Sequence record: OQ540978.1
DNA length: 64,000 nt
DNA from: Escherichia phage pEC-N1203-2Af.1
Strand: one strand, 5' to 3'
Part shown: in pieces, positions 1 through 64,000 of the stretch
How positions within the stretch are numbered: position 1 is the stretch's first letter
How the letters are laid out: each line of letters begins with the position of its first letter
Translations under genes and position numbers: made by a program
Notes under the pieces: model-generated
What the model saw: the letters and a program-made list of their open reading frames with translations, nothing else
Databases searched by the model: none
What the model was told of the DNA's origin: nothing

Positions 1-2
1 CT

Positions 3-112
3 CAAGGAAAGGCACTAGCCACTACGTTGGAGTGGTATCAGGACCAGTACACAGAATGTGCTGCTAATCACAATGGATTGTTAGAAGCTCTGAAAGAGCG
101 TGGAATAGAGTA

Positions 113-113
<1 letters not shown>
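3..113 (+). CDS. 3' end of an upstream gene (partial, hypothetical protein)
   Basis: Frame open from window edge, stop TAA 111-113 overlapping next ATG (TAATG); no recognisable motif. Confidence 0.3.
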
Positions 114-1599
<1,486 letters not shown>

Positions 1600-1609
<10 letters not shown>

Positions 1610-1875
1610 GAAGCCCAGCTTTAGATGTTATGGTCGGTGGTGCACATTACGGACCTGATAGTAAGAAGATTCAACCTGTTGAGTTCTACCACGCAAACCC
1701 TCAGTTGAACTTTCAACAAACTAACATGATCAAATATGCCTATCGACACAAAGAAAAGAATAAGGCTCAGGATTTGTTGAAGGTTGTTCACTATGCTCTT
1801 CTTGAGTGTGGGTTTGAATATCCTGAAGAGTATGATAACTTCCGAGATGAAATTCGTAAACTGTTAGGAGAATAA
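1600..1875 (+). CDS. Conserved phage protein (DUF3310-like)
   Basis: ORF 91 aa; GGAHYG...IKYAYRHKEKN pattern recalled from a phage-restricted family; weak. Confidence 0.35.
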
Positions 1876-1876
1876 T

Positions 1877-2695
1877 ATGGAAGACGTTAAGCTCCCTGAA
1901 GTAGCTATAGTGGATGCTGACGTTCTTCGATATGAAGTGGGTGCTCTTACTCAGGAGCATCCCTTCCTTGACACAGGACGTGTTCCAGTTGATTACAATT
2001 TCATGATTGAACGACTTCAGTACAAGATAGATACTATCATAGCTCAATCAGGTTGCAGTAAGGTTGTATTCTACTTCAGCGAAGGTGGTAACTTCCGTTT
2101 CGATGTTGCTAAGCAGCAAGACTACAAGGCAAATAGACCTCCCGGAGAAAGGCCTTTTCACTGGCAAAATGTTGGCGATTACATTAAAGGTAAATATGAA
2201 TACATAGATGTATTTGGGAGAGAGGCTGATGATGCACTAGCTGAAAGGCAACGTAGGGATAAGAACACTATCATCTGTACTAGAGACAAGGATTTGTTGA
2301 TAACCCCCGGATGGCATTACCGTTGGGCTTGTGGAGAAAGGCAGAAAGAGGTTCCTCCTCACTATGTATCTGACTTAGTTTCATGGCAAAACTTCTTCTA
2401 TCAGATGTTGATTGGAGATGGTACAGATAATATCCCCGGATGTGGAGAACGTAAAGAAGTTATGTGGGGTGGTAAGCTCCAGCTTCGACGTCAAGGAATA
2501 GGGAAGAAAGCAGCAGCTAAGTTGTTGGCTGGTGTTACAGACAAGTGGACCATGTATCATATAGTACGAATGGAATATTATAAGAAGTTCGATACTGAAG
2601 ATGAAGAGAAGATGCTTGAGAATGCTCGGCTGCTCTTTGTTGGTCAGACTCCGGAAGACCTGTTCGACTGGACATGGTTAAACAAATCTTGGTAA
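1877..2695 (+). CDS. 5'-3' exonuclease / flap endonuclease (FEN, PIN-like)
   Basis: ORF 272 aa; acidic N-terminal site IVDADVLRY, ICTRDKDLL and GDGTDNIPG helix-hairpin-helix region typical of T7 gp6 / T5 D15-type exonucleases. Confidence 0.7.
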   Translation: MEDVKLPEVAIVDADVLRYEVGALTQEHPFLDTGRVPVDYNFMIERLQYKIDTIIAQSGCSKVVFYFSEGGNFRFDVAKQQDYKANRPPGERPFHWQNVGDYIKGKYEYIDVFGREADDALAERQRRDKNTIICTRDKDLLITPGWHYRWACGERQKEVPPHYVSDLVSWQNFFYQMLIGDGTDNIPGCGERKEVMWGGKLQLRRQGIGKKAAAKLLAGVTDKWTMYHIVRMEYYKKFDTEDEEKMLENARLLFVGQTPEDLFDWTWLNKSW

Positions 2696-2708
2696 TAAGG
2701 ATATTATA

Positions 2709-2886
2709 ATGGGTAAATTTGATTATCGTTCATATGATGAAAACTCCTCCAATCGTGAATCTCGTAAGGAGCAGCGCATTAAGTATAGCCATGAATTAGG
2801 AAGTCGCTATATTAAAGAAAAGCGTGAAAAAGTATCACATCGAGTAGGTAAGCGCGTATGGGAAGAAGCTGATTATGGCGAAGTCT
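2709..2886 (+). CDS. Small hypothetical protein (59 aa)
   Basis: Untracked short ORF MGKFDYRSYDE...; fills intergenic gap and overlaps next start. Confidence 0.3.
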
Positions 2887-3276
2887 GAGAAGACTAGATG
2901 CTCCGGCATGTGGACTGAGGCCCGTTATAATTCTTTCATCAAGTCAGGGATTCGTTCTCTGACTAGAAAGTGGAAGCCCATGTTCGATGCACTAGCAGAC
3001 GCCAAGACAGAGCAGAAGATTAATCCAAAGACAGGAAGACTGGCAATGCACTTTAAGTGTGCCATGTGTGGTTCTGACCACCCTGTAAAGGATATGGCTA
3101 TTGACCACATAGATCCTATAGTTCCTCTTGACCACGAAGCAACTTGGGATGAAATTATCTCTCGTGCTCTGTGTGAGAAAGAAGGTTTTCAGGTTCTGTG
3201 TAAAGACCCTTGTCATAAGATTAAAACAAAAGAAGAGAATGATGCAAGAAAACAATTCAAAAAAGGAAATGAGTGA
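2875..3276 (+). CDS. HNH endonuclease-like protein
   Basis: ORF 133 aa; CAMCG...DHIDPIV...CKDPCHKIK gives the Cys/His HNH zinc-finger pattern. Confidence 0.5.
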   Translation: MAKSEKTRCSGMWTEARYNSFIKSGIRSLTRKWKPMFDALADAKTEQKINPKTGRLAMHFKCAMCGSDHPVKDMAIDHIDPIVPLDHEATWDEIISRALCEKEGFQVLCKDPCHKIKTKEENDARKQFKKGNE

Positions 3277-3496
3277 TGATCAAAAATCTACGCAACAAGT
3301 GCTTCGCTTTCGCTATCGCAATTGGAGAGGCGAGGTTGCTGACCGGTCCGTTATTCCACTCCGAACCTCCGTTGCTAGCTCCCGTTTTCATAACGGTGGC
3401 AAACCTTGTTGGATTATGACAGCGATAGATATAGAGAAAGATGAGATTCGAGAGTTCAAACTCTCTGACATTATTCAGTATTACGATTTAATCTAG
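3269..3496 (+). CDS. Small hypothetical protein (75 aa)
   Basis: Internal ATG of tracked ORF 3128-3496, starts at the stop of the HNH gene (ATGAGTGA); earlier part of that ORF overlaps the HNH gene out of frame. Confidence 0.3.
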   Translation: MSDDQKSTQQVLRFRYRNWRGEVADRSVIPLRTSVASSRFHNGGKPCWIMTAIDIEKDEIREFKLSDIIQYYDLI

Positions 3497-3505
3497 GAAC
3501 TGAAA

Positions 3506-3667
3506 TGATCACACAAGCAGATAAAAATAAACTCTTTGACTTAATCCACGATCTATTAGAAGCTCAAGGCTTCATTGACCATGCAGATACTTGGGACATG
3601 GAAGCAGCTGGAAAAGCTTTTGATGATAGTGAAGAACGTCTGATTAATTTCATCAATAACCTCTAGA
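3506..3667 (+). CDS. Small hypothetical acidic protein (53 aa)
   Basis: Untracked short ORF MITQADKNKLFDLIHDLLEAQGF... ending just before the terminator. Confidence 0.3.
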
Positions 3668-3711
3668 AATAATAAAGCCCCCTTGGATTTCTCCTTGGGG
3701 GCTTTTCTTTT
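3664..3711. terminator. Bidirectional rho-independent terminator between converging plus and minus transcription units
   Basis: AGCCCCC...GGGGGCU stem with inner GGA/UCC pairs, T-rich runs on both sides, between stop at 3667 (+) and stop at 3713 (-). Confidence 0.6.
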
Positions 3712-3712
3712 A

Positions 3713-6700
3713 TCACTCCTTAGGTCGAACTCTTACACGGAGTCTCGATTGACGCTTACTGCGTTCAAGCTTCTCTGACAATGAGCCACGTTTAATCTTC
3801 GGCTTCCCTTCGTCATTAAACTTCTCCAAGAACTTCAAGTACTCAGTACGATTCGTTGTCTTGTAAGAAGGAATCTTAATATCAGGGTTCTCTTCAATTA
3901 CACGTCTCATCTTCGCTACATCATCCCTACCAAGCAACTTACTCTTAGCCTGTTCAGCTGTAGAACCAAAGATCTTCTCCAATGCTCTAGATTTGTTACC
4001 ACCTGCGGAAGAAGCACCAAGTTTAGCAATAGCAGAGTAATCATCAGCACTAAACCAAGCTACCGGATTATCGCCATACTTCTTCTTGTTTTCAGCAGCA
4101 GTCTGCAATGCACGTACAAAGCGACGGTTGTTACCAGCCTTGTCTGCACCATGAACCCTGTCTAAAACTTCAGCCACACTAGCTAACTCGTCCAAGCTCT
4201 TCCCGCTTAAGAAAGCTTTCTCTACTTTATCAGCAAAGACTTCTTCCTGCTGTTTGATACTTTCCAAGATATCAGAATTTGCTTGAGATTTTTCATCGTC
4301 AGGCAGAGCAGAACGAATCTTCTCCATCTCCAACTCTTCCTCTTGCAGTTTCTTAATATCAGAGTCAACCTTCTGAGCCTCCTCAACAGCCTTCCTAGTA
4401 TCCGCATCCAAGTTATCAAGCTTACCTTCAGTATCTCCAGTAATCTTAACAATCTCTTTCTCGATAGGGGTCATTGATTCGTACTTCTTAGCAAACTTCT
4501 CAACATCAGCTTCGATACGAGAACGAGCATTCTGATGTTCAGTAGGAGTCATAGGCTTATCAAGAAGTGCATAACGGTTATCCATGTAGGAACCAGCAAA
4601 TGCTTCAGCATCCTCTTTAGATATGCCTTTATCTTCCAAAGTATGCATCAGGCGACGATGAATGTCGTCACGTTGACGTTGTACTGCCATGAGATCATTC
4701 TCACGCTTCTGAGCCGCTTTAAGCTCTTCACTGCGTTTAACTCTTTTGTCTATATCAAATTTACGGTCCATCTCTTCCGCTTGCTCATACATCTTATTCC
4801 ACTTAGCCTGACGAGCATCCTCCTCTGCGTCAGTTAAACGACGCTGACGATCAAGGTAATCTGACTCGGCGTTATGGATACGTTCAATGTAACTACGGAA
4901 CTTCTCTGGAGGAACTGGAGAGTTCTTATCGTGGTGAGCAGCCAACTGTTTCAATGTACGAGATTCCTGAGCCTCACGAACAGGTTTAGGTAAACCTTCC
5001 ATCATCTTCTCAATCTCACTCTTCTGAGCTGCAATAGCCTCTAGAGTTTTACGTTCATTCTCAACAGCAGCTTTAGCATCTGAACGAGCCTGTGCCCTAT
5101 TTCTCAGAGTAGCAAGACGTTCTTCACGAGCCTGCAAGTGTTTAGCAGCAGCTTCGTATTGAGAGTTCTTGTTAGCTTTGTTGAAGGCATTCACTTCTCT
5201 GTTATAAGTGTTAATAAACCCATCCCAAATATCCTTCATCTGACCAACTTCCAAAGCCTCTTCCCTACCAGCTTTCTCTGAAGATTTAAACTTCCCATCT
5301 ACAAAGTCATTCATCAGCCTACGCATAGCATCTTTCTGAGCAGGACGTAAAGGTTCAGAATCAATCAAAGTATCAATCTCAGACTGAAGCTCTTTCTTCT
5401 GGTCAACCAGTTTAGGAGCATCCTTCTTATCGAAAGCTTTGTTCTCTTCCAGAGCTTCTTGATACAGTCTATCAAACTCAGCCTCACGTTGCTTCTGGTA
5501 CAATCTTTCAGATCTACGTTTCAGGCTTTCCAAGTTAGTTACGTTCCCACCTAAACCACTCTCTTCAGCACGTAATGCCTTAGTAGCAATATCTTCTGGC
5601 AGACCACGTTCTTTAACCCATTCAGCAAACTCAGATCGTACAGCGTTGTTCTTAGCAGTAGCAATACCTTTCTGAGTAGCTCTCTGATTACGAGCCATTT
5701 CTTCATGACGTTCAGTATTGATAGCATTATCTTCCCGACGAATACGACGCATCAACTCCAAAGGATCGCCTTTGTAAGCTAAGAAGTTTTCAGCAGTAGC
5801 TTTAGCCTTAGCAGCATTAGAGTATAAGGATTTAGCAAAACGTGTTGCACGATCTTTAGCAACTTGACGAGCAGTGCTTGACATAGCAGCTAGGTACTCT
5901 ATACCGCTTTCCGGTTTAACCTCCTGTACTGCCTCCTCAGGAGCTTTAGGAGCACGAGCAGGTAATGGCTCAGCTTTGACTGTTGGTTCCTCTACGGTTG
6001 GTTCTGGAGCCTGTGCGGCCTCTTCTTGAGCACGTTGCTGTTCCATTGCACGACGTTCCTCTAAAGGATTACGAGCAGGGAGAGGTTCAGCCTGTGGAGA
6101 CTGTTCAACCGGAGCTTCTTGAGCAGCTGCCTCTTCTTCAGCACGACGCTGTTCAGCCTGACGAATAGCACGTCTTTGCGCAACTAAATCGCGAGCTGTA
6201 AGAGGAGCTTCTTGAGGAGCAGAAGAAGGAAGATTTTCTTCCGTCACAGTACTAGAAGAAGGCTCCCGAACCGGTTCGGTTTCCACGTCATTTTGCGTCT
6301 TAAATTTAATGTCATCAACAACTGGCTCTTCTTCCATTTTATCACGAGCTTCATCAACAGTAGACTTAGCACGAGCAACTTCCAAATCACCACGAGCCAG
6401 AGAGCGGATAGCTTCACTGTTGGATTCTTGTTGCTTAACACGTTGAGATCGAGCACGCTGAGAAGAGAAGCGATTCAGAGCATATTTAGCAGCACCAAGT
6501 GTGTTCATAACCAGACTAGGAGAAGAAGTCTCACGGAAGCCATCATCAGTCAGGGAAGTCCAACCACGGTCTTGATTGCTCATGAACTTAGCTGTGTTAT
6601 TCAGAGTATAAGCGTCTTGGATAGGATTAAAACCTTCAGGCATACCTTTCAGTTTCTTCAACCCACCAATAGCTTTCTTCATCTCTGGAGAAACATTCTC

Positions 6701-8131
6701 AGCCATCTTCTGTAGTTCAGCAGCTTTCTCTACAAAGTTATTAAAGTCTTCACCATCACGAGCTTTGAATCGATTTGCTTCATTATAGAAAGTCTTGTAA
6801 GCATCAATGAAGTCACGGTCAGCTTGTGTGCGATTCTTAACGTCAAGTGGACTACCGGTGAAGTGTCCAGATGCTCTAAGAGAAGTTAATTCACGGTCTA
6901 GGTTATCTAGAACATCTGTAAGAGCTTTCGTGTTATCCTTGGTGTAGTCAGCCATTGCATCTTTCATAGCAACTGCTTTCTTCTGGTTGTGCTCATTATC
7001 AGCGAATGCTTTACCACGAGTCTTAGCAGGAGAAGCCAAAGGATTGAGTCCCGGAATGTTAGAATGCTCTTTCTGAGCAGAAGCAGCTTTCTCAGCACGA
7101 GCTTGGTCTGTATTAAGAATACGCTGAGCAGCAGGAGAGTCTACAGCAACAGCATCAGTAATACGGAATCCATTCTCATCCAGAAGATTAAGAGCGGAAG
7201 CAGCGTTAGCAGTTTCAGCTTTAGAATAAGCTTCTTTCAGTTCATCAACATTCTTAGCACTTCGAATCAGTTCATCATCAGCAGCAATGTCAGTCTTTGC
7301 ATACTCTGGAGTATTCTTGAAGACAGCAGAATCTGGACGATTAATCAAACCATGAACGCCACCAACTGCACCACCGAATGCAGCACCCATAGCGCCTTCT
7401 TCAATAGCACCTTCTAAGACATTAGCAAAGGTTGTGTCATCACCATGTTTGTTCTGAGCTTCAGCAGCACCAACAAGAGCACCACCTTTAGCACCAGCCA
7501 CTGCGTTACTAGCAACGTTCTGACTGATACGACCAAGTGTAGACTCAGCTGTACCAACAGCACCCGGAAGGATTCTCTGAGCTGCATAGTTAGCACCACC
7601 AACTAGAGCGGCATCCAGAACAGACTTATCTTCTCCCTCTTCAGGAGTTTGGTCTGCATATGCACGACCTGTCTCACGACCTGCAATGATAGCAGCGGCA
7701 GCTAATGGGTTAGCAACAGTCAAACCAATATCACCAACAACGCCAGCATATTGCCCAGCAGTTTTACCAATCCCATCCTCAATCTTATCCATACGTTCTT
7801 TCAGAAGGTTCTGAGAGTTCTCTTGGATACGCTTTCCATAACTAGTTTGTGCTCCAGCTAGATTCTCACCAATCTCAACTAAACCACCAATACCTTTAGC
7901 AGCACTAGCTGCAATATTTGCACCACCAGATTGAAGAGCATTTGACACACCTTGAGCAAACTCACCTATAACACCACGTTCTTCTTGTTGTGGTTGTGCT
8001 ACTGGCTGTTCCTCAGGAATAGAGCCACCTGCTGCCTTATATTGTTCTCTCATTTGAGCTTGCTGCTCCGGAGAGGCATTCAGATACGCAGGAGCTTTGG
8101 AAGCTTCTTCCCACGGTTTAATGTTAGCCAT
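3713..8131 (-). CDS. Large internal virion / ejection protein (coiled-coil rich, 1472 aa)
   Basis: ORF 3713-8176; likely start is ATG at 8131 (MANIKPW) preceded by AAGGAG; Ala/Glu/Lys/Arg-rich coiled-coil composition; last gene of late operon. Confidence 0.55.
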   Translation of the reverse strand: MANIKPWEEASKAPAYLNASPEQQAQMREQYKAAGGSIPEEQPVAQPQQEERGVIGEFAQGVSNALQSGGANIAASAAKGIGGLVEIGENLAGAQTSYGKRIQENSQNLLKERMDKIEDGIGKTAGQYAGVVGDIGLTVANPLAAAAIIAGRETGRAYADQTPEEGEDKSVLDAALVGGANYAAQRILPGAVGTAESTLGRISQNVASNAVAGAKGGALVGAAEAQNKHGDDTTFANVLEGAIEEGAMGAAFGGAVGGVHGLINRPDSAVFKNTPEYAKTDIAADDELIRSAKNVDELKEAYSKAETANAASALNLLDENGFRITDAVAVDSPAAQRILNTDQARAEKAASAQKEHSNIPGLNPLASPAKTRGKAFADNEHNQKKAVAMKDAMADYTKDNTKALTDVLDNLDRELTSLRASGHFTGSPLDVKNRTQADRDFIDAYKTFYNEANRFKARDGEDFNNFVEKAAELQKMAENVSPEMKKAIGGLKKLKGMPEGFNPIQDAYTLNNTAKFMSNQDRGWTSLTDDGFRETSSPSLVMNTLGAAKYALNRFSSQRARSQRVKQQESNSEAIRSLARGDLEVARAKSTVDEARDKMEEEPVVDDIKFKTQNDVETEPVREPSSSTVTEENLPSSAPQEAPLTARDLVAQRRAIRQAEQRRAEEEAAAQEAPVEQSPQAEPLPARNPLEERRAMEQQRAQEEAAQAPEPTVEEPTVKAEPLPARAPKAPEEAVQEVKPESGIEYLAAMSSTARQVAKDRATRFAKSLYSNAAKAKATAENFLAYKGDPLELMRRIRREDNAINTERHEEMARNQRATQKGIATAKNNAVRSEFAEWVKERGLPEDIATKALRAEESGLGGNVTNLESLKRRSERLYQKQREAEFDRLYQEALEENKAFDKKDAPKLVDQKKELQSEIDTLIDSEPLRPAQKDAMRRLMNDFVDGKFKSSEKAGREEALEVGQMKDIWDGFINTYNREVNAFNKANKNSQYEAAAKHLQAREERLATLRNRAQARSDAKAAVENERKTLEAIAAQKSEIEKMMEGLPKPVREAQESRTLKQLAAHHDKNSPVPPEKFRSYIERIHNAESDYLDRQRRLTDAEEDARQAKWNKMYEQAEEMDRKFDIDKRVKRSEELKAAQKRENDLMAVQRQRDDIHRRLMHTLEDKGISKEDAEAFAGSYMDNRYALLDKPMTPTEHQNARSRIEADVEKFAKKYESMTPIEKEIVKITGDTEGKLDNLDADTRKAVEEAQKVDSDIKKLQEEELEMEKIRSALPDDEKSQANSDILESIKQQEEVFADKVEKAFLSGKSLDELASVAEVLDRVHGADKAGNNRRFVRALQTAAENKKKYGDNPVAWFSADDYSAIAKLGASSAGGNKSRALEKIFGSTAEQAKSKLLGRDDVAKMRRVIEENPDIKIPSYKTTNRTEYLKFLEKFNDEGKPKIKRGSLSEKLERSKRQSRLRVRVRPKE

Positions 8132-8169
8132 AACGTCTCCTTTTATAAATAAAAATGTCCTACCCCCTA

Positions 8170-8178
8170 TATACATTA
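8170..8178 (-). promoter_or_regulatory. TAATGTATA motif (candidate phage-sigma-dependent late promoter element)
   Basis: Minus-strand TAATGTATA about 38 nt upstream of ATG 8131; identical 9-mer upstream of gene 24947-25699. Confidence 0.4.
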
Positions 8179-8198
8179 TAGAAGGCAGGACTTAGGTC

Positions 8199-9848
8199 TT
8201 ATTGCGTGAACCAGCTAGTGTCTTCGACAGCTGATAAAGCACCGTTCAGTTTAGGATTGGTTGCTGCACCACCAACATAATCTTCTGCTTCATCAGAGAA
8301 AACACCGAGAGGGTCATAGAAACCGCCAGAAGGAATTGCACGGTTAACCAATGCAGTAGCTCTCTTCTTATCCATACCAGAACCAACATAAGCGTTGATA
8401 GTATCTCTCTTAGCATCAGCAACACCTTTCATAGCAGAGGTATGACCGACGTTAGCCTGTTTACGAGCATAAGCAAGAGCAGAATCAGTAGGACGCCACC
8501 CAGACTTCAGAGCGAACTTGTTACCTACACGGATAAAGATTGATGGGTCTTCTGCAAAATGTCCCAAGTCTTCTTCAGTAAGAGAACGAGTAGAACCGAT
8601 TTCAGCCCTTGCGGAGTTCATGATAGCCTGCATGTAAGCAGAACGAGCCGTCTGGTAATCCTTGTCCTTAACAGCTTTATCAGCCAAGTCCAAGTCTTTA
8701 TTAGACTGGTTAAACAAGCCACCTTTCTCTGCCCACTGCTTAGCGATAGTACCTTCAGCCGTATTCTGAGCGTTACGAATTTCTTTCGTGGGGAAGTTGA
8801 AACTTTGAGCAACTTGTTCAGCACGTTCAGCCTTAACTTTATCACGATAGCCAATCAACTCTTTCTGACGTTCAAAGTTCATATCAGTTCTCTTTTCAGC
8901 AGCACGACGAGTTTCCTCGGCACGTTCACGCATAGCCTGCTCTTGAATCTGTTGACGTCTATCCCATTCAGCATTCTGACGTTCTTCACGAGCAGCATAC
9001 AGAGCTTCTTTCTGAGCAGGATCTACAGCTCTCATCTTCAGTAGAGATGGGTCTCCGTTAGCAATAGCAGCTGCGATCGAGTCTTGAGAGAAGCCTTGTT
9101 CAATCAGAGCATCACGGTTAGCTTCCAGTTGCTTCTTAGTCTCATCTTGATTAGCCATTCCCTGACCAATCTGGAAAGCTTCAATAGGAGACTTACCTGA
9201 CATAATGGAAAGACCTACACCCATCAAACCTGTGTAGAAACTAGAGTTCTGATAGAATGGTTCTTTCTGTAGCTTGTTCCAAGCTTCCGAAGGGTCTTTA
9301 GCTTTCGCAACTTGCAAGATATCGTTGTTAACACGTTCCTGATCTTTAGCACGAGTAGCAGCAGTCATTCCATCACCAGCGTCTTGTCCTTGAGCAAGAG
9401 TATTAATCACACCTTGTGCCTGTTCCACCTGAGAAGGAGTGAACTCCATAGGACCAGCTTCTAACGGTTTAGTAGGAGGTGTTACCGGAAGAGGTTCTGA
9501 TTCTGGAGGAATAGAAGAAGGAGAAAGTCCAGCAGCTTGCATGGTTTCTTGATTCTCAAACTCAGGAAGAGTTACAGCCTGTTGTGCCTGAGGTTGTACA
9601 TCATTTGGGATATCAGAAGGAAGGCCGTTACTCTGAACAGGATTCAACATATTCTGATAATCTACTGAAGTTTGACCTACAAGAGAGGAAAGCCCAGCAG
9701 GTATAGCAGGACGTTGATACATAGAAATATCTGCTGTCTGAGTAGGTCTAGCCATATAAGGAGAGGCCGAAGCCGCTCCCGGATTAACACCATAGAAAGT
9801 ATTTCTCGGGTCGCGACTTCTGACCTGAGCATAAGTTGTCTGTTGCAT
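8199..9848 (-). CDS. Internal virion / structural protein
   Basis: ORF 549 aa in late operon between Q/N-rich proteins and large coiled-coil protein; Pro/Gln-rich N-terminus. Confidence 0.45.
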   Translation of the reverse strand: MQQTTYAQVRSRDPRNTFYGVNPGAASASPYMARPTQTADISMYQRPAIPAGLSSLVGQTSVDYQNMLNPVQSNGLPSDIPNDVQPQAQQAVTLPEFENQETMQAAGLSPSSIPPESEPLPVTPPTKPLEAGPMEFTPSQVEQAQGVINTLAQGQDAGDGMTAATRAKDQERVNNDILQVAKAKDPSEAWNKLQKEPFYQNSSFYTGLMGVGLSIMSGKSPIEAFQIGQGMANQDETKKQLEANRDALIEQGFSQDSIAAAIANGDPSLLKMRAVDPAQKEALYAAREERQNAEWDRRQQIQEQAMRERAEETRRAAEKRTDMNFERQKELIGYRDKVKAERAEQVAQSFNFPTKEIRNAQNTAEGTIAKQWAEKGGLFNQSNKDLDLADKAVKDKDYQTARSAYMQAIMNSARAEIGSTRSLTEEDLGHFAEDPSIFIRVGNKFALKSGWRPTDSALAYARKQANVGHTSAMKGVADAKRDTINAYVGSGMDKKRATALVNRAIPSGGFYDPLGVFSDEAEDYVGGAATNPKLNGALSAVEDTSWFTQ

Positions 9849-9861
9849 ATTTATCTCCTAA

Positions 9862-10830
9862 TTAAGAACTAGCCATCCCGCCAATCACCCCTCCAGCCAA
9901 AGCACCCCAAGGACCAAAAGAAGAACCAGCTGCTGCACCACTCATAGCTCCACCTAAGAAGCCACCACCCCCACCAGATGTTTTAGTAGTTGTAGTTTGT
10001 CCGAGAGCGCCGTTAAGTACACCTGCTGCACCGAGTTGGTTATTGATATCTTGCCACCCCCAATTAGCTGCGTTCTGAGCATTCTGGTAGGCATTATCAT
10101 ATTCATTCTGCTGTTGCTGTTGTTGCTGCAACCCAGCCTTCCATTGGTTTAATATTTGCTGTTGAGATAAATCAGCACCTTGTTGACCTAAGTTGGAAAG
10201 GTTAGAACCAATAGTAGAAAGACCTGAGAGAGCAGCTGCCTGATTCTGTCTATTACCAGAGAGAATGCTTTCAGCTTGGTTGATAGCCGAGTTATAAGCA
10301 CTGTTGGTAATATCCGTTGCTTGACTTTGCATCTGATTCAGAGCATCACCTTGAGCAAAAGATTTAGCCATACGAGCACCTGAACCCTGCTGACCAGCAT
10401 ACTGTTGAGCCAACTGAGGAAGAGCATTACGTGCTAGGTTCTGTTGGACTTGTTCATTATTAGCTGTAATAGCTGCCTGAACAGCATCGTCATCATACAA
10501 TTGACCAGCAAGAGCACCAATCTGTTCTCCAGTAACTCCACCCTGTCCAGAGAGGCTCTGATAGCCTTTATAGGCATTATCCAGATAACCTAACCCCTGA
10601 CCTGCTGCATCCATGTATTGCTGCGAGAGAGTCCCTAAGGCACCAGATTGTGCCAAGTTGTTAAGAGCCTCTGTCTGGTTGTTATTAAACCCTACATTGT
10701 CACGATAAACATAATCCCCTGAACTAGTATTACCAATCTGTTGGTTAAGCTGGTCAATATACTGTTGAATGTATTCAGGGCGAATCATTTGGGAAGTAGT
10801 TTTACTATTCCCTCCTCTAAATAAAGCCAT
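9862..10830 (-). CDS. Q/N/G/A-rich low-complexity structural protein
   Basis: ORF 322 aa; poly-Q run, Gly/Ser-rich C-terminus; composition resembles neighbour 10843-11895. Confidence 0.45.
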   Translation of the reverse strand: MALFRGGNSKTTSQMIRPEYIQQYIDQLNQQIGNTSSGDYVYRDNVGFNNNQTEALNNLAQSGALGTLSQQYMDAAGQGLGYLDNAYKGYQSLSGQGGVTGEQIGALAGQLYDDDAVQAAITANNEQVQQNLARNALPQLAQQYAGQQGSGARMAKSFAQGDALNQMQSQATDITNSAYNSAINQAESILSGNRQNQAAALSGLSTIGSNLSNLGQQGADLSQQQILNQWKAGLQQQQQQQNEYDNAYQNAQNAANWGWQDINNQLGAAGVLNGALGQTTTTKTSGGGGGFLGGAMSGAAAGSSFGPWGALAGGVIGGMASS

Positions 10831-10842
10831 ATCAAATCTCCT

Positions 10843-11895
10843 TTAGTTTGCTCCGAATGCCCCTAAGACACCACCTAAGATATTATTACCCGTTGTGGAT
10901 AACCAGTTAGACTGGCCTTTCTGTTGAGAAAGATTAGAACCACCGATCATAGGACCAGCCATACCAGACTGCCCACCTGAGTTGTTATAGGAACTCCAAG
11001 CATTCTGGGTCTGTTGGTTAGGAGAGAAAGCACCCAAACGACCTGCAATACCCAAGCCAGTGATACCAGCACCTAGGAGCTGTTGTCCAGTATTGACTCC
11101 CGGAGCAGCATTCTTAATTGTGTATCCAGCCATCGGGCTTACACTGTTTAATACATTAAGTTGGTTGTTAAGCTGATTCCATCCATACTGCTGAGAGCCA
11201 ATAGCATTCTGCCAATTAATATCAGCTTGAGATTGAGCTTGTTGCTGTTGTAGATTACCAGCCATGAGTTGATTCTGGATAGCTTGTTGAGTTGCCTGAA
11301 CACCTTGCGCACCAAGATTGAGATTCTGTCCAGCTAAACCAGACTGAGCACCAAGCAAACCTCTCTGGAAGTTCTGGTCTTGTTGAAGAGCACTGATTCC
11401 CATGTTCTTACCATTGATGGTACGAGATAGGTTTGTATTAGCACCATTCAAAGCCGCCCCTTGAGCCGCAGCCCTACGGAGAGAGCCTGAATCAGAGCCA
11501 TTGCCAAGAGAAACATTAGAAGCTGCTTTGCTAGTAGCCTGAGCAAGAGCTGAGCTGTTTAAGCCTTTACTAAAGTTATTAACACCATCAGCAGTTAAAC
11601 CACCACCATTGACAATATTCTGGTACTGTTGGGCAAGAGAGTTCAATTGGTCTAAACCTTGCTGTGTACGAGGTGTGTACATATCAGCCAATTGCTTTTG
11701 AGTTGTAGAAGCTGCTAAGTTATTCAGAGCACCTTGTTGGTTGCCATTAAACCCAGCCAGCTGTTGGGAAATAAATCCCTGATCGTTGTTCTGCATATTC
11801 TGAGCATTAGCAACAATCTGCTTCAGCAGGGCATCAACCTGAGAGGAAGGAGCCACTGTGGTTTTGCTAGAAGCTGATTTTCCAAATAAAGACAT
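10843..11895 (-). CDS. Q/N/G/A-rich low-complexity structural protein (paralog-like)
   Basis: ORF 350 aa; same biased composition as 9862-10830. Confidence 0.45.
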   Translation of the reverse strand: MSLFGKSASSKTTVAPSSQVDALLKQIVANAQNMQNNDQGFISQQLAGFNGNQQGALNNLAASTTQKQLADMYTPRTQQGLDQLNSLAQQYQNIVNGGGLTADGVNNFSKGLNSSALAQATSKAASNVSLGNGSDSGSLRRAAAQGAALNGANTNLSRTINGKNMGISALQQDQNFQRGLLGAQSGLAGQNLNLGAQGVQATQQAIQNQLMAGNLQQQQAQSQADINWQNAIGSQQYGWNQLNNQLNVLNSVSPMAGYTIKNAAPGVNTGQQLLGAGITGLGIAGRLGAFSPNQQTQNAWSSYNNSGGQSGMAGPMIGGSNLSQQKGQSNWLSTTGNNILGGVLGAFGAN

Positions 11896-11914
11896 AAGTC
11901 CTCCTTAACGATTA

Positions 11915-12697
11915 TTACTTAACACCAATGCTAGCCAAACGTCTAAGCACTGCTTGTGTTTGTGGGCTGTACTGAGAACCTGCCGCATGTGGTGCACTCG
12001 CTCTCTGAACTGTTTGAGATGTAGGAGGTTTACCAGCAAGCATAGCAGCTACTCCTAATACTGCATTACCAAAGTTCTGTTGAGGCTTCTGATCTTCACC
12101 TTCCTGCACTTCATCAGAGTAAAACTCTACCGGATTACCACCTAAAGCACCTGTCTTAGAAGCAGCAATCTCTGCCTGAGTGGGAGCTTGTGCAGCCTTC
12201 TCTCTGTCTAACAAGTCAGGATTAAACTGATTGACTGGTTGAACAGCTTGCAAAGCTCCAATTGGGTTAGCAATCTGAGAAGCTGCATCGCCGTAAAAAG
12301 GAAGAAAGTGTTTGTTGTTCATTGAGTCAAGAGCCTGAGGAGTAAATCCTTTCTTACCAGCGAACATCTGCCTAGCACCACCGGTTCCTTCAGAGTAGCC
12401 GACCATTGCCTTCTTAACATCACCATTGAAAGCTTTTAAGTTATCTCTGATATAACGAGCACCCATGTCAATATTCTTTGCTGGGTCCAGTCTGTCTTCT
12501 AGTTTGTATCCATAGTCTTTAGCCAATCCTTTACTGATCTGCATTAAACCTACAGGACCAGTTCCAGAGGCTACTTTAGGACGTCCACTAGACTCTCTTT
12601 GGATTACAGCATGAATCAAAGCAGCAGGAATCCCATACTTCTTTGAAGCTTGCTGTACCATTGGGTCTAGTTCTTCGATACCCATTCTAATTGCCAT
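11915..12697 (-). CDS. Lytic transglycosylase (SLT domain) virion protein
   Basis: ORF 260 aa; ESSGRP...GPVGLMQI catalytic Glu-Ser and GLMQ motif of soluble lytic transglycosylases. Confidence 0.7.
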   Translation of the reverse strand: MAIRMGIEELDPMVQQASKKYGIPAALIHAVIQRESSGRPKVASGTGPVGLMQISKGLAKDYGYKLEDRLDPAKNIDMGARYIRDNLKAFNGDVKKAMVGYSEGTGGARQMFAGKKGFTPQALDSMNNKHFLPFYGDAASQIANPIGALQAVQPVNQFNPDLLDREKAAQAPTQAEIAASKTGALGGNPVEFYSDEVQEGEDQKPQQNFGNAVLGVAAMLAGKPPTSQTVQRASAPHAAGSQYSPQTQAVLRRLASIGVK

Positions 12698-12706
12698 AAT
12701 ATCTCC

Positions 12707-13741
12707 TTATTGTATACTCCTGAATATCTTTCTAGCATCTAATACTGGAATACTTAACCCGAGGGCACCACCCCCTCCTAAATCATATTGACTACTCCAA
12801 GAGTAAATCATCCTTCCGAAACCTGTACCGAAAGAAGAGCCATTCATCATGTGAGATCTTGTGTGTTGAAAATACCAACCACTAGCCTTACCTCTTATTG
12901 CTCCAGCACCATAAGATAGAGGTATCATTGGATAGGCCAAAGATGTGTTACCACCACTCATAGGCATAAATCCCTCAACACTAAAAGGGGTTCTATATGT
13001 AGAAAAAACACACTGAGACCCATTTGGAGAAAAGATATTTAAACCTCCATTGTGGGTTGGTACTCCAGAACCATCACAGAAGACGGCAATTCTAACACCA
13101 CCGATGGACCCTGTTTGGTTTGTGTTACCATTATCATGAGACCTGTTCTGGTACACATAAACAACCCTGTTGGATGGATTGTATAGTAGACCTGCTCCGC
13201 CGTTACTCCAATTCGCGTAGACAGTTGCTCGGCTCATATCAAAACCACCAATATCTGGTATTTGAAGAGCACCATGTATGTCACCCTCCCAAGCCCAAAT
13301 ACATTGACCAACAACTCCAGAATCAGAGATTGAGAAATAGTCAGCAGAGTTGGAGAATGTGATTCCATAGTTCCTATTAGCTCTAGGCCATATTTGATAT
13401 ACATTAAAAGCCATATCAAATACCCAACCGTTTACGTTATAGTCCATAGTAACTCTGAAGGTTGAGTTATTAATAACAGATATATCCGTTATCCAATACA
13501 CATCAGACGTTACATTAGGAGGTATGTATCTCTCCCAAACAACAGACCCTGTTGGGACTACAACTATCTGACCACTTCCATCCCAACCGCTTATAGGCAA
13601 GTCACAGGTATTTCCACTAAAAGAGAAATTCCCACTTACCCTATTTCTGAGTTGAGGGAAAGTGCTACCACTGTCAATGTAAATATCAGCAGGTGCCGCT
13701 GGACCCGGACCGACCGGGCTTGTCCATATTCCATATGCCAT
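12707..13741 (-). CDS. Hypothetical virion (tail-associated) protein
   Basis: ORF 344 aa, Gly/Ser/Asn-rich, in tail gene block. Confidence 0.4.
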   Translation of the reverse strand: MAYGIWTSPVGPGPAAPADIYIDSGSTFPQLRNRVSGNFSFSGNTCDLPISGWDGSGQIVVVPTGSVVWERYIPPNVTSDVYWITDISVINNSTFRVTMDYNVNGWVFDMAFNVYQIWPRANRNYGITFSNSADYFSISDSGVVGQCIWAWEGDIHGALQIPDIGGFDMSRATVYANWSNGGAGLLYNPSNRVVYVYQNRSHDNGNTNQTGSIGGVRIAVFCDGSGVPTHNGGLNIFSPNGSQCVFSTYRTPFSVEGFMPMSGGNTSLAYPMIPLSYGAGAIRGKASGWYFQHTRSHMMNGSSFGTGFGRMIYSWSSQYDLGGGGALGLSIPVLDARKIFRSIQ

Positions 13742-13742
13742 G

Positions 13743-14777
13743 TTACCAACTCCCTATTCTTATGCGAAGAGTTCCACTCCCATCATAAAAATCTATTCTA
13801 TTACCGTTCATCCATAACTGAGAACCGCCTGTACCACCCATAACAAAATCACCACCAACAGTAAGCCTCCAGTTAGAACCCCACATAGAACCAGCAGTAA
13901 TCTTATCCGCTGACAAGTTCTGAATTTGAGCGTTGGAAATAGATACGTTGTCTATCTGTGCCCATTGGATTCTGGCGTTGGCGATCTGAGCCGTTGTGAT
14001 GTTGACGTTCTTTATGTCAGCGAACTCCATCCTAGCTCTTCCACCCTCAAACACAAAAGGGGTATTACCAGAGCTGCCATCACCAACAATAAACTTGTTA
14101 GCTGTTACTTGGAATTGACTGTTTGTTCCGTTGTTAGTTAACTTGACCCCAGCATATCTTCCGTTGACTGTAGAGTTAACTCCCCATGTAGCTTCATACT
14201 CAGAAAGCTTCATATACTGAGATAGGCTTCCATTAATATTTTGAATCTCTGTCTGAACTAAAGCAATCTCTTGACCTTGGTCGTTAACAATCCCTTCTAC
14301 CGTTTGAATCTTAGTTGTGTTACCTTCAATACTTGTTTTAAAGCCAGATACAGTGCTTTCTAATTTTACAGGAGGTTGAACAGAATTATCCCAAATATCT
14401 TCAGTGGAGAGGTTCCCCATCTGTGTTATAATATCTGCAATAGCTGTCTCTATCTCTGTAGTAATTCTATTCTCAAGCTCATCAAATTGTAAGTTCATCG
14501 CATGAAGAGCTTTGATACGAACATCAATCTCATCATGAATCTCATCAATAGCTTGGAACATTTGGTTAGTAGCTGTACTAACTTTCTGTAGCTCGTCATA
14601 TACGGCTACGTTATATGTTTCTGTGTCCTGTACATTATTGAGAAACCCAACGTTGTACGGAAGTGTGGTGTTATTACGACCAGTGTTCTTACGAAAACCA
14701 CCTGCACCCATAAGTTCCTCCAAAACAATAAAAGGGGCACGAAGCCCCTTGTTGTTATCTCCGTCCGCCAACAGCAA
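13743..14777 (-). CDS. Tail fibre-like protein
   Basis: ORF 344 aa; N-terminal coiled coil, C-terminal repetitive NAQI/beta-rich segment typical of fibre tips. Confidence 0.4.
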   Translation of the reverse strand: MLLADGDNNKGLRAPFIVLEELMGAGGFRKNTGRNNTTLPYNVGFLNNVQDTETYNVAVYDELQKVSTATNQMFQAIDEIHDEIDVRIKALHAMNLQFDELENRITTEIETAIADIITQMGNLSTEDIWDNSVQPPVKLESTVSGFKTSIEGNTTKIQTVEGIVNDQGQEIALVQTEIQNINGSLSQYMKLSEYEATWGVNSTVNGRYAGVKLTNNGTNSQFQVTANKFIVGDGSSGNTPFVFEGGRARMEFADIKNVNITTAQIANARIQWAQIDNVSISNAQIQNLSADKITAGSMWGSNWRLTVGGDFVMGGTGGSQLWMNGNRIDFYDGSGTLRIRIGSW

Positions 14778-17772
14778 ACTCTATCGTTAACCCATTGATA
14801 GCAGCATTACTGTTAACATCATTATCTATAACATTATAGAAAAGGTATGGATGGTTCAGTCTCACCGAGACATGCCTGTCAACACCAATCGTATAAGTCT
14901 TAGATGTGTGTGGGTGTCCATATTCATTTGAGAATTGACTACCTCCAGCTTCAAAGGTATAAGTGCCTGAGCCGGTTGTCTGAGGACGGAATCTGTTAAT
15001 ATGCTTCTGATTCCATTCGTTAGTGATGTTATCAAAATCCATACCAGTTCTTTCTAACCTCATCTCCAGTGGTTTTTCTATAACAACATCATTTAACCTG
15101 TCATAGAAATAATCAAGAGCACCTACATCCACTTGGTAGAATCCCCTCAAGAACGAACCTACTATCGTAACCCTCTGTCTAAAGTTTGTTGCATCCTTTC
15201 TCCAAACGAGTTCTTTGATAGATGGGTCATCCCAAGTAATCTCTTGGAAGTCAGACCAGATTGGACCTCTCTCTAGAACAGGAGGATCAACCAGACCGAT
15301 ACACTGAGCATAAGGGATAGTACGGAAAGACCAAGTATCAAACTCGTAGTTCCATACAGCAGCTTTAGTGCAAGCGAAGCTTTCTTTCGGCTCTCCCGGA
15401 CCTACATAGAGAACCCAAACTTCTTTCTTATCCTGATGCAAGTGTACTCGAGTTGCTAGAGGGTTAACCAGACACACCTCATTAATCAGCATGTTCTTAA
15501 CACGGTTAGATGCAATTGACTTCTTGGTTGCACCATTGTGTAGGATTACATCGTTCTGAGTAACTACGAAGTGGCTACCTTCTACTTCAACCACACACTC
15601 AGGAGCAAGGATACCGGAGTCGTTAAAAAGTTTCTTGAACATCAGAGGTTGGTATGTGTTATTAGTAGGAGAACCAATATACGTTTCAAACTCTGTATAA
15701 ACGAACAAGTAATCTTTAAGAGGTAGGATATCAATCAAGCTACCATTAGAATCCGCCAAGTCAATGTAACCAGCATATCCATTTTCTAAAGCCTGAGTCT
15801 GTCCTACGATGTTAGAAGCCAAGTCCGAAGACACAACTCGATCGTAGGCAAAGTCATCCCACAGTGTAGGAGCTTTGTTCTCATTAGCAAAGTTAGACCA
15901 ACGAAGACGAAGTGGATAGTTAGTGGTAACACCAGAAGCATTAGCCTCTCTCATATTCAGAGCAAAAAGACGGTTGTTAAAAGATCTTACTCTTTCACAT
16001 TTCCAGTTAAACTTCTTGACTGAAGGGTTTCCATCATTATCAACAACTGTTTGCTCACCCCATCCCGGAAGATCTACAAAGTATTCTGATTCGAATTCTT
16101 TTACCTGAGGGGTTTCATAGTGAGTTGTAGCAACTGCACAGTTAGAGATAACAGCGTGATACCAAGGGTAGTCATCAAAAGCATCATAATCTTTCTGAGT
16201 CATTTGACTGACAGTACATGTTACGTTAATCTCTCCTTTACGAAGAGCAACCAGTTTGATAGATTTACCAGTAACTGAAGTTGTAGAAACATAACCTGTC
16301 TTATCAACAGACCACTGATAAGAATAATCACCTTCTGGAGAAGCTGTAGCTGTGATAACAATCTCTTCACCAACATCGAGAGAAGCGCTGACAACATCTA
16401 AGGTTACGGATGACAAAGGAGTTGCGAACAAAGAAGCTCTTGCAAAACCTTCAATATCATTTACGTTAGAATAGTCATAGAAGTTGTTACCTTCGTACAT
16501 CCCTGACGTATCAATACCAGACGTAGGCTCAGCAAAATAAACCACTTCTTCACTTTCAGTAGGAGTTACTGCTTCCTCCTCTTGTGATTCAATTGGTTCT
16601 GATGCAGGTGCAGCAAATGCCATAGCACTTGTTCTCATCGCCCTTCCAGCTAAGTCTACTCGTACAGTACAGACAGCAACTCTGTTACCTTCTTCAGTGG
16701 TAGCCGTAATCTCAGTAAAGCCAGCAAGTAAAGCATTTACTGTCCCTTGTGTACTGGTCCCTGATACTGTTGCAATATTTGGATTAGAAGAAGTCCAAGT
16801 AATATTTTGATTAGGGGCGTTAGCAGGAGAAAGGGTAGCAGTTAAGATATACTGAGAACCTCTACTAACTATCACATCTGACTGACTTAAAGTGATACTG
16901 TCAATCTGAGGAATGGAAACAACCTCACAAGAAGCAGTCTTCGTTCCATTATCAGCAGTGATTGTTACATTGCCCTCACCATTAGCAGTAATGACTGCCG
17001 TTAGAGAATTGGCGTTAGGGGTCACGGATACAATAGAAGCGTTATTGCTGGACCAAGTTACAGGGGTTTTACCAGTAACAGCTGTAAGAGTGGTAGTCCC
17101 TCCTTTACGGATAGTAACAGTATCTTGACTCAAGAAGATGCCTGAATCACCATCTATAATGTTCACAGCAATCTGAGCCACTACAGAATCATCAGCAGTA
17201 GAGATGGTTACTACAAGATTACCCTCTCTCTCAAAAGATGTTAGAGTAGCAAGTTTAGAATCACTGGGATCTACTGTAATACTTCCATAAGTTGAATTAC
17301 TAACCTCCCAAACAAGATCGGTATTGTTAGCATCAGCAGGAAGAAGAGAAACTTCTAGATTCTTAGTCTGATTGAAGTTCATTGAAATAGTTGATTCTTT
17401 TGGAACAATCTGAGAAACAACCGGATAAATCTTAATCGAGGCAGAAGCCTTTTTAGTGACTGTAGCAACCTTACGGCTAATGTCAGTCAAGCTTTCATCT
17501 GTCAGTTTATATAACTTCTTATCCGTACCTACAACAAGAAAGCTATTACCTGCGCTATAATAATCGAAAGGCATAGATATGAAAGACAGAGGGGTTAAAT
17601 CCTTATCTTCGTCTACATAAGAAAGAGGGGCATTGCCCCCCGTCTTAAATACTCTCTGCTCAACAAATCGAGCATTTATAGCATTAGTGAAAGCATTAGG
17701 AGCTAAGTCTGTCGGAGCCTGATCAGCGATAACGCCTACAGCACCTAACGACTTTATTGGATACAGCGCCAT
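14755..17772 (-). CDS. Large tail protein with tandem bacterial Ig-like (BIG2-type) domains
   Basis: ORF 1005 aa; repeated Ig-like segments (e.g. SITLSQSDVIVSRGSQYILTATLSPANAPNQNITWTSSNPNIATV). Confidence 0.5.
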   Translation of the reverse strand: MALYPIKSLGAVGVIADQAPTDLAPNAFTNAINARFVEQRVFKTGGNAPLSYVDEDKDLTPLSFISMPFDYYSAGNSFLVVGTDKKLYKLTDESLTDISRKVATVTKKASASIKIYPVVSQIVPKESTISMNFNQTKNLEVSLLPADANNTDLVWEVSNSTYGSITVDPSDSKLATLTSFEREGNLVVTISTADDSVVAQIAVNIIDGDSGIFLSQDTVTIRKGGTTTLTAVTGKTPVTWSSNNASIVSVTPNANSLTAVITANGEGNVTITADNGTKTASCEVVSIPQIDSITLSQSDVIVSRGSQYILTATLSPANAPNQNITWTSSNPNIATVSGTSTQGTVNALLAGFTEITATTEEGNRVAVCTVRVDLAGRAMRTSAMAFAAPASEPIESQEEEAVTPTESEEVVYFAEPTSGIDTSGMYEGNNFYDYSNVNDIEGFARASLFATPLSSVTLDVVSASLDVGEEIVITATASPEGDYSYQWSVDKTGYVSTTSVTGKSIKLVALRKGEINVTCTVSQMTQKDYDAFDDYPWYHAVISNCAVATTHYETPQVKEFESEYFVDLPGWGEQTVVDNDGNPSVKKFNWKCERVRSFNNRLFALNMREANASGVTTNYPLRLRWSNFANENKAPTLWDDFAYDRVVSSDLASNIVGQTQALENGYAGYIDLADSNGSLIDILPLKDYLFVYTEFETYIGSPTNNTYQPLMFKKLFNDSGILAPECVVEVEGSHFVVTQNDVILHNGATKKSIASNRVKNMLINEVCLVNPLATRVHLHQDKKEVWVLYVGPGEPKESFACTKAAVWNYEFDTWSFRTIPYAQCIGLVDPPVLERGPIWSDFQEITWDDPSIKELVWRKDATNFRQRVTIVGSFLRGFYQVDVGALDYFYDRLNDVVIEKPLEMRLERTGMDFDNITNEWNQKHINRFRPQTTGSGTYTFEAGGSQFSNEYGHPHTSKTYTIGVDRHVSVRLNHPYLFYNVIDNDVNSNAAINGLTIEFAVGGRR

Positions 17773-17781
17773 AATTCCTCC

Positions 17782-18585
17782 TTAGCTAATACGTCTCCAA
17801 ATGTGAGCCGCTCTGAATGGTGGCAAAGTGTTAATAGGTTGACGAGAAATGTCATCACGACCAAGACTCACACTACCAGAGATTGTATGAGAGTGTGTGT
17901 CATTCTCTGTTCTCTGACTATAACCACTACCCGGACTGTACCAGTTAGGTGAGCTGTTATGACCGCTAGCATCCCCACGACCAAACACCATGTTGTGACT
18001 GTGGGTGTTACTGGATAAGGAGAAGCTGGAGCCATTAACTGTCATCAAAGGTACGTTCTCTGTACGAATGGTATTAAAGACACGACCACCTGTACCGCCT
18101 GCTTGGAACTCAACTCTCTGAGCATTAGGAACAGAACCATCAGGGTTTACAACACCAGTACCCATGATAACACCAGTCACTTTAGCCCAAGAGCCAAACC
18201 CTAAGGAGATAGAATCACCGGGGTTAATATCTTCTTCAGTGATGTAGTAAGAGCCAATTCTATAGAGCTTATTCTCCATCCAGTTTTTCATGAACGCTTC
18301 CATCTGACCTTTAGTAACAACATCTTTGTCACCAGTACCCGGAGTGACGTTCTTAATCATCAGACCACCAACATCCATTGCATCACCAGTAAACTTGAGC
18401 TTCTCTGACATAATCTTAAAAGTGTCAGAATCAATATCAACTGGTTCTGTGACATTGGGGAATGTGTTCTGTAGTGTTTGTTTAATGAGGCGGATTTGAG
18501 CCGCCCCTTCGTAGATATAATCCCTATCTCTAGGATAGAGCGGGTTTAAATCGGTAACAACTACCGCATTAGTCTCGATAGCCAA
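17782..18585 (-). CDS. Tail-associated structural protein
   Basis: ORF 267 aa, Gly/Ser-rich beta-type composition, between tail protein and endolysin. Confidence 0.35.
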   Translation of the reverse strand: MAIETNAVVVTDLNPLYPRDRDYIYEGAAQIRLIKQTLQNTFPNVTEPVDIDSDTFKIMSEKLKFTGDAMDVGGLMIKNVTPGTGDKDVVTKGQMEAFMKNWMENKLYRIGSYYITEEDINPGDSISLGFGSWAKVTGVIMGTGVVNPDGSVPNAQRVEFQAGGTGGRVFNTIRTENVPLMTVNGSSFSLSSNTHSHNMVFGRGDASGHNSSPNWYSPGSGYSQRTENDTHSHTISGSVSLGRDDISRQPINTLPPFRAAHIWRRIS

Positions 18586-18597
18586 AAGGCACCTCCA

Positions 18598-19089
18598 TTA
18601 ATATTTACCTTCAGTGTAAAGATCAGCTTCTGCAACCCTTCTATTATGAAGACCCTGACTTCTCTGCTTTTCTCCCCTGACCGTTATTTTATCCCAACGA
18701 AGAAATTCGGAATATACATCCCCTTTCACTTCTCCATTGATAACCTTCCTTAACTTAGATGTGCTCAAAGCACCACTGCCAACATTGAAGTTGAAAGAAG
18801 TGAGTGCATCAAACTCATGAACTAGCAAAGGAATCTTTATGTTCTTCTGAGTAGCACGAACAGAGTCTTGTGTGTCTCTATCTAGCAGAGCTAGACAATC
18901 CTCTATAGAATACGTTAATCCTTGTCTAACCGGATAACCATTCATATCGCGCGTAGCCCCTACACATATCGTCCAGATACCTGCGGAATCTTTATAAGCC
19001 TTGGTTCTCATACCCTCATGCTTCATGATGAATTCCATTCCAGCTGGGCTTAAGTTTAATTGTACAGGCGGCAATGCGGCGTTATCCAT
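18598..19089 (-). CDS. Endolysin, GH24 (T4/lambda-type) lysozyme
   Basis: ORF 163 aa; EGMRTKAYKDSAGIWTICVGAT contains the catalytic Glu and the Y.D..G.WTIG.G motif of phage lysozymes. Confidence 0.8.
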   Translation of the reverse strand: MDNAALPPVQLNLSPAGMEFIMKHEGMRTKAYKDSAGIWTICVGATRDMNGYPVRQGLTYSIEDCLALLDRDTQDSVRATQKNIKIPLLVHEFDALTSFNFNVGSGALSTSKLRKVINGEVKGDVYSEFLRWDKITVRGEKQRSQGLHNRRVAEADLYTEGKY

Positions 19090-19117
19090 TTCTAACCTCC
19101 TTTGTAGTCCCTTTAAA

Positions 19118-19336
19118 TTAAGGTAGTATCTTTCTCAGAGCGTTAGATTCAGCATCAGGACAAATAACAACTAGGTTATTTTGAATTGTTCTCTGCTTGC
19201 ATTGAGAGCTAAGCTTCTCTACTGGAGCAGGGACAGTTACTAATGGATGAACTGCGCTTACAGGAACTGCGGTTGACACCACAACGCCTGCACCTAAACA
19301 GATTAAACCATATGCAGCCTGTTTCATCATTTTCAT
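19118..19336 (-). CDS. Small signal-anchored protein, putative lysis accessory (spanin/holin-like)
   Basis: ORF 72 aa; hydrophobic N-terminus MKMMKQAAYGLICLGAGVVVSTA; directly upstream of endolysin. Confidence 0.35.
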   Translation of the reverse strand: MKMMKQAAYGLICLGAGVVVSTAVPVSAVHPLVTVPAPVEKLSSQCKQRTIQNNLVVICPDAESNALRKILP

Positions 19337-19392
19337 TTTAGTATCTCCTATATATTAACCTCTTGGGATATATTAGTTTCATTACTTACTAA

Positions 19393-19425
19393 GGGTACTT
19401 ACTACTAAAGCCCCCGAAGGGGCTT
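19393..19425 (-). terminator. Hairpin with UUCG tetraloop (weak terminator/attenuator)
   Basis: Minus-strand AAGCCCC-UUCG-GGGGCUU followed by an A/U-rich tract. Confidence 0.35.
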
Positions 19426-19495
19426 ATATTACTTCTCTGATAATTTTGTTTCTAAAGCCTCGACCTTATAGCAAGACTGAAGGTTATTTGCCAGA

Positions 19496-19744
19496 TTAGT
19501 CGGGAAGCGGGATGTTGAAAAGTTCTTCAAACTTTCCCGCGTCACTCAAAGGTTTTGCAGCAATGTAATAATTCTGCCACTCGACCAGTTTATCCTTATA
19601 GTCATCCATGAAACTTGACATTGCAGTACATTCTTGTATTTTAGTTACACACACTGAAAGTCTCATTTCAGCTGTTTTAACGTAGTCAATATTTGTATTA
19701 ATCATATTACTCCCTCCAAGTAGATTGAATGACGCCGGTTGCAC
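19496..19744 (-). CDS. Hypothetical protein
   Basis: ORF 82 aa downstream of tail fibre gene; no motif. Confidence 0.35.
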   Translation of the reverse strand: MQPASFNLLGGSNMINTNIDYVKTAEMRLSVCVTKIQECTAMSSFMDDYKDKLVEWQNYYIAAKPLSDAGKFEELFNIPLPD

Positions 19745-21584
19745 TTAAAAGTACCCACACCACAATAGTAGATGAGGACCTATTGTGGATAAACCCAGAG
19801 CACCGACTTAGGCCAAGACCCTCGCACTTAACATCCCAATCCGCAGAGTTACCAGCCTCACCAATAACTGATAAACTAGGATAGTTAGTGAAAGGTGATG
19901 CCCCTTCATCCACAAAATTCCAATTCCAATTTGTAGCAGAGTTAGGGGGGCAGGTTACAGGATAACGTCGTGATATAATCTGCCAACCGCGAGTATTGTT
20001 CTTAATAATGTTAAGTGACTGACCACCTGTTCCGGAATTGGTAACCTGATAGGCATCCCTAATAGGTCTATCATAGGATGATGATGTGCCTGTGCGGTTA
20101 TCAGTGACACGAATAATCGGGATAATTTCTCCATTTTCCGTATAGCGCGTCATAATACTTGAGCCTACACGTAGTGCACCGTTGACTCTATACTCACTGG
20201 AAACTTCCCCGCCGTAAATACTCACATCAGATGGAGGTACAGTGGTGCCACTATTAATAACAGACCAAGAAGTATTGGCAGCAGTAAATCCACCAGAGGC
20301 GCGGATAATCCAGATGCCACCTGCGTGGTTCGGAGCAAGGGTATTACCCAGCTTGCCGTAGGTGTCATTAGATGATGTTGCGCTAAACAATATCTGGTCG
20401 CCCTTCTCCGTACCTCCAACGGTTAATGAGCTACCTGAATCCATCACTCCCAGCTTAAAGGCACCACTGGCATCCGACGCATCCGCATTCGCACCGTGAG
20501 TATAAAAAGTCCCGGTGATATTCGGTGCAGATTGGGGGGCAACGACCCCCGCAACCCCATCAACAGTCCAATCCGTCGACTTTCCACTTGAGCCTGACAA
20601 GAAGATTCGACTCAGAGAATCGGTCTGAACCCCGTTCAAATCAGGAACGCGGAAGTTCGTCGACCCATCCCCGGTCGAGTATTTAGCCCTGTGAAGGAAC
20701 TTAACCCCGACAGCGTTCAGCCAGCCCGTCTCGTCAATAGACATCAACAACCCAGCATCTACAGCCGCCCACAAGTCAGGGTAATCGGTACGAGTCAATA
20801 GTTGACCATCAGCAGCGACATACCCAGCCGGCAACTTGACTCTTGAGCCCTGCCACCACTCCACCGCACCGATAAAGTTATTCATCACCCCACTCATGGA
20901 GGCACCGCCACCACTGCCGCCACTATTTCGGAGTTGTCTCACTGTCACAGCATCGTAGTCCCCAACACCATCTGGTACAGTAACAGGTTGGGTAAAGGTT
21001 ACTTTCTGGGTGAGTTGTTTGATATCGGAGTTGATACCGGTACGGTTTACACCAATAGTCCGACCTTTGGAATCTTTGACATAAGAACCAATTGCAGCAA
21101 AAGGCAAATCCTCAATCTCTGGACGATATCGTTTAGAATACACAGGGTATTTAGTTTCTACTCCGGAGTCGTTCTGGTCTACAACCTGAAGACGACCAGC
21201 AGAGTGAATCTCTACCCCTTGAACAGAAGAAGCATAGCTACCAATCTTGATTGCGTTGTCAGTAGTAACCTTCATCATATCAACTGACTCTACACCATTA
21301 GCCCCAGCAGAACGGAAAGGGATGTTATTATCTACAAAAGGGTCTGCTTTGAACAAAGCACCTTCCATGATAGGTTGAATTGAATCTAATACATAATCTT
21401 TAGATGCACCTTCTGTTTTAGTTTGATATACATCAGCCGCTTCTGTTTTCTGCAAGTATTTATCAGTTAAATTTACAGCTCCAGCAACACCATCTACAGT
21501 GGAAACGCCAACAACAGCTGCATCTCTGGAAACAACAACATATGGTTGAAGTATACCAGATTTGGGCATTAAATCTCTAGACAT
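19707..21584 (-). CDS. Tail fibre protein with phage tail-collar domain
   Basis: ORF 625 aa; ADGQLLTRTDYPDLW...KYSTGDGSTNFRVPDLNGV matches tail-collar / T4 gp12-like motif; shares long segments with 21626-24937. Confidence 0.65.
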   Translation of the reverse strand: MSRDLMPKSGILQPYVVVSRDAAVVGVSTVDGVAGAVNLTDKYLQKTEAADVYQTKTEGASKDYVLDSIQPIMEGALFKADPFVDNNIPFRSAGANGVESVDMMKVTTDNAIKIGSYASSVQGVEIHSAGRLQVVDQNDSGVETKYPVYSKRYRPEIEDLPFAAIGSYVKDSKGRTIGVNRTGINSDIKQLTQKVTFTQPVTVPDGVGDYDAVTVRQLRNSGGSGGGASMSGVMNNFIGAVEWWQGSRVKLPAGYVAADGQLLTRTDYPDLWAAVDAGLLMSIDETGWLNAVGVKFLHRAKYSTGDGSTNFRVPDLNGVQTDSLSRIFLSGSSGKSTDWTVDGVAGVVAPQSAPNITGTFYTHGANADASDASGAFKLGVMDSGSSLTVGGTEKGDQILFSATSSNDTYGKLGNTLAPNHAGGIWIIRASGGFTAANTSWSVINSGTTVPPSDVSIYGGEVSSEYRVNGALRVGSSIMTRYTENGEIIPIIRVTDNRTGTSSSYDRPIRDAYQVTNSGTGGQSLNIIKNNTRGWQIISRRYPVTCPPNSATNWNWNFVDEGASPFTNYPSLSVIGEAGNSADWDVKCEGLGLSRCSGFIHNRSSSTIVVWVLLSATGVIQSTWRE

Positions 21585-21589
21585 TTAAA

Positions 21590-21615
21590 TCTCCTTAAAG
21601 CTCCCCGAAGGGAGC
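21590..21615 (-). terminator. Hairpin with UUCG tetraloop immediately upstream of the RBS of gene 19707-21584
   Basis: Minus-strand GCUCCC-UUCG-GGGAGC followed by UUUAAGGAG. Confidence 0.3.
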
Positions 21616-21625
21616 ATTATTTATA

Positions 21626-24600
21626 TTACCGTGCTCTTAATTCATTTACTTCTTTCTCAAGAGCTTCTATTCTATCTAACAAAACTAAGAGGACTTCGTG
21701 ATGCAGTGCAGCAGCTACCCCATAGGTGTCTACAGACTTAACATCTTTCACAATAGTTCCATCTTTCAATTCAGTGTCTGAATATTGGAGAGCCTTAACA
21801 GCGTCAGGGAAAACCTTCTCCACATCTTGCGCAAGGAAGCCAATACCATTAGGTTTAGGAAGTTTATCAAGACGTTCCCAAGTAACCCCTTTGATAGCCT
21901 TAAGTTTTTCAATGGGATTCTCAATACGCTTGATGTTAGTTTTAAGTCTTTCGTCTGAAGTGCTTGACCAGTTCCCTGCTTGAGCGGTTCCGTCCGGCAT
22001 GAACTTAAAATCAGCTGCTACACCTTGACCGTTGTTTACCGCAATCTGAGCATGAATCAGGTCTGTACCAGTACCACGAACGCCACCAAGAGTGTAACTA
22101 CCATCATACCAATCTCCAGAGAAATAAGAAACATATCCAGGAGTGGTTTGATTGAAGTTAATCATCCTCATACCGTTCCTCTCACTGGCTGCTACACCAA
22201 CAGAGGCGTTAGCTCTGACCAGCAAGTCAGTGGGTCTTAGGTATGCATCAATTGTTAGTGCCCCATCAGGTCTTTCTGTGCCAAGCTGAGATACTGCATT
22301 AGGAAGAACTAACGTTCCAGCATTATTGAATTTCCACTCCTGAGACCCGTTTAAGATTTTAGCTCCAGATGTTCCGGAGGCTCCGTCAATTTGCCCATAA
22401 GCAGATAAGGTTGCTGAGTAAGTTAGGTCGGTCCCTATTTTATACTCAGAGCGGACTAAACCACCAGACACCGTAAACCCAGTAGAAGGTTTGGTTGCAT
22501 CGGAGTTAATAACAGACCAAGATGTATTAGCAGCAGTAAATCCACCATTAGCACGAATTACCCAGACACCGGTGAAGCTGTTGGTGCGGACTTCGGTCGT
22601 GTTGTCGCGCCCATAAACAGAACTGGAAATGGAAGCATCAAGCGTTACAGATGCTGCTGCCGTGTTGAGGCCAGAATCCGCTGAAACGTTGGGGCGCCTT
22701 TTATCCTGCGCCCCCGCTTGCATAGCACCAGTGGCCGAGCCAATCACACCATAGTTGAAATCGTTCACCAGAGTGACAAATTCGCCTACGATGTTTGGCG
22801 CGGCGCTGCGGAATATTTTACCGTTATTGCTCGATACACCACCGTCACCGCGAGCATACAGACCAGAGATAGACCCACTTTGGACACCATTTCGGTCCGG
22901 GACACGGAAAGTAGTAGAACCATCCCCCAGTGAATATTTACCCCTTTGTTGGGGGTCAGCCAGCCAAGCAGCATCTGTGATAGGGGATAATGCTTGAGCA
23001 TAAGCCCACAGATCTGGATATGCCGTACGAGATAATAATTGACCGTCAGAAGTTACGTCATTAGAGTGAATAAGAGCACGACTGTCTACTAAACGGAAAT
23101 CGCCAATATTGAAATTAGAGACACCGTTCAAGCTAGCCCCACCACCGCCACCCCCTTGGTTTCTTAACTGACGTAAGGTAACAGCATCCAGATCACTTAC
23201 AGCATCTCCACCCAGTCGAGTAGGGCCAACCAAACCCTCAAGCTTAGTGATATCCCCGTTAACCCCAGCAGAGGTTATAGCAGCAGCCCCTATTTCAGCA
23301 GGAGTTGGTTTATTAGCCTCAGTGTAAAACTTCTTCTCTCCCGAATCGTTTACATAAACAGGGACATCAGAAGATAAGATTTTAGCTTTAACTGTATCAC
23401 TACCGAGAAGAACGGAACCATCAGTTGCAACAGTTGCTATATTAATAGATGTTCCAGAACTCGCGGTACCCGTTAACACAATACCAGAGCTGAGATTTAG
23501 ATGGCCTGTCATCTTACCACCAGTAGTAGGAAGGGCACCTACATCTGATGCTGTGACTGTAACATTACCTGTTGCTTCATTAGGGATCTTACCGTTAACA
23601 GCAACAACATAAGGAACCTGAGAAAGAGGTCTTCCATCATACTGAGTGTCATTTGTTTTACTTGGAGATCTAATTGCCTCACCACCTGTCCAATCGGGAA
23701 GTCGAATATTGATAAAATTTGTTGAATCCGCATCAGTAACCCCATCAGCCAATTTGCCCCAAGAGAAATACTGTTTAGCTCCAGCTTGCCACGCAGTTTC
23801 AGAAACAACAGGAAGTTGACCACTGACAAGAGATGGACCTAAATCAGCAGCGTTATCTTTAGACACTAAACGACCATCAGCTGGAAGAACACCCGGATAT
23901 GACACCTGTTTGGCTGGGTCATAAGGGAACATTAACATCTCACCCAAATACAAAGATGGGTTACCGGTAGGTATTGTAATATCAATATTACCAGTAGAAT
24001 CTGGAACTCGAGAGTTTACTGTAACAATCCTATTTTCTGTTTTAGAAAGAGTTAGTGTTTTATCAGCAGCTACAGTGTAGAAGACGTATTTATAATCCTC
24101 CCAAACTAGGATGTTTTCACCAACCTTTCGGTTAACTGCATCAGCATCCGCAGCAGCTTTGGTTCTGTAGGTTTTAACATACCCATCCACTTTACCATCA
24201 ACTTGAGAGATACTATAAGAGGCTACGTTAACTACATTATTAAGACCTACAGTAGTTTTGTCTAGGACCAGATTAACTTCGCCATCAGCAGGTGTTCCAC
24301 CGTTGACAGAAACAGAACGAACAGATGGGATTAAGTTAGCGATGTTCTCTAGAGTAGTTTTGTGGACAGTGTTGTCATCTTTGTCAACATAGAAACCTAA
24401 GTCACCTAACTCTGGAACACCGGTAGGTGCTGTATCTAAATCCTTAACAGAACCATCCTTTCCGGGATCACCTTCTGGAATACCTAAAGAGATTACACCA
24501 GTGGTCGGATTAAAAGAACCAGTAGCTTGACTCCCCGGAGGAAGGGTAGTTACATCAACAGACATTCCCAACAGAACATCAAGCTGTTTCTGGACTTCAA

Positions 24601-24937
24601 TGAGCTTCTGATTAATGAGAGCAACAGCGTTATTAGCATCAGAGACTGCTGCGTTAGTTTGAGCAACCAAGCTCATCAGACGAGCATCTTGATCTATAAA
24701 ATCCTGCTTAAGATCTTCAATGTCTTGCTTCATCAGAACACCTTGTTGATACAGACGTTCTACTTCAGCGATCAAGTCATCAATTGTACCAAACTTAGAT
24801 TCCGCTAGCAGTGCCCAATATTTAGAATCAGCTGCATATTCTGCTGCTTGCTTGTAAGCTCCGATAGAGCCTTCAGTAGCACCAAACTGCCCAACATTAT
24901 TCACTGCATCAGGTGCTTGGTTATTATAAACGATCAT
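21626..24937 (-). CDS. Tail fibre/tailspike with tail-collar domain and C-terminal S74-type intramolecular chaperone
   Basis: ORF 1103 aa; SDGQLLSRTAYPDLW...GDGSTTFRVPDRNGV collar motif; C-terminal SDERLKTNIKRIENPIEKL...GFLAQDVEKVFPDAV typical of autoproteolytic chaperone domain. Confidence 0.7.
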   Translation of the reverse strand: MIVYNNQAPDAVNNVGQFGATEGSIGAYKQAAEYAADSKYWALLAESKFGTIDDLIAEVERLYQQGVLMKQDIEDLKQDFIDQDARLMSLVAQTNAAVSDANNAVALINQKLIEVQKQLDVLLGMSVDVTTLPPGSQATGSFNPTTGVISLGIPEGDPGKDGSVKDLDTAPTGVPELGDLGFYVDKDDNTVHKTTLENIANLIPSVRSVSVNGGTPADGEVNLVLDKTTVGLNNVVNVASYSISQVDGKVDGYVKTYRTKAAADADAVNRKVGENILVWEDYKYVFYTVAADKTLTLSKTENRIVTVNSRVPDSTGNIDITIPTGNPSLYLGEMLMFPYDPAKQVSYPGVLPADGRLVSKDNAADLGPSLVSGQLPVVSETAWQAGAKQYFSWGKLADGVTDADSTNFINIRLPDWTGGEAIRSPSKTNDTQYDGRPLSQVPYVVAVNGKIPNEATGNVTVTASDVGALPTTGGKMTGHLNLSSGIVLTGTASSGTSINIATVATDGSVLLGSDTVKAKILSSDVPVYVNDSGEKKFYTEANKPTPAEIGAAAITSAGVNGDITKLEGLVGPTRLGGDAVSDLDAVTLRQLRNQGGGGGGASLNGVSNFNIGDFRLVDSRALIHSNDVTSDGQLLSRTAYPDLWAYAQALSPITDAAWLADPQQRGKYSLGDGSTTFRVPDRNGVQSGSISGLYARGDGGVSSNNGKIFRSAAPNIVGEFVTLVNDFNYGVIGSATGAMQAGAQDKRRPNVSADSGLNTAAASVTLDASISSSVYGRDNTTEVRTNSFTGVWVIRANGGFTAANTSWSVINSDATKPSTGFTVSGGLVRSEYKIGTDLTYSATLSAYGQIDGASGTSGAKILNGSQEWKFNNAGTLVLPNAVSQLGTERPDGALTIDAYLRPTDLLVRANASVGVAASERNGMRMINFNQTTPGYVSYFSGDWYDGSYTLGGVRGTGTDLIHAQIAVNNGQGVAADFKFMPDGTAQAGNWSSTSDERLKTNIKRIENPIEKLKAIKGVTWERLDKLPKPNGIGFLAQDVEKVFPDAVKALQYSDTELKDGTIVKDVKSVDTYGVAAALHHEVLLVLLDRIEALEKEVNELRAR

Positions 24938-24946
24938 ATTATCTCC

Positions 24947-25699
24947 TTATACACGAGAAGTACGAATACCATAAATATCAGGCAGGCTGCTCTGAAGTCG
25001 AGTCATGTTATTCGGAATTGCGATAGGTGAACCTGAGTACTCTTGCTTCTTATTCTGCTCTACCATTTCATCAAGGATAGCTTTTCCTAATGCTGACCAT
25101 TTCTGAACTCCATTATCATCTTGAACAAACAAGCAAGCATGACGTAGAGTGAAATACAGAAGAAGTTCTGGTGCAATAGTAAGGATAGCACTGGTATCTG
25201 TATCTTCATGGAACTCCGGTGGGTCTGCATAATAACTAAGAATGACTGAGTTTTCTGCTGGAATCAAAGGACTTCCATCATCAGGATAAACAGGAGTATC
25301 TGCTTCAATGCTAGGGTAGAAAATGAAACGACTACCGAAACGAGCAAAGTTAACAGGTTGGTTATTCCAGTGAGATGGGTTAATTGTTCCATGCTGTCTA
25401 CGATAGCTAATCTCTTCAGGAGATGTTACTTGGAAGATTGTACCATCTTTGGCTCTCATCATCCATTGAGCTTCTAAGTAATCAGGAGGAATGTAAGCTA
25501 CTCCATCTTTAATATCTAAATACACTTCTTTTTCCAGAGGAGGAATACGTAAGTTACGATAAATCTCTTTCTCTGCAAAGTTAATAAAGTTTGGAATTTG
25601 ATTAACAAATTCGTCATCGTCCCTATCTGCCCAGAGGGCCACGGCCTTCTTTAGCCACCCATAGGTATTGATGGGGTATTGAACATCTGGCATCGCCAT
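24947..25699 (-). CDS. Virion protein (possible head-tail adaptor / tail tubular protein)
   Basis: ORF 250 aa between capsid and fibre genes; TAATGTATA motif upstream. Confidence 0.4.
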   Translation of the reverse strand: MAMPDVQYPINTYGWLKKAVALWADRDDDEFVNQIPNFINFAEKEIYRNLRIPPLEKEVYLDIKDGVAYIPPDYLEAQWMMRAKDGTIFQVTSPEEISYRRQHGTINPSHWNNQPVNFARFGSRFIFYPSIEADTPVYPDDGSPLIPAENSVILSYYADPPEFHEDTDTSAILTIAPELLLYFTLRHACLFVQDDNGVQKWSALGKAILDEMVEQNKKQEYSGSPIAIPNNMTRLQSSLPDIYGIRTSRV

Positions 25700-25732
25700 A
25701 GGTTGTCCTCCTTGTTATATGTAGACAAAGAA

Positions 25733-25741
25733 TATACATTA
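25733..25741 (-). promoter_or_regulatory. TAATGTATA motif (candidate phage-sigma-dependent late promoter element)
   Basis: Minus-strand TAATGTATA about 36 nt upstream of ATG 25699, just downstream of terminator 25764-25792. Confidence 0.4.
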
Positions 25742-25763
25742 CACACTAGCTTGTATAGGTCTT

Positions 25764-25792
25764 AAAACAAGAAAAGCCACCCGAAGGCAGCT
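25764..25792 (-). terminator. Rho-independent terminator (UUCG tetraloop) after capsid/Ig-like genes
   Basis: Minus-strand AGCUGCC-UUCG-GGUGGCU (G-U wobbles) followed by UUUUCUUGUUUU. Confidence 0.6.
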
Positions 25793-25798
25793 TTAGTT

Positions 25799-26347
25799 TT
25801 AGGCTTTGGGGGTAACACCTGTGAATTCACAAGTGGCTGTTACAAGAGGTTTAGTCTTGTGTGTAGCTGCAACAGAGACTGTACCAGTAGCAGCATCAGC
25901 AAGAGTCAAAAGACCAGCTGCACTGACAGTACCTGCTTCAGTAGGGGTTACAACAAAATCATAATCACTACCAGCAGAATTGGTTACAGTAAACATTGTA
26001 GAGAAGGCAGTAGTAGAACCACCGACTTTACCAGCAATAGGACCACGACTTACAATTGTAGGTTCAGGGTCAGCAATAGCTGAGATCGTAGATGTACCGG
26101 ATTTACCACCTTTAGTAGCTTTCACTGTAATCGGGGTTTCTTGCGACGCACTCGGTGCAGTGTACAGTCCAGAAACAGAAATAGCCCCACCACCCTCAAC
26201 GGACCAAACAAATCCAGTTGTTGATGTGGAGCTATCACTCATTTGTGCTGTAGCTGTAAACTGCTGAGTAGCCCCCGTCGGAAGGCTTGCAACCGACGAA
26301 GGACTAACAGTTATGGTATCTACTGTTACGCCGCCACCGCCTTTCCC
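25799..26347 (-). CDS. Ig-like (BIG2-type) capsid extension/decoration; probably the -1 frameshift C-terminal extension of the major capsid protein
   Basis: ORF 25799-26242 is open upstream in the same frame through the capsid stop to the slippery site; product reads GKGGGGVTVDTITVSPSSVASLPTGATQQFTATAQMSDSST..., Thr/Ser/Gly/Val-rich Ig-like pattern. Confidence 0.5.
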   Translation of the reverse strand, partial: GKGGGGVTVDTITVSPSSVASLPTGATQQFTATAQMSDSSTSTTGFVWSVEGGGAISVSGLYTAPSASQETPITVKATKGGKSGTSTISAIADPEPTIVSRGPIAGKVGGSTTAFSTMFTVTNSAGSDYDFVVTPTEAGTVSAAGLLTLADAATGTVSVAATHKTKPLVTATCEFTGVTPKA

Positions 26348-27387
26348 GCAGCAGTGAACAGAACGCCGGAAGCATACGGGTTGCGGTGACGCAGACCAAC
26401 TTCCATCTCAATCATCCACTTCTCGTAAGAACCATCTTTCGCCAGTTCAGTACGTTTCGGAGCACGCAGAACCATCTGGGTCCAGTCAGCGCTACGGAAG
26501 AAGTAAACTGCATCGGTAGGCATCCAACGGTTAACGATGATTTTGTAGCTCTGGCCCAGCGGGTCAGTGATGCTGTTAACTTCGTAGATGAACTGCTTGG
26601 TGTTCTCAAAGATACGCTTACGTGAACCCTGAGTATTTTCTTGCAGACCAGCGAAGATCTTAGCATGAGCCGGGTTAATCATGATGATATCTGCTTCAGA
26701 ACCAGCGGTGTAAAGTTGCAGAGTCATATCAAAGATATCTGCTTCATCAAAACCGATGTTAGTAGCCGGGTTAGAAGCGTTCTGTGCAACTTTAACAGTG
26801 ATTGCACCGGTATCTGGGTCAGCAGGACCATTCTTGGTTTTGTCAACAACGCCACCAGCCAGACCGCCGTGAGCACACAGGAACTGGAAAGCACCAGTCT
26901 TACGAGCTGCATGGGTGTCGTTCTTACCGATCTGAGCCGGATCAGCGGCAGAGTTAGTCAGATACTGGTCAGCCAGAACGTCGGTACGAGCCTGACCGGA
27001 CAGAAGGATTTTCTCGAGGTCACGCTTGATCTCTTTACCTTTCTTCTCCAGCTGATACATCAGTTCACGACCACGACCGTAGTTAGCGGTGGTGTTAGCA
27101 GTGTCAGAAACACGAACAACCTTACGCAGAATCTGAGTAACGTTAGACTTGATAACAGTCGGTTTCATTTCGCCGTCTTCAGCACGAGAGCCTTCGACGT
27201 GTGCGTTATTACCATCAACGCTTGCCAGTGCATCGGTCTGCCAGCTAAAGATAGTCTGGTTGATAGACTCTTTACCGGTCATAGATACGAACGGAGTATC
27301 CTGAGGGGACAGAACAGAAATCCAGTTAGCAAAAGAAAGTTTTTTACCATTCTGGTCATACGATACAAATAAAGTTGGATTAGCCAT
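26326..27387 (-). CDS. Major capsid protein
   Basis: ORF 353 aa located after scaffold gene and before Ig-like extension; strong RBS; position/size typical of HK97-fold capsid proteins. Confidence 0.65.
   Translation of the reverse strand: MANPTLFVSYDQNGKKLSFANWISVLSPQDTPFVSMTGKESINQTIFSWQTDALASVDGNNAHVEGSRAEDGEMKPTVIKSNVTQILRKVVRVSDTANTTANYGRGRELMYQLEKKGKEIKRDLEKILLSGQARTDVLADQYLTNSAADPAQIGKNDTHAARKTGAFQFLCAHGGLAGGVVDKTKNGPADPDTGAITVKVAQNASNPATNIGFDEADIFDMTLQLYTAGSEADIIMINPAHAKIFAGLQENTQGSRKRIFENTKQFIYEVNSITDPLGQSYKIIVNRWMPTDAVYFFRSADWTQMVLRAPKRTELAKDGSYEKWMIEMEVGLRHRNPYASGVLFTAAGKAVAA
26341..26347 (-). other. Candidate -1 programmed ribosomal frameshift slippery heptamer G_GGA_AAG
   Basis: mRNA GGGAAAG 7 codons before capsid stop; -1 frame opens into the Ig-like ORF; same heptamer as the lambda G-T shift site. 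Confidence 0.5.
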
Positions 27388-27428
27388 GTTATGTTAGCTC
27401 CTATACTATTAAATAATTAATTTGTCGA

Positions 27429-28514
27429 TTAATCTACGAGGAATTTGAATGCGTCTTCGTGACTAACGCGACCCTCTGCGAATGCCTTGGCAACCTTAGC
27501 GTTGTCTGGCTTATTGGAAGTACGAGACTTTGCAGCATCAGACTTCACAACCTTGCGTGGAGCACCGGGACGTTTAATCTTAGCCATCACCTGCTGCTTA
27601 CCTTTATCAAATTGGTATGCTTTATGGAGAGCTAGGAAAATAGACGGACGGTTTTCCTTCAATACTTCTTCTTCAGTAGCACCTAAGTCAATTGCATATT
27701 GCATTAAGTTTTGATATAAGTTTTCATCCCAATTTGGAATCTCACGTTTCAGAATATTAACGCACTCAACACTTTTGGCTTGGAAAGCTTCCTGTTCTTT
27801 AGCTGCTGCTTCCTGCTTAACACGCATCTGAGCCTGTTCAAGCTGGTTACGACGAGCTGTGTACTTCTCTAGGAAACGTTTGTTTTCAACATATGCTTGA
27901 GGATCTTCTACTGCAAGCTTGTCCCAATCAAATCCGTTGTAATCTTCAATTACTCGGTCTGCTTCTAAAGACGCTAATTCTAATACATCCTTCAAACCTA
28001 CTACACGTTCCTCAAATGCTTCCATGTGACGCTGAAGAGTTGATTCTCGTTCGGTCATGTCAGCACCAGTAAGATAGCCATTGGAGAGTTCTTCAATAGT
28101 CATCTCACGTCCATCAGGAAGGGTGATAACGGTTTCGTAGTCTACATCAAAGACTTCACCATCACCGTCAGCAGAATCATCTTCATATCCTGCATCGCTT
28201 GAGTCTTCCTCTTCTACTTCAGTGTTTTCATCACCTTCATCAGAGTCATCCCCATCTTCTTCGACTTCGCCTTCCTCATCATGATCTTCCCAACCATCTT
28301 CATCTTCGAACTTAAGCTCATCGCTTTCGCCGAGAAGGTCGGTATCAAAGTCGAAATTGTCACCGGTATCTTCCGGGAACTCATCGTCAATGTCCACTTC
28401 TGGTTCTTGTTCAGATTCTAATCGACCAAGCTCTTCTTTAAAAGAGCCTTTCAGGTCATCCAGTTGGAGGAAAGATTTAAAATCGTTCGGGTCAATATAA
28501 TTATCTTGTGGCAT
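27429..28514 (-). CDS. Scaffolding protein
   Basis: ORF 361 aa, extremely acidic N-terminal half (poly D/E), coiled-coil C-terminus, between portal and capsid. Confidence 0.6.
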   Translation of the reverse strand: MPQDNYIDPNDFKSFLQLDDLKGSFKEELGRLESEQEPEVDIDDEFPEDTGDNFDFDTDLLGESDELKFEDEDGWEDHDEEGEVEEDGDDSDEGDENTEVEEEDSSDAGYEDDSADGDGEVFDVDYETVITLPDGREMTIEELSNGYLTGADMTERESTLQRHMEAFEERVVGLKDVLELASLEADRVIEDYNGFDWDKLAVEDPQAYVENKRFLEKYTARRNQLEQAQMRVKQEAAAKEQEAFQAKSVECVNILKREIPNWDENLYQNLMQYAIDLGATEEEVLKENRPSIFLALHKAYQFDKGKQQVMAKIKRPGAPRKVVKSDAAKSRTSNKPDNAKVAKAFAEGRVSHEDAFKFLVD

Positions 28515-28750
28515 TATGAAACATCTCCTGCACTATTGATAGCAGCTTTTATGACCTCTTTTAAGCTACCCACCATTTTATACTTTTGATAACAATCTTC
28601 GCGTTTCTTATTCTCATGAGGTTCAGTTTGAACTATCTCTGTCATGAGTCTTTCTTTCAATGCCTCTAATGCTGCGTCAAGACTGCCGTTAAGATTGAGA
28701 GCCGCCAAAGCGGCGGCGTGCTCTTTATTGAATTGATGCCTAATGTTCAT
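28514..28750 (-). CDS. Small hypothetical head-module protein
   Basis: ORF 78 aa between portal and scaffold genes. Confidence 0.35.
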   Translation of the reverse strand: MNIRHQFNKEHAAALAALNLNGSLDAALEALKERLMTEIVQTEPHENKKREDCYQKYKMVGSLKEVIKAAINSAGDVS

Positions 28751-28759
28751 TCGACGTCC

Positions 28760-31003
28760 TTACTTTTTACTTCCAAGACGTTTGCCCGGAATCCGTGAAT
28801 CTTTGAGAGAAGCTTGTTGCTCTTTCTTAGTTACATTTGCTTCTTTCTTCTGGAGTTCCAAAGTTTTATCCTGAACACGAGTTTGCTGAACAATCTTCTC
28901 TTGGTCAACCTGATGCTCCATAACCATCTGCAATTCTTTCAGTACAGACTCATACTGACGGACCTGCTGTTGCATAAGAGCTAGCTTGTGCTTAGCTTGT
29001 TCCAGAGTTGCATTGTTATCTTCTTTACGGTTTTCCAGAGTCATAGCATCTGCTGCATTTTCTTGCTTGAACTGCAACTCTTCCTGACGCAGACTTAATT
29101 CATCCGCAGCTTTCTGCTGTTCGAATGTAGTACGTTCACGCTGGTCGAATGCATCAGCAATCATCTTCTGAGAAGAAGCCTGTACGTTCTCAACCTGTGC
29201 TTTAGTCATCTCGAGCTGGAGGATTTCCATCGGAGACGGCTCAGGAGGCTGATACTGTTCCAGAGGCAGTAAGTATTTATGAGTGTCTTTAATACCCATC
29301 AACTCAAAGATCTGTGCAGTCATGTAACGGTCTTGCTCCAAACCGAAGAGAGGTGCTAGCTGTGCATCTGCTGCAATCAGCTGTTTCAAGCTAATCAGTT
29401 TCTGTGCACGTTCTGCTTTCTCATTAGGAGAGATGGCTACAACAACTTGAAGATTATGACGAGCTGGTAATTGTTTCGGATTAACCTGAACCATACCACG
29501 AGGAGTTTGTACCTCAATAGGAACTTCACCGTTTTCTCTGATAAGGCTGTAAATACCACGCATCAATTCAACCATACCGTTGTGAGCAATGTTACGACAT
29601 ACCATACGGAGACGGTTCTGTGCAGCATTCATCATCAAGCCTACGGTTGCATAAGCGTTATCGTTCTTAAACACATCAGGGTTGATACCCATGCCAAGTT
29701 TAGTTACACCGGTACGTGTCTCTTTAAGCTCCTCAGACATGCCTAGGAGGCCGTCAATACCTTGAGGTAGGTTATGGTATGGGAACAGGTCAATAGCGTC
29801 CTGACGTTCCATTTCAACCACTCCACCGGGACGGTTATCAAGCAGAGAGCGGCGATCGTATGCACCAACAAGAGCTTTGTATCGACCATAGTTAGCATTG
29901 TTGACGTTATCAATATAACCACGAACTAACGCGGTACGTAAATCCTGAATATCTTTCGTAATGTCATAGACTGATTGACCATAGAAGGAACCCGGAATCG
30001 GATACGGACAGAAGGTTACAAACGGAATGTGAGTTACTTCTTCAGTGTGAAGGATATGCTCACCAGCTTGAATAACCTGATAGAGTTTAGATTCTTTATT
30101 CTTATCTAGAACACCAGTACGGATGTAGTGCTCATAAACCCAAACCATAGTAGCGATATCTTCAGTATCTGTACCAATGTCAGCATCAATGTCCTGACGC
30201 CAGTCAGTACGAGACCAAGCAACTGTAGATTGAGTGGTATCCATCGTGTCTGTCCAGTCGTTGAATGCTTCAATCTCATCTTTAGGGAAGCCCATAGCAA
30301 CCAGATCTTCTTTAGAACGACGTACACGATGACAGAAGTATTGTGCATCTGCAAAAGAGGTAGCATGTTCATCAACAAAGATTTGCTCTGAAGGAACATA
30401 TTCAACTTTCACACGTTTAACAGTTTGTTCGTAAGTAACTTTAACATCAACTGTACCATCTTCGTTTTCTTCAGTGAATATTTCCAGATTCTTGAGTCCA
30501 CCAGCTTCTAATCCCTGAACATATGCAGCCAATGCTTCCGGTGGTACACCTTCAGCTTCTTCAGTTTGAGTAGAAGTGTGCTCATCCCAATAGTATTTGA
30601 TAAAAGAGTTACGAGTAACCAGACATTCTTGTGCAGCAGAGGAGATAATATTGTATCCCGGATTATCACGCAGAAGAATTTGGTTAACTAATTTAGTTGC
30701 TACATCAGCAGCATCAGAATCCTGTTGGTTATCAGCTACGAAAGTAACTGCTTCATCACCAGAACAGAATACGTTAATAATATCTTGCAGTGTACCGTTA
30801 ACAGATTCCCAAACAGTACGATCTACCCAACTAGAGCTGCCAGCAGTTACTGGTGCAGGTAAGTTACCATAGAAATATTCCCAAGCTTCACGAGCATAGC
30901 CCTTAACAGCCATGTCAACGTAACCTTGAGCGTAATTAAAACGACGTTGAAGGTCAACACGTAACTCGTCCAACACCTCTTCACTATATTTTTGCTTAGC
31001 CAT
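28760..31003 (-). CDS. Portal protein
   Basis: ORF 747 aa immediately downstream of large terminase; size and position typical; C-terminal coiled coil. Confidence 0.6.
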   Translation of the reverse strand: MAKQKYSEEVLDELRVDLQRRFNYAQGYVDMAVKGYAREAWEYFYGNLPAPVTAGSSSWVDRTVWESVNGTLQDIINVFCSGDEAVTFVADNQQDSDAADVATKLVNQILLRDNPGYNIISSAAQECLVTRNSFIKYYWDEHTSTQTEEAEGVPPEALAAYVQGLEAGGLKNLEIFTEENEDGTVDVKVTYEQTVKRVKVEYVPSEQIFVDEHATSFADAQYFCHRVRRSKEDLVAMGFPKDEIEAFNDWTDTMDTTQSTVAWSRTDWRQDIDADIGTDTEDIATMVWVYEHYIRTGVLDKNKESKLYQVIQAGEHILHTEEVTHIPFVTFCPYPIPGSFYGQSVYDITKDIQDLRTALVRGYIDNVNNANYGRYKALVGAYDRRSLLDNRPGGVVEMERQDAIDLFPYHNLPQGIDGLLGMSEELKETRTGVTKLGMGINPDVFKNDNAYATVGLMMNAAQNRLRMVCRNIAHNGMVELMRGIYSLIRENGEVPIEVQTPRGMVQVNPKQLPARHNLQVVVAISPNEKAERAQKLISLKQLIAADAQLAPLFGLEQDRYMTAQIFELMGIKDTHKYLLPLEQYQPPEPSPMEILQLEMTKAQVENVQASSQKMIADAFDQRERTTFEQQKAADELSLRQEELQFKQENAADAMTLENRKEDNNATLEQAKHKLALMQQQVRQYESVLKELQMVMEHQVDQEKIVQQTRVQDKTLELQKKEANVTKKEQQASLKDSRIPGKRLGSKK

Positions 31004-31023
31004 CTATTCTCTCCCTCGGTTGA

Positions 31024-31057
31024 TAGCTTAAATAAAAGAAGGGAGGACAAACCTCCC
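31024..31057 (-). terminator. Hairpin/terminator between terminase and portal genes
   Basis: Minus-strand GGGAGG-UUUGU-CCUCCC followed by UUCUUUUAUUU. Confidence 0.5.
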
Positions 31058-31064
31058 CCTTACT

Positions 31065-32606
31065 TTAGTAGCTCTGATTCCATCTGCTTACGTTTGCCTC
31101 ATACAAAGAAGCGCTTCCGTAGCTAACATCATGCTTAGAGCGACCACGATGTGTAACAGAGCACGCTGAATAACGCATTGCATCCATTAAGTCATCATGT
31201 TCTTTAATAATCTTACCAACCTTACGGTGATATCTAGCTTTCTCTTCGAATAGCTTAGCGTTAGCGGCTGTGTTAAAGACTTTAAAGCGTCCACTCATCA
31301 TTCTTTCTCGGATATCTGTGATTCCCGGTTCTACAAAGAAGTTCTTTTTACCATCCATTCCAATTTTGTTGTAGAAGGTCTCACTCTGTACGTTAACTCC
31401 TGCATTCTTATAGAATTGAGCAACAGATGAACCACTACCTTTCTCAGTATTGTCCGCATCATGCGGTAGGATGACAGGAATCCACTGACCACGACCATTA
31501 ATAGCTGGAGCATGATACACTGGAGTAAAGCCACCTTCTTTATATGAGTCGTAAACATAGATAGTATCCGTGTTTGCGTCGTAAGCTGTCCAAACAGCAG
31601 CAGTTGGGTGATCAATACCAATATCAATTGCACAGACACGTTTCCACGTATCAGGAATTTCGAATGGTTCACATTTAATTGTGTCATCCGATACATCATA
31701 AATCAAACCACTTCCTAACAATGGCATACCTTTTGAACGCATCTCTAATTGCCACGCTGGAATACCTTCAGTCATATCTTTTATATCTTGGTCAGTGATG
31801 TGTCCACCTAAGTCTGCATGAGCATCCCACCAAGAAGCATTCTGGAAATATAGAGAACCTGTGTTCTCATCTCCTTCACCTTTCATAAATTTATCTACCA
31901 GTTCAGTTAAACCGTTCTCTGGTGTAGCTGTAATTGTAACTAGACCTTTAGTTGTGAGTGTACGTGTGACGCACTGTGCGAATATAGCCATAGACTCGTA
32001 TGGATCTTCTTCGTCTAACCAAATGTAGTCAACTGTTGCACCCATCAATGTGTGTTCACCCTGTTGGGTTGAACGGAATTCTAATGTACTTAAACCGTCA
32101 AACTCTCCTCTCTCATTTTGATGTTTGATTTGTACGATTTGAAGTTTGTTACCATCTCGTTCTATCGTATCAATGACGATAGCATCACGAGGAATGACAC
32201 CTGTCCCTAATAAATTTGTATCCTTTCCGATAGGTGTACCAAACAGTTCCTTTTGCAATACCTTCCTTGTGGAATCCCCTGTAATACCAACTGCCCATGC
32301 TAAGATAGGTCTTTTAAATTTATATCCTGTCCACCAAGTTGGGTAGCGACCTGTGACATGACAAGCAAACTCGTATGCCTCGCTGTAAGATTTACCAACA
32401 CGGTTCGCTGCACACAAGAATCTAAAGCGATGCTTCAATCCTGCTGCATAAAATTTCTTTTGGAAGTCATACGCCTTGAAAGACAAAATCTTATTATACT
32501 TCCTCCATTGGTCACGCTCTTTCAACATATTCAATAGTGCTTTCTTTTCCTCTACACTAAGGTTGTTACCAGTTAGAGCTTCATAAATTTGTTTATCTAA
32601 TGACAT
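31065..32606 (-). CDS. Terminase large subunit
   Basis: ORF 513 aa; N-terminal ATPase (Walker A-like CAANRVGKS, Walker B-like DYIWLDEED) and C-terminal nuclease-like acidic residues (CAIDIGIDH...). Confidence 0.8.
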   Translation of the reverse strand: MSLDKQIYEALTGNNLSVEEKKALLNMLKERDQWRKYNKILSFKAYDFQKKFYAAGLKHRFRFLCAANRVGKSYSEAYEFACHVTGRYPTWWTGYKFKRPILAWAVGITGDSTRKVLQKELFGTPIGKDTNLLGTGVIPRDAIVIDTIERDGNKLQIVQIKHQNERGEFDGLSTLEFRSTQQGEHTLMGATVDYIWLDEEDPYESMAIFAQCVTRTLTTKGLVTITATPENGLTELVDKFMKGEGDENTGSLYFQNASWWDAHADLGGHITDQDIKDMTEGIPAWQLEMRSKGMPLLGSGLIYDVSDDTIKCEPFEIPDTWKRVCAIDIGIDHPTAAVWTAYDANTDTIYVYDSYKEGGFTPVYHAPAINGRGQWIPVILPHDADNTEKGSGSSVAQFYKNAGVNVQSETFYNKIGMDGKKNFFVEPGITDIRERMMSGRFKVFNTAANAKLFEEKARYHRKVGKIIKEHDDLMDAMRYSACSVTHRGRSKHDVSYGSASLYEANVSRWNQSY

Positions 32607-32611
32607 ACTTC

Positions 32612-32646
32612 CTCCAGTTTAAAAATAGAAAAGGGAAAGTCCCTTC
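32612..32646 (-). terminator. Hairpin/terminator upstream of large terminase gene
   Basis: Minus-strand AAGGGA-CUU-UCCCUU followed by UUUUCUAUUUUU. Confidence 0.45.
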
Positions 32647-32723
32647 GTCAAAGAACCTCCCCCTCTCTTATTCGCTGCATATCTGGTTAACTTAAAATCC
32701 AGCATCCATACAGCTTCCTTTAA

Positions 32724-33197
32724 TTAACTCTCGTCCGCTTCCTCCCCCTTTTCAGCGTCCTCAGAGTTGTCTTCTTCTGGAGGCATAACGTCGATACCAA
32801 GTGCTCCAGTCAAGAAGTCCTTGATTTGTGCATTCAATGATTCTTCGTTGATTACATTCTCTTCCTCAATCTTAACTTCAACAGAGGCCGCCTTAGGGTA
32901 TACCAGATCTGCAACTTTTGATGCAGCCTTGAATCTAAGATCAGGTGGAATATTAGGATCTTCGTAAATTTGAATTAACACTTCATCAGGAGACAAATGA
33001 CTTGCAGCAACACGGTCCAACATTAATTGTGTCAGTTTACCTCTACTACCTCTGGGTCGTCCGAATTTATTTCCCTTTTGAAACTTCCCATTGCTTGGGT
33101 TCATACCACGGCTTTCAAGTTCTTCCGTTACTCCGGGTAATCTTCCTGTAATCTCAGCTACCTGTGCAGGTGTGAGTTCTCCGTTTTCTCCAAACAT
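32724..33197 (-). CDS. Putative terminase small subunit
   Basis: ORF 157 aa directly upstream of large terminase; basic GNKFGRPRGSRGK segment, acidic C-terminus. Confidence 0.45.
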   Translation of the reverse strand: MFGENGELTPAQVAEITGRLPGVTEELESRGMNPSNGKFQKGNKFGRPRGSRGKLTQLMLDRVAASHLSPDEVLIQIYEDPNIPPDLRFKAASKVADLVYPKAASVEVKIEEENVINEESLNAQIKDFLTGALGIDVMPPEEDNSEDAEKGEEADES

Positions 33198-33218
33198 TTT
33201 ATACTCCTTCTACATTAT

Positions 33219-33248
33219 CAACAACACAAAAAGCCTCCCAAGGGAGGC
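33219..33248 (-). terminator. Rho-independent terminator
   Basis: Minus-strand GCCUCCC-UUGG-GAGGC followed by UUUUUGUGUUGUUG. Confidence 0.6.
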
Positions 33249-33253
33249 AAACA

Positions 33254-33940
33254 TTACTTACAATCACCAACGGACAGGTTAAACATCTTACCTAAAGCAA
33301 TCGTCTCACCCTCCCACGGAAGTTCTACACCCTTCTCTTCCTCTAAAATAATAGAGCCGTCGACCAAAAATTTTTCGTAGTCTCGCAGTGCGTCGTCTAC
33401 TAACTCACTCTTGTGAATCCACGTAATTGTTTCCGTACCATCCTCTTCGATTCGAACATCACGATGCCATTCATCTTTGGAGGTAATGTAATCATGGAGC
33501 ATTTCATATTCAGCTTCTTCAATCATCTCAATCATTGCACGAGCATAGTCAGGGAGGTGATCATGTTTAGTAGATACATACGGAACAACTTCTAGATTGG
33601 AAGGACACTTACGTTTAACTTCCTTTGCTACAGTGAAATAGTCTTTCACATCTTTAGCTTCTGTACGAGGAATCAAACCTTCCCATATTTCACGGGTTGA
33701 AGGAGCATAACCATACACAGAACCATGAGCCAGTTGTTTTACCATCTCAACTCGGGACTTACCTCCAGTAGTTTCATGAACACGGTTCAGATAGAGAATG
33801 TCCTCTGGTAAAGGACGGAGAGGACCACCATTGAAAACAACCTCGCCTTTACATCCCATGTTCTCATAGATTGCATTCAGTGTATTAGTTCCTGTCATAT
33901 TGTTATTCATCATTCTCTCCTTCAGTGTCAGTGTTATCAC
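33254..33940 (-). CDS. Hypothetical protein
   Basis: ORF 228 aa at head of late operon; no motif. Confidence 0.45.
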   Translation of the reverse strand: MITLTLKERMMNNNMTGTNTLNAIYENMGCKGEVVFNGGPLRPLPEDILYLNRVHETTGGKSRVEMVKQLAHGSVYGYAPSTREIWEGLIPRTEAKDVKDYFTVAKEVKRKCPSNLEVVPYVSTKHDHLPDYARAMIEMIEEAEYEMLHDYITSKDEWHRDVRIEEDGTETITWIHKSELVDDALRDYEKFLVDGSIILEEEKGVELPWEGETIALGKMFNLSVGDCK

Positions 33941-34175
33941 TATAACGATAGTCTTTATAAGTCTCAGCCTTGTAGGTTACAAAGCATCTCATGTACAACC
34001 AGCCCAATGAACTCAGGTCTATTGTAACATCAAAATCTTCATCATCGTCTAGGTCTACTAATCTACCCAAACAAGTTATTACTTCAGTGCCCCCAACTTC
34101 TTCAACTTTAAATGCACATTTTTCAGTGCGGAAGTAAGGAATCAACTCTGATAAAAAGTCTAATACTAAATTCAT
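33903..34175 (-). CDS. Hypothetical protein
   Basis: ORF 33903-34211; preferred start ATG 34175 (MNLVLDFL) with GAGGAG RBS. Confidence 0.4.
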   Translation of the reverse strand: MNLVLDFLSELIPYFRTEKCAFKVEEVGGTEVITCLGRLVDLDDDEDFDVTIDLSSLGWLYMRCFVTYKAETYKDYRYSDNTDTEGENDE

Positions 34176-34198
34176 AATTCTTCTCCTCTGAATAAGAT

Positions 34199-34309
34199 TC
34201 AATCTACCCATTCACCGTTGCCACCTTTTTGGTAGAACCATGCATTGCGGGATACTGAGTACACTATGTCCTTATAAATTAAGGAGTGTAGTTCTTTTAA
34301 AAACTTCAT
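34199..34309 (-). CDS. Small hypothetical protein (36 aa)
   Basis: Untracked ORF MKFLKELHSLIYKD... with an RBS nearly identical to that of 33903-34175 (TTATTCAGAGGA). Confidence 0.25.
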   Translation of the reverse strand: MKFLKELHSLIYKDIVYSVSRNAWFYQKGGNGEWVD

Positions 34310-34332
34310 ATTCTATCCTCTGAATAAAAGTA

Positions 34333-34454
34333 TAAAGGGCTAGGCATATCCAACCCGTAAAGGCCACATCATACTAACAACCCGTGTACGCTGAAGTAAA
34401 GGGCATGTCATAAAGGGGACTTCATAAAGGCCATGTCACGTTAAGGCCTGTCCA
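34333..34454. repeat. Iteron-like array: six copies of 14-bp unit TAAAGGSSAYKTCA, four in tandem
   Basis: Units at 34333, 34358, 34397, 34411, 34425 and 34441; the middle three are contiguous head-to-tail, the last follows a 2-nt insertion. Confidence 0.6.
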
Positions 34455-34740
34455 CCCACGTACTGAATCTCAACTTACCACATTCCTTACACTTCCATGT
34501 TGATAGGTAGAGACCATGTATTCTTTCATCCCCGTAAGCTTTACGAAGAAGGTAGTAATTGTGCTTACACTTCATCCGTCTAAATACTTTAATTAGATCC
34601 ATTAAGTTCTCTCTTAAGCTTATATACATCTGTTTAAAATTCTGATTTGACCGAGTGGGGCTAGGCACTCCGCGGCGAATTGTTAAAAAGGGGGAGTCCT
34701 CATTTAAAAAATGGTTATTGGCAATGCCTTTACACCTTCT

Positions 34741-34820
34741 TCCGTGTTCCAACCTTTCCCCGTGCCTACTCCCCGTTATTCTTTCCCCGTGTATACTACC
34801 CAATACATTTACTACCCGTT
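34741..34820. repeat. Short repeat array YCCCCGTK (about 14-bp spacing)
   Basis: CCCCGT copies at 34758, 34771, 34785 and 34815. Confidence 0.5.
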
Positions 34821-35142
34821 TATTTAGTACCCCTTTAAAGAGTAGGAGAAAGGCTAGTCACTGATAATGATTAGATTAAGGCACTATGAATAGGCTAATA
34901 ATACCCCACAGTTACTACCCACTTCCCCCATAGTTTGATTGTAAATAGTTTCAATGGTAATGATTATGAGTGTAATAATGATGTATGTATTAATTAAGTG
35001 GAAGATAGTAATTAACAGTTATTATTTCTTTTTATTCTTTTCTTTTTCAGCGTGCGTGAGTACGCAGTACGAACGGTTTTTGATGTTTGAGTTATACAAT
35101 TATTTAAGTGGTATATTATTACCGCACTATCTGGCCATGCTT

Positions 35143-35206
35143 CCCCGTGGTCTGTTCTGCGGTTGTGTGTTCCCCGTCCTATATAGTAGAAATAGTTTAC
35201 CCGTGG
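35143..35206. repeat. Second YCCCCGTG repeat cluster (about 28-bp spacing)
   Basis: CCCCGTG at 35143, CCCCGTC at 35172, CCCGTG at 35200. Confidence 0.45.
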
Positions 35207-35273
35207 TTGCTTGTCTTCCTTGTTAAGTAGTAGTAAATTGAAGCCTATTGATTGAGTGATTGGAGTGATAAAA

Positions 35274-35447
35274 ATGATGATTCTAGTAATGATGGCAATG
35301 GCTATAGTGTTTCCTTTACTTGTTCTGATCGTTTGTGAAGTAGTTGAGCCGTTCGCTGATAGCAAGTTAAGCCCGAAAGATAAGCCTAGTAAGTTTAATG
35401 GCGCTACTTTTAGCAGAAAGAAAGTTAGAAAGATGGTTGCAATGTAA
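35274..35447 (+). CDS. Small hydrophobic membrane protein
   Basis: Within tracked ORF 35256-35447; ATG 35274 preceded by GGAG; one predicted TM segment. Confidence 0.3.
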   Translation: MMILVMMAMAIVFPLLVLIVCEVVEPFADSKLSPKDKPSKFNGATFSRKKVRKMVAM

Positions 35448-35502
35448 GAAAGCGTGTCCTATTATATCCCTACCGTCCTGATTTTCTGAATAGCAAGGAT
35501 TT

Positions 35503-35667
35503 ATGATGGGTATTAAATTCCGTGTTATGGTTGACCTTGAAGGATTCGGCGCTCCTGATGAGTTAGCTGGTATCTTCTTATCTATGGATACCGCTATATT
35601 GTGCGCTGATTCCATTCGTGAAATTGAAGGCTTGAACACCTATATTATTGAATCTATCGAGGATTAA
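35503..35667 (+). CDS. Small hypothetical protein (54 aa)
   Basis: Untracked ORF MMGIKFRVMVDLEGFGAPDEL... with AAGGA RBS. Confidence 0.3.
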   Translation: MMGIKFRVMVDLEGFGAPDELAGIFLSMDTAILCADSIREIEGLNTYIIESIED

Positions 35668-35670
35668 ATC

Positions 35671-36162
35671 ATGGCTAAAATAATGCAAGTAGTAAATCTG
35701 GCAAGTTATGCACTAGTCGCCGCGATCGGTGTTAGTGCGCTGGTATCTTCCTTTCCTGATAAGGCTGTTGCTAGTCCTGCTCCTGCAACTGATGCGGCTA
35801 GTGTCTTCGTTAGTTCCATCAATAAAGGTTGGATGATTTGCAACGGTGCTGATAGTGACACCAATCAGATCGTTTTAAAGGTTAAATTCAGTAACGTTTC
35901 CCGTGATGGTCTGGTCGTTAGTACCAAAACACTGGACAATCAGCCTAACAGTGATCTAGTTCTCAAGCGTACTGATAACGATGCGGATATGGTGACTTAT
36001 GGCACTGTACAACGTTACAGCCATGCGAAAGCTGTCACGAATCTGGTCAGTTATGGCCCGGTTAAGGAGTCGATGATCGCCACCACGGTTTACAATAACG
36101 CTGATAACGCTGTTTATACCGTTCACGTTAATCTAGCCAACTGTATTAAGGCTAGTAAGTAA
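35671..36162 (+). CDS. Secreted/periplasmic protein (signal peptide), unknown function
   Basis: ORF 163 aa; N-terminal hydrophobic signal with AxA-like cleavage region; codon usage visibly more GC-rich than phage core genes. Confidence 0.5.
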   Translation: MAKIMQVVNLASYALVAAIGVSALVSSFPDKAVASPAPATDAASVFVSSINKGWMICNGADSDTNQIVLKVKFSNVSRDGLVVSTKTLDNQPNSDLVLKRTDNDADMVTYGTVQRYSHAKAVTNLVSYGPVKESMIATTVYNNADNAVYTVHVNLANCIKASK

Positions 36163-36188
36163 ATAACTTATTTTTGGGAGTGTAAAAA

Positions 36189-36455
36189 ATGACTATCAAA
36201 GAAATTAGATTATCTAATGGCTTTTCTTGTTTTGTTGGCGATCAATCTATCATGTTTAACACGCTTGATGGTCAGCTTACAGTGCCTATTATCACTTTTT
36301 GCAAAATGGACTTTCAACCGGCTAGAAACTGGTTAGCATTTGCTGGCCTTGAAATCACCCGCGATGATTTTCGTTCAATTTATTTTGACGGTGGCTTATC
36401 ACTGGCGAATCTGCTCAATCATGGACTAATTGAGGGTGATACCAATGGGGAATGA
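36189..36455 (+). CDS. Hypothetical protein
   Basis: ORF 88 aa. Confidence 0.4.
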   Translation: MTIKEIRLSNGFSCFVGDQSIMFNTLDGQLTVPIITFCKMDFQPARNWLAFAGLEITRDDFRSIYFDGGLSLANLLNHGLIEGDTNGE

Positions 36456-36583
36456 TTGTTTCTGGCGTTGCTTATTCGTTGTTACAGTGGCGTTATTCGT
36501 CGCTGATATGCTTTATTCTTACATCCTTTGAGGTCCGGTTGTGTTGTTTCTGTTTTTGTTTGCCATTGGCTTCCTTTCTTTAA
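36452..36583 (+). CDS. Small hydrophobic protein (43 aa)
   Basis: Untracked ORF with ATGA overlap with upstream gene; Cys/Phe/Leu-rich. Confidence 0.25.
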   Translation: MIVSGVAYSLLQWRYSSLICFILTSFEVRLCCFCFCLPLASFL

Positions 36584-36643
36584 ACTATTTATTGATTGTT
36601 GCCGCTTTCGATATTCTTAAACTAATTAAAGAGGTTTATTGCT

Positions 36644-37009
36644 ATGTGGTTTATTAAATTCATCGTTAAGATGGTTGTAGGCTTTTTTCTGGTTGTTCTT
36701 CTGTTAGGTGTCCTGCTATCGGCTATGGGTAGCGTTAAGGCTGCAACGTTTTCCCCTGATACGGTTGACGGTTTACAGTGTACCTATCTCGTAGAAAACT
36801 ATGAAACTGGTAAAAAGTCACCTAAAGTTATTATTTTGCATGTAAATGATTTTGATCATGTGCAATCAGATAGTAAAACTATTCTACTGGTAAACGAAAC
36901 TACCGGTAAACAAATCACGGTCAATCACTTGATGCGCTCATCGTTGACGCTCTTTGATGAGTCCATGAATGAAATTGAGTCCGGTAATGGTCAATGTGTA
37001 AATCCATAG
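36644..37009 (+). CDS. Signal-anchored / secreted protein, unknown function
   Basis: ORF 121 aa; N-terminal TM/signal MWFIKFIVKMVVGFFLVVLLLGVLLSAMG. Confidence 0.45.
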   Translation: MWFIKFIVKMVVGFFLVVLLLGVLLSAMGSVKAATFSPDTVDGLQCTYLVENYETGKKSPKVIILHVNDFDHVQSDSKTILLVNETTGKQITVNHLMRSSLTLFDESMNEIESGNGQCVNP

Positions 37010-37085
37010 GCTTAATCTTTCTCCTTTATTGTGCCGTAGTCATGCCTATGGTCATAATCTATCTGATGTTTTAAAGCCTCCTGAA

Positions 37086-37112
37086 AGCCTCGCCATGAGG
37101 CTTTTTTCTTTT
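37086..37112 (+). terminator. Rho-independent terminator
   Basis: AGCCUC-GCCAU-GAGGCU followed by UUUUUUCUUUUC. Confidence 0.6.
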
Positions 37113-37268
37113 CTAAGGTGATTGTATACCTTACTCCCTTTTAGCTCGCTGTAGCGCGTTTTAGGCCGCCTATTGTTGCTTTACAAGCCGTTTTCTATGA
37201 TGTATCACGTGCGCCCGCTCTTTTACCTTCCTATAGTGAAAAAGTTTAAAATAATTTGCTTTGCCCTA

Positions 37269-37296
37269 TTGCACTTCCTGAAAGCTCACGTATACT
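37269..37296 (+). promoter_or_regulatory. Candidate sigma70 promoter (TTGCAC-N16-TATACT)
   Basis: -35/-10 hexamers with 16-bp spacer in the ORF-free region. Confidence 0.35.
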
Positions 37297-37332
37297 GATT
37301 TTCATCGGGTACGATGTAAAACATACGCCGCG

Positions 37333-37411
37333 CGCTCTTTAAAAATCAGGCTAGAAAGTGAAAAATACTTGAAAAAGTATTTGACAACTGGAAAGCCTAA
37401 CCTATAATGAG
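37333..37411 (+). repeat. 79-bp direct repeat, copy 1 (promoter module)
   Basis: Identical to 37552-37630; contains CGCTCTTTAA motif, AAATACTT/AAGTATTT inverted repeat, TTGACA and TATAAT. Confidence 0.8.
37381..37408 (+). promoter_or_regulatory. Strong sigma70-type early promoter (TTGACA-N16-TATAAT) with A/T-rich upstream element
   Basis: Consensus -35 at 37381-37386 and consensus -10 at 37403-37408. Confidence 0.6.
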
Positions 37412-37551
37412 CTTAGAAAGACAAGATGACCGCTCAAGTAACTCCCTAGTGAGTGAAGCAAGTCAGACGCAGGCAGGCGGATACCATTCCCCGGAATAAT
37501 CGCAGGTTATCTGATTATCAAATGGTGTTATGGGAGCCATACAGCTTTAAA

Positions 37552-37630
37552 CGCTCTTTAAAAATCAGGCTAGAAAGTGAAAAATACTTGAAAAAGTATT
37601 TGACAACTGGAAAGCCTAACCTATAATGAG
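37552..37630 (+). repeat. 79-bp direct repeat, copy 2 (promoter module)
   Basis: Identical to 37333-37411. Confidence 0.8.
37600..37627 (+). promoter_or_regulatory. Strong sigma70-type early promoter (TTGACA-N16-TATAAT)
   Basis: Consensus -35 at 37600-37605 and -10 at 37622-37627. Confidence 0.6.
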
Positions 37631-37904
37631 CACAAGTCAGCGATGACGTGAAACATCCCCGCTCTTTAAAAATTTATCATCTTGCCCTTTCGCATAGATT
37701 CACGCGAGATAAGGGAAAAGAATAAAAGAAGATGATAAAAAGAGTTTGACAAGCTAACACGACGTGTTAAGCTGTAAATGTAGTAACCGCTCTTTAACAA
37801 TATGGATCATAAGTTTAAGCCTCATCGCTTGATCTTCAATCAAACAAAGCTGATTGATATATCCTCCCAATAGCGGGAACGATGAAAAAAGATTAAAAAA
37901 GCGG

Positions 37905-37933
37905 TTGACAGCGAAAACATCATGGTCCATAAT
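37905..37933 (+). promoter_or_regulatory. Sigma70-type early promoter (TTGACA-N17-CATAAT) with upstream A-tract
   Basis: -35 at 37905-37910, -10 at 37928-37933, preceded by AAAAAAGATTAAAAAAG. Confidence 0.55.
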
Positions 37934-38735
37934 GAGCGTACTCACTAGGCAAATCACCGCTTAAGTGAAAAGCGAAACAACGGCTTACAGTTGCGTAGCG
38001 TGAGAAAGCACGCTGACAGATTTACCGCTCTTTAATAATTTAAACATTCTCATATATCGGTTGAATATGCTGGAAGATAATAACCATCGGAAAGCATACC
38101 AGATAAAACGGCGTAAGGCTCCCTAAAACATCAGGGTAAACAGTTTTACAATCCCTTAACTGGAAACGTCACCACTGATAAGCGGATTCATTGAGTACAC
38201 GCAACGGTTTAAGCTAATCGCCCACGGTTAAGGGTAGCGGCGGCCATCGCTAACACGGTGCTACAGTGAAAGAAACTAATCAGGGCAGACAAGTCCGACG
38301 AATTAACGCCCAATTGAGGGCGGCGGGGGATGGTTAAAGGGTAGCAAATTGCTATTTAACAATAAGGTTTAGTGTGAACGTTTACGATGCGAACGGCTTG
38401 AGATTCGTCTTATGATGAAAGTACATAGTCGGTTTATGTAGTAAACTTGCCGAAAGATATAAAACGCCGGAATGTTAGGCGGTTAGTGACTTTTTCGCAA
38501 TAGTATCCCATAGTGGGCGATGACTAGCGAAAGAGAGCTGATACAAAAGGATAGGCGGGAGCGAAAGCAAAGTAAACGATATTGCCGATGGTTACAGCAA
38601 TGTAATTAAATTGAATCGGACGCACTGCCTTATTGTGATGATTGATCATCGCTATCAGGTCGGCTTCGTTTATAGCGACTAATTAAAGATACCAGATGAA
38701 ACATCACGGATAAGGGAGCGGCAAGGTTAACTCCT

Positions 38736-38789
38736 GATAAGACCGCTCCGCTTATCAATATTTACTTAACATTGAGTGGATATTGATAA
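38736..38789. promoter_or_regulatory. Nested inverted repeats (GATAAG...CTTATC and CTTATCAATAT...ATATTGATAAG), operator-like
   Basis: 11-bp perfect inverted repeat separated by 18 bp plus an overlapping 6-bp inverted repeat, about 60 bp upstream of gene 38851. Confidence 0.4.
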
Positions 38790-38850
38790 GTCAATAATGG
38801 CTTAAAAGGCTCATAGCGAGCGGGGGCAATAGTGCCCTTACAATTGAAAG

Positions 38851-39759
38851 GTGAATATCATGGCTAAAATTTTCAATCTGGTAAAAGAATCCGGTTTTAA
38901 CGCACTGGCAAACAATATCCGCAGTAATAACGCAGCGATTAAGCAAGATGTTTCTAATTTTCTGTTAGGGCACTTGCAGCACTTCCGCAGCAACGGCAAG
39001 AAGTTAGATGTATTGCAGTCGGCGGTTGATTTTCTGTTAACCGAACGTTTCCGCGATATGGACGTGATCGCCACTGCAATTACTTTCTTAACTCCCATCA
39101 AGTTCAACACCGATGCGGCAAACGGTCGTAAAAAGTGGATTAATCTGGAAGGTGAGGCGAAAGCGAAAGAAGATGCGAAAGAAGCGCAAATTAAGGCCAA
39201 AATGGAACAAAACCGCGCTCGCTGGTCAAATGCTTTCGAAAACTTTGCTTTAGGCCGTGAAATTGAAGTTGATAATCCTAACTTTTACAAAGGTTGCAAT
39301 GACAACGTGGCGGCCCACCTTCAAATCCCGGCGAAAAATAAGGAAGATTTTAACCAAGATATTTACGCTTTGGTTGAACGCTTGAATGCAATCCGTATTG
39401 AAGTCAAATTGTTGGCTGATGAGCGCAATGGCGCTACCAGTGACAACACTATTGCCTTAAGTGAAGACGTGGGGAAAGTTAAAAAGTCCTTTGATTCACT
39501 CATCAAGAAAGTAACGGCCTCAACGGTAGCGATCTCTGACGATTATCTGATGAACGCATCAAGCAAGGAATTAGAATCACTCGATTCATACGCTGATGAA
39601 ATGGAAAAAGTAGTCAGTGAGATGCAGGACAAGCTGAACAACCTGCGCCAACGTATCGAAACTGCCACCACTATTAAGGCCAATGAGAAAGCAGCGGCAG
39701 AAGAGGAAGAAGTATTGCGTAAAGCGGCTGAAATTATGGCGGCACGTCAGGCGGCATAA
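38851..39759 (+). CDS. First early gene, hypothetical protein (302 aa)
   Basis: ORF with GAAAGG RBS; Lys/Glu/Ala-rich helical composition; E. coli-like GC-rich codons. Confidence 0.5.
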   Translation: MNIMAKIFNLVKESGFNALANNIRSNNAAIKQDVSNFLLGHLQHFRSNGKKLDVLQSAVDFLLTERFRDMDVIATAITFLTPIKFNTDAANGRKKWINLEGEAKAKEDAKEAQIKAKMEQNRARWSNAFENFALGREIEVDNPNFYKGCNDNVAAHLQIPAKNKEDFNQDIYALVERLNAIRIEVKLLADERNGATSDNTIALSEDVGKVKKSFDSLIKKVTASTVAISDDYLMNASSKELESLDSYADEMEKVVSEMQDKLNNLRQRIETATTIKANEKAAAEEEEVLRKAAEIMAARQAA

Positions 39760-39861
39760 GTAATACGATTATAATAAACATGAGGCGCTATCTTAACGGG
39801 TAGCGCCTTTTCTTTTATCAGTGCATTGATTCAGTGCATTAATCAAAGAATATAATCAAAG

Positions 39862-40089
39862 GTGACGATCATGTTAATTACGCATACCACGATTTATAGG
39901 AACCTTGTCAACGGTCAACATTACCGACTATCTAAAAAGTATGGCGTTGAGTGTAAATGCGTGCTTACTGGTGAATGGTATCCGTCACCAATGAAAATTG
40001 AAACGTTGGAACGTGAAGCAATCAGCTATATTATCACGCAAGAAACAACGTTAGGCCGTATCTTAAGAAAGCTGGGATTGAGAAAATGA
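39862..40089 (+). CDS. Small hypothetical protein
   Basis: ORF 75 aa; AGGTGA RBS; ATGA overlap with next gene. Confidence 0.4.
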   Translation: MTIMLITHTTIYRNLVNGQHYRLSKKYGVECKCVLTGEWYPSPMKIETLEREAISYIITQETTLGRILRKLGLRK

Positions 40090-40310
40090 TATTCAGTAAT
40101 AATTTTGGCAAGTGTCCTATTTGTGAGAAACATCGCAGCACGGGAAACCATAGAAAATGTAGTAAGATATTACAGCGCCAACGTGATGATACTCACTGGG
40201 ATACTGTGCACACCAACCAACGTAAGGAAGAAGTTAGAAAGATGGCGGTTAAAGCGTCATTTGCTCAATCCACCCGTATTGAACATATTCAAAGGTATCA
40301 AGCATTATGA
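40086..40310 (+). CDS. Small Cys/His-containing protein (possible zinc finger)
   Basis: ORF 74 aa; CPICEKH...HRKC; translationally coupled by ATGA overlaps on both sides. Confidence 0.4.
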   Translation: MIFSNNFGKCPICEKHRSTGNHRKCSKILQRQRDDTHWDTVHTNQRKEEVRKMAVKASFAQSTRIEHIQRYQAL

Positions 40311-40516
40311 TCACTAATATTTCAGAGTTTAAGAAAGCGCCATCTCGTTTGTTAGGCCGTCGTGTTATATATCTTTACAGCAATAAAGGTAAATGTACAA
40401 CCGGACAAATTACAACGGTGAGCAGTACCAACAAAACATTACTAAAGTTATGCGTAACTATGGATGATGGTACAATCCTTCTACGCAGTTGGAAGTCGTT
40501 TAGTTTACTTGATTAA
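40307..40516 (+). CDS. Small hypothetical protein
   Basis: ORF 69 aa, ATGA overlap with upstream gene. Confidence 0.4.
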   Translation: MITNISEFKKAPSRLLGRRVIYLYSNKGKCTTGQITTVSSTNKTLLKLCVTMDDGTILLRSWKSFSLLD

Positions 40517-40586
40517 GTTATTTGTTCAAGCCCGTCGCCTTGATGGGCTTGCCCGATATAATTTATCACTAAAAAGGAATAAGATT

Positions 40587-41030
40587 GTGACTAAATCTAA
40601 AATCAGCATGAAAGGCGGGCGTTGTTTTTCTATCTCTGAGCTGGAGAAAGAGAAACCAAAGGCAACCAATCACGTCAGTAAGCGCAGTTTAAAACGTCGT
40701 GCTGCAAAGGCTGAGGCTGAATCTCATATTCCTTCTAGTGTGGCAAAGCGTGTAGGCCATCGCGTTCATCGTGCTGATGCGTTATTGTTAGCCGATCATA
40801 AACGTTCTTTATTAAAGAGCGGGGGAGCTAAAACAGAAGAGGAGAAGAAGTTAGAAATCTTCTGTAATGGTCGCACCCGTGGTAAGCAGAAGTTTAAAGG
40901 TAGCACGAAAGACCCTCAAGCATTCCCTAAAAGTAGCCAGTGTGCGCCTGATGTTTTCTACGCAGACAGTAAACACAAATGGGGCGTTGAGAAATACATT
41001 GACCCCATCAAAGAGGCAAGGGTTAAGTAG
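40587..41030 (+). CDS. Basic hypothetical protein
   Basis: Within ORF 40464-41030; GTG at 40587 has AAGGAA RBS; Lys/Arg-rich. Confidence 0.35.
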   Translation: MTKSKISMKGGRCFSISELEKEKPKATNHVSKRSLKRRAAKAEAESHIPSSVAKRVGHRVHRADALLLADHKRSLLKSGGAKTEEEKKLEIFCNGRTRGKQKFKGSTKDPQAFPKSSQCAPDVFYADSKHKWGVEKYIDPIKEARVK

Positions 41031-41111
41031 TAGGACTATAGACCCCTCTTTTAGTACTATGACGCTCTTTCTGTAGCGTCGTGCCCTCTCCCCCATTTGA
41101 AGCTTCCGCAT

Positions 41112-41135
41112 AGCCGCCTTTGAGCGGCTTTTTGC
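41112..41135 (+). terminator. Rho-independent terminator (first of tandem pair)
   Basis: AGCCGC-CUUUGA-GCGGCU followed by UUUU. Confidence 0.5.
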
Positions 41136-41196
41136 GTTGCTGTAAGTACATTTGCGAGTGTATTTATAGCAACGGTCATGTGTTGCTTTCAGGTTT

Positions 41197-41224
41197 GCCC
41201 CGGCTACGGCTGGGGCTTTTTTAT
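41197..41224 (+). terminator. Rho-independent terminator (UACG tetraloop)
   Basis: GCCCCGGC-UACG-GCUGGGGC followed by UUUUUUAU. Confidence 0.6.
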
Positions 41225-41246
41225 ATCTATTGTATAGGAATTTTCT

Positions 41247-41564
41247 ATGAAAAACCCATTCGAGCTGATAAGTACAGATCCTGTAGAGGTCAACATGCTT
41301 TCATTGAAGTCCAAACTGGTCATCATTCTTACGAAGCTAATTCGTGAGCAGGGTTGGTCGCAGTGTGTTGCCGCAGAGAAGCTAGGTGTTAGCCAGCCAA
41401 GGATTAGTAACCTTATGAATGGACAGCTTTCAAAGTTCTCCGTCGATACATTGTTGGAAATGGTTTTCAAGATGGGGTATAAGCTGGACATGGACTTCAC
41501 TCCACTAAACACCAGATCGCCACTGGCAATATTTGTAAAAGGTGATGGTGTAAGTTACAAATAG
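41247..41564 (+). CDS. XRE-family helix-turn-helix DNA-binding protein
   Basis: ORF 105 aa; GWSQCVAAEKLGVSQPRISNLMNG is a classic XRE/HigA-type HTH. Confidence 0.6.
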   Translation: MKNPFELISTDPVEVNMLSLKSKLVIILTKLIREQGWSQCVAAEKLGVSQPRISNLMNGQLSKFSVDTLLEMVFKMGYKLDMDFTPLNTRSPLAIFVKGDGVSYK

Positions 41565-41677
41565 TAAGATAACACCTATTCCGAAAGGATGGGTGTCACT
41601 ATAAGCATCTTTTCGAGGGGTGTTTATGGAAACAACAAAACAGGAGGTAGCAAGTTCTGATAACAACGGCCCAGCTA

Positions 41678-42067
41678 ATGTTGACATTGACTATTTATTA
41701 TGAGGCAGGGAACCAGCCAACCGCATGTAAGGCTTTAGTTGCGGATACCGTGATAAATAGAATGGCCCAACGAAAACTGACCGCTGAACAGGTGATAAGA
41801 CAAAAGAACCAGTTTGAGTGGATTCCGGTACTATTAAAACAGGAGAAACCTTATAAACGTTATGTAAAGCTGATTCGTGATAAGAATCCGATGACTAAGC
41901 AAGCCATTGGAGAAAGCGAGCGACTTGCTAAACGTGCCCTTAAGAAGAATTATGTTCCGCTGTATAGTGGGACTTACTTTCAGAGTAAGAGCGAAGGGGT
42001 GCCAAAATGGTATGCCAATCCTATGTATTGTGGTGATTTAGTGTTCGATAATAGCTCTAGGGAATAA
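41678..42067 (+). CDS. SleB-like cell-wall hydrolase domain protein (putative)
   Basis: ORF 129 aa; TIYYEAGNQP...ALVADTVINRM...QFEW resembles the Hydrolase_2/SleB motif. Confidence 0.4.
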   Translation: MLTLTIYYEAGNQPTACKALVADTVINRMAQRKLTAEQVIRQKNQFEWIPVLLKQEKPYKRYVKLIRDKNPMTKQAIGESERLAKRALKKNYVPLYSGTYFQSKSEGVPKWYANPMYCGDLVFDNSSRE

Positions 42068-42266
42068 TCACTAGTGCCAGATTTGACAAACTAAATTCCT
42101 TTATAAACCAACCACTTAGTAAATTTATTGAAAAAGATGGTAGTATTCTGGGACTATAGGTAATGCTCTGTATATAGACCCTTTGAAAATTTCTTAGAAA
42201 ATAAGTTTACTAAATATAACTTACTTAAATAATATTACTTTTAATCTCTGATAAAGGGTAAATAAT

Positions 42267-42563
42267 ATGACTTTAGAAGTATATAAATTCCTTTTTGTAA
42301 GCTGTTTAACTATCAGCGTTATAGGATTTATTGTTCTCAGAAACAAAGCAGCAAGCTGGGAGAGAATGTATAGATCTCTAGTCCGAGTGGATGAGATGTA
42401 TAATGAGAAAGTTAAAGCAACTCTTAATGATCTTATCATGCAAGTTGAAGACAGAAACAAGCGTCTTCAGAATCTCAATCATGAAGTGTTGCGCCTTGCT
42501 CGTGCTAATGAAGATTTGCGAGTAGCTATAGCTAAGCAGCAGGAGATTAACAGTGATAATTGA
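42267..42563 (+). CDS. Membrane-anchored coiled-coil protein
   Basis: ORF 98 aa; N-terminal TM FLFVSCLTISVIGFIVL then heptad-like region. Confidence 0.45.
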   Translation: MTLEVYKFLFVSCLTISVIGFIVLRNKAASWERMYRSLVRVDEMYNEKVKATLNDLIMQVEDRNKRLQNLNHEVLRLARANEDLRVAIAKQQEINSDN

Positions 42564-42792
42564 CATGAATCACCCACCGAAGAGGTTAACTCTTGGGGAT
42601 CTAGATTCAGGTGATGTGTTCCAATTCCTTGTGAACTCTGATGATTTTTACATGGCTTCCTGTAGATTTAATAAATCGGATGGTTGTAGAAATTACATGA
42701 ACCTTTCAAACGGTGTGATCTCAGCAGATCGTAATAGTGTGGTTGTTAAGAAGATTAACAATGCTCGACTCACGAACAAGGCGGAAGAATGA
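42553..42792 (+). CDS. Small paralogous early protein, family member 1 (GD[VI]F ... NL[ST]xG motif)
   Basis: ORF 79 aa; LTLGDLDSGDVFQF...YMAS...NLSNGVIS. Confidence 0.5.
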   Translation: MIIDMNHPPKRLTLGDLDSGDVFQFLVNSDDFYMASCRFNKSDGCRNYMNLSNGVISADRNSVVVKKINNARLTNKAEE

Positions 42793-43046
42793 AGATTGAT
42801 CTTGAGATGAAAGACCCAGATCTTACAGTGGGTGATTTAAAGCTTGGAGATGTATTCCAAGTTAAAGCTACACGCGTCGATCATTATTTGGTTGTTAGTT
42901 TATTCACTCCACACGTAACCGAGTCGAACAGGAAAGATTCTGGAACAGTTGTGCTTGGTTTAAGAACTAATCAGGTTATGAAGCTCAATTCAAAACTTCC
43001 TGTAATCCTTATCCCAGATGCAGTAATTACTAATAAAGGTAAGTGA
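42789..43046 (+). CDS. Small paralogous early protein, family member 2
   Basis: ORF 85 aa; LTVGDLKLGDVFQV...YLVVS; ATGA overlap with member 1. Confidence 0.5.
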   Translation: MKIDLEMKDPDLTVGDLKLGDVFQVKATRVDHYLVVSLFTPHVTESNRKDSGTVVLGLRTNQVMKLNSKLPVILIPDAVITNKGK

Positions 43047-43265
43047 ATGGAAATTAAAGTGGTTGATTATCCTAAATATGCAAATGCAGAAGACGTTAAA
43101 GGTGGTGATGTTTTCTCTTACGATAAACGTTTCTGGCTGATGCTAGAAGATAAAACCCCTGATGGTTTGTGTAAGGCTGCTAACTTGAGCAGTGGTTCTG
43201 TTGAAGTCTTCGGTCTATCAACCACTGTTATGCCACGTCCTGATCTGTGTTTATCTCAAAAGTAA
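43047..43265 (+). CDS. Small paralogous early protein, family member 3
   Basis: ORF 72 aa; EDVKGGDVFSY...NLSSGSVEV. Confidence 0.5.
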   Translation: MEIKVVDYPKYANAEDVKGGDVFSYDKRFWLMLEDKTPDGLCKAANLSSGSVEVFGLSTTVMPRPDLCLSQK

Positions 43266-43622
43266 CACCGACTTATAGCCCTTGTGTTTATCAGAGGGCT
43301 ATGTGAGGGTGTTCCTCATTAACTTATTAATTCAGGCATATGCCACACCGCTAGGGAGAGCTTGCTCGAACATCCGGTGCTAGACTAAAACCTGTTAATT
43401 TTCGAAAGACTTTCTAATATGTAGGGGTACATATTGGTTTGGGATTCAGGAGACTTCCTAGGGGTAGGGAGTCTTCACCAGTTGGAATAAGAGATAGCTC
43501 TAGAACCTGAACTCTTAGGCAGAGAAGGTCGGCAATGAGTACGCGGTCAGGATTAGTCTACTGACTAGGGCTATCCCTTATATCAACTGGCAATAATGCC
43601 TCCACTAACAAAGAGAGATAGG

Positions 43623-43763
43623 TATGAAAGTATCAACCAAACGTATGAACCGCCCTGAACGTATGGATGCAGTAGCTAACGGTGCTCTGAAACTGGAAGG
43701 CTTCTGGGTTCATGCAATGTCAGCCATCCGTAACAAGCAAGGCAACTGGACATATGGTAACTA
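43623..43763 (+). CDS. Small hypothetical protein (46 aa)
   Basis: Untracked ORF MKVSTKRMNRPERMD...; follows a 357-nt ORF-free stretch. Confidence 0.25.
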
Positions 43764-43957
43764 ACAAAGAACAAAAAGCGATCTGTCGTTGTGCCCCTTT
43801 CTTCTTTGCAGAAGACGGGGATGTGTTCAGTAAGCTTGCACAAGAGTTGGGATGTTCTCGAACTGGTGCTAAGGTAGTCTTTCATAAGTGGATTATTTCT
43901 TCTGACTCTTATGTGGCTATGAAACTTCGAGAGCTGCAAATACATACTCTTGAATAA
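43754..43957 (+). CDS. Small hypothetical protein
   Basis: Internal ATG of ORF 43712-43957 (MVTNKEQKAI...). Confidence 0.3.
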   Translation: MVTNKEQKAICRCAPFFFAEDGDVFSKLAQELGCSRTGAKVVFHKWIISSDSYVAMKLRELQIHTLE

Positions 43958-43963
43958 AAGAAA

Positions 43964-43992
43964 GGCTGCCTTCGGGTGGCCTTTGTTGTTTT
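43964..43992 (+). terminator. Rho-independent terminator (UUCG tetraloop)
   Basis: GGCUGCC-UUCG-GGUGGCC followed by UUUGUUGUUUU. Confidence 0.65.
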
Positions 43993-44163
43993 AATTAAGG
44001 GACAACTCTTACTTAAACTAACAACGGGTGTATGGTATTGACAGGCATCGGCATGGAACTTGTTACCAACAAGGTTGGCGAATCAAGACCTCTGTGAAGC
44101 TCCGAAGAAATCAAGGCAGGTTCGACTCCTGCTCCCCGACCAAATTAACAATAGGAAGCTCAA

Positions 44164-44340
44164 ATGTCTAAGCAAACAATCAAGAATACACAAGCTGGTT
44201 ACTCTTATGTTAACTCTCCTTGCTGTGGTGCTCGTGTTAATCTGGTTAAAGAAGAGGTTCGTATCGTTCAGCGTGGCGCTACTGTTGTTCGTTCATGCTG
44301 TGTCTGTGGTAATGACATTTTTATCAAAGGTAAAGTATGA
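44164..44340 (+). CDS. Small Cys-rich protein (58 aa)
   Basis: Untracked ORF MSKQTIKNTQAGYSYVNSPCCGARVNL...SCCVCGND; ATGA overlap with next gene; tracked ORF 44060-44356 in another frame judged spurious. Confidence 0.35.
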   Translation: MSKQTIKNTQAGYSYVNSPCCGARVNLVKEEVRIVQRGATVVRSCCVCGNDIFIKGKV

Positions 44341-44561
44341 TTATCATCCGCTCTGAGCCTAGAGATAATACTTTTGGCAGTCTACGTAATGGTGATGTGT
44401 TCTCTCTAGAGATAGATGGGGATACAAAACCTCCTTTATATATGAAGGTTATGCACAGACATGCTATCTGTATAAATAACCCTGAAACAAGATTTACATT
44501 TGATAGAACTTGCCCTGTCAAATACTATCAAGCTACCCTAAATGTTAGGAGAGTAGGATGA
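44337..44561 (+). CDS. Small paralogous early protein, family member 4
   Basis: ORF 74 aa; FGSLRNGDVFSL...YMKV. Confidence 0.5.
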   Translation: MIIIRSEPRDNTFGSLRNGDVFSLEIDGDTKPPLYMKVMHRHAICINNPETRFTFDRTCPVKYYQATLNVRRVG

Positions 44562-44809
44562 AAAACTTCCAAGCTGCACCAATAACTAAAGTAATTGAAG
44601 TTGATGGTGTGATGATGACTGTTCCTCTGAACACTCGTTACATTGCAATTGACAAGATGGGTTATGTATGGGCTTGGAAGATTAAGCCTAGCTATAACGC
44701 ACTGTTTGATGAGTTTGTTTGTACTGGTACTTACAGTCCTACATTCTTGGGTTTATTTGGAGAGTTCGAAGGTCAGTATAAAATCATCACTCTCCCTGCT
44801 TGTGTTTGA
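44558..44809 (+). CDS. Hypothetical protein
   Basis: ORF 83 aa, ATGA overlap with upstream gene. Confidence 0.45.
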   Translation: MKNFQAAPITKVIEVDGVMMTVPLNTRYIAIDKMGYVWAWKIKPSYNALFDEFVCTGTYSPTFLGLFGEFEGQYKIITLPACV

Positions 44810-44816
44810 GGTTAAT

Positions 44817-44978
44817 ATGTTCAAGTGGCTAAAGCGTGTCTTTCATTGTCATGATTGGAAGATTATTAATACTCGCCCTCTGGTCTATACAGATTCAGAT
44901 GGAAACAATGACAAGGGCACACGTTACATTATCCAGTGTAAGGTGTGTGGTGAAGTCAGTCATCGTGATGTAATCTAA
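44817..44978 (+). CDS. Small zinc-ribbon-like protein (53 aa)
   Basis: Untracked ORF MFKWLKRVFHCHDW...IQCKVCGEVSHRDVI; same C-H...C-x2-C pattern as 44987-45196. Confidence 0.35.
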   Translation: MFKWLKRVFHCHDWKIINTRPLVYTDSDGNNDKGTRYIIQCKVCGEVSHRDVI

Positions 44979-44986
44979 GGGGTGTT

Positions 44987-45196
44987 ATGTTCTTCCGTAA
45001 GAAAAAGCCCGAAGATTCTGAGTGTAAACATGAGTGGGTGATCACTGAGAATCTTCAAATCACTCACGCTAAAGACACTCCAGTCGAGAGAAAAGAATCT
45101 CGTGTATCTCGTATCTGTAAACGCTGTTTGAAAATAGAGCAGCATAAAGTTCCCGGTCATATAGGTCATGATGTGGCCTTGCGTATCTTCAGTTAA
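44987..45196 (+). CDS. Small zinc-ribbon-like protein
   Basis: ORF 69 aa; ECKHEW...ICKRCLKIEQHKV. Confidence 0.4.
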   Translation: MFFRKKKPEDSECKHEWVITENLQITHAKDTPVERKESRVSRICKRCLKIEQHKVPGHIGHDVALRIFS

Positions 45197-45214
45197 ACAA
45201 ATTCAGAGGTTAAT

Positions 45215-45523
45215 GTGAAACAAAAGCATTTTATCATCTCAACCTTACTACTAATGACAACCATTGGTATCATCTCTGTTAATAGTGCAGAGATTGGAGT
45301 TAAGTATCAGAGTGTTCAGCAATGCACTCTTAAAGAGCATAGCTTAACTGGTATCAAAGAATCTCATGGTATGGTAAGAGATGGGCTTCTGTTTGTAGAA
45401 ACAACTTCTGGTAATCGTGTCATGGCTACTGATGGCAAAGAAACAAAGTATGCCTACTTCCCTGATACAACAGGCTACTACACTTTTGAAGAGAAGGATT
45501 GTAAGAAGTCTTTCTCTTTATAA
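45215..45523 (+). CDS. Secreted protein with signal peptide
   Basis: ORF 102 aa; MKQKHFIISTLLLMTTIGIISVNSAEIG. Confidence 0.5.
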   Translation: MKQKHFIISTLLLMTTIGIISVNSAEIGVKYQSVQQCTLKEHSLTGIKESHGMVRDGLLFVETTSGNRVMATDGKETKYAYFPDTTGYYTFEEKDCKKSFSL

Positions 45524-45532
45524 AAGAATCAA

Positions 45533-45607
45533 GTCCCTATAGTTAAAAGGATATAACAGATTTCTTCTAAAAATCCATTCTAGGTTCGAGTCCTAGTGGG
45601 GACGCCA
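45533..45607 (+). tRNA. tRNA-Arg (anticodon UCU), CCA encoded
   Basis: Manual cloverleaf: acceptor GUCCCUA/UGGGGAC, D-stem GUUA/UAAC, anticodon stem GAUUU/AAAUC with loop CUUCUAA, T-arm CUAGG-UUCGAGU-CCUAG, discriminator G, CCA. Confidence 0.8.
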
Positions 45608-45626
45608 AATCAAATAGGAGGTGGTT

Positions 45627-45926
45627 ATGAGTTGGGGTGGTGTAATTACCTTAACCTGTATCTTTATCGCCTGTGTAGCTCTTACAGGCTGCGTACAGCA
45701 TCGTCCTGATGGATGGTGTGCAGTAGCAGTGGATGGTATTTGTGTTTCTCGCTGGCATAAAGGTGAGAAGATTCCTTCTGGTGAAATTGATATGCGCTGG
45801 AACGGAGCAACCTGCTCCAATGCTAACCCTTCTATCAACGAAGAGGAGTCTACGCCAGACAATGTTGTGATTGATACAGCGTTGTGGTGTGGTGGCTCTA
45901 CGACTACAACCGGTAAGGAGTGGTAA
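45627..45926 (+). CDS. Putative lipoprotein (candidate superinfection-exclusion factor)
   Basis: ORF 45621-45926; ATG 45627 after AGGAGG; signal peptide ending in lipobox-like LTGC; Cys-rich mature part. Confidence 0.45.
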   Translation: MSWGGVITLTCIFIACVALTGCVQHRPDGWCAVAVDGICVSRWHKGEKIPSGEIDMRWNGATCSNANPSINEEESTPDNVVIDTALWCGGSTTTTGKEW

Positions 45927-45927
45927 T

Positions 45928-46176
45928 ATGACAGCTCATTATTGGAATACAAAGAAGCTTCTTGAAGAGATGGCTGGGGGTAGTAGAGTACAACTAATCT
46001 CTATGCTTCGAATGGATGCTCGCTCTTTACGCTTTCAAGTGAAGATCGGTAACTTCAGTGATGGTCTTTATTATACCTTGAAGGAAAGGATTAAGAAGAC
46101 TCACTTCATCATGTACGGACTCAAACCGAGAACGTACGTTAACTACATGTATTGGGATACATGCTACGATAATTGA
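45928..46176 (+). CDS. Hypothetical protein
   Basis: Within ORF 45871-46176; ATG 45928 (MTAHYW) preceded by TAAGGAG. Confidence 0.4.
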   Translation: MTAHYWNTKKLLEEMAGGSRVQLISMLRMDARSLRFQVKIGNFSDGLYYTLKERIKKTHFIMYGLKPRTYVNYMYWDTCYDN

Positions 46177-46183
46177 GGGTGTT

Positions 46184-46405
46184 ATGATATTCGAAGCCAA
46201 GCAAACATTGCCGGTAGTTCCTTTGTCTACACTTCTTAGTGGGAGTGCTTTTAGACATGATAACGGTTTTTGGATTAAAGGAAACCAAGAGGTTGGAGGA
46301 TATATCACCTGCATCAATATCTGCAATGGTGTTGTTGAGGTAAAGCGTCCAGCCGCTGAAGTAACTCCTCAACCCAATGCAAAGGTTGTAGGTTTGGTAT
46401 ATTAA
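46184..46405 (+). CDS. Small paralogous early protein, family member 5
   Basis: ORF 73 aa; very similar to 46415-46636 (shared FWIK...GYITC.N..NG...P.AKV.PQP.AK..GLVY). Confidence 0.55.
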   Translation: MIFEAKQTLPVVPLSTLLSGSAFRHDNGFWIKGNQEVGGYITCINICNGVVEVKRPAAEVTPQPNAKVVGLVY

Positions 46406-46414
46406 GGAACTTAT

Positions 46415-46636
46415 ATGAAATTAGATTCTAAACAATCCCTTAAAACTGTTGAACTGTCCACACTGCCAAACGGAAGTATCTTTGGTCACGATAAACACTT
46501 CTGGATTAAAACAGACTACTTGAACGATGGGTATATCACCTGTGTCAACCTTTGGAATGGTTCAGTGGATGGTTATCGCCCTAATGCAAAGGTAATCCCT
46601 CAGCCTGATGCAAAGGCTACAGGTTTAGTTTACTAA
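46415..46636 (+). CDS. Small paralogous early protein, family member 6 (tandem duplicate of member 5)
   Basis: ORF 73 aa; near-colinear with 46184-46405. Confidence 0.55.
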   Translation: MKLDSKQSLKTVELSTLPNGSIFGHDKHFWIKTDYLNDGYITCVNLWNGSVDGYRPNAKVIPQPDAKATGLVY

Positions 46637-46645
46637 GGAGTTCAT

Positions 46646-46819
46646 ATGAGCTGTTATGGTGGCGGTGAAGTATATGATGACGATGACATGGAATCCAATG
46701 GTACATGCCCTGACTGTGGGTGTGAGACGTTTGATGGTGTGTCAGTATATCCTGCCTGTAGTTATTCACCAGTGATCTGTAAAACATGCGGAGATCAACC
46801 TTGTGATCAGTCCTGTTAG
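46646..46819 (+). CDS. Small Cys-rich protein (57 aa)
   Basis: Untracked ORF MSCYGGGEVYDDDDMESNGTCPDCGCETF...ICKTCGDQPCDQSC with AAGGAG RBS. Confidence 0.35.
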   Translation: MSCYGGGEVYDDDDMESNGTCPDCGCETFDGVSVYPACSYSPVICKTCGDQPCDQSC

Positions 46820-47036
46820 TATCTTGATTGTCTACTTAATAGGTATGGTGATAGTTTCAGCTCTGATAAAATTCCTCGATGTAAAAGGTAGTGTCGAGTT
46901 CAGAGGGTGGAATAACGAACCAAACTTATCAAAGATAGCGATTATGGTTTTTCTATGGCCCATCGTTGCTGTGATTCTTATATCTCTTGTTTTGTGGGCA
47001 TGGCTGTGGGATATGATTCTTCCCGCAAGAAAGTAA
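46803..47036 (+). CDS. Small membrane protein (2 TM)
   Basis: ORF 77 aa, two hydrophobic segments; start uncertain (GTG). Confidence 0.35.
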   Translation: MISPVSILIVYLIGMVIVSALIKFLDVKGSVEFRGWNNEPNLSKIAIMVFLWPIVAVILISLVLWAWLWDMILPARK

Positions 47037-47252
47037 GAGCTTATCGTTAAGGATTCTTACGAGAGTCCTTTGAGATAGGACTTCAGATCTCCTATCAAAC
47101 TAACATTCACGTAACTAGCCCATAAGGGCGTTACCCTTTAATAACCCAGCCCACTAAGGGGGCGGGAGTTTAGTGCTGGATGAGCATAACGCTTATTCCT
47201 ACAAAGGCAACCGATTGTTAGATCTTACATGCAACATTAATTAATAGGATAA

Positions 47253-47284
47253 GGGAGGATTCGTCCCCTCCCCCTATTTTATTG
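47253..47284 (+). terminator. Hairpin/terminator
   Basis: GGGAGG-AUUCGUCC-CCUCCC followed by CUAUUUUAUUG. Confidence 0.4.
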
Positions 47285-47331
47285 AATCTTTATCTAAGCA
47301 AGTCTTATATAAATGTTTAATTGGAGGATGT

Positions 47332-47643
47332 ATGAAAGCTCGAAGAACTATATGGACTCCGATACAGATTGAAAATCTTCGGAGACTAATCAAAGAGTAC
47401 TCTGTTCAAGAGGTTGCTCAGATTATGAATGTAACGGAGAATGCAGTTAATACAGCTTGTACTAAGTTCGGTATATCAAGAGCTGTACTCCGAGTTAAGT
47501 GGTCTAAAGAAGAAGACCAGTTCCTTATCCGTAATGCTGGGTTTATGTCTATTCAGAGAATGGCTGACATGCTCGGTAGAAGTTATGCTGCTGTACAGAA
47601 CAGAGCATGTATGCACCTTAACATTAGTCTAAAACTTAAATAG
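47332..47643 (+). CDS. DNA-binding protein with two HTH-like repeats (putative transcription regulator)
   Basis: ORF 103 aa; two similar segments (WTPIQIENLRRLIKEYSVQEVAQIM... and WSKEEDQFLIRNAGFMSIQRMADMLGRS). Confidence 0.45.
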   Translation: MKARRTIWTPIQIENLRRLIKEYSVQEVAQIMNVTENAVNTACTKFGISRAVLRVKWSKEEDQFLIRNAGFMSIQRMADMLGRSYAAVQNRACMHLNISLKLK

Positions 47644-47651
47644 GAATCAAT

Positions 47652-47897
47652 ATGAAGATCATCCCAAAGAAAAAGGATAATACGGTACGATTGGAAACAA
47701 TCATTCCCGGAAACCCTTTCGTGGTTCAGCACGGAAGTGCCTCTCCTCAATATTATATGAGGGTTGAAAATGCATCTGGTAACATCCGTATAGCCAGTGG
47801 TTGGATTCCTGTAGTGAATCTATCCACTGGAGTATTAGCTGTTAAAGGTGCTGATGAACAGGTTGAAATGATTCGTATGTCAGTGGTTCAGGAGTAG
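47652..47897 (+). CDS. Small paralogous early protein, family member 7
   Basis: ORF 81 aa; LETIIPGNPFVV...YYMRV...NLSTGVLAV. Confidence 0.5.
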   Translation: MKIIPKKKDNTVRLETIIPGNPFVVQHGSASPQYYMRVENASGNIRIASGWIPVVNLSTGVLAVKGADEQVEMIRMSVVQE

Positions 47898-47899
47898 GT

Positions 47900-48142
47900 A
47901 TGAGCACAATACATATCAAAGTTCATCATGAAGAAGAAAAGAAACTCTTTGTTAAAGATCTATCGATCGCTGATATCTTCACTTTAAAAGAAGATGATAA
48001 TCAGATCATCTATTTGATGATGCCTGTGACTGGAGGGTATCGAAGGGCTGTTTGTTTGGGTACAGGTGTGCCCCGTCCTGTTGCTGATACTCTTGAAGTT
48101 GGTGAGAAGTTTAGTAAGGCTGAAATTATCTTAACTCCATAG
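47900..48142 (+). CDS. Small paralogous early protein, family member 8
   Basis: ORF 80 aa; LSIADIFTL...YLMMP...LGTGVPRPV. Confidence 0.5.
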   Translation: MSTIHIKVHHEEEKKLFVKDLSIADIFTLKEDDNQIIYLMMPVTGGYRRAVCLGTGVPRPVADTLEVGEKFSKAEIILTP

Positions 48143-48150
48143 GAAAATAA

Positions 48151-48267
48151 ATGAGACGTAAAGCATATTCTTATGACGATATGATTAACCAGAAAGGCTT
48201 CGGTCAACGACAGCCTGATGGTTCAATTATCTGGTTCGTAAATGGACAGAAAAAGGTAGCTAAATAA
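48151..48267 (+). CDS. Small hypothetical protein (38 aa)
   Basis: Untracked ORF MRRKAYSYDDMINQKGFG... Confidence 0.25.
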   Translation: MRRKAYSYDDMINQKGFGQRQPDGSIIWFVNGQKKVAK

Positions 48268-48373
48268 GCCCTCTTCTCTCCTCCTTTTAGTACTATGACG
48301 CCTCTCTGTGGGCGGCCCAATTTGCGTAGGGAATTCCCTCTACGCAGCCATAACTTTTTAAGGAATTTCCCCT

Positions 48374-48607
48374 ATGTCTAAAGTAAGCGCAATCGATGCA
48401 ATCCGTCAACCGTTCCAGTTCCAATCCAAATCAACTCAAACCTTCAGTGAGCCTAAGCAAATTCGCTTGGGTGGCACAGAGAAGACTGTATTTGATCTGG
48501 CTAAAAACAAAAGCGTTACCGTAGTTGATGGTGGCACTCTGGTTAACGTTTCCCATCGCATCCGCACTGGCAAAACTGCCAAAGATCGTGCCAAGAAAGG
48601 TGAGTGA
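48374..48607 (+). CDS. Hypothetical protein
   Basis: ORF 77 aa. Confidence 0.45.
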   Translation: MSKVSAIDAIRQPFQFQSKSTQTFSEPKQIRLGGTEKTVFDLAKNKSVTVVDGGTLVNVSHRIRTGKTAKDRAKKGE

Positions 48608-48846
48608 TGAAAATAGGGAAACCGGCTGATGGTATAATAAAGATTAGTGATATATCTATTGGGGAAGTTTTCTCAGCAGAGCACTTTTCAAGTTACTACA
48701 TGAAAATCCCTAACACTAAAGTAGAGGGTTGCATCATTCCTGCCAACGCAGTTAACCTGAACACAGGCCATCTGTCTGCATTCAAACCTGATTTACAGGT
48801 TACTGAAATCCGAGATGCCTATCTCGCCTTTGGTGGGGATAAATAG
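48604..48846 (+). CDS. Small paralogous early protein, family member 9
   Basis: ORF 80 aa; ISDISIGEVFSA...YYMKI...NLNTGHLSAF. Confidence 0.5.
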   Translation: MMKIGKPADGIIKISDISIGEVFSAEHFSSYYMKIPNTKVEGCIIPANAVNLNTGHLSAFKPDLQVTEIRDAYLAFGGDK

Positions 48847-48850
48847 AGTG

Positions 48851-49066
48851 ATGATAACACTTGTGTCAGTAGTTTACAGATTACACTATCGTCTAGATAA
48901 AGGAAAATCCTATAAATGCAAGAGTAAGACAGGGAATCGATGCTCTGTAGAAAATAACTCTGGTCAATGGGTGGATGTACCTTGTTGTTGGTTCAGGAAA
49001 GATTTGACTAGCAAAGAGATTGACGAAATTCTTAGTGATGATTTTGTAAAATCAGGTGATTTTTAG
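48851..49066 (+). CDS. Small Cys-rich hypothetical protein
   Basis: Within ORF 48815-49066; ATG 48851; CKSKTGNRCSVENNSGQWVDVPCCW. Confidence 0.35.
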   Translation: MITLVSVVYRLHYRLDKGKSYKCKSKTGNRCSVENNSGQWVDVPCCWFRKDLTSKEIDEILSDDFVKSGDF

Positions 49067-49303
49067 TTGTAGTAACGCCTATAGCCTTCCCTCCGGAGGG
49101 CTATGTGAGTTATTCTGACTCAACTAACCTAATCTTAATATATTTCCCGTATGGGGCCGATGCTAGGGCGAGGAGTGTTCCTCAAACATCCGTCGGATAG
49201 ATATTTTAAGAGCAGGTTATCCACAGATATTGGGTAATATCTTTTTGGATTTAAAGCTTGGCTCTTTTCGGAGAGTCCTTTTTTAAATTCAATGAGAGGA
49301 AAT

Positions 49304-49456
49304 ATGTCTAAATTAGATTTAAAACTGCTAGCAGCAGCGGTAGTGATTTGTGCACTAGCACTGGTAACGCAGAGAACATCTGGATTTATTCAGTGTTTCT
49401 TTTCTGGGCAATCCACTTATCAGTGGATTATTGACGAGTGTAAACAACAGGAGTAA
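49304..49456 (+). CDS. Small signal-peptide/membrane protein (50 aa)
   Basis: Untracked ORF MSKLDLKLLAAAVVICALALV... with GAGAGGA RBS. Confidence 0.3.
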   Translation: MSKLDLKLLAAAVVICALALVTQRTSGFIQCFFSGQSTYQWIIDECKQQE

Positions 49457-49458
49457 GT

Positions 49459-49821
49459 ATGAATACACGTCCCATTAAGGGCAACGTTAATATTGAAACT
49501 CTGAACAAGGTTGCATCAAATCTCGGTGGAATGTCCAACGAGGATCTTGAGCAAGAACTTGCTTGGATTGCAAATGGTATCAAAGTTGCTAAAGGTAAGA
49601 TTGCTCGTGAGCAAAGCAACATGAAAGCTCACAAGTATATCATCCGTCGTGCAAATACGTTACCAGAGCGGGTTGTACATCTTGCCCGTAAAAACTACGC
49701 AGATGCAAAGAAAGCTATGGAAGAAGCTACTTTCCAGAAGCACCAATTTATGAACAACTACAGAAACTTCCGAGATATTCTTTATATCCGTAAGTCAATT
49801 GAGTTGATTAAAAACCAATAG
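49459..49821 (+). CDS. Hypothetical protein
   Basis: ORF 120 aa, first gene of the amidoligase island. Confidence 0.45.
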   Translation: MNTRPIKGNVNIETLNKVASNLGGMSNEDLEQELAWIANGIKVAKGKIAREQSNMKAHKYIIRRANTLPERVVHLARKNYADAKKAMEEATFQKHQFMNNYRNFRDILYIRKSIELIKNQ

Positions 49822-49832
49822 AGGTTGGTATA

Positions 49833-51026
49833 ATGTTTCCAGTAACATTAGAAGATACTGAAGGTAATGTTTTAACGGTCCACCCTCCTTGTTATGGGTT
49901 CCTTCAGCTTCGCAACTATAATGGTGGCGTTGATGAAGATGATTACGAAGATGAATACTTCGACCCTAACATGTATGAGGCAACTCATGGATGGAATATG
50001 CACGTTCGAGTGTGGCATGAAGAAGCTAACGTTCGTAGTGCTGATGGGGAAGAGTTCCTGTTAAGCCGAGAGATGGATATGTGTAAAATCAAGCATATCT
50101 GGAACTCCGGAACTCACATGAAGATGTTAGGTTTTAGACGATGGCGTGATGAAAAACCTGTATCCGCAGATTTATGTTGGGGTGCAATTGATCACGAAGG
50201 CGAGCTTAAAAATAACATTGAGCACTGGAATGATAAAAACCCTGAGTATCAAACCTCACCTCGTGCTGTACTGGAAGCTATGGAAGCATTTGTGGACAAA
50301 GATCGTCCCTCCTGTTTACGCTGGCACGAAAAAGGTTTTATGGGTGTAGCAACTGAGAATGTTCCTGCTGATCGTTGTCTGTTCTATTTAATGTTAGATC
50401 GAACCTTCTATTGTGATGATGAAGAGAGTCAAGTTGAAACCTTCCTTCATAAATGGTTGGTTGAAGGCTGGACAATTCTTCAGGCTTACGTTTACTCACG
50501 AATGGTTAGCACTTACACTAACCTCTTGGGTGAAACGAAAGCTACTCTTGTTGGTAATGATTGGGATGCTTGTATCTTCCCAGCGTCGTTGTTTACGGTT
50601 GGTATGGCTGATAAATATGCTGAAGCATTTCAAGTGCCTTGGCGTCAACAGTCATACAGAGATGGATGCGGTCACTTCCGTGATGAAGACTTTAAGTGGA
50701 TTCATTACGAGAATGATGAAACAGCAGAATTACGAGTTAATAACTCGATGTTCTTGCCGGTGATGCACCCTGATTTAGTAGAGAATGAATCAGAAATCCT
50801 GAAATGTGACAACCTTCTGATTAACTTTACCCGTCGCGTATCTAAAGATGAGAGAACAGCTAATAGTCTAATCTACGGCATCCGTGCTGAGACTAAAGAT
50901 CTGTTCAACATTTATAACATTGTTCAGCGATTTAGTAGTGGAACTATGGACCAAAGTTCAGTGTATTCAGTGATTCCATCCTCTGAGTGGGATGGTATTA
51001 TGAGCGGATTATTTTTAGGAAAATAA
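49833..51026 (+). CDS. Hypothetical protein (amidoligase island, unknown function)
   Basis: ORF 397 aa; Trp/Asp/Glu-rich; no motif recognised. Confidence 0.5.
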   Translation: MFPVTLEDTEGNVLTVHPPCYGFLQLRNYNGGVDEDDYEDEYFDPNMYEATHGWNMHVRVWHEEANVRSADGEEFLLSREMDMCKIKHIWNSGTHMKMLGFRRWRDEKPVSADLCWGAIDHEGELKNNIEHWNDKNPEYQTSPRAVLEAMEAFVDKDRPSCLRWHEKGFMGVATENVPADRCLFYLMLDRTFYCDDEESQVETFLHKWLVEGWTILQAYVYSRMVSTYTNLLGETKATLVGNDWDACIFPASLFTVGMADKYAEAFQVPWRQQSYRDGCGHFRDEDFKWIHYENDETAELRVNNSMFLPVMHPDLVENESEILKCDNLLINFTRRVSKDERTANSLIYGIRAETKDLFNIYNIVQRFSSGTMDQSSVYSVIPSSEWDGIMSGLFLGK

Positions 51027-51036
51027 AAGGTTAGTT

Positions 51037-52008
51037 ATGTCAATCTCCACAACGATCGTACCTCTGAATCTTCAACAAGATTTAGGGGAACAGAAGTTCT
51101 TAGGTCGTGGGTGCTTCGGTATCCACAACTATATGCAAGGCCAGTGTGTAAATGATATTAATGGTGAAGTTATCACTGAAGAGGGGCGTTATAGACGCTT
51201 CAACCGTGATATCAACTTGCAATTGGAGATGTTGAATTACTGGACTCACTCTTTTCACGGTCATGTTCCATCTGAAATTGAAAAGAACTTGGTTGAAACA
51301 GCAGACATTATGAACTCTATGTCTTGCTATCGTGATGTATTTACAATCACTTCAGCGAATAGTGTAGCTGTCAACCTCCGTGAGCATCCAGCAGATCAGA
51401 TCTTCACAGGACTTATGCTCTTCCGTAGCATTCTGGAAGGGCAGTATCGTGGAATGGATTTCCTAGCAGAAGGAATTGAAGACAGGGAAGAGTGGCTGAA
51501 GCGTAAACGCATCGGAATCGCTCTAGTGTTAGCTGGGTTGGGTCGTGACTTCTTCGGTGGGTGGTCTCAACGAGGAAGAGCTAATGGGAGTAGCGAGAGC
51601 ACCTCTATTGTTGTTAATAACGATATGTCAGCAGCAGCATTCCTTCCTTTGGTTGTAGACTCTGATGAATACACGAAACAAGTATGGGTTCAAAACCCCT
51701 TCGGTGTTGGTGACAACGAGAATGGTTATGTTCGTAACCATAGTCAAGAAGCCTTACGAAGATTTGCTCGTGCTAAAGATCAAGACCCGGACGAGTATGA
51801 AACAATGTCAGAGTGGTTAAGACTCTGGTCCAACTGTCATGGTCACAAACGTGAAGCAATAGACAATAAGTTGGAAAACATTACAGTACAAAACTTTACA
51901 GCCCGACTAATTCAGCGTACTGGCCCAAGCTCTGGCCTTGCTATTGAAGAAGTTGGTAACACAATCTCATCTCTATTTTCTGAACTAGTGGAGTATTACA
52001 ATGACTAA
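51037..52008 (+). CDS. Hypothetical protein (amidoligase island, unknown function)
   Basis: ORF 323 aa; no motif recognised. Confidence 0.5.
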   Translation: MSISTTIVPLNLQQDLGEQKFLGRGCFGIHNYMQGQCVNDINGEVITEEGRYRRFNRDINLQLEMLNYWTHSFHGHVPSEIEKNLVETADIMNSMSCYRDVFTITSANSVAVNLREHPADQIFTGLMLFRSILEGQYRGMDFLAEGIEDREEWLKRKRIGIALVLAGLGRDFFGGWSQRGRANGSSESTSIVVNNDMSAAAFLPLVVDSDEYTKQVWVQNPFGVGDNENGYVRNHSQEALRRFARAKDQDPDEYETMSEWLRLWSNCHGHKREAIDNKLENITVQNFTARLIQRTGPSSGLAIEEVGNTISSLFSELVEYYND

Positions 52009-52807
52009 GCGCAAATTCCTTATCGGCTCTGACCCTGAAATGTTCGTTCGTACCAGCAATGGCATCATCACCTCTGTGGCTGGTCTGTTAGGTTGTTCTA
52101 AGGACGATAAGATCACTCTGGCTAAGGATGTTCGTCTTCAAGAGGACAACGTACTGGCTGAGTTTGATATCGACCCACAGAGCGGTTTTGAAGCGTTTAA
52201 CGATAACATGCAACGTGGTATCGATCTCACCAACAATGTCCTGAACAAACTGGACATGGAAACAGCTCCGGGTGTTAGCTCTCACATCTTCACTGAAGAA
52301 GAGATGAAGACTTTCAATGAATCAGCGTTCATCTTCGGATGTACTCCTGATTTCAACGCTTTCACTGGTCAGAAGAATCCATCCCCGACTTCTCAGAATA
52401 AAGGGCTTCGTACTGCCGGTGGTCACGTACATCTTGGCGTAGTTGGTGCTTTGGATATCACCCTGCAAACTCAAATGATGCTGGGTGTGCTGTGTGACTA
52501 CTTCCTGTCCCTCCCAGCAGTTATTATGGATAAAGATACTCGCCGTAAAGAACTCTACGGTAAAGCGTCTGCAATCCGTTATAAAGATTATGGTATTGAG
52601 TATCGTTCACTGTCTAACTTCTGGATTAGTGATCGTGAAAACCGTAAGTTTGTTTACGATCAGGTTGACAAAGTTGTTCAGCAGTGTGATATGTCCACTC
52701 TGATGGCATTGCACTCTCGCCTTCCGATTGAGAAGCTTCATGAAATCATTAACGGCAACAACGTTAAAGAAGCGGACCAGCAGATCAAACTCCTTCAGGT
52801 AGCATAA
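52001..52807 (+). CDS. Glutamine-synthetase-like carboxylate-amine ligase (amidoligase) paralog A
   Basis: ORF 268 aa; FLIGSDPEMFV and RTAGGHVHLGV parallel GIELELEG and RCSTHVHMDMR in 53431-54534; pattern of GCS2/YbdK-type amidoligases. Confidence 0.45.
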   Translation: MTKRKFLIGSDPEMFVRTSNGIITSVAGLLGCSKDDKITLAKDVRLQEDNVLAEFDIDPQSGFEAFNDNMQRGIDLTNNVLNKLDMETAPGVSSHIFTEEEMKTFNESAFIFGCTPDFNAFTGQKNPSPTSQNKGLRTAGGHVHLGVVGALDITLQTQMMLGVLCDYFLSLPAVIMDKDTRRKELYGKASAIRYKDYGIEYRSLSNFWISDRENRKFVYDQVDKVVQQCDMSTLMALHSRLPIEKLHEIINGNNVKEADQQIKLLQVA

Positions 52808-52816
52808 GAGGTTATC

Positions 52817-53434
52817 GTGAGCTTAGTAGCTGATTTTTCTCATTACTATAATGGTACATGGATTGCTAAACGAGCAGGTAATATCAACCTTCCGTGTTTT
52901 GTGATTGGTGTTGAGCAGAGCGGTAACTTCCGCAGCGATGACTTCTCTCACGAAGCAGAACAGGCTCTGTACTTTGTTGTAGAGCAGTGGTATAAGAACG
53001 AGCAAGGGCATCTTCGAAACACTACAATGAATATTCCAGTGTTCGACCCAACCTTGATTCTTGAATCACCTGACGTTGGTTATCTGTTCCATAATGGTAA
53101 CACTGTAAGCTGGACTCATATTAACCCTGTTCGTCAGAGAGCAAAGGGTTTAATGGGTAATAAGATTCGAAATGCTCCGGGTATTGGTCGTGCTATCTCC
53201 GGGGAGATGGTTTACAGCCTGTTCAATCCTGAATTCGAAGGATTGGTTACTCGTTATATTTACATCAACCCTACTGATGGTAAGGTGCATTATAAAGGTG
53301 CACTGGTAGGACAAGTAGATCTGGAAGCGCCTCGTGACTCTTACGGTCAGCAATCAATTCGACTTCTGGAACACTTTCATCACATTTCTGAAAACCTTAG
53401 CAATTATAATATTACGTTGGTGGATTCGTTATGA
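52817..53434 (+). CDS. Hypothetical protein (amidoligase island)
   Basis: ORF 205 aa; ATGA overlap into next gene. Confidence 0.5.
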   Translation: MSLVADFSHYYNGTWIAKRAGNINLPCFVIGVEQSGNFRSDDFSHEAEQALYFVVEQWYKNEQGHLRNTTMNIPVFDPTLILESPDVGYLFHNGNTVSWTHINPVRQRAKGLMGNKIRNAPGIGRAISGEMVYSLFNPEFEGLVTRYIYINPTDGKVHYKGALVGQVDLEAPRDSYGQQSIRLLEHFHHISENLSNYNITLVDSL

Positions 53435-54534
53435 CAACTGTAGCGCAAACTTTTGGATATCGAGAAGGTCATTTAACTGAGGCGCATAGTTCAATTGCAC
53501 TTCAGTGTGGTGTCGGTATCGAACTAGAACTCGAAGGTTCCGATCATATCGAAGCAGATATGTGGGATTGTACAGAGGATGGTTCCCTGCGTAATGGTTG
53601 TGAAATGGTATGTTCACGACCTTACAACGGACAGGAGTTGTTAGACGCTATCAACAACCTGAGTGAAGCAGTAGCTGAATCGCACGCCGAGGGGACTTGG
53701 CGTTGCTCTACTCACGTTCATATGGATATGAGGGATGCTGATAGTAATATCCTCAAGAAAACCATTCTCGCTTGGACCTTCTATGAAAAGATGTTGTTCA
53801 AGTGTTCAGGCTACCATCGTTACCGTAGCAACTTCTGCCCTGCTTTCGCAGTGGTACAAGCACAGGTAATGAATGCCTCTGACGCATTTAACTACGACGA
53901 TGAAGAGTTCTTCAACCGTCTGGTTCGTTCATGGGATAAATATACATCTCTGAACCTTCTGCCACTTGCCCAATACGGTTCGATCGAGTTCCGTATCAGT
54001 GAGCCTAAGTGGAAACGTGGTCAACTTCTCAATCTGGTTAACCGCTTCTTGATGTTGAAGAAGCTTGCATTAGATAACGCAGAGATGAGCAATGATCAGT
54101 TTATTGAGCATTTAAATACTGTACGATTTGCCCCAATGCTTCCTTACCTTCCTCTGGATTACAATCTGGACGAATCGGATTTGCATTCAGGTTATTGTAT
54201 GGCCCGTGATGTTTTGTATTGTCGTTCTCATGAAGTAGAACAGTCTGGTCGTATTCGTTTACGTCGAACCAACTCCAACGGAGAAGTTCTTGTTGACCTA
54301 CGTCATATCTCAGACTTCTACGGATTCCTTGGATATGTCCGAGGGAACGCTAACAACTTGTACCAAGAGATTCTGGTTATGCTTCGTACAACTGATCTAT
54401 CTACTGTACGATCTGCACCAGAGCAACGTATCCGTGCTATTTTTGACTTGCTACGTGAGTCAGGCCACAGTGATAACAACATCACAGGATACATTCCAGA
54501 TCATCTGGAAAATCAGTTAGAGCAAGTGCTGTAA
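53431..54534 (+). CDS. Glutamine-synthetase-like carboxylate-amine ligase (amidoligase) paralog B
   Basis: ORF 367 aa; GVGIELELEG...EDGSLRNGCEMV...STHVHMD motifs. Confidence 0.5.
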   Translation: MTTVAQTFGYREGHLTEAHSSIALQCGVGIELELEGSDHIEADMWDCTEDGSLRNGCEMVCSRPYNGQELLDAINNLSEAVAESHAEGTWRCSTHVHMDMRDADSNILKKTILAWTFYEKMLFKCSGYHRYRSNFCPAFAVVQAQVMNASDAFNYDDEEFFNRLVRSWDKYTSLNLLPLAQYGSIEFRISEPKWKRGQLLNLVNRFLMLKKLALDNAEMSNDQFIEHLNTVRFAPMLPYLPLDYNLDESDLHSGYCMARDVLYCRSHEVEQSGRIRLRRTNSNGEVLVDLRHISDFYGFLGYVRGNANNLYQEILVMLRTTDLSTVRSAPEQRIRAIFDLLRESGHSDNNITGYIPDHLENQLEQVL

Positions 54535-54613
54535 TCAATGGGTGCCTCTGACAAAGGGGCACAATTTAAAGGTTAATTAGATGAAAGGGTTTACCCTTCA
54601 GGTGGATTAGAAA

Positions 54614-56644
54614 ATTTGTGGCATCGTATTAGCTGGCGGTAATCTGTCAAGCACTGATTTAGACGTATTTAACCAACTCTTTTATGCTGGGGTATTCCGA
54701 GGTCAACATTCCTCTGGTATCTTTGGTCAGCGTAAGAGCACTAAGGAAGTCTTCACTTATAAAGAAGCCCTTCCTTCTTTCGCATTCATCCTCCAAGATG
54801 AGTACAAGAAGCACACCACTGGTGAAACAGCTTACACTGTAGCGCCTTCATGGATTGTTGGTCACAGCCGTCATGCAACGAAAGGTGCAGTTAACGCCAA
54901 GAACGCCCATCCTTTCCAACATGGTAACATCACTCTGGTTCATAACGGAACCTTGATGGACCAAGATCTGTTACCTGACAGTAAAAACTTCGAGGTAGAC
55001 AGTGAGAACATCTGCCACTCTATTAACACTATTGGTGCAGCAGAGACTATACAAAAGCTGGATGGCGCTTTCACCTTAATCTGGCATGATGCTTCTGATA
55101 ACCGTCTTCATATCATCCGTAATGAAGAGCGTCCTTTCCATCTCGCACGTTGTAACAGAGATTGGTTTGGTGCTTCTGAAGAAGATATGTTGATGTGGAT
55201 TCTGAAGCGTTCTAAGTCTCACAAGAACCGTATTGACGAGCACTTTGAATGTAAAGTTGGTACAGAATATATCTTTGATATGTCAAACAACAGCATGACT
55301 CTGGTTGAAGAGGTCGCCCACGAGCTTCCGGTTTTTACGGTAATCAATCGTTGGGGCAATTACTACTCGAACAACTACAGCCAAAGCAACTATCAAAGTT
55401 CCTCAAAAAGCAGTACAAGCAATCCTTACGACACGAAGCCGGGAGTGACAGCGGCAGACGTTCGTCGAAGAAACGCAGTGGTAAGTCAAAACAAAATCGC
55501 AAGCGATCGAAACATTGATATTCGCCGCGATATGACTGTGGAAATCACACCACATGAGTTTGTTCCTTATGCAACTGCTGGTGCTGTTCCTTCTCGTGGT
55601 AAGATGATTGGTTATATCTACGATGAGAAATCTCAAGAGTATATCGAAGGTGATGTTCATAACGTAGATATTAAGGCTTATCAGGATGCCCTGAAAGACC
55701 CTAAAATCGTTTACCGTGGGACAGTATCCTGCATCTCCGAAGTTAATGCTATGGTTCGTTTAGTGATCACAGCAGGTCGTTTTGTTGACCCATCTCTGGA
55801 GAAAAAGGAGCCTGAGTCTACTACTGCTGACTTTGATGATGATATCCCTTTTGACATGAATGATAGTTTCGTCAATAAGAATGGCGTTACTATCACTCGT
55901 AAATTCTGGGAAGCACACTCTCATGGTGATTGTGGTGGTTGTGACAAACACATTGATTGGAAGGATGCACCTAAAGCAGTCTTCGCATATCAGTGCTACT
56001 GGCACCCTGAATGTCTGGAAGGTTTGACTAAACCTAAAGATGAAGAAGAGGAGGAAACTCCTATTGGTGTTTGTGAAATCTGTGGTGAAGTTAAAACGGA
56101 GAATGAGTTCGATGAAGAGCTTAGTCGTCTTCGTGGTGAAGATATCTGTAAAGTCTGCGCTGTAGATGTAAAGAAGAAAGTATCTAATGCTACAATCAAA
56201 GATGGTTATGTCTGGATTAAAGCAACAGATACAACAAACGCCCGTCGTCCTGAATTTGCTTTACGTGTAACTGAAGATATGATCGGTCGTATGACTGTAT
56301 TACCTTCCTCAGCGAAACAGACAGGCATCACTCTGGAGGATGTTGTTGATGCTTATGTTGAGAAACGTAGCAACAGTATTTTTGCAATCTCAACTAAGCC
56401 AAAAAAGGAGGAACCTGCTGAGAAAGCAGGTGTGTTTCCTGAATCACGAACAGCTCTCCGCAAAACTGTTGTCAGCTTCGACGGAAACCGAAGCACTGAC
56501 TTCACCAAAGCCATGTGGTCAACCCTCGGATACTGCTCAGAGTGTTTTAAGCAGATTCCGTGGCGCGATGCTGAAAGTTGTACGCTTGGTTCTATGAATC
56601 AAGTTTATTGTAATTCTCCTAAATGTTCATTGAATAGAGGTTAA
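54614..56644 (+). CDS. Class-II (Ntn) glutamine amidotransferase domain protein with C-terminal zinc ribbons; non-canonical ATT start proposed
   Basis: Frame open from 54611; CGIVLAGG...SRHATKGAVNAKNAHPF...HNGTL is the GATase-2 N-terminus with nucleophile Cys directly after a candidate ATT start (SD GGTGGA 9 nt upstream); tracked ORF 54953-56644 is internal; C-terminal CxxC pairs. Confidence 0.55.
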   Translation: MCGIVLAGGNLSSTDLDVFNQLFYAGVFRGQHSSGIFGQRKSTKEVFTYKEALPSFAFILQDEYKKHTTGETAYTVAPSWIVGHSRHATKGAVNAKNAHPFQHGNITLVHNGTLMDQDLLPDSKNFEVDSENICHSINTIGAAETIQKLDGAFTLIWHDASDNRLHIIRNEERPFHLARCNRDWFGASEEDMLMWILKRSKSHKNRIDEHFECKVGTEYIFDMSNNSMTLVEEVAHELPVFTVINRWGNYYSNNYSQSNYQSSSKSSTSNPYDTKPGVTAADVRRRNAVVSQNKIASDRNIDIRRDMTVEITPHEFVPYATAGAVPSRGKMIGYIYDEKSQEYIEGDVHNVDIKAYQDALKDPKIVYRGTVSCISEVNAMVRLVITAGRFVDPSLEKKEPESTTADFDDDIPFDMNDSFVNKNGVTITRKFWEAHSHGDCGGCDKHIDWKDAPKAVFAYQCYWHPECLEGLTKPKDEEEEETPIGVCEICGEVKTENEFDEELSRLRGEDICKVCAVDVKKKVSNATIKDGYVWIKATDTTNARRPEFALRVTEDMIGRMTVLPSSAKQTGITLEDVVDAYVEKRSNSIFAISTKPKKEEPAEKAGVFPESRTALRKTVVSFDGNRSTDFTKAMWSTLGYCSECFKQIPWRDAESCTLGSMNQVYCNSPKCSLNRG

Positions 56645-56646
56645 GT

Positions 56647-56880
56647 ATGGAAATTCGTAAGATGATGCTGGATAACGTTGTAACTACTCGACGTATCCCG
56701 ATGACGAGCACAGGATGTGACAACCTTCGTGCAATCCAGAAGTGGATGCAAGCTGGTATTGGTCAAGTACTTGAGACACAGGTTGAGGTTCCTTTCCCAA
56801 CGGTGATCAATAACGTACTTGCTGATTATGTAAAAATCAAAGGCATTAAGGTAGAACCTCATGTCAAATCTGGTTCCTAA
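56647..56880 (+). CDS. Small hypothetical protein
   Basis: ORF 77 aa. Confidence 0.4.
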   Translation: MEIRKMMLDNVVTTRRIPMTSTGCDNLRAIQKWMQAGIGQVLETQVEVPFPTVINNVLADYVKIKGIKVEPHVKSGS

Positions 56881-57085
56881 GAAACCGAAGATCACTCTCC
56901 TACAGTATTACATAGGAGTTCATATCGAATTAGTAACGGAGCAGCGAAAGCTGTATCCGTTCGCTTTCGGTCTAATTGATGCACCATCCGATGAAGTAGA
57001 GAACGACGCGTTCAACGACTACTTCGAAATTGAAGCTCAGATTCAAAAAACTCGTAACGAAATTCTTAAACTTAAAGGTATCTAA
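56861..57085 (+). CDS. Small hypothetical protein
   Basis: ORF 74 aa. Confidence 0.4.
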   Translation: MSNLVPKKPKITLLQYYIGVHIELVTEQRKLYPFAFGLIDAPSDEVENDAFNDYFEIEAQIQKTRNEILKLKGI

Positions 57086-57087
57086 CA

Positions 57088-58284
57088 ATGACTACTCGTA
57101 TCCGTGTTCTTCCTTATGGCCCTTCTGATTCAGTTCGTGAACTTACTTCTGCAATTAACACTAAGATTCAGGAACTTCGCTTAAATGCTAACGTAATGTC
57201 TCTGGTATCAGAGGGTTCTCGTTATCGTTCTCGTGCTGGTGATATTGTTGTAAACTATGGCAACCGTCGTTATGATGCTTCTTTCTTTGGTGGTGCAACT
57301 GTACTGAATACCGTTGAAGCTCTGAACCGAGCAGCTAATAAAGTTGCAGCATTTAACGCACTGCGTTTAGCTGAAGTCAAAACTGTTGAATACACCATCG
57401 ATCGTGAAGTAGCTCAGAACTGGAACCGGAATGAAATTGTTTATGAACGTGGAACCTTAACTGGTCACTCTGGAGAAGGTATTACTGTTCGTCTTACGAG
57501 AGAAGGTGTTGCGGAAGCTCCTCTGTATACCAAAGGAATCCAAGGCCCACGTCGTGAATGGCGTGTTCATGTGTTTGAGGGTGTTATCACTTACGTTCAG
57601 AAGAAGATTCGTCGTAATGGTTATCGTGAACTGGAAAGTTATCGTGAAGATATTCGTAACCATCACACTGGTTGGGTTTATTCTAACTCCTTCACTGAAG
57701 CGCCTCCTGATCAAGTTCTTATTCAAGCTCACAAAGCTGTATCTGCTCTGGGTTTGAACTTCGGTGCTGTTGACCTGATTAGCAAAGGTACTAACGCATG
57801 GGTTCTGGAAGTTAATACAGCTCCGGGCCTGACTGGCACAACTCTGGAAACCTACACTCACAACATCGTTGAGTTTGTTAAGAGCTTCTCTGGTGTTGAG
57901 CCTGACTACCGTGTTGCTTACGAACTGCCTGTTGAAGAAGTGGAAGAAGAATTTGCTGAATCGGCAGATGATGAGAACTTTGCATTGGCAGCTGAGCCAG
58001 TTGCTGAAGAGTCTTCGGAACCTGTTCCTGAAACAATGCAAGTTGAAGAGCAAGGGTTAGAGATCAACCCTGTAACCCGTCGTACTTTACGTCGTGGCTA
58101 TTATATCGCTAACATCAAGCACCCTGAGAACGGTTCAACTGTAGCAAGTAACGTAATCGTTTTCTTCTGTGGTCGTAATTTCTACCGCTCTGGCTGGAAC
58201 GCACCGATTAGCGATCATCAGCTTGGTCGTGTGTTACAGATTAATAGCCTTACCCTGAATGATGGTACTGTTGTAAACTACTAA
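57088..58284 (+). CDS. ATP-grasp family ligase (RimK/glutathione-synthetase-like)
   Basis: ORF 398 aa; central region with ATP-grasp pattern (...GAVDLISKGTNAWVLEVNTAPGL...); acidic linker then C-terminal domain. Confidence 0.6.
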   Translation: MTTRIRVLPYGPSDSVRELTSAINTKIQELRLNANVMSLVSEGSRYRSRAGDIVVNYGNRRYDASFFGGATVLNTVEALNRAANKVAAFNALRLAEVKTVEYTIDREVAQNWNRNEIVYERGTLTGHSGEGITVRLTREGVAEAPLYTKGIQGPRREWRVHVFEGVITYVQKKIRRNGYRELESYREDIRNHHTGWVYSNSFTEAPPDQVLIQAHKAVSALGLNFGAVDLISKGTNAWVLEVNTAPGLTGTTLETYTHNIVEFVKSFSGVEPDYRVAYELPVEEVEEEFAESADDENFALAAEPVAEESSEPVPETMQVEEQGLEINPVTRRTLRRGYYIANIKHPENGSTVASNVIVFFCGRNFYRSGWNAPISDHQLGRVLQINSLTLNDGTVVNY

Positions 58285-58290
58285 GGATAT

Positions 58291-64000: not shown

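What the first reader, a model, noticed from the sequence alone, without database searches (positions are those of the whole stretch)
9862..11895. Two adjacent Q/N-rich, prion-like low-complexity virion proteins
Both proteins are dominated by Gln, Asn, Gly, Ala and Ser with poly-Q runs, and lie between the transglycosylase and the large internal proteins. Such composition is unusual for structural proteins and may reflect disordered proteins packaged in the capsid and ejected into the cell.
Basis: seen in the sequence. Interest (0 to 1): 0.4.

Follow-up and report, generated by a model that had tools for sequence, protein, structure and literature searches.

The report
Paralogous Q/N-rich phage DNA-ejection proteins
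These two neighbouring genes encode the already known gp21 and gp22 ejection proteins of a phiEco32/SU10-like E. coli phage: glutamine/asparagine-rich helical proteins with glycine-rich membrane tails that are packed in the head, shot out at infection, and probably form the outer-membrane part of the DNA channel, so the odd composition is real but ordinary for this protein class.

Summary
Two minus-strand ORFs, 10843-11895 (350 aa) and 9862-10830 (322 aa), have 27% and 25% Q+N, against 9.4±3.0% for the 41 other ORFs in the window. QNGAS makes up about 62% and charged residues only 7-9%.

The window is a Kuravirus, 96-97% identical in nucleotides to phages SDYTW1-F1-2-2_3, 172-1 and NJ01. The two proteins are 95% identical to SU10 gp21 and gp22. 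Those were detected in virions by mass spectrometry and are absent from genome-release intermediates, so packaging and ejection are already established for the orthologues.

"Prion-like" and "disordered" are not supported. The proteins are old tandem paralogues under strong purifying selection (dN/dS 0.06-0.14). Q/N columns are as conserved as other columns, the models are helical and proline is scarce. Poly-Q runs are not conserved and do not come from DNA repeats.

Each protein ends in glycine-zipper hydrophobic arms. The 322-aa protein is a remote homologue of LUZ24 gp53 (Pa223 gp56, a proposed outer-membrane channel). It shares composition and the C-terminal ...GSSxPWGAxxGGxIG... hairpin motif with P22 gp7, which forms a Q/N-hydrogen-bonded dodecameric outer-membrane channel.

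Most likely these are gp7-like outer-membrane channel subunits. Already known kind, low interest.

The parts
10843..11895 (-). Gene A: 350-aa ejection protein, orthologue of SU10 gp21 (35.9 kDa)
   Evidence: ORF. phrog_4287 'DNA ejection protein', E 3.7e-117. 95.4% aa identity to SU10 gp21, dN/dS 0.058. AF2 helices at residues 18-252.
9862..10830 (-). Gene B: 322-aa ejection protein, orthologue of SU10 gp22 (33.4 kDa); tandem paralogue of A
   Evidence: ORF. phrog_4287, E 4e-107. A vs B BLASTP gives 31% identity over 271 aa, E 1e-12. 95.7% identity to SU10 gp22, dN/dS 0.060.
11146..11385 (-). A residues 171-250: densest Q/N stretch (35 Q/N in 80 aa), inside the long predicted helix 137-252; contains conserved motif WQNAxGxQQxxWNQLNNQLNVLN
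   Evidence: invariant N208, Q217, N230, W239, N244.
10009..10248 (-). B residues 195-274: densest Q/N stretch (31 Q/N in 80 aa), inside predicted helix 194-275; includes the Q7 run (10108-10128)
   Evidence: The Q run is not conserved among homologues.
11026..11085 (-). A residues 271-290, QQLLGAGITGLGIAGRLGAF: first glycine-zipper hydrophobic arm (highest hydropathy in the protein)
   Evidence: KD19 maximum 1.26 at residue 273. Nearly invariant in the family.
10846..10881 (-). A residues 339-350, ILGGVLGAFGAN: second glycine-zipper arm, separated from the first by a roughly 48-aa Q/N/S/G loop
9865..9975 (-). B residues 286-322, GGGGGFLGGAMSGAAAGSSFGPWGALAGGVIGGMASS: consecutive GxxxG glycine zipper forming two arms around a GSSFGPWG turn; same motif as the outer-membrane V-hairpin of P22 gp7 (…LIGSSTPWGAAIGGGIGLLGSLF)
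   Evidence: GxxxGxxxG hits at residues 286, 290, 294, 298 and 309. This is the most conserved part of the family. Alignment to the P22 gp7 and LUZ24 gp53 C-termini. The role of the gp7 hairpin comes from bioRxiv 10.64898/2026.09.03.749273.
11900..11906 (-). Shine-Dalgarno AAGGAGG of gene A, 4 nt upstream of the ATG
10838..10843 (-). Shine-Dalgarno AAGGAG of gene B, overlapping the stop codon of A
11915..12697 (-). Neighbour: SLT lytic transglycosylase, orthologue of ejection protein SU10 gp20
   Evidence: Pfam SLT, E 1.7e-24. phrog_12507..
8199..9848 (-). Neighbour: 549-aa protein, orthologue of ejection protein SU10 gp23; candidate periplasmic-tunnel subunit by position and size only
   Evidence: phrog_12130.. 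No detectable similarity to LUZ24 gp51.
3713..8131 (-). Neighbour: roughly 1472-aa protein, orthologue of ejection protein SU10 gp24 (163 kDa); the real start is probably at 8131 rather than 8176
   Evidence: The phrog_14629 match starts at residue 16. SU10 gp24 is 1473 aa.

Best explanation
The two genes are ancient tandem paralogues encoding the gp21 and gp22 ejection (E) proteins of a Kuravirus.

Shown for orthologues that are 95% identical: both proteins are packaged inside the prolate head and leave it when the genome is released.

Inferred: each protein is a bundle of long Q/N-rich alpha-helices followed by a C-terminal pair of glycine-zipper hydrophobic arms. After the tail needle is lost, they exit through the nozzle and oligomerise. 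Their many conserved Gln/Asn side chains make inter-subunit hydrogen-bond networks, as in the P22 gp7* dodecamer. The glycine-zipper arms insert into the outer membrane.

Together they would form the nozzle-proximal, outer-membrane segment of the trans-envelope DNA channel. That channel is then completed by gp23 and gp24, while gp20 (SLT) cuts the peptidoglycan.

On this reading, the Q/N/G/A/S-rich, charge-poor composition is an adaptation to two needs. The proteins must travel unfolded or extended through a narrow tail channel, and they must then refold into a polar-zipper helical barrel with a membrane anchor. It is not a prion-like or permanently disordered state.
For: Identity and packaging
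- The region is 96-97% identical in nucleotides to Kuravirus genomes.
- A and B are orthologues of SU10 gp21 and gp22, with the same gene order gp18-gp24.
- Both were detected by MS in SU10 preparations (PMC4281155). gp20-24 are lost in the genome-release intermediate (PMC9509320).
- Both match phrog_4287 'DNA ejection protein' at E 1e-117 and 1e-107.

Structured rather than low-complexity
- dN/dS is 0.06-0.14.
- Q/N-majority columns have majority frequency 0.59-0.62, against 0.60-0.67 for all columns, and there are invariant Q, N and W positions.
- AF2 secondary structure is helical over residues 18-252 (A) and 19-275 (B).
- Both fall on the ordered side of the charge-hydropathy plot and have low proline.

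Membrane anchor
- The glycine-zipper arms are the most hydrophobic and most conserved segments.

Link to channel-forming E proteins
- LUZ24 gp53 hits phrog_4287 at E 2e-10, and B-type homologues hit the LUZ24 gp53 family phrog_7477.
- The B-family HMM finds gp53 as the only significant ORF in LUZ24+T7+P22 six-frame translations, E 1.3e-5.
- Smith-Waterman z is 12.1, or 4.9 with local-composition-preserving shuffles.
- LUZ24 gp53 has the same length and gene order as Pa223 gp56. That protein is MS-confirmed in virions and proposed as the outer-membrane channel (bioRxiv 10.1101/2025.06.11.659172).
- P22 gp7 shares the composition (QNGAS 57.6%) and the C-terminal GSSxPWGAxxGGxIG hairpin.
- hhalign between the B family and the gp7 family gives probability 75%, E 2.4e-5 over 53 co-linear N-terminal columns.
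- In situ cryo-EM shows gp7* as a dodecameric 24-helix bundle held by Q/N hydrogen bonds. Its V-shaped C-terminal hairpin sits in the outer membrane (bioRxiv 10.64898/2026.09.03.749273).

Fusions
- The same roughly 300-aa module is fused N-terminally to peptidoglycan hydrolase domains in 900-2000-aa relatives. This fits an envelope-penetration role.
Against: - No structure exists for this family. There are no PDB sequence hits for A, B or the family profile, even at E 10.
- AF2 confidence is low (pLDDT 54 and 38). The helical model is therefore weak, and Foldseek gave nothing significant.
- The P22 gp7 Pfam family PF25688 is not hit by A or B.
- The gp7 link is only suggestive: block-shuffle z is 2.3, with 12 of 500 shuffles reaching the score.
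- Protein A by itself shows no significant similarity to gp7 or LUZ24 gp53.
- The outer-membrane assignment of Pa223 gp56 is itself a bioinformatic proposal.
- Amphipathic helical periodicity is only moderate and is absent in A residues 137-252.
- 7-11-type homologues carry a Peptidase_S74 trimerisation chaperone, which does not fit a dodecamer easily.
- SU10 cryo-EM did not resolve any ejection-protein density.
Confidence: 0.6

Rival explanations
1. One reading: prion-like, intrinsically disordered Q/N-rich proteins. They would act through composition alone, for example as space-filling, condensate-forming or amyloid-like material in the capsid, and be ejected without adopting a defined fold.
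For: - 35 and 31 Q/N residues in the best 80-aa windows.
- Very low charge.
- AF2 pLDDT below 50 for all of B and for A residues 252-350.
- No ordered density for ejection proteins in the SU10 head.
Against: - Strong purifying selection and position-specific conservation of Q/N residues.
- Helical secondary structure in all models.
- Low proline, about 18% aliphatic residues, and the ordered side of the charge-hydropathy plot.
- Q runs are not conserved.
- Conserved glycine-zipper membrane-type tails.
- The compositionally similar P22 gp7 is fully ordered in its functional state.
Confidence: 0.08
2. They are ejection proteins, but build a different part of the channel. That could be the periplasmic tunnel or the inner-membrane pore, or each paralogue could anchor in a different membrane (A in one, B in the other), rather than both forming the outer-membrane segment.
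For: - Five ejection proteins must share out the roles.
- A and B differ in pI (9.9 vs 4.3) and in tail architecture: A has a 48-aa loop between its arms.
- Only B resembles gp7 and LUZ24 gp53 significantly.
- Glycine zippers are not specific to either membrane (general knowledge).
Against: - The gene order needle - (SLT) - A - B - 549 aa - 1472 aa parallels P22 gp26 - gp14 - gp7 - gp20 - gp16 and Pa223 gp58 - gp56 - gp54 - gp53. In those phages the small glycine-rich protein is the outer-membrane component and the larger downstream proteins span the periplasm and inner membrane.
- A and B are homologous over their whole length, including both arms.
Confidence: 0.2
3. They are trimeric coiled-coil fibre or plug proteins, for example an internal needle extension or a portal/nozzle plug, rather than channel-wall subunits.
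For: - Single-copy homologues in 7-11/GAP52/Privateer-type phages, and some large fusion proteins, carry a Peptidase_S74 intramolecular chaperone, which is typical of trimeric fibres. The hits are E 6e-4 for 7-11 gp20 (bit score 20.5, just under the 22-bit Pfam cutoff) and E 2e-9 for P0096.
- Long uninterrupted helices are predicted.
- SU10 shows unassigned density in the portal barrel.
Against: - The Kuravirus A and B proteins lack the S74 domain and carry glycine-zipper arms instead.
- They are lost on genome release.
- The homology and motif links point to channel formers.
Confidence: 0.1

Closest known systems
Escherichia phage SU10 gp21 and gp22 (also phiEco32, 172-1 and NJ01 orthologues; RefSeq 'DNA ejection protein'; PHROG 4287)
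   Same: Orthologues: 95.4% and 95.7% aa identity, the same lengths (350 and 322 aa), masses and gene order. They are experimentally virion-associated and absent after genome release.
   Different: Nothing of substance. There are a few percent of substitutions, mostly synonymous at the DNA level.
Bruynoghevirus LUZ24 gp53 / Pa223 gp56 (PHROG 7477), proposed T7-gp14-like outer-membrane channel subunit
   Same: - Similar size (313 aa), Q/N/G/A/S-rich, with a C-terminal poly-Gly followed by a glycine zipper.
- Virion protein encoded just after the tail needle and before a roughly 500-aa and a roughly 1000-aa ejection protein.
- Remote homology to B is supported by cross-PHROG hits, an HMM hit and shuffle statistics.
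   Different: - Single copy in Bruynogheviruses, not a tandem pair.
- It has about 23 extra N-terminal residues.
- Only about 27% identity over the core.
- Protein A alone is not significantly similar.
- The neighbouring gp23 and gp24 show no detectable similarity to LUZ24 gp51 and gp50.
Salmonella phage P22 gp7 (Pfam PF25688 P22_gp7), E protein forming the extracellular/outer-membrane channel
   Same: - Composition: QNGAS 57.6%, DEKR 10.5%.
- All-helical, with Q/N side chains making the inter-subunit hydrogen-bond network.
- C-terminal two-arm glycine-rich hairpin with a GSSxPWG turn.
- Encoded after the needle gene and before larger E proteins.
- Partial profile-profile match, probability 75%.
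   Different: - gp7 is shorter (229 aa).
- The PF25688 HMM does not hit A or B.
- Pairwise similarity is marginal once local composition is controlled.
- gp7 is N-terminally processed by host OpdA, which is unknown here.
- P22 uses one gene in two conformers, while Kuravirus has two genes.
T7 gp14 / DEV (N4-like) gp73 outer-membrane pore subunits
   Same: Same proposed role: a small, helical, capsid-packaged protein that forms the outer-membrane pore of the ejectosome.
   Different: - No detectable sequence similarity. Smith-Waterman z is about 0 against T7 gp14 and the family profile has no PDB hits.
- They are roughly half the size.
- T7 gp14 is much less Q/N-rich (13%) and more charged (20%).

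Membership tests
Kuravirus gp21/gp22 'DNA ejection protein' family (PHROG 4287) | Full-length profile match | tested here: met
   phrog_4287 E 3.7e-117 (A, residues 1-350) and 4e-107 (B, residues 1-310). 95% identity to SU10 gp21 and gp22.
Kuravirus gp21/gp22 'DNA ejection protein' family (PHROG 4287) | Position in the late operon: needle - DUF6453 - SLT - gp21 - gp22 - gp23 - gp24 | tested here: met
   Same order and sizes as in SU10, 172-1 and KBNP1711. The cassette is also conserved at 27-43% identity in L008.
Podophage ejection (E / internal virion) proteins | Present in purified virions | not testable with these tools
   Literature only, for 95%-identical orthologues: SU10 MS coverage 53% (gp21) and 49% (gp22), PMC4281155. 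That preparation was PEG-concentrated and not CsCl-purified. The later cryo-EM study also lists gp20-24 in virions.
Podophage ejection (E / internal virion) proteins | Released from the capsid on genome ejection | not testable with these tools
   Literature: gp20-24 are absent from the SU10 genome-release intermediate, PMC9509320. The supplementary table could not be read as text.
Podophage ejection (E / internal virion) proteins | Membrane-insertion segment | tested here: met
   Conserved glycine-zipper hydrophobic arms at A 271-290 and 339-350, and B 286-322. This is a prediction only.
P22 gp7 family (Pfam PF25688) | Match to the family HMM above the gathering score | tested here: not met
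   No Pfam hit for A or B at E <= 0.1, whereas P22 gp7 scores 428 bits.
P22 gp7 family (Pfam PF25688) | Profile-profile or pairwise similarity beyond composition | tested here: inconclusive
   - hhalign B family vs gp7 family: probability 75%, E 2.4e-5, 53 columns.
- A family vs gp7 family: probability 1%.
- Smith-Waterman B vs gp7: z 4.4 with full shuffles, z 2.3 with block shuffles.
P22 gp7 family (Pfam PF25688) | C-terminal V-shaped two-arm hydrophobic hairpin that sits in the outer membrane | tested here: inconclusive
   The motif is shared: B has AAAGSSFGPWGALAGGVIGG and gp7 has KLIGSSTPWGAAIGGGIGLLG. The structure and location are known only for gp7.
LUZ24 gp53 / Pa223 gp56 family (PHROG 7477) | Detectable homology | tested here: met
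   For B:
- gp53 hits phrog_4287 at E 2e-10.
- B-type relatives hit phrog_7477 at E 3e-7 and 1e-5.
- A2 HMM E 1.3e-5.
- Block-shuffle z 4.9, with 0 of 500 shuffles reaching the score.

For A alone the similarity is not significant.
T7 gp14-type outer-membrane pore proteins | Sequence similarity | tested here: not met
   Smith-Waterman z 0.1 (B) and -0.7 (A) with full shuffles. No PDB hits with the family profile.
Prion-like / Q/N-rich domains | Compositional criterion (at least 30 Q/N in 80 residues) | tested here: met
   35 (A, residues 171-250) and 31 (B, residues 195-274).
Prion-like / Q/N-rich domains | Intrinsic disorder with composition-driven (not position-specific) conservation | tested here: not met
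   - dN/dS 0.06-0.14.
- Q/N columns are as conserved as average columns.
- Helical models.
- Ordered side of the charge-hydropathy plot and proline 0.9-1.7%.
- Caveat: AF2 pLDDT is low, so disorder of the isolated monomer is not excluded.
Prion-like / Q/N-rich domains | Self-propagating amyloid formation | not testable with these tools
   Needs experiments such as ThT, SDD-AGE or Sup35-fusion assays.

The most novel reading that the evidence does not exclude
The ancient gp21/gp22 duplication hard-wires into two genes what P22 achieves with two conformers of one protein (gp7-o and gp7-i). The paralogues would alternate as a 6+6 hetero-dodecamer, or a similar hetero-oligomer, that matches the C6 nozzle. 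One paralogue (B) would provide a compact outer-membrane hairpin. The other (A) would provide a hairpin split by a 48-residue Q/N/S/G loop that reaches further, for example into the periplasm or towards gp23. If so, the Q/N-rich helices would be a general 'polar-zipper' solution, shared by P22-like, LUZ24-like and phiEco32-like podophages, for proteins that must pass unfolded through the tail and self-assemble outside the cell.
Probability: 0.2. Interest if true: 0.5.

Novelty: already known. Interest (0 to 1): 0.2.

Why it matters
For the scan, this is a correctly spotted but ordinary feature. The genes are annotated 'DNA ejection protein' in RefSeq, and their orthologues were shown to be packaged and ejected in SU10.

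The work here adds modest value:
- The two proteins are ancient paralogues.
- They link by remote homology to the Bruynoghevirus gp53/gp56 protein.
- They link by motif, composition and architecture to P22 gp7, for which a structure-based mechanism now exists.

This gives a concrete, testable assignment for two of the five SU10 ejection proteins, whose individual roles are still unresolved. It also cautions against reading Q/N-richness in phage internal proteins as prion-likeness.

Tried and rejected
- PDB sequence searches with A, B, the A-family profile and gp23 found nothing, even at E 1-10.
- Pfam and NCBIfam gave no family for A or B.
- AF2 monomer models had low confidence: pLDDT 54 with a 35-sequence alignment and 38 with a 39-sequence alignment. 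Only their secondary structure was used.
- Foldseek against the PDB with the A model gave only generic long-helix matches at E >= 0.5, such as chemoreceptors, SMC and alpha-pore-forming toxins. I treat these as meaningless.
- hhalign of the A-family profile against the single LUZ24 gp53 sequence failed. The link was recovered with PHROG profiles, the B-family HMM and shuffle tests.
- BLASTP of gp23 and gp24 against LUZ24 gp51 and gp50 found no similarity. The outer-membrane channel / periplasmic tunnel / inner-membrane complex mapping of the neighbours therefore rests on order and size only.
- I considered a DNA-level repeat origin for the low complexity and rejected it. There is only one weak 9-bp repeat, and the Q7 run uses mixed CAA/CAG codons.
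- The hydrophobic-moment periodicity test gave mixed results: z 2.4-2.6 in two of the four segments tested (A 18-121 and B 151-275), weaker in B 19-135 (z 1.3), and none in A 137-252.
- Searching the SU10 supplementary files for gp21/gp22 returned nothing readable.
Full report
**1. What is in the sequence**

The finding's coordinates coincide exactly with two complete ORFs on the minus strand. A is 10843..11895 (350 aa) and B is 9862..10830 (322 aa). They are packed tightly into an operon, with 19-nt, 12-nt and 13-nt gaps to their neighbours. Each is preceded by a strong Shine-Dalgarno site.

The compositional claim holds:
- A has Q 14.6, G 13.7, N 12.6, A 12.3 and S 9.7%.
- B has Q 15.2, G 14.6, A 13.7, N 9.6 and S 8.1%.
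- Q+N+G+A+S is about 62% in both, and charged residues are only 6.6% and 9.3%.

Against 41 other ORFs of at least 120 aa in the same window, Q+N (27.1% and 24.8% vs 9.4±3.0%) is 5-6 standard deviations out. The densest 80-residue windows contain 35 and 31 Q/N residues. That exceeds the 30-per-80 threshold I recall for Q/N-rich domains (from memory).

The poly-Q runs are short: Q4 in A, and Q3 and Q7 in B. The Q7 run uses mixed CAG/CAA codons, and Tandem Repeats Finder reports only one weak 9-bp repeat. The bias is therefore not a product of DNA repeat expansion.

**2. What the locus is**

The 2-kb region is 96-97% identical to Escherichia phages SDYTW1-F1-2-2_3, 172-1 and NJ01, and 92-94% identical to many other phiEco32-like phages. 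These belong to genus Kuravirus, subfamily Gordonclarkvirinae.

In RefSeq both genes are annotated 'DNA ejection protein'. Both match PHROG 4287 'DNA ejection protein' over their full length, at E 4e-117 and 4e-107.

The gene order is tail needle (gp18), DUF6453 protein (gp19), SLT transglycosylase (gp20), A (gp21), B (gp22), a 549-aa protein (gp23) and a roughly 1472-aa protein (gp24). This is identical to phage SU10. A and B are 95.4% and 95.7% identical to SU10 gp21 and gp22. The calculated masses of 35.9 and 33.4 kDa match the SU10 proteomics table.

**3. What is already known experimentally**

- In SU10, gp21 (53% coverage, 11 peptides) and gp22 (49% coverage, 5 peptides) were detected by mass spectrometry in phage preparations (PMC4281155).
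[quoted passage not shown] It therefore calls them ejection proteins.
- No ordered density could be assigned to these proteins inside the head. They are proposed to extend the nozzle into a trans-envelope channel (PMC9509320).

The individual roles of gp21 and gp22 have not been determined.

**4. Are they prion-like or disordered?** The evidence says the composition is real but the inference is not supported.

- (a) A and B are paralogues: 31% identity over 271 residues, E 1e-12. They share the same N-terminal motif (M-x-LF-G-x-x-x-KTT...P), the same core motifs and the same C-terminal arms. Both types are found side by side in relatives down to about 40% identity. One example is an E. coli chromosomal contig carrying the whole SLT-A-B-498aa-1113aa cassette. 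The duplication is therefore old and both copies have been kept.
- (b) Purifying selection is strong. dN/dS is 0.058 and 0.060 against SU10, and 0.092 and 0.139 against KBNP1711. This lies within the range of the neighbouring structural genes.
- (c) Columns whose majority residue is Q or N are as conserved (0.59-0.62) as the average column (0.60-0.67). Several Q, N and W positions are invariant.
- (d) High Q+N content is family-wide (21-29% in all members). Q runs are not: most members have runs of only 2-4.
- (e) AF2 models have low confidence (pLDDT 54 and 38). Even so, they are consistently long alpha-helices over residues 18-252 (A) and 19-275 (B).
- (f) Proline is 0.9-1.7%, aliphatic residues are 17-19%, and both proteins lie on the ordered side of the charge-hydropathy boundary.

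Low pLDDT could reflect a metastable monomer whose real fold is oligomeric, as is typical of ejection proteins. Disorder of the packaged form is therefore not excluded.

**5. The C-terminal tails**

The most hydrophobic and most conserved segments are glycine-zipper-like.
- In A, QQLLGAGITGLGIAGRLGAF (271-290) and ILGGVLGAFGAN (339-350) are separated by a 48-residue Q/N/S/G loop.
- In B, there is a continuous run of GxxxG repeats: GGGGGFLGGAMSGAAAGSSFGPWGALAGGVIGGMASS (286-322).

**6. Distant relatives**

An exhaustive profile search found 352 cluster representatives at E <= 1e-3.

Many are 900-2000-aa proteins that carry this roughly 300-aa module at the N-terminus. It is followed by Hydrolase_2 (SleB-like), SLT or Phage_lysozyme2 domains. 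One such relative in the phage database is annotated 'internal virion protein D'. This supports an envelope-penetration role.

The other prolate podophages (7-11, GAP52, Privateer and several Aeromonas phages) have a single roughly 400-aa copy. Its C-terminus resembles a Peptidase_S74 intramolecular chaperone.

LUZ24 gp53 is a 313-aa 'phage particle protein' located after the needle and before 505-aa and 1055-aa virion proteins. It is a remote homologue of B, on four lines of evidence:
- it hits PHROG 4287 at E 2e-10;
- B-type proteins hit its family, PHROG 7477;
- the B-family HMM picks it as the only significant ORF among all six-frame ORFs of LUZ24, T7 and P22, at E 1.3e-5;
- the Smith-Waterman score is 12 SD above full shuffles and 4.9 SD above shuffles that preserve local composition.

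Its counterpart in Pa223 is gp56, with the same length and the same flanking 505-aa and 1055-aa proteins. Pa223 gp56 is MS-confirmed in virions and was proposed as the T7-gp14-like outer-membrane channel. Transmembrane segments are predicted exactly in the glycine-rich tail (bioRxiv 10.1101/2025.06.11.659172).

**7. P22 gp7**

P22 gp7 has the same unusual composition (QNGAS 57.6%, DEKR 10.5%). Its C-terminus reads AIGGGASGAIAGAGLAKLIGSSTPWGAAIGGGIGLLGSLF, which mirrors B's tail including the GSSxPWG turn.

Statistically the link is only suggestive:
- hhalign of the B family against a gp7-family alignment gives 75% probability, E 2.4e-5, over 53 co-linear N-terminal columns;
- Smith-Waterman z is 4.4, falling to 2.3 with block shuffles;
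- the Pfam P22_gp7 model does not hit A or B.

A 2026 in situ cryo-EM preprint describes gp7* in action. It forms a dodecamer docked on the hexameric tail hub in two alternating conformers. The dodecamer is a 24-helix bundle stabilised by an extensive network of Gln/Asn hydrogen bonds. The V-shaped C-terminal hairpin of each subunit is embedded in the outer membrane together with gp20 helices (bioRxiv 10.64898/2026.09.03.749273).

This gives a concrete mechanistic reason why such proteins are Q/N-rich and end in glycine-rich hydrophobic arms. T7 gp14 shows no sequence similarity to A or B.

**8. Most likely mechanism**

Shown, by orthology and literature: gp21 and gp22 are packaged in the head and are lost on genome release.

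Inferred: after needle release they pass through the nozzle and oligomerise into a helical barrel zipped by conserved Q/N side chains. They insert their glycine-zipper arms into the outer membrane. This forms the nozzle-proximal part of the channel. gp23 and gp24 then extend it across the periplasm and inner membrane, while gp20 digests the peptidoglycan.

I put about 0.9 on 'ejection proteins' and about 0.6 on the gp7-like outer-membrane channel role.

Rivals:
- a different segment of the channel, or different membranes for A and B (0.2);
- a trimeric fibre or plug, suggested by the S74 domain in 7-11-type homologues (0.1);
- a truly prion-like or disordered function (0.08).

**9. Novelty and score**

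The proteins, their annotation and their virion/ejection status are already known. The new points here are secondary: ancient paralogy, a homology link to LUZ24 gp53/Pa223 gp56, the gp7-like tail motif, and fusions to cell-wall hydrolases.

The most novel reading not excluded is that the two paralogues form an obligate alternating hetero-oligomer. This would replace the two conformers of P22 gp7 at the C12/C6 mismatch. I give it a probability of about 0.2.

Interest is 0.2.

Noticed in passing
window 3713-8176 and 13743-14777 (minus strand): The mechanical ORF starts are probably too far upstream. PHROG matches begin at residue 16 of the 1487-aa ORF and at residue 23 of the TTG-started 344-aa ORF, and the SU10 orthologues are 1473 and 322 aa. 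The likely true starts are at 8131 (gp24) and 14711 (gp18 tail needle).
   Followed up: partly
L008 1-20969 (E. coli assembly GCA_023211535.1, contig DAHCAP010000002.1, 204-225 kb of 389 kb): A chromosomal-size E. coli contig carries SU10-type major capsid, terminase and portal genes. It also carries the same five-gene ejection cassette (SLT, 334-aa A-type, 322-aa B-type, 498 aa, 1113 aa) at 27-43% identity. This could be a prophage or integrated relative of the otherwise strictly lytic Kuravirus lineage, or an assembly artefact. B homologues are also named from Enterobacter chromosomes.
   Followed up: partly
proteins P0094, P0096, P0100, P0107, P0113, P0165 (metagenomic): The roughly 300-aa gp21/gp22 module occurs at the N-terminus of 900-2000-aa proteins. 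In some of them (P0096, P0113, P0165) Pfam detects a cell-wall hydrolase domain downstream (Hydrolase_2/SleB, SLT or Phage_lysozyme2). This is a fused 'channel subunit plus lysin' architecture reminiscent of T7 gp16-type internal virion protein D.
   Followed up: partly
L007 8947-10185 (Salmonella phage 7-11 gp20) and P0076, P0096: 7-11 gp20 has a C-terminal Peptidase_S74 intramolecular-chaperone domain (trimer-folding, autoproteolytic) where Kuravirus proteins have the second glycine-zipper arm. The Pfam hit is E 6e-4, just under the cutoff. The large fusion protein P0096 has the same domain at E 2e-9. P0076 gave no Pfam hit; its tail only looks similar by eye. 7-11 has a single copy of the gene, whereas Kuravirus has two. 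How a trimerisation chaperone fits a multi-subunit channel is unexplained.
   Followed up: partly
window 12707-13741 (gp19, DUF6453 'membrane protein'): This gene is only 62% identical to SU10 gp19 but 95% identical to KBNP1711 gp19. Its neighbours show the opposite pattern: 95-98% to SU10 and 80-89% to KBNP1711. This points to a mosaic exchange of this single gene between genera.
   Followed up: no
window 10843-11895 and 9862-10830, N-termini; LUZ24 gp53 residues 24-41: A short N-terminal motif, (G)GxxKTT(S/V)xxxP, is conserved between both paralogues, LUZ24 gp53 and the large fusion proteins. P22 gp7 loses its first 20 residues to host OpdA. Whether this motif is a processing, packaging or docking signal is unknown.
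   Followed up: no
window 9862-11895: The paralogues have very different predicted pI (A 9.9, B 4.3) despite similar composition. This would fit a hetero-oligomer with complementary charge.
   Followed up: no

Follow-up and report, generated by a model that had tools for sequence, protein, structure and literature searches.

A probable branched tail fibre in an Escherichia Kuravirus, with a predicted lectin-like tip and a small partner gene on the side-branch subunit

Two adjacent minus-strand genes of Escherichia phage pEC-N1203-2Af.1, contained in a window of 64,000 nucleotides (the whole stretch of record OQ540978.1 that was analysed), probably encode the scaffold and side-branch subunits of a single receptor-binding tail fibre, branched in form, in a podophage of E. 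coli (Kuravirus). Gene A (21626..24937) encodes the proximal or scaffold long-tail-fibre subunit, a protein of 1103 aa that is 100% identical to the 'tail fiber' entry of this phage; gene B (19707..21584) encodes the distal or branch subunit of 625 aa. By sequence comparison, A and B are orthologous to gp12 and gp13 of SU10, gp14 and gp15 of phiEco32, and LtfA and LtfB of DT57C. The adaptor gene (PF24175; 24947..25699) is immediately upstream of A, and the order of genes at the locus (adaptor, A, B, holin, endolysin, short fibre, nozzle) is that of SU10 and phiEco32, which belong to the same genus. The sole oddity is that the shorter subunit, B, has exchanged its built-in chaperone for a tip that is lectin-like according to a fold model, together with a small partner gene, orf69.

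Analysis of gene A indicates a Kuravirus scaffold to which a complete receptor-binding module is fused. Residues 1-500 match the SU10 chain 7z47_D (E 5e-251), and residues 1-235 (24233..24937), comprising a predicted adaptor-binding N-terminus and coiled-coil shaft, share 93% identity with A of SU10 and of MN05. SU10 gp12 is the proximal and gp13 the distal long-tail-fibre protein, and the first 90 residues of gp12 have been resolved bound to the adaptor (PMC9509320); on the evidence of this N-terminal region and of synteny with the adaptor gene, A is a protein of the gp12 type. Residues 236-496 (23450..24232) are conserved in all gp12, gp14 and LtfA proteins, with 72-74% identity to all Kuravirus A proteins; within them, residues 246-474 are 45% identical to DT571/2 LtfA 230-455 (E 2e-52) and correspond to the region of homology between LtfA 223-471 and phiEco32 gp14 239-508, and the match to the DT57C LtfA chain 8hqz_d extends over A236-898 (LtfA 227-889; E 6e-128). 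A first collar-like motif at approximately residues 330-420 weakly matches B254-318.

The remainder of A (A497-1099) is collinear with fibres of the B type (SU10_B 100-722; E 3e-90). It contains a Gp12-like (collar) receptor-binding domain, RBD1, at residues 575-835 (22433..23215; local GC 0.53), which is assigned by homology and scores 21-22 bits with Pfam Collar, below the cut-off of 24; a distal tip at residues 836-993 (21959..22432), which its homology to the T-shaped fibres of Wifcevirus makes a putative T5-like RBD2; and an S74 intramolecular chaperone (IMC) at residues 994-1103 (21629..21958). Tip and chaperone together (A836-1103) are 70% identical to residues 510-776, RBD2 plus IMC, of Wifcevirus FEC19 gp87. 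As the earlier note had claimed, a self-cleaving S74 chaperone is found only at the end of the longer fibre: Peptidase_S74 (PF13884) matches A994-1048 with 54.6-57 bits (cut-off 22; E 1.3e-14 to 2.4e-15), and neither B as a whole nor B460-625 gives a match even at E <= 10. The sequence T993-S994-D-E-R-L-K999 (SDERLK, residues 994-999) supplies a Ser-Lys dyad with the lysine at +5, matching T5 pb1, in which the Thr1263-Ser1264 bond is cleaved and the lysine is Lys1269 (PMC4690869); release of the A chaperone is predicted to occur by cleavage of the T993-S994 bond. PF25670 (Phage_tail_C_2), the C-terminal domain of most members of the SU10 gp12 type, including MN05 A, Bas93 A and most clusters of A relatives, was not found in A by Pfam.

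The T-shaped fibres defined in 2025 combine a Gp12-like RBD1, a T5-like RBD2 and an IMC, and include those of Wifcevirus (PMC11990801). A497-1103 is collinear with the examples from the BASEL collection (Humolli et al. 2025: Gordonclarkvirinae Gp10 of Bas87, Wifcevirus Gp114 of Bas99 and Tequintavirus Gp24 of Bas32), and B shares their RBD1. A Gp12-like RBD1 (collar, SSF88874/PF07484) is present in both A and B, whereas RBD2 and IMC occur in one polypeptide in A and not in B, the tip of which is unrelated. In the Gordonclarkvirinae described so far the T-shaped module is solely on the distal protein; in the present phage the proximal scaffold carries it as a fusion, and of the module only RBD1 is left on the distal protein. 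The locus resembles those of SU10 and phiEco32 over A1-468 (82-83% identity) and B1-465 (62-63%), but in those phages A ends in PF25670 and has nothing in common with B, which is itself a complete T-shaped fibre including S74, whereas here A bears the T-shaped module and S74, and the tip of B is a different one.

The N-terminal part of B is that of a branch subunit. B matches phrog_6921 over profile positions 1-499, and B1-480 is 88.5% identical to MN05_B and 62-63% identical to B of SU10 and phiEco32. Residues 1-100 (21285..21584), a conserved domain with a presumed role in attachment, are shared by all Kuravirus B proteins at 75-80% identity, and B1-45, which corresponds to the N-terminus of approximately 45 aa that marks LtfB and gp15, is 76% identical to DT571/2 LtfB 1-45 (E 2e-18). 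The identity of the B N-terminus is 75-80% whether the C-terminus of A is PF25670 or the T-shaped module, which would place the contact between A and B in the conserved part of A. Branched fibres have been proposed for phiEco32 gp14/gp15 and DT57C LtfA/LtfB, with LtfB attached via LtfA 223-471 (PMC4728585; PMC10713586); the branching in phiEco32 was cited as a personal communication, and the evidence in DT57C is genetic with weak density. By analogy with the role assigned to LtfA by Golomidova 2016 (PMC4728585), A236-496 may be the docking platform for B. Residues 203-467 of B (20184..20978; GC 0.50-0.53) form its Gp12-like RBD1, which passes the Pfam Collar cut-off (34-36 bits against 24) and is 91% identical to the RBD1 of MN05_B.

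Beyond RBD1, B468-625 (19710..20183) consists of a beta-strand neck and a C-terminal domain in place of RBD2 and IMC. The C-terminal domain belongs to a rare family that is conserved at the fibre C-termini of unrelated phages. Structure prediction, which the earlier note had recommended for the distal domains, was run on this tip and gave a confident model of residues ~510-625 as a lectin-fold 'foot' resembling 6cxb, 6cu2 and 6cl6; for this match to the pyocin foot fold, a trimeric domain was modelled as a monomer, and the sequence identity is approximately 10%. The likeness to the R1/R2 pyocin fibre foot, which is encoded with a downstream chaperone (PA0620/PA0621), is one of modelled fold, and homology to the R-pyocin-type foot is not detectable by sequence. 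Downstream, a non-coding remnant of 36 nt (19432..19467, minus strand) corresponds to the last 12 codons of the ancestral B chaperone and reads VEALETKLSEK*, compared with ...VEVLEAKLSEK at the C-terminus of MN05_B; the surrounding segment 19330..19467 is 95.7% identical to MN05 across the 3' end of B, the intergenic region and the beginning of the holin gene, and 95% identical to phiEco32. This scar makes it likely that recombination swapped the ancestral distal part and chaperone of B for a cassette of tip and 69-aa ORF. A GC-rich hairpin followed by T (AAGCCCCTTCGGGGGCTT; 19408..19425, minus strand), 3' of the fibre operon and conserved in Kuraviruses, may be a terminator or RNA stabiliser; a similar hairpin is located between A and B (21600..21615).

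The partner gene orf69 (19496..19705, minus strand; 69 aa), an ORF directly 3' of B that the earlier note overlooked and a likely folding helper, is translationally coupled to B: its ATG follows the TAA of B by 1 nt, and its Shine-Dalgarno sequence GGAGGGAG is inside the last codons of B. It was not found in SU10, phiEco32, MN05 or YF01. Homologues with 39-90% identity are directly 3' of fibre genes with the same tip in Bas93 and at loci L009-L014 and L018, so that the linkage, with overlap or 1-nt spacing, holds in eight of nine contexts and down to 34% identity of the tip and 39% of the ORF; the exception is a T7-like fibre (L017) with the same tip and no orf69 behind it, and thus orf69 is not universally required. 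Placement directly downstream of a cognate fibre tip with which it is co-inherited is chaperone-like, and R-pyocin fibres need an adjacent downstream chaperone (PMC6363177); by this analogy orf69 is probably a separate chaperone for the B tip. To the eye, the C-terminus of orf69 gives an impression of a Caudo_TAP-like motif. P2-type assembly proteins are about twice its size.

It is somewhat unlikely, in our view, that orf69 has a role other than folding: as an adhesin or stoichiometric accessory of the tip (compare T4 gp38), as a transient cap, or as an unrelated small gene, for example a lysis regulator, that hitch-hikes with the tip module. It has no hit at E < 0.05 in Pfam, PHROG or NCBIfam, known chaperone families included, the T7-like phage has the tip without it, it adjoins the holin in Kuraviruses, and transient chaperone caps are described in Alteromonas phages (PMC10579305). 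However, siphovirus-like contigs that have no called lysis genes among the neighbours retain its position immediately after the fibre stop, and it diverges together with the tip; a hitch-hiking lysis gene would not remain attached to a single tip domain across three phage backgrounds. More speculatively, the orf69 family (69-95 aa) might constitute an unrecognised class of small trans-acting chaperones or caps for a rare tip with a modelled pyocin-like lectin fold, carried with it as a portable two-gene cassette that replaces the RBD2 and IMC end of a T-shaped fibre.

In the fibre that we propose, trimeric A would sit with its N-terminus on the tail adaptor, and trimeric B would attach by its N-terminal ~45-100 residues to the middle of A (~236-496), as suggested by analogy with LtfA and LtfB. 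A would continue, unlike in most Kuraviruses, into a complete T-shaped module of RBD1, RBD2 tip and S74 chaperone, and the chaperone would fold the tip and then cut itself off at T993/S994. B would contribute another RBD1 of the Gp12-like type, divergent from that of A, and recombination would have replaced the ancestral RBD2 and chaperone of B by the cassette of a modelled R-pyocin-like lectin-fold tip domain and the coupled 69-aa protein, most likely a separate folding chaperone or accessory. Such a fibre would probably present three or four distinct glycan-binding sites, with O-antigen or LPS as the most likely receptors; multiple receptor specificity has been shown genetically for DT57C LtfA/LtfB (PMC4728585), and dual or multiple specificity is plausible here on the same analogy.

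A strictly linear fibre, in which B continues the distal end of A and alone sets the receptor while the T-shaped module of A is buried, vestigial or structural, is improbable. It would agree with SU10 micrographs, which show a fibre with a single elbow that was described as a proximal segment followed linearly by a distal one, the receptor-binding domains being located at the distal ends (PMC9509320), and for the authors of PAS59 the receptor-binding protein is the 'long tail fiber tip'. The T-shaped module and IMC of A are nevertheless intact, with the T-S...K motif, and 81-93% conserved in relatives; the 70% identity noted above links the A tip to a Wifcevirus fibre tip of functional type; the attachment domain of B is constant across the C-terminal types of A, implying docking that is independent of the A C-terminus; and an IMC-processed tip offers no obvious site for end-on attachment.

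The proposed branched arrangement resembles that of the Tequintavirus phages DT57C and DT571/2 (Golomidova 2016, Ayala 2023): A has the architecture of LtfA, with a region like LtfA 223-471 followed by a Gp12-like RBD1, a distal tip and S74, and DT571/2 LtfA and LtfB carry homologous RBD1 modules (55% identity over 428 aa), as A and B do here. In contrast, the first 235 aa of A are of the Kuravirus adaptor-binding type rather than the T5 LtfC-collar-binding type of DT57C, and both LtfA and LtfB of DT57C end in S74, whereas B has a tip modelled as lectin-fold and a separate small ORF. Among Kuraviruses, a long S74-bearing A with 55-93% full-length identity occurs in PAS59 (RBP1/RBP2), LAMP and approximately 30 metagenomic Kuravirus-like A proteins (1067-1104 aa); PAS59 A and B also share the module (44% over 541 aa). 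PAS59 and LAMP, together with the A relatives P0005 and P0008, have B proteins of 703-715 aa that are canonical fibres with S74, and A relatives at 93% and 82% identity are paired with canonical S74-bearing B alleles.

The earlier note had correctly recognised both ORFs, of 1103 and 625 aa, as tail-fibre genes with a homologous collar-type module in each and with different distal parts (A836-1103 and B468-625 are unrelated). The similarity of the module is well beyond chance: in BLASTP, A497-834 and B100-467 are 39% identical across 375 aligned columns (E 2e-45), and the Smith-Waterman score is 524 against 55.6 +/- 8.2 for 200 shuffles (z = 57). The blocks that had been quoted exist, an exact 15-mer (GGFTAANTSWSVINS) and YPDLWA among them, with RQLRN..GGGAS and GDGST.FRVPD.NGVQ near-identical, but they are motifs conserved throughout the family. 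Only a single 61-nt stretch of DNA reaches 85% identity between A and B, indicating that their similarity is old. RBD1 of A is 43% identical to B203-467, compared with 52-60% identity to PAS59 A and B, Bas93 B, phiEco32 gp15, SU10 gp13, DT571/2 LtfA and LtfB, and FEC19 (55-57% for the distal fibres of phiEco32 and SU10); in the identity matrix, of the seven other phages in the comparison, six have an RBD1 nearer to it than that of its neighbour B. This matrix largely refutes tandem duplication. The module was not, it appears, duplicated in this genome; on these sequence relationships we favour a receptor-binding module that moves horizontally and of which A and B acquired different alleles independently.

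It is accordingly very unlikely that A and B are two parallel fibres, each attached to the virion with its own receptor, that arose by the duplication and divergence suggested in the earlier note. In favour of such a reading are the significant similarity over ~340-370 aa, the tandem arrangement of the genes on the same strand and the different distal parts. The N-termini of A and B are unrelated, and the adaptor-binding N-terminus resolved in SU10 is present only in A; the N-terminus of B matches LtfB, which needs LtfA to attach; no similarity between A and B is detectable in the pairs of four other Kuraviruses (MN05, SU10, YF01 and phiEco32); and the nearness of A RBD1 to foreign modules, the closeness of B RBD1 to that of MN05 and the short DNA match all argue against it. 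A and B are instead best read as non-equivalent conserved subunits of one long tail fibre.

Only one phage record, that of Escherichia phage AidaStucki (Bas93), has the same 625-aa B, with a tip 79% and an orf69 86% identical; its A is of the ordinary 852-aa PF25670 type, its B has a different RBD1 allele, and it has ~325 extra nt after orf69 and no IMC remnant. That B is a degenerate, truncated fibre with a decaying, functionless C-terminus and small ORF is extremely unlikely: the lack of S74, the non-coding IMC remnant and a remark in the BASEL paper on Bas93 could be taken that way, but the C-terminal 160 codons are under purifying selection (dN/dS 0.20) and end at the same stop position as in Bas93 at 22% nucleotide divergence, the tip family recurs in unrelated phages with a confident model of known fold, and orf69 is kept, linked, at 39-90% identity.

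These results correct the interpretation of Bas93-type fibres as 'truncated'. The locus is an incremental addition to a system known from DT57C, phiEco32, SU10 and the BASEL phages, and its new element is the tip of B. It indicates that receptor-binding modules move between scaffold and branch subunits, that alleles of A and B are reassorted, and that a tip and a separate helper gene can take the place of an intramolecular chaperone, with the scar still visible. If the proposal is true, one branched fibre would combine up to four glycan-binding sites with two chaperone strategies, in cis on A and in trans for B. For engineering, the cassette boundary extends from ~19468 to 20144, and orf69 is a candidate helper to be moved along with the tip. 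Kuraviruses, which are common and resistant to restriction, are among the coliphages considered for therapy, and this fibre determines their host range.

Both of the tandem fibre ORFs described in the earlier note are present, on the minus strand: gene A (21626..24937), encoding 1103 aa, the scaffold or proximal subunit, and gene B (19707..21584), encoding 625 aa, the branch or distal subunit. The blocks that they share, which could have been short chance matches, go far past chance: in BLASTP, A497-834 and B100-467 align over 375 columns with 39% identity (E 2e-45), and the Smith-Waterman score of 524 stands against 55.6 +/- 8.2 for shuffles (n=200; z = 57). The longest peptide identical in both is GGFTAANTSWSVINS, as quoted in that note. 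The S74-type chaperone is indeed confined to the longer fibre (Pfam Peptidase_S74, A residues 994-1048, E 1.3e-14; no match in B), and the Pfam Collar domain is over threshold in B and slightly under it in A.

A has 100% identity with the protein named 'tail fiber' in Escherichia phage pEC-N1203-2Af.1, whose record OQ540978 is assigned to species Kuravirus pECN12032Af1, subfamily Gordonclarkvirinae. The gene block is canonical for Kuravirus: major capsid protein, Ig-domain protein, SU10-type adaptor, A, B, holin, endolysin, short tail fibre (Gp10_C) and nozzle. The small 147-aa protein encoded between the capsid and adaptor genes (25799..26242, minus strand) has relatives of 132 aa in SU10 and 170 aa in MN05, phiEco32 and Bas93 that are annotated as Ig-domain proteins, and counts as one more surface module that varies. 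Residues 1-500 of A match the SU10 long tail fibre (chain 7z47_D, E 5e-251), which comprises a trimer of proximal gp12, resolved for its first 90 residues only, on the adaptor, and a trimer of distal gp13 (PMC9509320); A236-898 matches the 1076-aa LtfA of the T5-like phage DT57C (chain 8hqz_d, E 6e-128). Golomidova et al. (PMC4728585) found LtfA 223-471 similar to phiEco32 gp14 239-508, and the first 45 aa of LtfB similar to phiEco32 gp15; both homologies hold in the window, since A246-474 is 45% identical to DT571/2 LtfA 230-455 (E 2e-52) and B1-45 is 76% identical to LtfB 1-45.

In Gordonclarkvirinae, Wifcevirus and some Tequintavirus phages, the distal fibre has been described as 'T-shaped', with a Gp12-like (collar) receptor-binding domain (RBD1), a T5-like distal tip (RBD2) and an intramolecular chaperone (IMC) (2025 BASEL paper, PMC11990801). 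The block common to A and B is the RBD1 of such fibres together with the shaft before it. Along their whole body, ordinary distal fibres are collinear with A497-1099 (for SU10 gp13 100-722, 37% identity, E 3e-90), and in A836-1103 the RBD2 and IMC of the Wifcevirus FEC19 fibre are matched at 70% identity; judged by these alignments, A is a Kuravirus scaffold (residues 1-496) fused to a complete module of RBD1, RBD2 and IMC (T-module). Most Kuravirus A proteins end instead in PF25670. The long architecture is that of LtfA too; phages LAMP and PAS59 have it as well, as do approximately 30 metagenomic proteins. In the PAS59 paper, neither of the two fibre proteins is tested by experiment. The putative cleavage motif of A is T993-S994-D-E-R-L-K999. 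In T5 pb1, Lys1269 activates Ser1264 and the Thr1263-Ser1264 bond is cut, and the uncleaved protein gives no block of infection, implying that cleavage exposes the binding site (PMC4690869). By analogy, mature A is predicted to end at T993, releasing a chaperone of 110 aa. A further collar-like motif, GEMLMFPYD...PGVLPADGR...IRLPDWTGG, lies in the conserved middle of A (residues ~330-420; window about 23677..23950, minus strand), a region present in all gp12, gp14 and LtfA proteins; it resembles B254-318 and LtfA 322-400 weakly, and may serve as a docking knob for B or as one more conserved binding domain.

The 'near-identical blocks' of the two fibres had been taken to suggest duplication followed by divergence. 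The observation itself was correct and the interpretation half right overall: the shared motifs are real, but they are family-wide. The RBD1 core of A is 59-60% identical to both A and B of PAS59, 55-57% to Bas93 B, phiEco32 gp15, SU10 gp13 and DT571/2 LtfB, and 52-53% to FEC19 and DT571/2 LtfA, but only 43% to that of the neighbouring B, which is itself 91% identical to RBD1 of MN05 B. The A and B proteins of MN05, SU10, YF01 and phiEco32 have no significant similarity to each other, and relatives of A (93% and 82% identity) on metagenomic contigs are paired with ordinary S74-bearing B proteins of 715 and 703 aa. Together these comparisons argue that the RBD1 domains of A and B represent distinct alleles of one domain that moves horizontally, each acquired on its own. 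Their coding stretches have a GC content of 0.50-0.53 (window 20200..21099 and 22600..22899) versus 0.37-0.44 in the flanks and about 0.42 in the window, a difference that could reflect either the foreign composition of a mobile module or Gly/Ala-rich coding. Gene conversion in recent times between the two genes was rejected, as a single 61-nt stretch, and no other, reaches 85% DNA identity.

Over residues 1-480, B is an ordinary distal fibre (88.5% identity to MN05 B), with divergence beginning at about residue 480. The last 161 aa have one match among 50,697 phage genomes, in AidaStucki/Bas93 (79%), and the last 166 aa gave no usable match in PHROG, Pfam and NCBIfam scans. When 1.84 billion representatives were searched exhaustively with HMMER, 16 relatives of this tip were recovered, so that the failure of a word-indexed protein search with the C-terminal fragment to return any match is a sensitivity artefact. 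In all 16 the domain occupies the extreme C-terminus of fibres that are otherwise different, one of which carries a T7-fibre N-terminal domain. AlphaFold modelling of B440-625 was useless from a single sequence (pLDDT 41) and required a 13-sequence alignment. Frameshift, pseudogenization or truncation of B is ruled out by the conservation of this domain family, by the stop that the 625-aa proteins of B and Bas93 share at the same position, and by a dN/dS of 0.20 (dS 0.77) over the last 160 codons.

Downstream, the 138 nt between window position 19467 and the start of the holin gene share 95.7% identity with MN05 and 95% with phiEco32, and contain first the end codons of the B gene of those phages and then a conserved GC hairpin, so that a normal IMC must have been present in the ancestral B. 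The non-coding 36 nt at 19432..19467 (minus strand), which read VEALETKLSEK plus stop, the last 12 codons of the ancestral B, are a recombination scar. A cassette of ~680 nt (roughly 19468 to 20144), comprising the foot domain, as we call the B tip modelled with an R-pyocin-like lectin fold, and a 69-aa ORF (orf69), took the place of RBD2 and of almost the entire chaperone. The IMC remnant is absent from Bas93, which has ~325 extra nt between the orf69 homologue and holin (L005 2589..3028), with two annotated ORFs of only 52 and 30 aa. GC-rich tetraloop hairpins directly 3' of gene A (21600..21615; coding strand GCTCCCTTCGGGGAGC) and 3' of the fibre operon (19408..19425; coding strand AAGCCCCTTCGGGGGCTT), the latter kept in MN05, phiEco32, SU10 and Bas93, may be terminators or RNA-stabilizing elements; promoter and terminator scans gave no more than background levels.

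orf69 (19496..19705, minus strand) starts 1 nt past the TAA of B with Shine-Dalgarno sequence GGAGGGAG and is translationally coupled to B; the ORF lister had chosen a spurious upstream GTG at 19744, yielding 82 aa. Most Kuraviruses lack it, among them SU10, phiEco32, MN05 and YF01, where the gap between B and holin is 92-93 nt versus 370 nt here. Homologues come directly after fibre genes that encode the same tip in Bas93 (86% identity) and four short contigs, and follow a 458-aa fibre with the same tip in two lambda-like siphovirus contigs (53%); the most distant (95 aa, 39% identity, E 1.5e-17) follows a 474-aa fibre with a tip only ~34% identical. In the T7-like phage that has the tip, a six-frame HMM search detected no orf69-like ORF and the fibre gene is followed by holin. 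Tip and orf69 are thus linked in eight of nine contexts, spanning three virion types. orf69 has no relative in an IMG/VR scan, and a Caudo_TAP-like reading of its C-terminal W..YY...KPL...FNIPxP, a visual impression that no profile supports, was dropped as evidence. No profile library matches it (no usable match in PHROG, Pfam and NCBIfam scans). From the linkage, and from the adjacent downstream chaperone required for soluble expression of R-pyocin fibres with a structurally similar foot (PMC6363177), we infer that orf69 acts in trans on the B tip, as its chaperone or an accessory. A metagenomic contig (L014 2..3890) encodes a fibre with the same lectin-like tip, an orf73 and, ~650 nt on, a 737-aa S74-bearing fibre: another tandem pair of trans-helper and cis-chaperone fibres.

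The attachment domain of B keeps 75-80% conservation both where A has PF25670 at its end and where it has the T-module, which argues that B contacts A away from its C-terminus and that the fibre is branched. A trimers would dock on the adaptor, and B trimers on the conserved middle of A; A would display RBD1 and RBD2, with the S74 chaperone as their folding helper in cis, and B a different RBD1 and the lectin-like foot, its folding probably aided by orf69. All BASEL Gordonclarkvirinae are O-antigen-dependent, EP335 gp13 is described as binding O157 and O26 (PMC8217332), and R-pyocin feet are described as binding the LPS core; by analogy with these, O-antigen or other glycans of the LPS are the likeliest receptors. 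The system is of a known kind, the branched gp14/gp15 or LtfA/LtfB fibre made from T-shaped modules; what is new here is an undescribed tip-plus-helper cassette with a clear recombination scar.

Follow-up and report, generated by a model that had tools for sequence, protein, structure and literature searches.

Near its 3′ end, the major capsid protein gene in the window (the whole stretch of 64,000 nucleotides analyzed here) very probably carries the −1 programmed ribosomal frameshift site known from Kuravirus (phiEco32-like) capsid genes, which is predicted to give rise to a minor fusion of the capsid protein with Ig-like domains. Such a capsid-Ig frameshift is already published and annotated for phiEco32-like Kuravirus and is not new. 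A preliminary description of this DNA, made from the sequence alone, had proposed a minor capsid-Ig fusion formed by a −1 shift; this proposal is supported, and all that a −1 programmed frameshift of this kind predicts at the level of the sequence was observed. The features involved are the following:

27398..27402, minus strand: Shine-Dalgarno sequence AGGAG of the capsid gene, in the upstream sequence (anti-Shine-Dalgarno duplex −6.5 kcal/mol)
27387..26326, minus strand: major capsid protein gene, frame 0, 353 amino acids and stop, HK97-fold, SU10_MCP family
26347..26341, minus strand: slippery heptamer G_GGA_AAG, assigned by position and register, codons Ala347-Gly348-Lys349
25799..26341, minus strand: −1 frame extension, 180 codons and stop, read only after the shift, with G26341 being read twice
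26330..26341, minus strand: Gly4 linker (GGC GGT GGC GGC), overlapping the frame-0 tail AVAA
26305..26328, minus strand: alternative weak hairpin H1 (TAACAGT/ACTGTTA), 12 nt after the heptamer, including the capsid stop codon
26259..26312, minus strand: conserved extended stem-loop of ~54 nt with an apical helix at 26277..26297 (RNAalifold)
26084..26323, minus strand: Ig-like domain 1 (Big_2), extension residues 7–86
26242..26240, minus strand: internal Met codon chosen by ORF callers as the start of a 147-aa "Ig domain protein"
25811..26059, minus strand: divergent Ig-like domain 2, extension residues 95–177, no Pfam match
25773..25794, minus strand: terminator-like hairpin and T-run, directly 3′ of the extension stop

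The identity of the capsid gene is clear from its match to the Pfam family SU10_MCP (PF17236; E 1.2e-76, residues 12–344) and to the SU10 major head protein in the PDB (7z45; E 5e-232), as well as from the gene order portal-scaffold-MCP-adaptor-fibre, which is syntenic with phiEco32, NJ01 and SU10. The window belongs to Kuravirus, with a nucleotide identity over this region of 98.9% to Escherichia phage NJ01 and of 88% to phiEco32. The AGGAG in front of the gene is the sole ribosome binding site and serves both the short and the long capsid product. In frame 0 the protein ends with ...FTAAGKAVAA*, and the GGGAAAG is found 19 nt ahead of the stop, at the distance of seven codons that the preliminary description had stated. 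Its first G occupies the third position of codon 347, which places the heptamer in the register G_GGA_AAG, a sequence listed as highly prone to shifting in E. coli (PMC5009743). Its location near the capsid stop, followed by an Ig-like −1 extension, agrees with the account in PMC9965538 and with the GenBank note for Paul. By itself this heptamer is not rare, with nine copies on both strands of the window compared to about eight expected. Yet, ORFs of 100 aa or more in the window contain 26 X_XXY_YYZ heptamers in register, and among these the capsid gene is the only real gene in which a long −1 ORF (180 codons) continues past the stop. An A_AAA_AAG with a long −1 ORF (41204..41512, minus strand) was rejected, as the ORF that contains it is spurious and runs antisense to an HTH gene. 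Readthrough of the stop codon was also excluded, as the sequence reads UAA CAG UAG.

A shift after K349 generates the junction ...TAAGK/GGGGVTVD..., and translation reproduces exactly the junction that had been predicted beforehand. The claim that the −1 frame is open from exactly the heptamer to 25799 holds only for its downstream part: the frame is indeed open through 25799, but it already lacks stops 20 codons ahead of the heptamer. Likewise, the anticipated Gly linker followed by an Ig-like domain turned out to be a GGGG linker followed by two Ig-like domains instead of one. The predicted fusion, consisting of capsid residues 1–349, GGGG and the two domains, comprises 529 aa with a mass of 55.9 kDa, compared to 38.7 kDa for the unshifted protein. 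As trypsin cleaves at the junction residue K349, detection of a junction peptide requires another protease; the predicted chymotryptic junction peptide is TAAGKGGGGVTVDTITVSPSSVASL. When the first 93 residues of the extension were scanned alone, domain 1 matched Pfam Big_2 (PF02368) with 25.9 bits (gathering score 22.8), whereas within the full 529-aa fusion the match reached 19.8 bits and was thus below the gathering threshold. An AlphaFold2 model of the extension (pLDDT 95.8) exhibits two all-beta domains, and the best Foldseek match of this model is the tandem Big_2 of LigA (E 5.5e-11), with other tandem Ig proteins matching as well. The Big_2 domain of the phi29 capsid shares 31% identity with the extension (Foldseek; phmmer E 1e-3). 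For domain 2, no Pfam family was found in the scan of the extension. It aligns with the second Big_2-like repeat in distant homologs, and its assignment as a probable Ig-like domain is based on the model and the structural matches. A terminator is annotated in the SU10 and Paul records at the site after the extension that is equivalent to the hairpin and T-run found here.

The Ig-like ORF could alternatively be a separate gene that is translated from ATG 26242 or from a non-canonical start codon close to the capsid stop, with its product serving as a free decoration protein or as a minor capsid protein. This is how most GenBank records, including NJ01, 172-1, phiEco32, SU7, LAMP and others, annotate it, namely with a separate "Ig domain protein" CDS, and in the cryo-EM paper on SU10, gp10 is considered as a potential minor capsid protein of its own (PMC9509320). 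The ORF listing for the window, as noted earlier, likewise contains only the 147-aa ORF from ATG 26242. The features of this start codon, however, make a separate gene highly improbable. ATG 26242 encodes extension residue 34 and lacks a Shine-Dalgarno sequence (duplex +1.2 kcal/mol, in contrast to −6.2 to −11.4 kcal/mol for six neighbouring genes), and it is not conserved, with other clades having AAA, CTA or AAG in its place. The Big_2 domain begins 7 residues past the shift site and 27 residues ahead of this only ATG, so that a start there would delete strands E7-13, E25-27 and E29-34 of domain 1 in the AlphaFold2 model; the 147-aa ORF alone does not match any Pfam family. Between the upstream stop and 26242 the −1 frame does not contain any ATG, GTG or TTG, and the GTG start of phiEco32 gp12 corresponds to ATA in the window. 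Moreover, the N-termini of homologs of the Ig-like ORF are inconsistent among gene callers, and different records annotate different starts. ATG 26242 is not a credible start.

The capsid-Ig frameshift is further supported by a comparison of 40 Kuravirus-like loci (34 unique sequences, capsid proteins 92–99% identical). All 40 loci retain GGGAAAG and its register, and the −1 extension is intact in 39 of them with a length of 178 to 545 codons; SU10 alone has a broken −1 ORF. Within the 34 unique sequences, the three synonymous positions of GCG-GGA-AAG are all invariant, whereas eight of ten upstream wobble positions vary, meaning that the heptamer is conserved beyond what the protein sequence requires. 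At the heptamer, the codon-position variability moves from frame 0 to frame −1. The stretch between the capsid stop and the ATG shows coding constraint in frame −1, with 19 of 27 third positions of this frame being variable, compared to 7 of 27 and 5 of 28 for the other two positions; this stretch without a start codon is under frame −1 purifying selection. The linker length differs among relatives by 3-nt indels, and in many of them the domain cassettes have been expanded, up to an extension of 545 codons, rather than lost. The extension is missing from the relatives Vp_R1 and L014, and in Salmonella phage 7-11 the second capsid gene is an in-frame MCP-Ig fusion.

Neither a transcriptional slippage, i.e., stuttering of the RNA polymerase, nor a frameshift introduced by sequencing or assembly has any appreciable probability of accounting for this arrangement in place of ribosomal slippage. 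Nothing specific favors transcriptional slippage beyond the short G3 and A3 runs of the site; these homopolymer runs are only 3 nt long, while productive transcriptional slippage requires longer ones (reviewed in PMC5009743), and the heptamer is in the exact register for tandem slippage. An error of sequencing or assembly is contradicted by the recurrence of the same capsid/−1 frame arrangement in over 40 genomes and metagenome contigs that were sequenced independently of each other.

The same GGGAAAG-dependent capsid-Ig frameshift has been described for phiEco32, SU10, Privateer and YF01, and the YF01 paper regards it as general to the group (PMC9965538). Joined coding sequences are present in GenBank for YF01 and for Paul, where a note reads "Frameshift at GGGAAAG". 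Virion proteomics published for close relatives includes both capsid species (PMC4281155; PMC7881722), the fusion having been reported for phiEco32, SU10 and Privateer by SDS-PAGE or mass spectrometry. For SU10, slippage at GGGAAAG with forms of 38.5 and 55.4 kDa was reported by mass spectrometry (PMC4281155), and a statement in the Privateer paper mentions both capsid species for phiEco32 and SU10 (PMC7881722). The cryo-EM analysis of SU10 exhibited neither Ig density nor a larger band (PMC9509320; PMC9965538), which is explained by the −1 ORF of SU10 being broken. The reported SU10 form of 55.4 kDa conflicts with the deposited SU10 sequence.

SU10 also bears on the idea that the shift does occur, but that its product, an accessory that can be dispensed with or is in decay, is not stably present in virions, leaving the capsid effectively uniform. 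SU10 builds normal heads without the extension (PMC9509320; PMC9965538), which is thus not required for heads to assemble, and the absence of the extension from Vp_R1 and L014 points in the same direction. Against such a decaying accessory stand the 39 of 40 intact loci with their frame −1 purifying selection and expanded cassettes, the fusion that was reported in virions of phiEco32 and Privateer (PMC7881722), and the in-frame long capsid protein that phage 7-11 has kept. Altogether, this idea appears very unlikely for the phage studied here.

In the frameshift model, most ribosomes would read G_GGA_AAG in frame, add AVAA and terminate, releasing the HK97-fold capsid protein of 353 aa. On a smaller share of ribosomes, the tRNA-Gly in the P site (from GGA to GGG) and the tRNA-Lys in the A site (from AAG to AAA) would slip back together by one base, upon which the −1 frame would be translated through the GGGG linker and the two tandem Big_2-type Ig-like domains. 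The resulting 529-aa fusion would co-assemble as a minor species into the prolate head, with the Ig domains outside. By analogy with the proteomics of phiEco32, SU10 and Privateer, the fusion is probably made and present in virions. With frameshift ratios being ~3.5% for lambda G-T and ~10% for T7 (PMC9965538), it may account for a few percent, corresponding to tens of copies among ~715 subunits. Comparison with the known systems further suggests that the Ig domains might be located outside and mediate weak adhesion to surfaces or glycans, or stabilization.

As had been suggested beforehand, the RNA downstream of the heptamer was inspected for a stimulatory structure. A conserved covarying stem-loop does exist, but it begins 30 nt 3′ of the heptamer in the window and 27–30 nt overall, and the nearer hairpin H1 is weak and without covariation. 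In the stem-loop 99.3% of cells are paired and one position exhibits three pair types; the wobble test yielded p=0.002 and ensemble probabilities range from 0.85 to 1.0. Despite this covariation support it is too distant for a classical stimulator. A canonical stimulator structure 5–9 nt downstream of the heptamer was not found, and no Shine-Dalgarno-like element was seen by eye in the sequence upstream of it. Single-sequence folding of the 91 nt downstream is unremarkable on its own (z = −1.64). H1 shares its 3′ arm (ACUGUU) with the long stem, and the two structures are mutually exclusive. Its spacer is 9–12 nt among the loci and its arms are nearly invariant, with six of seven pairs never varying. 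H1 cannot be regarded as the stimulator, as it shows no covariation and its equilibrium probability is ~0 except in SU10. The only structure proposed in the literature is the stem-loop CTGCTGC-GGGAAAG-GCGGCGG of the SU10 paper, which has the heptamer in its loop (PMC4281155) and differs from the conserved ~54-nt stem-loop. As a conserved stimulator it was rejected: its 3′ arm varies freely and is missing from LAMP/Bas93 (TTGGATCCG), and the stem-loop would already have been melted by a ribosome in the act of decoding the heptamer. The conserved ~54-nt stem-loop is possibly the only new item here. Together with H1 it might, tentatively, be a hitherto undescribed cis-element which tunes the capsid/capsid-Ig ratio through kinetic or alternative folding from 27–30 nt away, or which influences how stable the capsid mRNA is or how it is processed.

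The closest counterparts, phiEco32 gp11-gp12, SU10 gp9+10, Paul CPT_Paul_010 and YF01 gp8, share the same gene, heptamer, −1 frame, Gly-rich linker and first Big_2 domain, and Kuravirus relatives in general have GGGAAAG 16–22 nt ahead of the capsid stop. Only the linker (GGGG here, GSGG in NJ01, GGG in phiEco32) and the number of Ig modules (two here and in phiEco32, about five to six, judged by extension length, in Paul and YF01) differ, while the mechanism is the same. The preliminary description had drawn parallels to lambda G-T and T7 10A/10B, and identical ones have been made in the literature (PMC9965538). Lambda G/G-T uses an identical G_GGA_AAG, shifts in the −1 direction at a low fixed ratio and has no strong adjacent stimulator known (PMC3496638; PMC5009743; PMC9965538). 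There, however, the product is a tail assembly chaperone with the fusion being absent from virions, whereas here a structural capsid variant is predicted; the gene is a podovirus major capsid gene and does not belong to a gene pair upstream of the tape measure, the location of lambda-type tail chaperones. In T7 10A/10B and T3 gene 10, a −1 shift near the end of a podovirus capsid gene likewise leads to a minor, co-assembling longer protein, and the T3 gene 10 extension is Ig-like as well (PMC5009743; PMC9965538). Nevertheless, T7 and T3 have an unrelated slippery site and another capsid protein lineage, and T7 has a short extension that is not Ig-like. Phage phi29 gp8, an HK97-fold capsid protein of a prolate podovirus, carries its C-terminal BIG2 domain in-frame, so that every copy has the domain, and 7-11 gp009, a homologous capsid protein with an in-frame Ig array, obtains its long form from a duplicated gene. 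In contrast to both, a single gene here is predicted to yield the two forms, with the frameshift setting a sub-stoichiometric ratio. The joining of Ig-like domains to phage structural proteins by frameshifting was described by Fraser et al. (2006; cited in PMC9965538 and PMC5009743), and passages in the two citing papers outline a general pattern of Big_2, I-set or FN3 domains on capsid or tail proteins, often added by a C-terminal −1 or +1 shift. The capsid-Ig case does not differ from this pattern and is a textbook example of it.

For annotation, this means that a joined ribosomal-slippage CDS, complement join 27387..26341, 26341..25799, should be placed beside the short form and that a 147-aa "Ig domain protein" should no longer be called. 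The wrong separate-gene annotation persists in most public records of Kuravirus, among them those of the nearest relatives NJ01 and 172-1. Regarding frameshifting itself nothing new is learned; the site very probably represents another example of Ig-like domains being displayed in sub-stoichiometric amounts on a phage head. Its relevance lies in the adherence of phages to mucus and glycans and in the use of the capsid C-terminus for display.

The preliminary description had placed a slippery G_GGA_AAG at the end of the major capsid protein (MCP) gene, and both position and register were found as described. The features of this region are:

27387..26326, minus strand: MCP ORF, 353 aa (Pfam SU10_MCP, E 1.2e-76)
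26347..26341, minus strand: slippery heptamer GGGAAAG, its first G being the third base of codon 347
26312..26259, minus strand: predicted extended stem-loop (columns 67-120 of alignment A1; RNAalifold, 34 sequences), apical helix 26297..26277
25773..25794, minus strand: terminator-like hairpin and T-run immediately 3′ of the extension stop, where SU10 and Paul also annotate one

Residues 1-350 of the MCP match the structure of the SU10 major head protein (7z45, E 5e-232), and its C-terminus reads ...F-T-A-A-G-K-A-V-A-A-stop. The heptamer lies in the MCP frame as G_GGA_AAG, with the MCP stop 19 nt downstream. The -1 frame is indeed open to the stop ending at 25799, but not from exactly the heptamer, as it is already open 20 codons 5′ of it. 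A -1 shift after Lys349 is predicted to yield a product of 529 aa and 55.9 kDa (unshifted MCP: 38.7 kDa) with the junction ...TAAGK/GGGGVTVD.... For the extension region, ORF listing returned only a 147-aa ORF starting at an internal Met, ATG 26242, in agreement with the ORF track described earlier. The initial observation is thus confirmed in every material respect. The MCP gene and its extension appear to close a transcription unit ahead of the adaptor gene (25699..24947).

GGGAAAG alone is not rare, with nine copies observed on both strands of the window versus ~8 expected; its context is what counts. Among the 26 in-register X_XXY_YYZ heptamers in window ORFs of at least 100 aa, the usual -1 read-out is 5-30 codons, and two lead into long -1 ORFs past the stop: the MCP site (180 codons) and one A_AAA_AAG. 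The latter (41204..41512, minus strand), with a -1 ORF of 121 codons, was rejected as a second frameshift candidate. It is a false positive in a spurious ORF, on the strand opposite a 105-aa HTH (XRE-like) gene (41247..41564, plus strand) and adjoined by a terminator-like hairpin.

The genomes nearest to this region are NJ01 and 172-1 (98.9% identity), with phiEco32 and SU10 at ~88%; by its sequence, the phage is a member of the genus Kuravirus, Gordonclarkvirinae. The GenBank record of NJ01 (JX867715; locus L004, 1614-2675) carries no CDS over the MCP gene. Gene order is as in the compared relatives (portal, small ORF, scaffold, MCP, Ig ORF, adaptor, fibre). For the comparison, IMG/VR, metagenomes and GenBank phages supplied 52 related loci, 40 of them Kuravirus-like (34 unique sequences, MCP identity 92-99%). 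All 40 contain an in-register GGGAAAG 16-22 nt 5′ of the MCP stop, and all but SU10 (11 codons) a -1 extension of 178-545 codons. In the alignment of the 34 unique sequences around the heptamer (A1), GCTGCGGGAAAGG is essentially invariant, with variable synonymous sites adjacent to it. Variable columns 5′ of the heptamer occupy 8/10 of the frame-0 third positions versus 1/10 and 0/10 of the others; from the MCP stop to the ATG the figures are 19/27 for the frame -1 third positions versus 7/27 and 5/28. This move of third-position variability from frame 0 to -1 means that the selected reading frame switches at the heptamer, and the start-less stretch 5′ of ATG 26242 is probably translated.

The -1 ORF had been read as a Gly linker plus one Ig-like domain. 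Its Ig fold was borne out by Pfam, AlphaFold2 and Foldseek, but the predicted number of domains is two. The first 93 extension residues alone match Pfam Big_2 (residues 7-79; 25.9 bits vs a gathering score of 22.8), scoring 19.8 bits inside the whole 529-aa fusion. An AlphaFold2 model of the extension (23 homologs, mean pLDDT 95.8) folds into two domains, both all-beta (residues 7-86 and 95-177), for which Foldseek ranks the Leptospira LigA tandem Big_2 pair first (E 5.5e-11). Further matches include many other tandem-Ig proteins and the phi29 capsid Big_2 domain (31% identity), which a sequence search with the extension found as well.

NJ01, 172-1 and most other Kuravirus records annotate, with inconsistent starts, a separate Ig gene. 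That the Ig ORF is expressed from a start of its own is very improbable, as the searched -1 frame 5′ of 26242 holds no ATG, GTG or TTG. ATG 26242 lacks a Shine-Dalgarno sequence (anti-SD duplex +1.2 kcal/mol vs -6.2 to -11.4 for six neighbouring genes), and its equivalent in other clades of A1 is AAA, CTA or AAG. Annotators and gene callers place the start differently from record to record, and the GTG used for phiEco32 is ATA in the window. The 147-aa ORF scanned alone gave no Pfam match. In the model, strands E7-13, E25-27 and E29-34 of domain 1 lie at or before this Met (extension residue 34), so that an ATG-initiated product would be unable to form domain 1.

Conservation, frame switch, absence of starts and Ig fold instead argue strongly for the reading originally proposed, and tandem -1 ribosomal slippage yielding a minor capsid-Ig fusion is very likely. 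In classical tandem slippage, tRNA-Gly and tRNA-Lys would slip back together on G_GGA_AAG, so that MCP-GGGG-Ig-Ig would be made as a small share of fixed size and co-assemble with the 353-aa MCP. The likeness to the lambda G-T shift drawn at the outset agrees with the literature: the lambda site works with the identical heptamer, which is among the most shift-prone in E. coli (PMC5009743). From frameshift efficiencies of ~3.5% in lambda and ~10% in T7 (PMC9965538) and 715 MCP copies in the SU10 head (PMC9509320), tens of fusion copies per head would be expected.

The capsid-Ig frameshift is correct and already known. The SU10 paper describes slippage at GGGAAAG and reports forms of 38.5 and 55.4 kDa by MS (PMC4281155); the Privateer paper describes the same signal and both capsid species in phiEco32 and SU10 (PMC7881722), and the YF01 paper extends the frameshift to the whole Kuravirus-like group (PMC9965538). 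In GenBank, Paul has a joined CDS with the note 'Frameshift at GGGAAAG; Frameshift in PhiEco32 major capsid protein product as well (PMID: 18294652)', and the YF01 capsid is joined likewise. Ig-like domains added to phage structural proteins via frameshifting have been reviewed (PMC5009743). Being published and annotated, the finding is not novel; its annotation value remains, because so many records give a separate Ig gene.

The sole modestly new lead is the conserved stem-loop downstream of the heptamer. Across A1, 99.3% of cells over its 18 pairs are paired; one pair occurs in three Watson-Crick types (UA 14, GC 13, AU 5), a second alternates between GC and UG, and all one-sided changes keep pairing. 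Columns 49-121 hold 14 stem sites that are third positions of frame -1, nine of them invariant and the other five varying only pair-preservingly, versus 0/10 invariant among the unpaired ones (Fisher p = 0.002, for related sequences and a model from the same alignment). Helix ensemble probabilities are mostly 0.85-1.0, and single-sequence folding z-scores only -1.6 to -2.3. A downstream stimulatory structure had been suggested as a check; this stem-loop starts 27-30 nt from the heptamer, too distant for stimulation of the classical kind. Closer in, after a spacer of 9-12 nt, lies the hairpin TAACAGT/ACTGTTA, whose 3′ arm is also part of the long stem; since it hardly varies, A1 gives no covariation signal for it, and it is thermodynamically negligible. 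The SU10 paper proposes a stem-loop that has the heptamer as part of its loop, and this one is not kept in LAMP/Bas93. The role of stimulator is thus assigned to none of the three.

Compared with phiEco32, SU10 (KM044272; L003 2669-2693, equivalent to window 26328..26305) carries three clustered changes, G>C, +C and G>T. Through them an inverted repeat with imperfect arms becomes a perfect 11-bp palindrome, TAACAGTAGAC-ACT-GTCTACTGTTA, and the -1 frame acquires a TAG 11 codons past the shift site; the event looks like a quasi-palindrome template-switch mutation. This TAG would account for the Ig density missing from SU10 cryo-EM (PMC9509320), yet it is at odds with the 55.4 kDa form (PMC4281155).

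Among loci L018-L043, whose MCPs are >92% identical, extensions measure 178, 180, 264, 351, 370, 372, 437, 443, 457, 459 and 541-545 codons, a spread suggesting gain and loss of Ig-domain cassettes 3′ of a constant first domain. In Bas86 (L040 3515-4027), an HNH endonuclease gene sits between Ig extension and adaptor gene; such an insert was found neither in the window nor in the other relatives examined.

Vp_R1 and locus L014 show no extension at the MCP end. In Proteus phage P59 (L049, Privateer-like), G_GGA_AAG abuts UAA and the -1 ORF of 168 codons looks like an I-set-type Ig domain. LAh_9-like Aeromonas phages (L010-L013, L051) have a non-canonical G_GUA_AAG at the MCP end, which in L010 precedes, by 6 nt, a structure of high stability (-48 kcal/mol, z = -5.0), and locus L015 has A_AAA_AAG there. 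By sequence, the Ig domains of these distant relatives (P59, the LAh_9-like phages and L015) look to be of a different, I-set-like type. Salmonella phage 7-11 (L050 1482-4258) encodes two tandem MCP paralogs, gp008 of 312 aa and gp009 of 585 aa, and the C-terminus of gp009 carries an array of Ig-like domains in frame; capsid forms of both lengths would there come from gene duplication in place of frameshifting. The arrangements in P59, the LAh_9-like phages, L015 and 7-11 indicate that a two-isoform capsid is a recurring solution in this lineage, apparently reached by several routes.

Follow-up and report, generated by a model that had tools for sequence, protein, structure and literature searches.

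The direct terminal repeat (DTR) of the phiEco32-like phages has been described before (PMC4281155, PMC9965538) and is documented for phiEco32, SU10, Paul (annotated, PhageTerm) and YF01 (annotated, nanopore). In phiEco32, the first and last 193 nt are identical. The literature on this repeat describes a core at nt 130-170 together with a CCCTTTTTTA repeat (PMC9965538, PMC4281155), and arrays of CCCCGT or TAAAGG motifs are not described in these two papers.

The bacteriophage T7 genome offers a second point of reference. Scanning the T7 sequence, we found CCTAAAG three times within the terminal repeat of 160 bp; about 12 further copies, with a 13-bp period, lie at nt 175-340. These arrays were reportedly named SRL and SRR by Dunn and Studier in 1983; they have long been seen, and we know of no explanation of their function. 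For short exact terminal repeats, the recognition of the junction, the double cut and the duplication are poorly understood even in T7. In P1, seven TGATCA/G hexamers flank the cut at pac, and the R-sites of lambda cosB and the pacL/pacR sites of SPP1 are likewise terminase recognition arrays. These sites are read by an oligomeric small-terminase-type protein, which gives packaging its polarity. In T7, the phage RNA polymerase takes part in junction processing; according to SU10's authors, phiEco32-like phages have no phage RNA polymerase (PMC4281155), and the T7 model is therefore not applicable to them as it stands. Of the locus analyzed here, the DTR was known before; the new part is the arrays, which are of a known kind.

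Joined genome ends in a permuted assembly

On alignment and gene order, the window (the whole stretch of 64,000 nucleotides that was analyzed) represents a Kuravirus (phiEco32-like) coliphage, a podophage, in a circularly permuted assembly. The following features define the junction.

34663-34855, no strand: 193-bp DTR, single collapsed copy (relatives' record ends and alignment)
34659-34666, plus strand: inner DTR border GGCT/AGGC; a predicted cut GGCT|AGGC would give the virion end on the early-gene side
34852-34859, plus strand: outer DTR border GGCT/AGTC; a predicted cut GGCT|AGTC would give the virion end on the late-gene side
34685-34735, no strand: most conserved DTR core, AAAAAGGGGGAGTCCTCATTTAAAAAA...GGCAATGCCTTTAC (alignment of relatives)
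34630-34662, no strand: near-invariant block immediately flanking the DTR towards the late arm, GTTTAAAATTCTGATTTGACCGAGTGG... (alignment of relatives)

Read on the plus strand of the window, the DTR corresponds to phiEco32 nt 193-1 in reverse complement. In seven relatives (phiEco32, Paul, YF01, SU10, CHD5UKE1, WFI101126 and LAMP), the record starts with the base that aligns to 34855; the IMEP8 record stops at the one that aligns to 34663. The DTR therefore spans 34663-34855, 193 bp. Only one copy is present in the window; its mean column identity relative to the phiEco32-like relatives is 84%, and it ends at the same bases. This copy links two arms, the late/structural one leftward and the early one rightward. 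The late arm carries gene 1, gp4-like, gp5-like, the putative small terminase (TerS), the large terminase (TerL) and the portal, with synteny as in Kuravirus, and the other arm carries small early genes, again as in Kuravirus. Homology to the relatives places both arrays where the two ends of the virion DNA of a phiEco32-like genome are joined, and it predicts for the present phage a linear virion DNA with a 193-bp DTR and the ends given above. The permuted assembly mirrors replicative concatemers, with a single DTR between the arms. A preliminary description of this DNA had taken the region for a divergent control region heading the late operon. That view needs correction, since the arms are not contiguous in virion DNA and the late promoter lies at 33209-33217.

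The inner border falls between 34662 and 34663. A heptamer, GGCTAG(N)C, is common to both DTR borders and is kept in relatives as GGC(T/C)AGC; GGCTAGNC occurs only four times in the window. The core at 34685-34735 matches what the literature calls the 'highly conserved region nt ~130-170' (PMC9965538), and a form of it, AAAAGGGG(G)AAGTGGGTCG, can be recognized both in Salmonella phage 7-11 and in Cronobacter phage GAP52. From AAAATTCTGATTTGACCGA on, the block at 34630-34662 does not vary among the 13 clade-1 genomes and Bas86. Its 5' edge and the sequence after GACCGA show single substitutions, and the other clade-2 genomes (clade 2 being Bas86, Bas87, TH43, MLP3 and 101114BS3) differ by a few bases. 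In SU10, the authors name this block as a sigma-70 promoter that may serve CDS1. A hairpin or G-quadruplex-type structure can be ruled out as the main feature of the DTR because its single-strand fold (z = 0.44) was no better than those of shuffled sequences. Rfam searches over the region gave two chance-level matches only.

The repeat arrays and their conservation

Two motif sets lie in and around the DTR.

34333-34454, plus strand: array of TAAAGGnnnnnnCA 14-mers (repeat finding, TRF and shuffles)
34719-34732, minus strand: inverted TAAAGG-type unit within the DTR, TGGCAATGCCTTTA on the plus strand (inverted repeats I5 and I13)
34741-34837, plus strand: C-rich array within the DTR, about seven units of about 14 bp, yTTyCCCGTk (motif scans and conservation)
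35143-35204, plus strand: three further CCCCGT/ACCCGT copies in the early arm, at 35143, 35172 and 35199, 27-29 bp apart (motif scans)

The TAAAGG array contains five 14-nt units, starting at 34333, 34358, 34397, 34411 and 34425, the last three of which the repeat search places exactly head to tail; TRF reports a period of 14 with 3.0 copies. A sixth unit, GTTAAGGCCTGTCCA at 34440-34454, is degenerate; it is shifted by 16 nt and runs over the stop codon of gene 1, a real gene. The six 14-bp copies of the preliminary description correspond to the five units and the degenerate sixth. The consensus TAAAGGSSAYKTCA is exact in three units and has one mismatch in another, and all matches to it with 0-1 mismatch in the 64-kb window fall at this array. 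For the pattern TAAAGG......CA, the best cluster within 110 bp has five copies, compared with two in 300 dinucleotide shuffles. The array is a non-coding late-arm spacer, 225-330 bp inside the DTR end and past the 53-aa gene 1, and its 14-nt period means that the units cannot encode a peptide repeat. In addition to the inverted unit listed above, a second CCCTTTA lies in the DTR at 34824-34837. The CCTTTA offsets +37 and +142 are fixed in 12 of the 13 clade-1 genomes, the window included, and Bas94 has only +37. A hairpin at 34337-34356 resembles a terminator; it was rejected as such, being absent as a conserved feature in relatives.

Throughout the outer half of the DTR, the CCCCGT array forms a substructure with a period of approximately 14 bp. 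Strict ACCCGT/CCCCGT copies are found there at 34758, 34771, 34785 and 34814, and degenerate C-rich units at about 34744, 34798 (TACCCAA) and 34828 (TACCCCTTT). The seven YCCCCGTK copies described earlier are borne out, four of them strict (34757, 34770, 34784 and 35142) and three with one mismatch (34813, 35171 and 35198), with spacings of 13, 14 and 29, then 329, then 29 and 27. Three further CCCGT copies, at 34354, 34381 and 34531, had been missed; two of these lie inside the TAAAGG array (ACCCGT at 34353 and 34380). The distance of about 300 bp given between the arrays is also close, at about 320 bp (34438 to 34757).

The clustering of these motifs is strong and strand-specific. Ten of the 40 CCCGT copies in the window fall within 851 bp, all on the plus strand. 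Likewise, the region holds 10 of the 28 window matches to [AC]CCCGT, and the best one-strand cluster in shuffles was 4, versus the 10 observed. The copies on both arms share the orientation of those in the DTR. The early-arm CCCCGT copies lie 290-350 bp into that arm; the ACCCGT motif occurs within the DTR and on both arms, where its distance from the DTR borders is 280-310 bp. Measured from the outer border, the DTR array lies at 18-115 bp, and from the inner one at 78-175 bp, so that the sub-sites are clustered beside the predicted cuts. In alignments, two of the ACCCGT copies on the late arm coincide with the 3' end of a small phiEco32 ORF and may be its remnant. A single copy of CCTACTCC occurs in the region, at 34765-34772, and we take it to resemble the core of the phiKMV nick site.

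Conservation was assessed among GenBank phage records, IMG/VR having given only 3-4 loci. The array layout is kept in 13 Kuravirus genomes. The CCCGT offsets from the DTR core (+69, +82, +96 and +125) are identical in 12 Kuravirus genomes, and those of Bas94 are off by 1-2 bp. Three early-arm CCCGT copies are present in 11 of 12 clade-1 relatives; Bas94 has two and SGF2 four. Clade 2 keeps all three clusters and the spacing of about 14/30 bp, with ACCC(A/G)T as the motif. Its DTR holds TACCCAT three times and TACCCGT once, at spacings of 14, 30 and 30, and its early arm has five ACCC(A/G)T copies, although the surrounding sequence aligns poorly between the clades. The TAAAGG units are also kept in both clades, in 4-7 copies with indels between units. 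This array is an indel hot spot at which small ORF cassettes have been gained and lost, a behavior that fits a recombination or cassette-boundary role as well.

In the more distant phages 7-11 and GAP52, the homologue of the DTR core is kept, and the same places hold other short repeats, namely ACACTGAWA, TATAACATC and CCTCAAT. Other motifs at the same place are expected if the sites co-evolve with a specificity protein. ACGCTGAWG was considered as a shared flanking motif and dropped, as it is common throughout coding sequence; a GG-n4-5-TCATA unit shared with 7-11 and GAP52 was also set aside, since its register differs.

Genes and promoters flanking the arrays

The arrays are flanked by the following genes and promoter-like elements.

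34441-34602, minus strand: gene 1 homologue, 53-aa zinc-ribbon-like protein (phrog_7696, E = 2e-16)
34199-34309, minus strand: possible gene for 36 aa, directly downstream of the TAAAGG array and with GAGGA as its ribosome-binding site
32724-33197, minus strand: 157-aa protein, candidate TerS, directly upstream of the large terminase gene
33209-33217, minus strand: gp36-sigma-type late promoter TAATGTAGA, identical to an SU10 promoter
35097-35125, plus strand: extended -10-like element ATTATTTAAGTGGTATATTATTACCGCA (conservation)

The gene 1 protein has invariant C12, H14, C38 and C41 residues (CxH...CxxC), and its stop codon lies within the degenerate sixth TAAAGG unit. Orthologues are present in 20 relatives, which are all those examined, and the protein differs by about 40% between the two clades. 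The open reading frame 34441-34803 had been dismissed as an artefact of the repeats; its last 162 nt (34441-34602) are this real, conserved 53-aa gene. The same suspicion about the frame 34655-34864 appears justified, since it lies within the DTR and is probably spurious. For annotation, the ORF across the DTR is best regarded as probably spurious, and the real 53-aa gene is often missed; in other cases its frame is incorrect or it has been extended incorrectly (phi32_1, CPT_Paul_001). The region also reveals the permuted assembly and where the true ends should be set. The start region of the possible 36-aa gene is kept in 172-1, PE006, MN05, NJ01 and SGF2. The small genes of the region share a repeated leader, TTATTCAGAGGA.

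The 157-aa protein is annotated in YF01 as a putative TerS by HHpred similarity to the TerS of PaP3. Its identity is 98-100% among 172-1, Paul, YF01 and phiEco32, about 92% to clade 2 and about 50% to 7-11/GAP52. Searches of Pfam and NCBIfam and phmmer against the PDB gave no matches for it, and its PHROGs match is of unknown function. A single-sequence AlphaFold (AF2) model had a pLDDT of 56.6 and was unusable.

The true head of the late operon is the promoter at 33209-33217, which is identical to the 'late promoter 1480 gttgataatgtagaaggagtataaaatg' of SU10 Table S2. It is preceded by an intrinsic terminator (33225-33250) and followed by the 157-aa gene, which comes before the terminase. Scans of both arrays found neither TTGACA-N17-TATAAT nor tAATGTAtA within the repeat units; the nearest gp36-type site is at 33209, and consensus sigma-70 promoters lie at 37381, 37600 and 37905. 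A gp36-type match, GATGTATATA (34621-34630, minus strand), was rejected as a promoter because it is not conserved in phiEco32, where promoters have been mapped; the match appears in the opposite orientation in 172-1, MN05, NJ01 and O18-011. On the early side, the element at 35097-35125 is near-invariant in clade 1 and reads TGGTAATTT in clade 2. It was missed in the consensus scan owing to a weak -35. This element is a candidate promoter of the first early-arm genes, and the three early-arm CCCGT copies would be located in its leader.

Possible function and comparison with known systems

The preliminary description offered a replication origin, a packaging signal near genome ends or regulator binding sites as possible roles for the arrays. 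The genome-end option best fits the location and the homologue of a mapped 193-bp DTR. We propose, at roughly an even chance, that the packaging or end-maturation machinery at the joined ends of phiEco32-like genomes binds both motif sets as multi-site arrays. This reading draws on the location, the non-random clustering, the single orientation, the conserved layout, the GGCT|AG borders, the likeness to T7 and the conserved candidate TerS near TerL. An oligomeric DNA-binding protein would bind both motif sets, the most likely candidate being the 157-aa putative TerS encoded beside TerL. Binding along sites with a 14-bp period would mark the concatemer junction and give it polarity. The bound protein would then position the large terminase, which would cut at the two GGCT|AG sites bounding the DTR, and the DTR would be duplicated as in T7. 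The late arm would be packaged first, on the expectation that the early arm is the one to lead into the cell.

A more specific version is conceivable, and we hold it only tentatively. The two arrays may form the packaging-recognition platform of short-DTR phages that have no RNA polymerase of their own. The DNA would lie on or around a ring-shaped TerS, with one 14-bp unit per subunit, setting the polarity and register of the two GGCT|AG cuts 193 bp apart. ACCCGT, ACCCAT, CCTCAAT, TATAACATC and ACACTGA could then serve as lineage specificity codes against the packaging of DNA from co-infecting relatives. The locus offers mutable targets, namely the oriented motifs with a 14-bp period in and around the DTR, the identical GGCT|AG borders and the candidate TerS. 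Kuraviruses serve as therapeutic coliphages.

Other explanations have to be weighed. The arrays could be operators through which a regulator, either the 53-aa zinc-ribbon protein or a host protein, times or shuts off the end-proximal operons: on the late arm the genes from gene 1 to the 228-aa gene, and on the early arm the first operon. On the early arm, the three copies come shortly after the conserved extended -10-like element and occupy the leader of the first genes there. On the late arm, gene 1 and the next small genes have the TAAAGG array between them, and their operon ends at the terminator before the late promoter. The region also encodes, near its middle, a small conserved protein that is putatively DNA-binding, and SU10's authors predicted sigma-70 promoters at both ends. 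However, four to seven of the units are inside the DTR, away from any predicted promoter, and no promoter consensus overlaps the arrays. A 14-bp period would also place successive sites on different helix faces, which is unusual for cooperative repressors, and the known regulators of this group, the gp36 sigma and gp79, act on RNA polymerase and not on DNA. We therefore consider an operator function unlikely. A replication element, either an origin with iteron-like sites or a priming or recombination site that regenerates the terminal repeat and forms concatemers, appears rather improbable. The direct repeats do adjoin a 70% A+T stretch (34875-35100; GC 0.29-0.30), and the cumulative GC-skew minimum falls at the junction, but the change of coding strand explains the skew switch equally well. 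The GAP52 equivalent of the early-arm spacer has five perfect DnaA boxes, which indicates that this spacer can host replication-type sites, whereas a DnaA box within one mismatch is absent in the present phage, phiEco32 and Bas86. The term iteron-like, used in the preliminary description, is not borne out: the units are 6-9 bp long with a 14-bp period, compared with iterons of 17-22 bp at helical-repeat spacing, and no initiator-like family was found in the neighboring genes. Moreover, sites in the terminal repeat are duplicated at both ends, which would be odd for a unique origin.

It is also possible, with a similarly small probability, that the arrays have no dedicated function. The TAAAGG units would be recombination scars or boundaries of mobile ORF cassettes and the C-rich units a product of replication slippage, in a young region that has diverged little. 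The TAAAGG copy number ranges from 4 to 7, and small-ORF insertions start and end at units, at one place in phiEco32, MN03 and phiEc_1, at another in PE006, XT73 and SGF2, and at a third in TH43; the leader common to the small genes points the same way. Against this, the cores TAAAGG...CA and ACCCRT and their orientation survive between the clades despite the divergence of the gene 1 protein and the poor early-arm alignment. The DTR offsets are fixed in 12 genomes, and analogous arrays with other motifs occupy the same place in 7-11 and GAP52.

Recognition by the packaging machinery can finally be set against the described systems. The DTR is homologous to that of phiEco32, SU10, Paul and YF01 and differs in being present once here, in a permuted assembly. 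Origin iterons are similar in being tandem direct repeats, non-coding and near an A+T-rich stretch; they differ in that the present units are too short, have a 14-bp period and are accompanied by neither a DnaA box nor an initiator gene that we could find. With P1 pac, lambda cosB and SPP1 pacL/pacR, the locus shares a clustering of short sub-sites to either side of a terminase cut, cut and binding being putative here. In contrast to those sites, two predicted cuts lie 193 bp apart and the segment between them is duplicated, and the motifs, spacing and proteins are unrelated.

The closest resemblance in design is to T7, and the comparison made in the preliminary description holds on T7's own sequence. 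Both are short-DTR podophages that package from concatemers, and in both, a short core recurs in one orientation with a 13-14-bp period. In T7 the copies lie inside the terminal repeat and directly next to it; here ACCCGT is found inside the DTR and, at some distance from its borders, on both arms. The resemblance is one of design and not of homology: between CCTAAAG and TAAAGGnnnnnnCA/ACCCRT only TAAAG is shared, the context has no sequence homology, and the present phage uses two motifs, ACCCRT and TAAAGG...CA. The T7 array abuts the terminal repeat, whereas the TAAAGG array lies 225 bp from the border with a gene between. If the arrays indeed form a recognition platform for packaging, this would also suggest a role for the CCTAAAG arrays of T7.

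Position of the repeats at the genome ends

A search with the 1.8 kb around the arrays finds 97 phage records, 80-91% identical, and every one is from a phiEco32-like coliphage or Shigella phage (Gordonclarkvirinae, chiefly Kuravirus). The phiEco32 record is the reverse complement of the window's plus strand, and its position 1 aligns with window 34855. With window 34300-35260 as the blastn query, the Paul, CHD5UKE1, YF01, WFI101126, SU10, phiEco32 and LAMP records all begin at this base (query 556), the IMEP8 record ends at 34663 (query position 364), and three left ends in a four-way alignment stop at exactly 34855. This interval corresponds to the 193-bp direct terminal repeat (DTR), which was mapped experimentally in phiEco32, shows up in SU10 as abrupt read drop-offs and was also found in Paul and YF01 (PMC4281155; PMC9965538). 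The DTR is annotated as nt 1-193 in Paul (PhageTerm) and YF01 (nanopore reads), and phiEco32 starts and ends with the same 193 nt. Since the window holds one copy, it is a permuted or concatemer-like assembly with 34663-34855 as the collapsed DTR. We infer by homology that the termini of pEC-N1203-2Af.1 lie at 34663/34855.

The inner half of the DTR (34685-34735) is reported to be the most conserved block in the group (PMC9965538), and Salmonella phage 7-11 and Cronobacter phage GAP52 still show a recognisable form of it. Both DTR borders carry GGCT-AG(G/T)C (34659-34666, 34852-34859; border at the hyphen), and GGCTAGNC has just four copies in the 64-kb window, a third one lying inside the first TAAAGG unit (34338). 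The GGCT-AG motif suggests a short nuclease recognition or cut motif for end formation. A near-invariant block, GTTTAAAATTCTGATTTGACCGAGTGG, adjoins the DTR on the late-arm side. The Kuravirus DTR and concatemer junction are already known; short-repeat arrays at this junction are apparently undescribed, as far as the accessible literature shows.

Genes and transcription signals on the two arms

Late-arm features are as follows.

28760-31003, leftward, portal
31065-32606, leftward, large terminase
32724-33197, leftward, 157-aa gene
33209-33217, minus strand, gp36-type late promoter TAATGTAGA, 11 nt before the 157-aa gene
33254-33940, leftward, 228-aa gene
34199-34309, possible 36-aa ORF, un-annotated in relatives, behind one copy of a repeated leader

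The portal, large terminase, 157-aa and 228-aa genes correspond to phi32_8-phi32_5, which run rightward from the phiEco32 left end; the small early-type genes start at 35256 and point rightward. The preliminary description had placed the arrays at the head of the late operon. That position belongs instead to TAATGTAGA, which directly follows the intrinsic terminator GCCTCCCTTGGGAGGCTTTTTGTG (33209-33250 region, minus strand), and the genes from the DTR to 33250 form a separate end-proximal unit. Table S2 of the SU10 paper lists a late promoter with exactly the sequence TAATGTAGA. Other exact TAATGTATA sites lie on the minus strand at 8170, 13398 and 25733. The gp36 (phage sigma) promoter motif tAATGTAtA was not found in the arrays; GATGTATGTAT, in the conserved early-arm block (34920-35002 and 35099-35116), partially resembles it.

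The ORF 34441-34803, earlier dismissed as a probable artefact of the repeats, is not wholly one, as its last 162 nt (34441-34602, minus strand) are a genuine 53-aa gene with invariant C12/H14/C38/C41, a phrog_7696 match and orthologues in 20 relatives. The gene is the first one in from the late-arm end (296-496 of the phiEco32 sequence L001), and its conserved 53-54-aa CxH...CxxC product is zinc-ribbon-like. The annotated phi32_1 of phiEco32 is a different frame of the same DNA, and the Paul annotation extends the protein N-terminally into the DTR. Small late-arm genes have in common a repeated translation-start leader, TTATTCAGAGGAnnGAATnATG (minus strand; 34177-34198, 34308-34331).

On the early arm, a strong terminator (37083-37105, plus strand) precedes three sigma-70 promoters that match the consensus fully or nearly (37381, 37600, 37905), a layout that fits the description of SU10 and phiEco32 (PMC4281155). 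This is the main early promoter cluster (37083-37933), at a distance of 2.2-3 kb from the genome end. Closer to the DTR, a block at 34920-35002 and 35099-35116 is highly conserved (CCCCCATAGTT...AATAGTTTCAATGGTAATGATTATGAGTGTAATAATGATGTATGTATTAATTAAGTGG), as is, in both Kuravirus clades, a T-rich tract with CAGCG at its end (TTTCTTTTTCAGCGTGC, 35020-35056), whose TTTTCAGTG form also occurs in 7-11 and GAP52. ATTAAGTGG is present in two copies 110 bp apart, the second overlapping the TGGTATATT -10-like element.

Structure and conservation of the arrays

The repeats are distributed as follows.

34333, 34358, 34397, 34411 and 34425, 14-nt TAAAGG units (repeat search and TRF), in the spacer between the 53-aa gene (34441-34602) and the possible 36-aa gene (34199-34309)
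34353 and 34380, CCCCGT-type copies within the TAAAGG array
34719-34732 and 34824-34837, inverted TAAAGG-type copies (CCTTTA) inside the DTR
34741-34837, CCCCGT array, outer half of the DTR
35143, 35172 and 35199, three further C-rich copies, early arm, 290-350 bp beyond the DTR

Repeat searches, TRF, motif counts and 300 dinucleotide-preserving shuffles confirm the two arrays first described. TAAAGG......CA occurs five times in 110 bp, against two in the densest shuffled cluster, and [AC]CCCGT ten times on one strand in 900 bp, against four. The units at 34397, 34411 and 34425 are exactly tandem, and matches to the original 14-mer consensus (0-1 mismatch) are confined to the array across the 64-kb window. 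The seven YCCCCGTK copies reported earlier comprise four strict ones and three with one mismatch. Ten of the 40 CCCGT cores in the window fall inside 34354-35204, all on the plus strand. C-rich units recur every 13-16 bp in 34741-34837 (about seven, counting degenerate ones), so a period of about 14 bp is common to both arrays. The early-arm copies come after the conserved TGGTATATT extended -10-like element. With a period of 14 nt the repeats cannot be coding, folding of the DTR strand is no better than that of shuffles, and an Rfam search of the region returned no family.

The four DTR CCCGT copies have identical offsets in 12 Kuravirus genomes (Bas94 is off by 1-2 bp), 11 of 12 relatives have three early-arm copies spaced by about 29 bp, and the late-arm array has two; copies of all clusters are always on the same strand. 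In a second clade (Bas86, Bas87, TH43, MLP3, 101114BS3), whose DTR homologue is about 249 bp, all three clusters are kept with the motif ACCC(A/G)T, mostly CCCAT. DTR spacings there are 14, 30 and 30, and the early arm carries five copies though the rest aligns poorly with the first clade. TAAAGG...CA units occur in both clades in 4-7 copies, with indels falling between units. In phiEco32/MN03/phiEc_1, PE006/XT73/SGF2 and TH43, inserted small acidic ORFs separate some of the units. They read MTE[DE][ED]YGSF..EEDYE...HG in phiEco32 (L001 ~490-640) and TH43 (L026), equivalent to window ~34385-34440; the window lacks this ORF and retains only sequence aligning with its 3' end (ACACGGGTTGTTAG).

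The 7-11 and GAP52 junctions span 2.8 and 2.4 kb without an annotated gene, across the record ends (sequences examined: 7-11, L029 1-1750 and L030 565-1617; GAP52, L031 1-1711 and L032 951-1632). Neither record has terminal redundancy, and their starts differ from the position homologous to the phiEco32 end. They have in common with Kuravirus the DTR core and a T-rich...CAGTG block, and carry other short repeats in equivalent places: ACACTGAWA four to six times on the late side, TATAACATC four times and TATCCAYAC three times in 7-11, and CCTCAAT eight times in GAP52. GAP52 (JN882286) also has five perfect DnaA boxes (TTATCCACA/TGTGGATAA) within ~190 bp of unannotated spacer at the record start (L031 ~440-640). 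Across these genomes the design is conserved and the motifs are lineage-specific, a pattern expected of protein-binding sites co-evolving with their reader.

Alternative readings and a predicted packaging role

What the analysis establishes about the arrays is their location, periodicity, orientation and conservation. Among the three roles originally offered, a genome-end function fits arrays at the DTR junction, and to that extent the first interpretation holds in part. A replication origin is quite improbable: an A+T-rich stretch adjoins the DTR and the equivalent GAP52 spacer has its DnaA boxes, but unit size and period are unfavourable, no initiator gene was found nearby, and the Kuravirus junctions searched (this phage, phiEco32 and Bas86) contain no DnaA boxes. 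Operator arrays for end-proximal transcription, perhaps read by the 53-aa zinc-ribbon protein, would suit the placing of the TAAAGG spacer and the copies on the early arm but not those in the DTR, and we consider this reading rather unlikely. The indel pattern of the TAAAGG array could also reflect a purely historical origin, through cassette-boundary scars or slippage. However, cores, orientation and offsets are retained across clades, which makes such an origin very doubtful.

We propose that the end-maturation/packaging machinery binds the arrays as multi-site platforms. The candidate reader is the 157-aa protein encoded beside the large terminase, which the YF01 authors considered a putative small terminase from HHpred similarity to PaP3 TerS. 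The four Kuravirus orthologues aligned are 98-100% identical, and identity is ~92% in the second clade and ~50% in 7-11/GAP52; sequence searches and predicted structure gave no confirmation of a small-terminase fold. Early genes read inward from the 34663 end, so this end should enter the cell first and, by the general first-in/last-out rule on which the order is based, be packaged last. Packaging would start at the opposite, late-arm end, where the TAAAGG array and the invariant block lie.

The arrays may be viewed as T7-style terminal-repeat arrays decorating the known Kuravirus DTR and junction. In T7, the closest precedent, three CCTAAAG copies lie inside the 160-bp repeat and about 12 more, with a period of 13 bp, directly adjoin it, as checked on the T7 sequence. 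To our knowledge, no role has been established for these repeats. Kuraviruses differ in being without a phage RNA polymerase, which participates in T7 junction processing (PMC4281155). The parallel with T7 concerns design and does not extend to homology or a proven mechanism.
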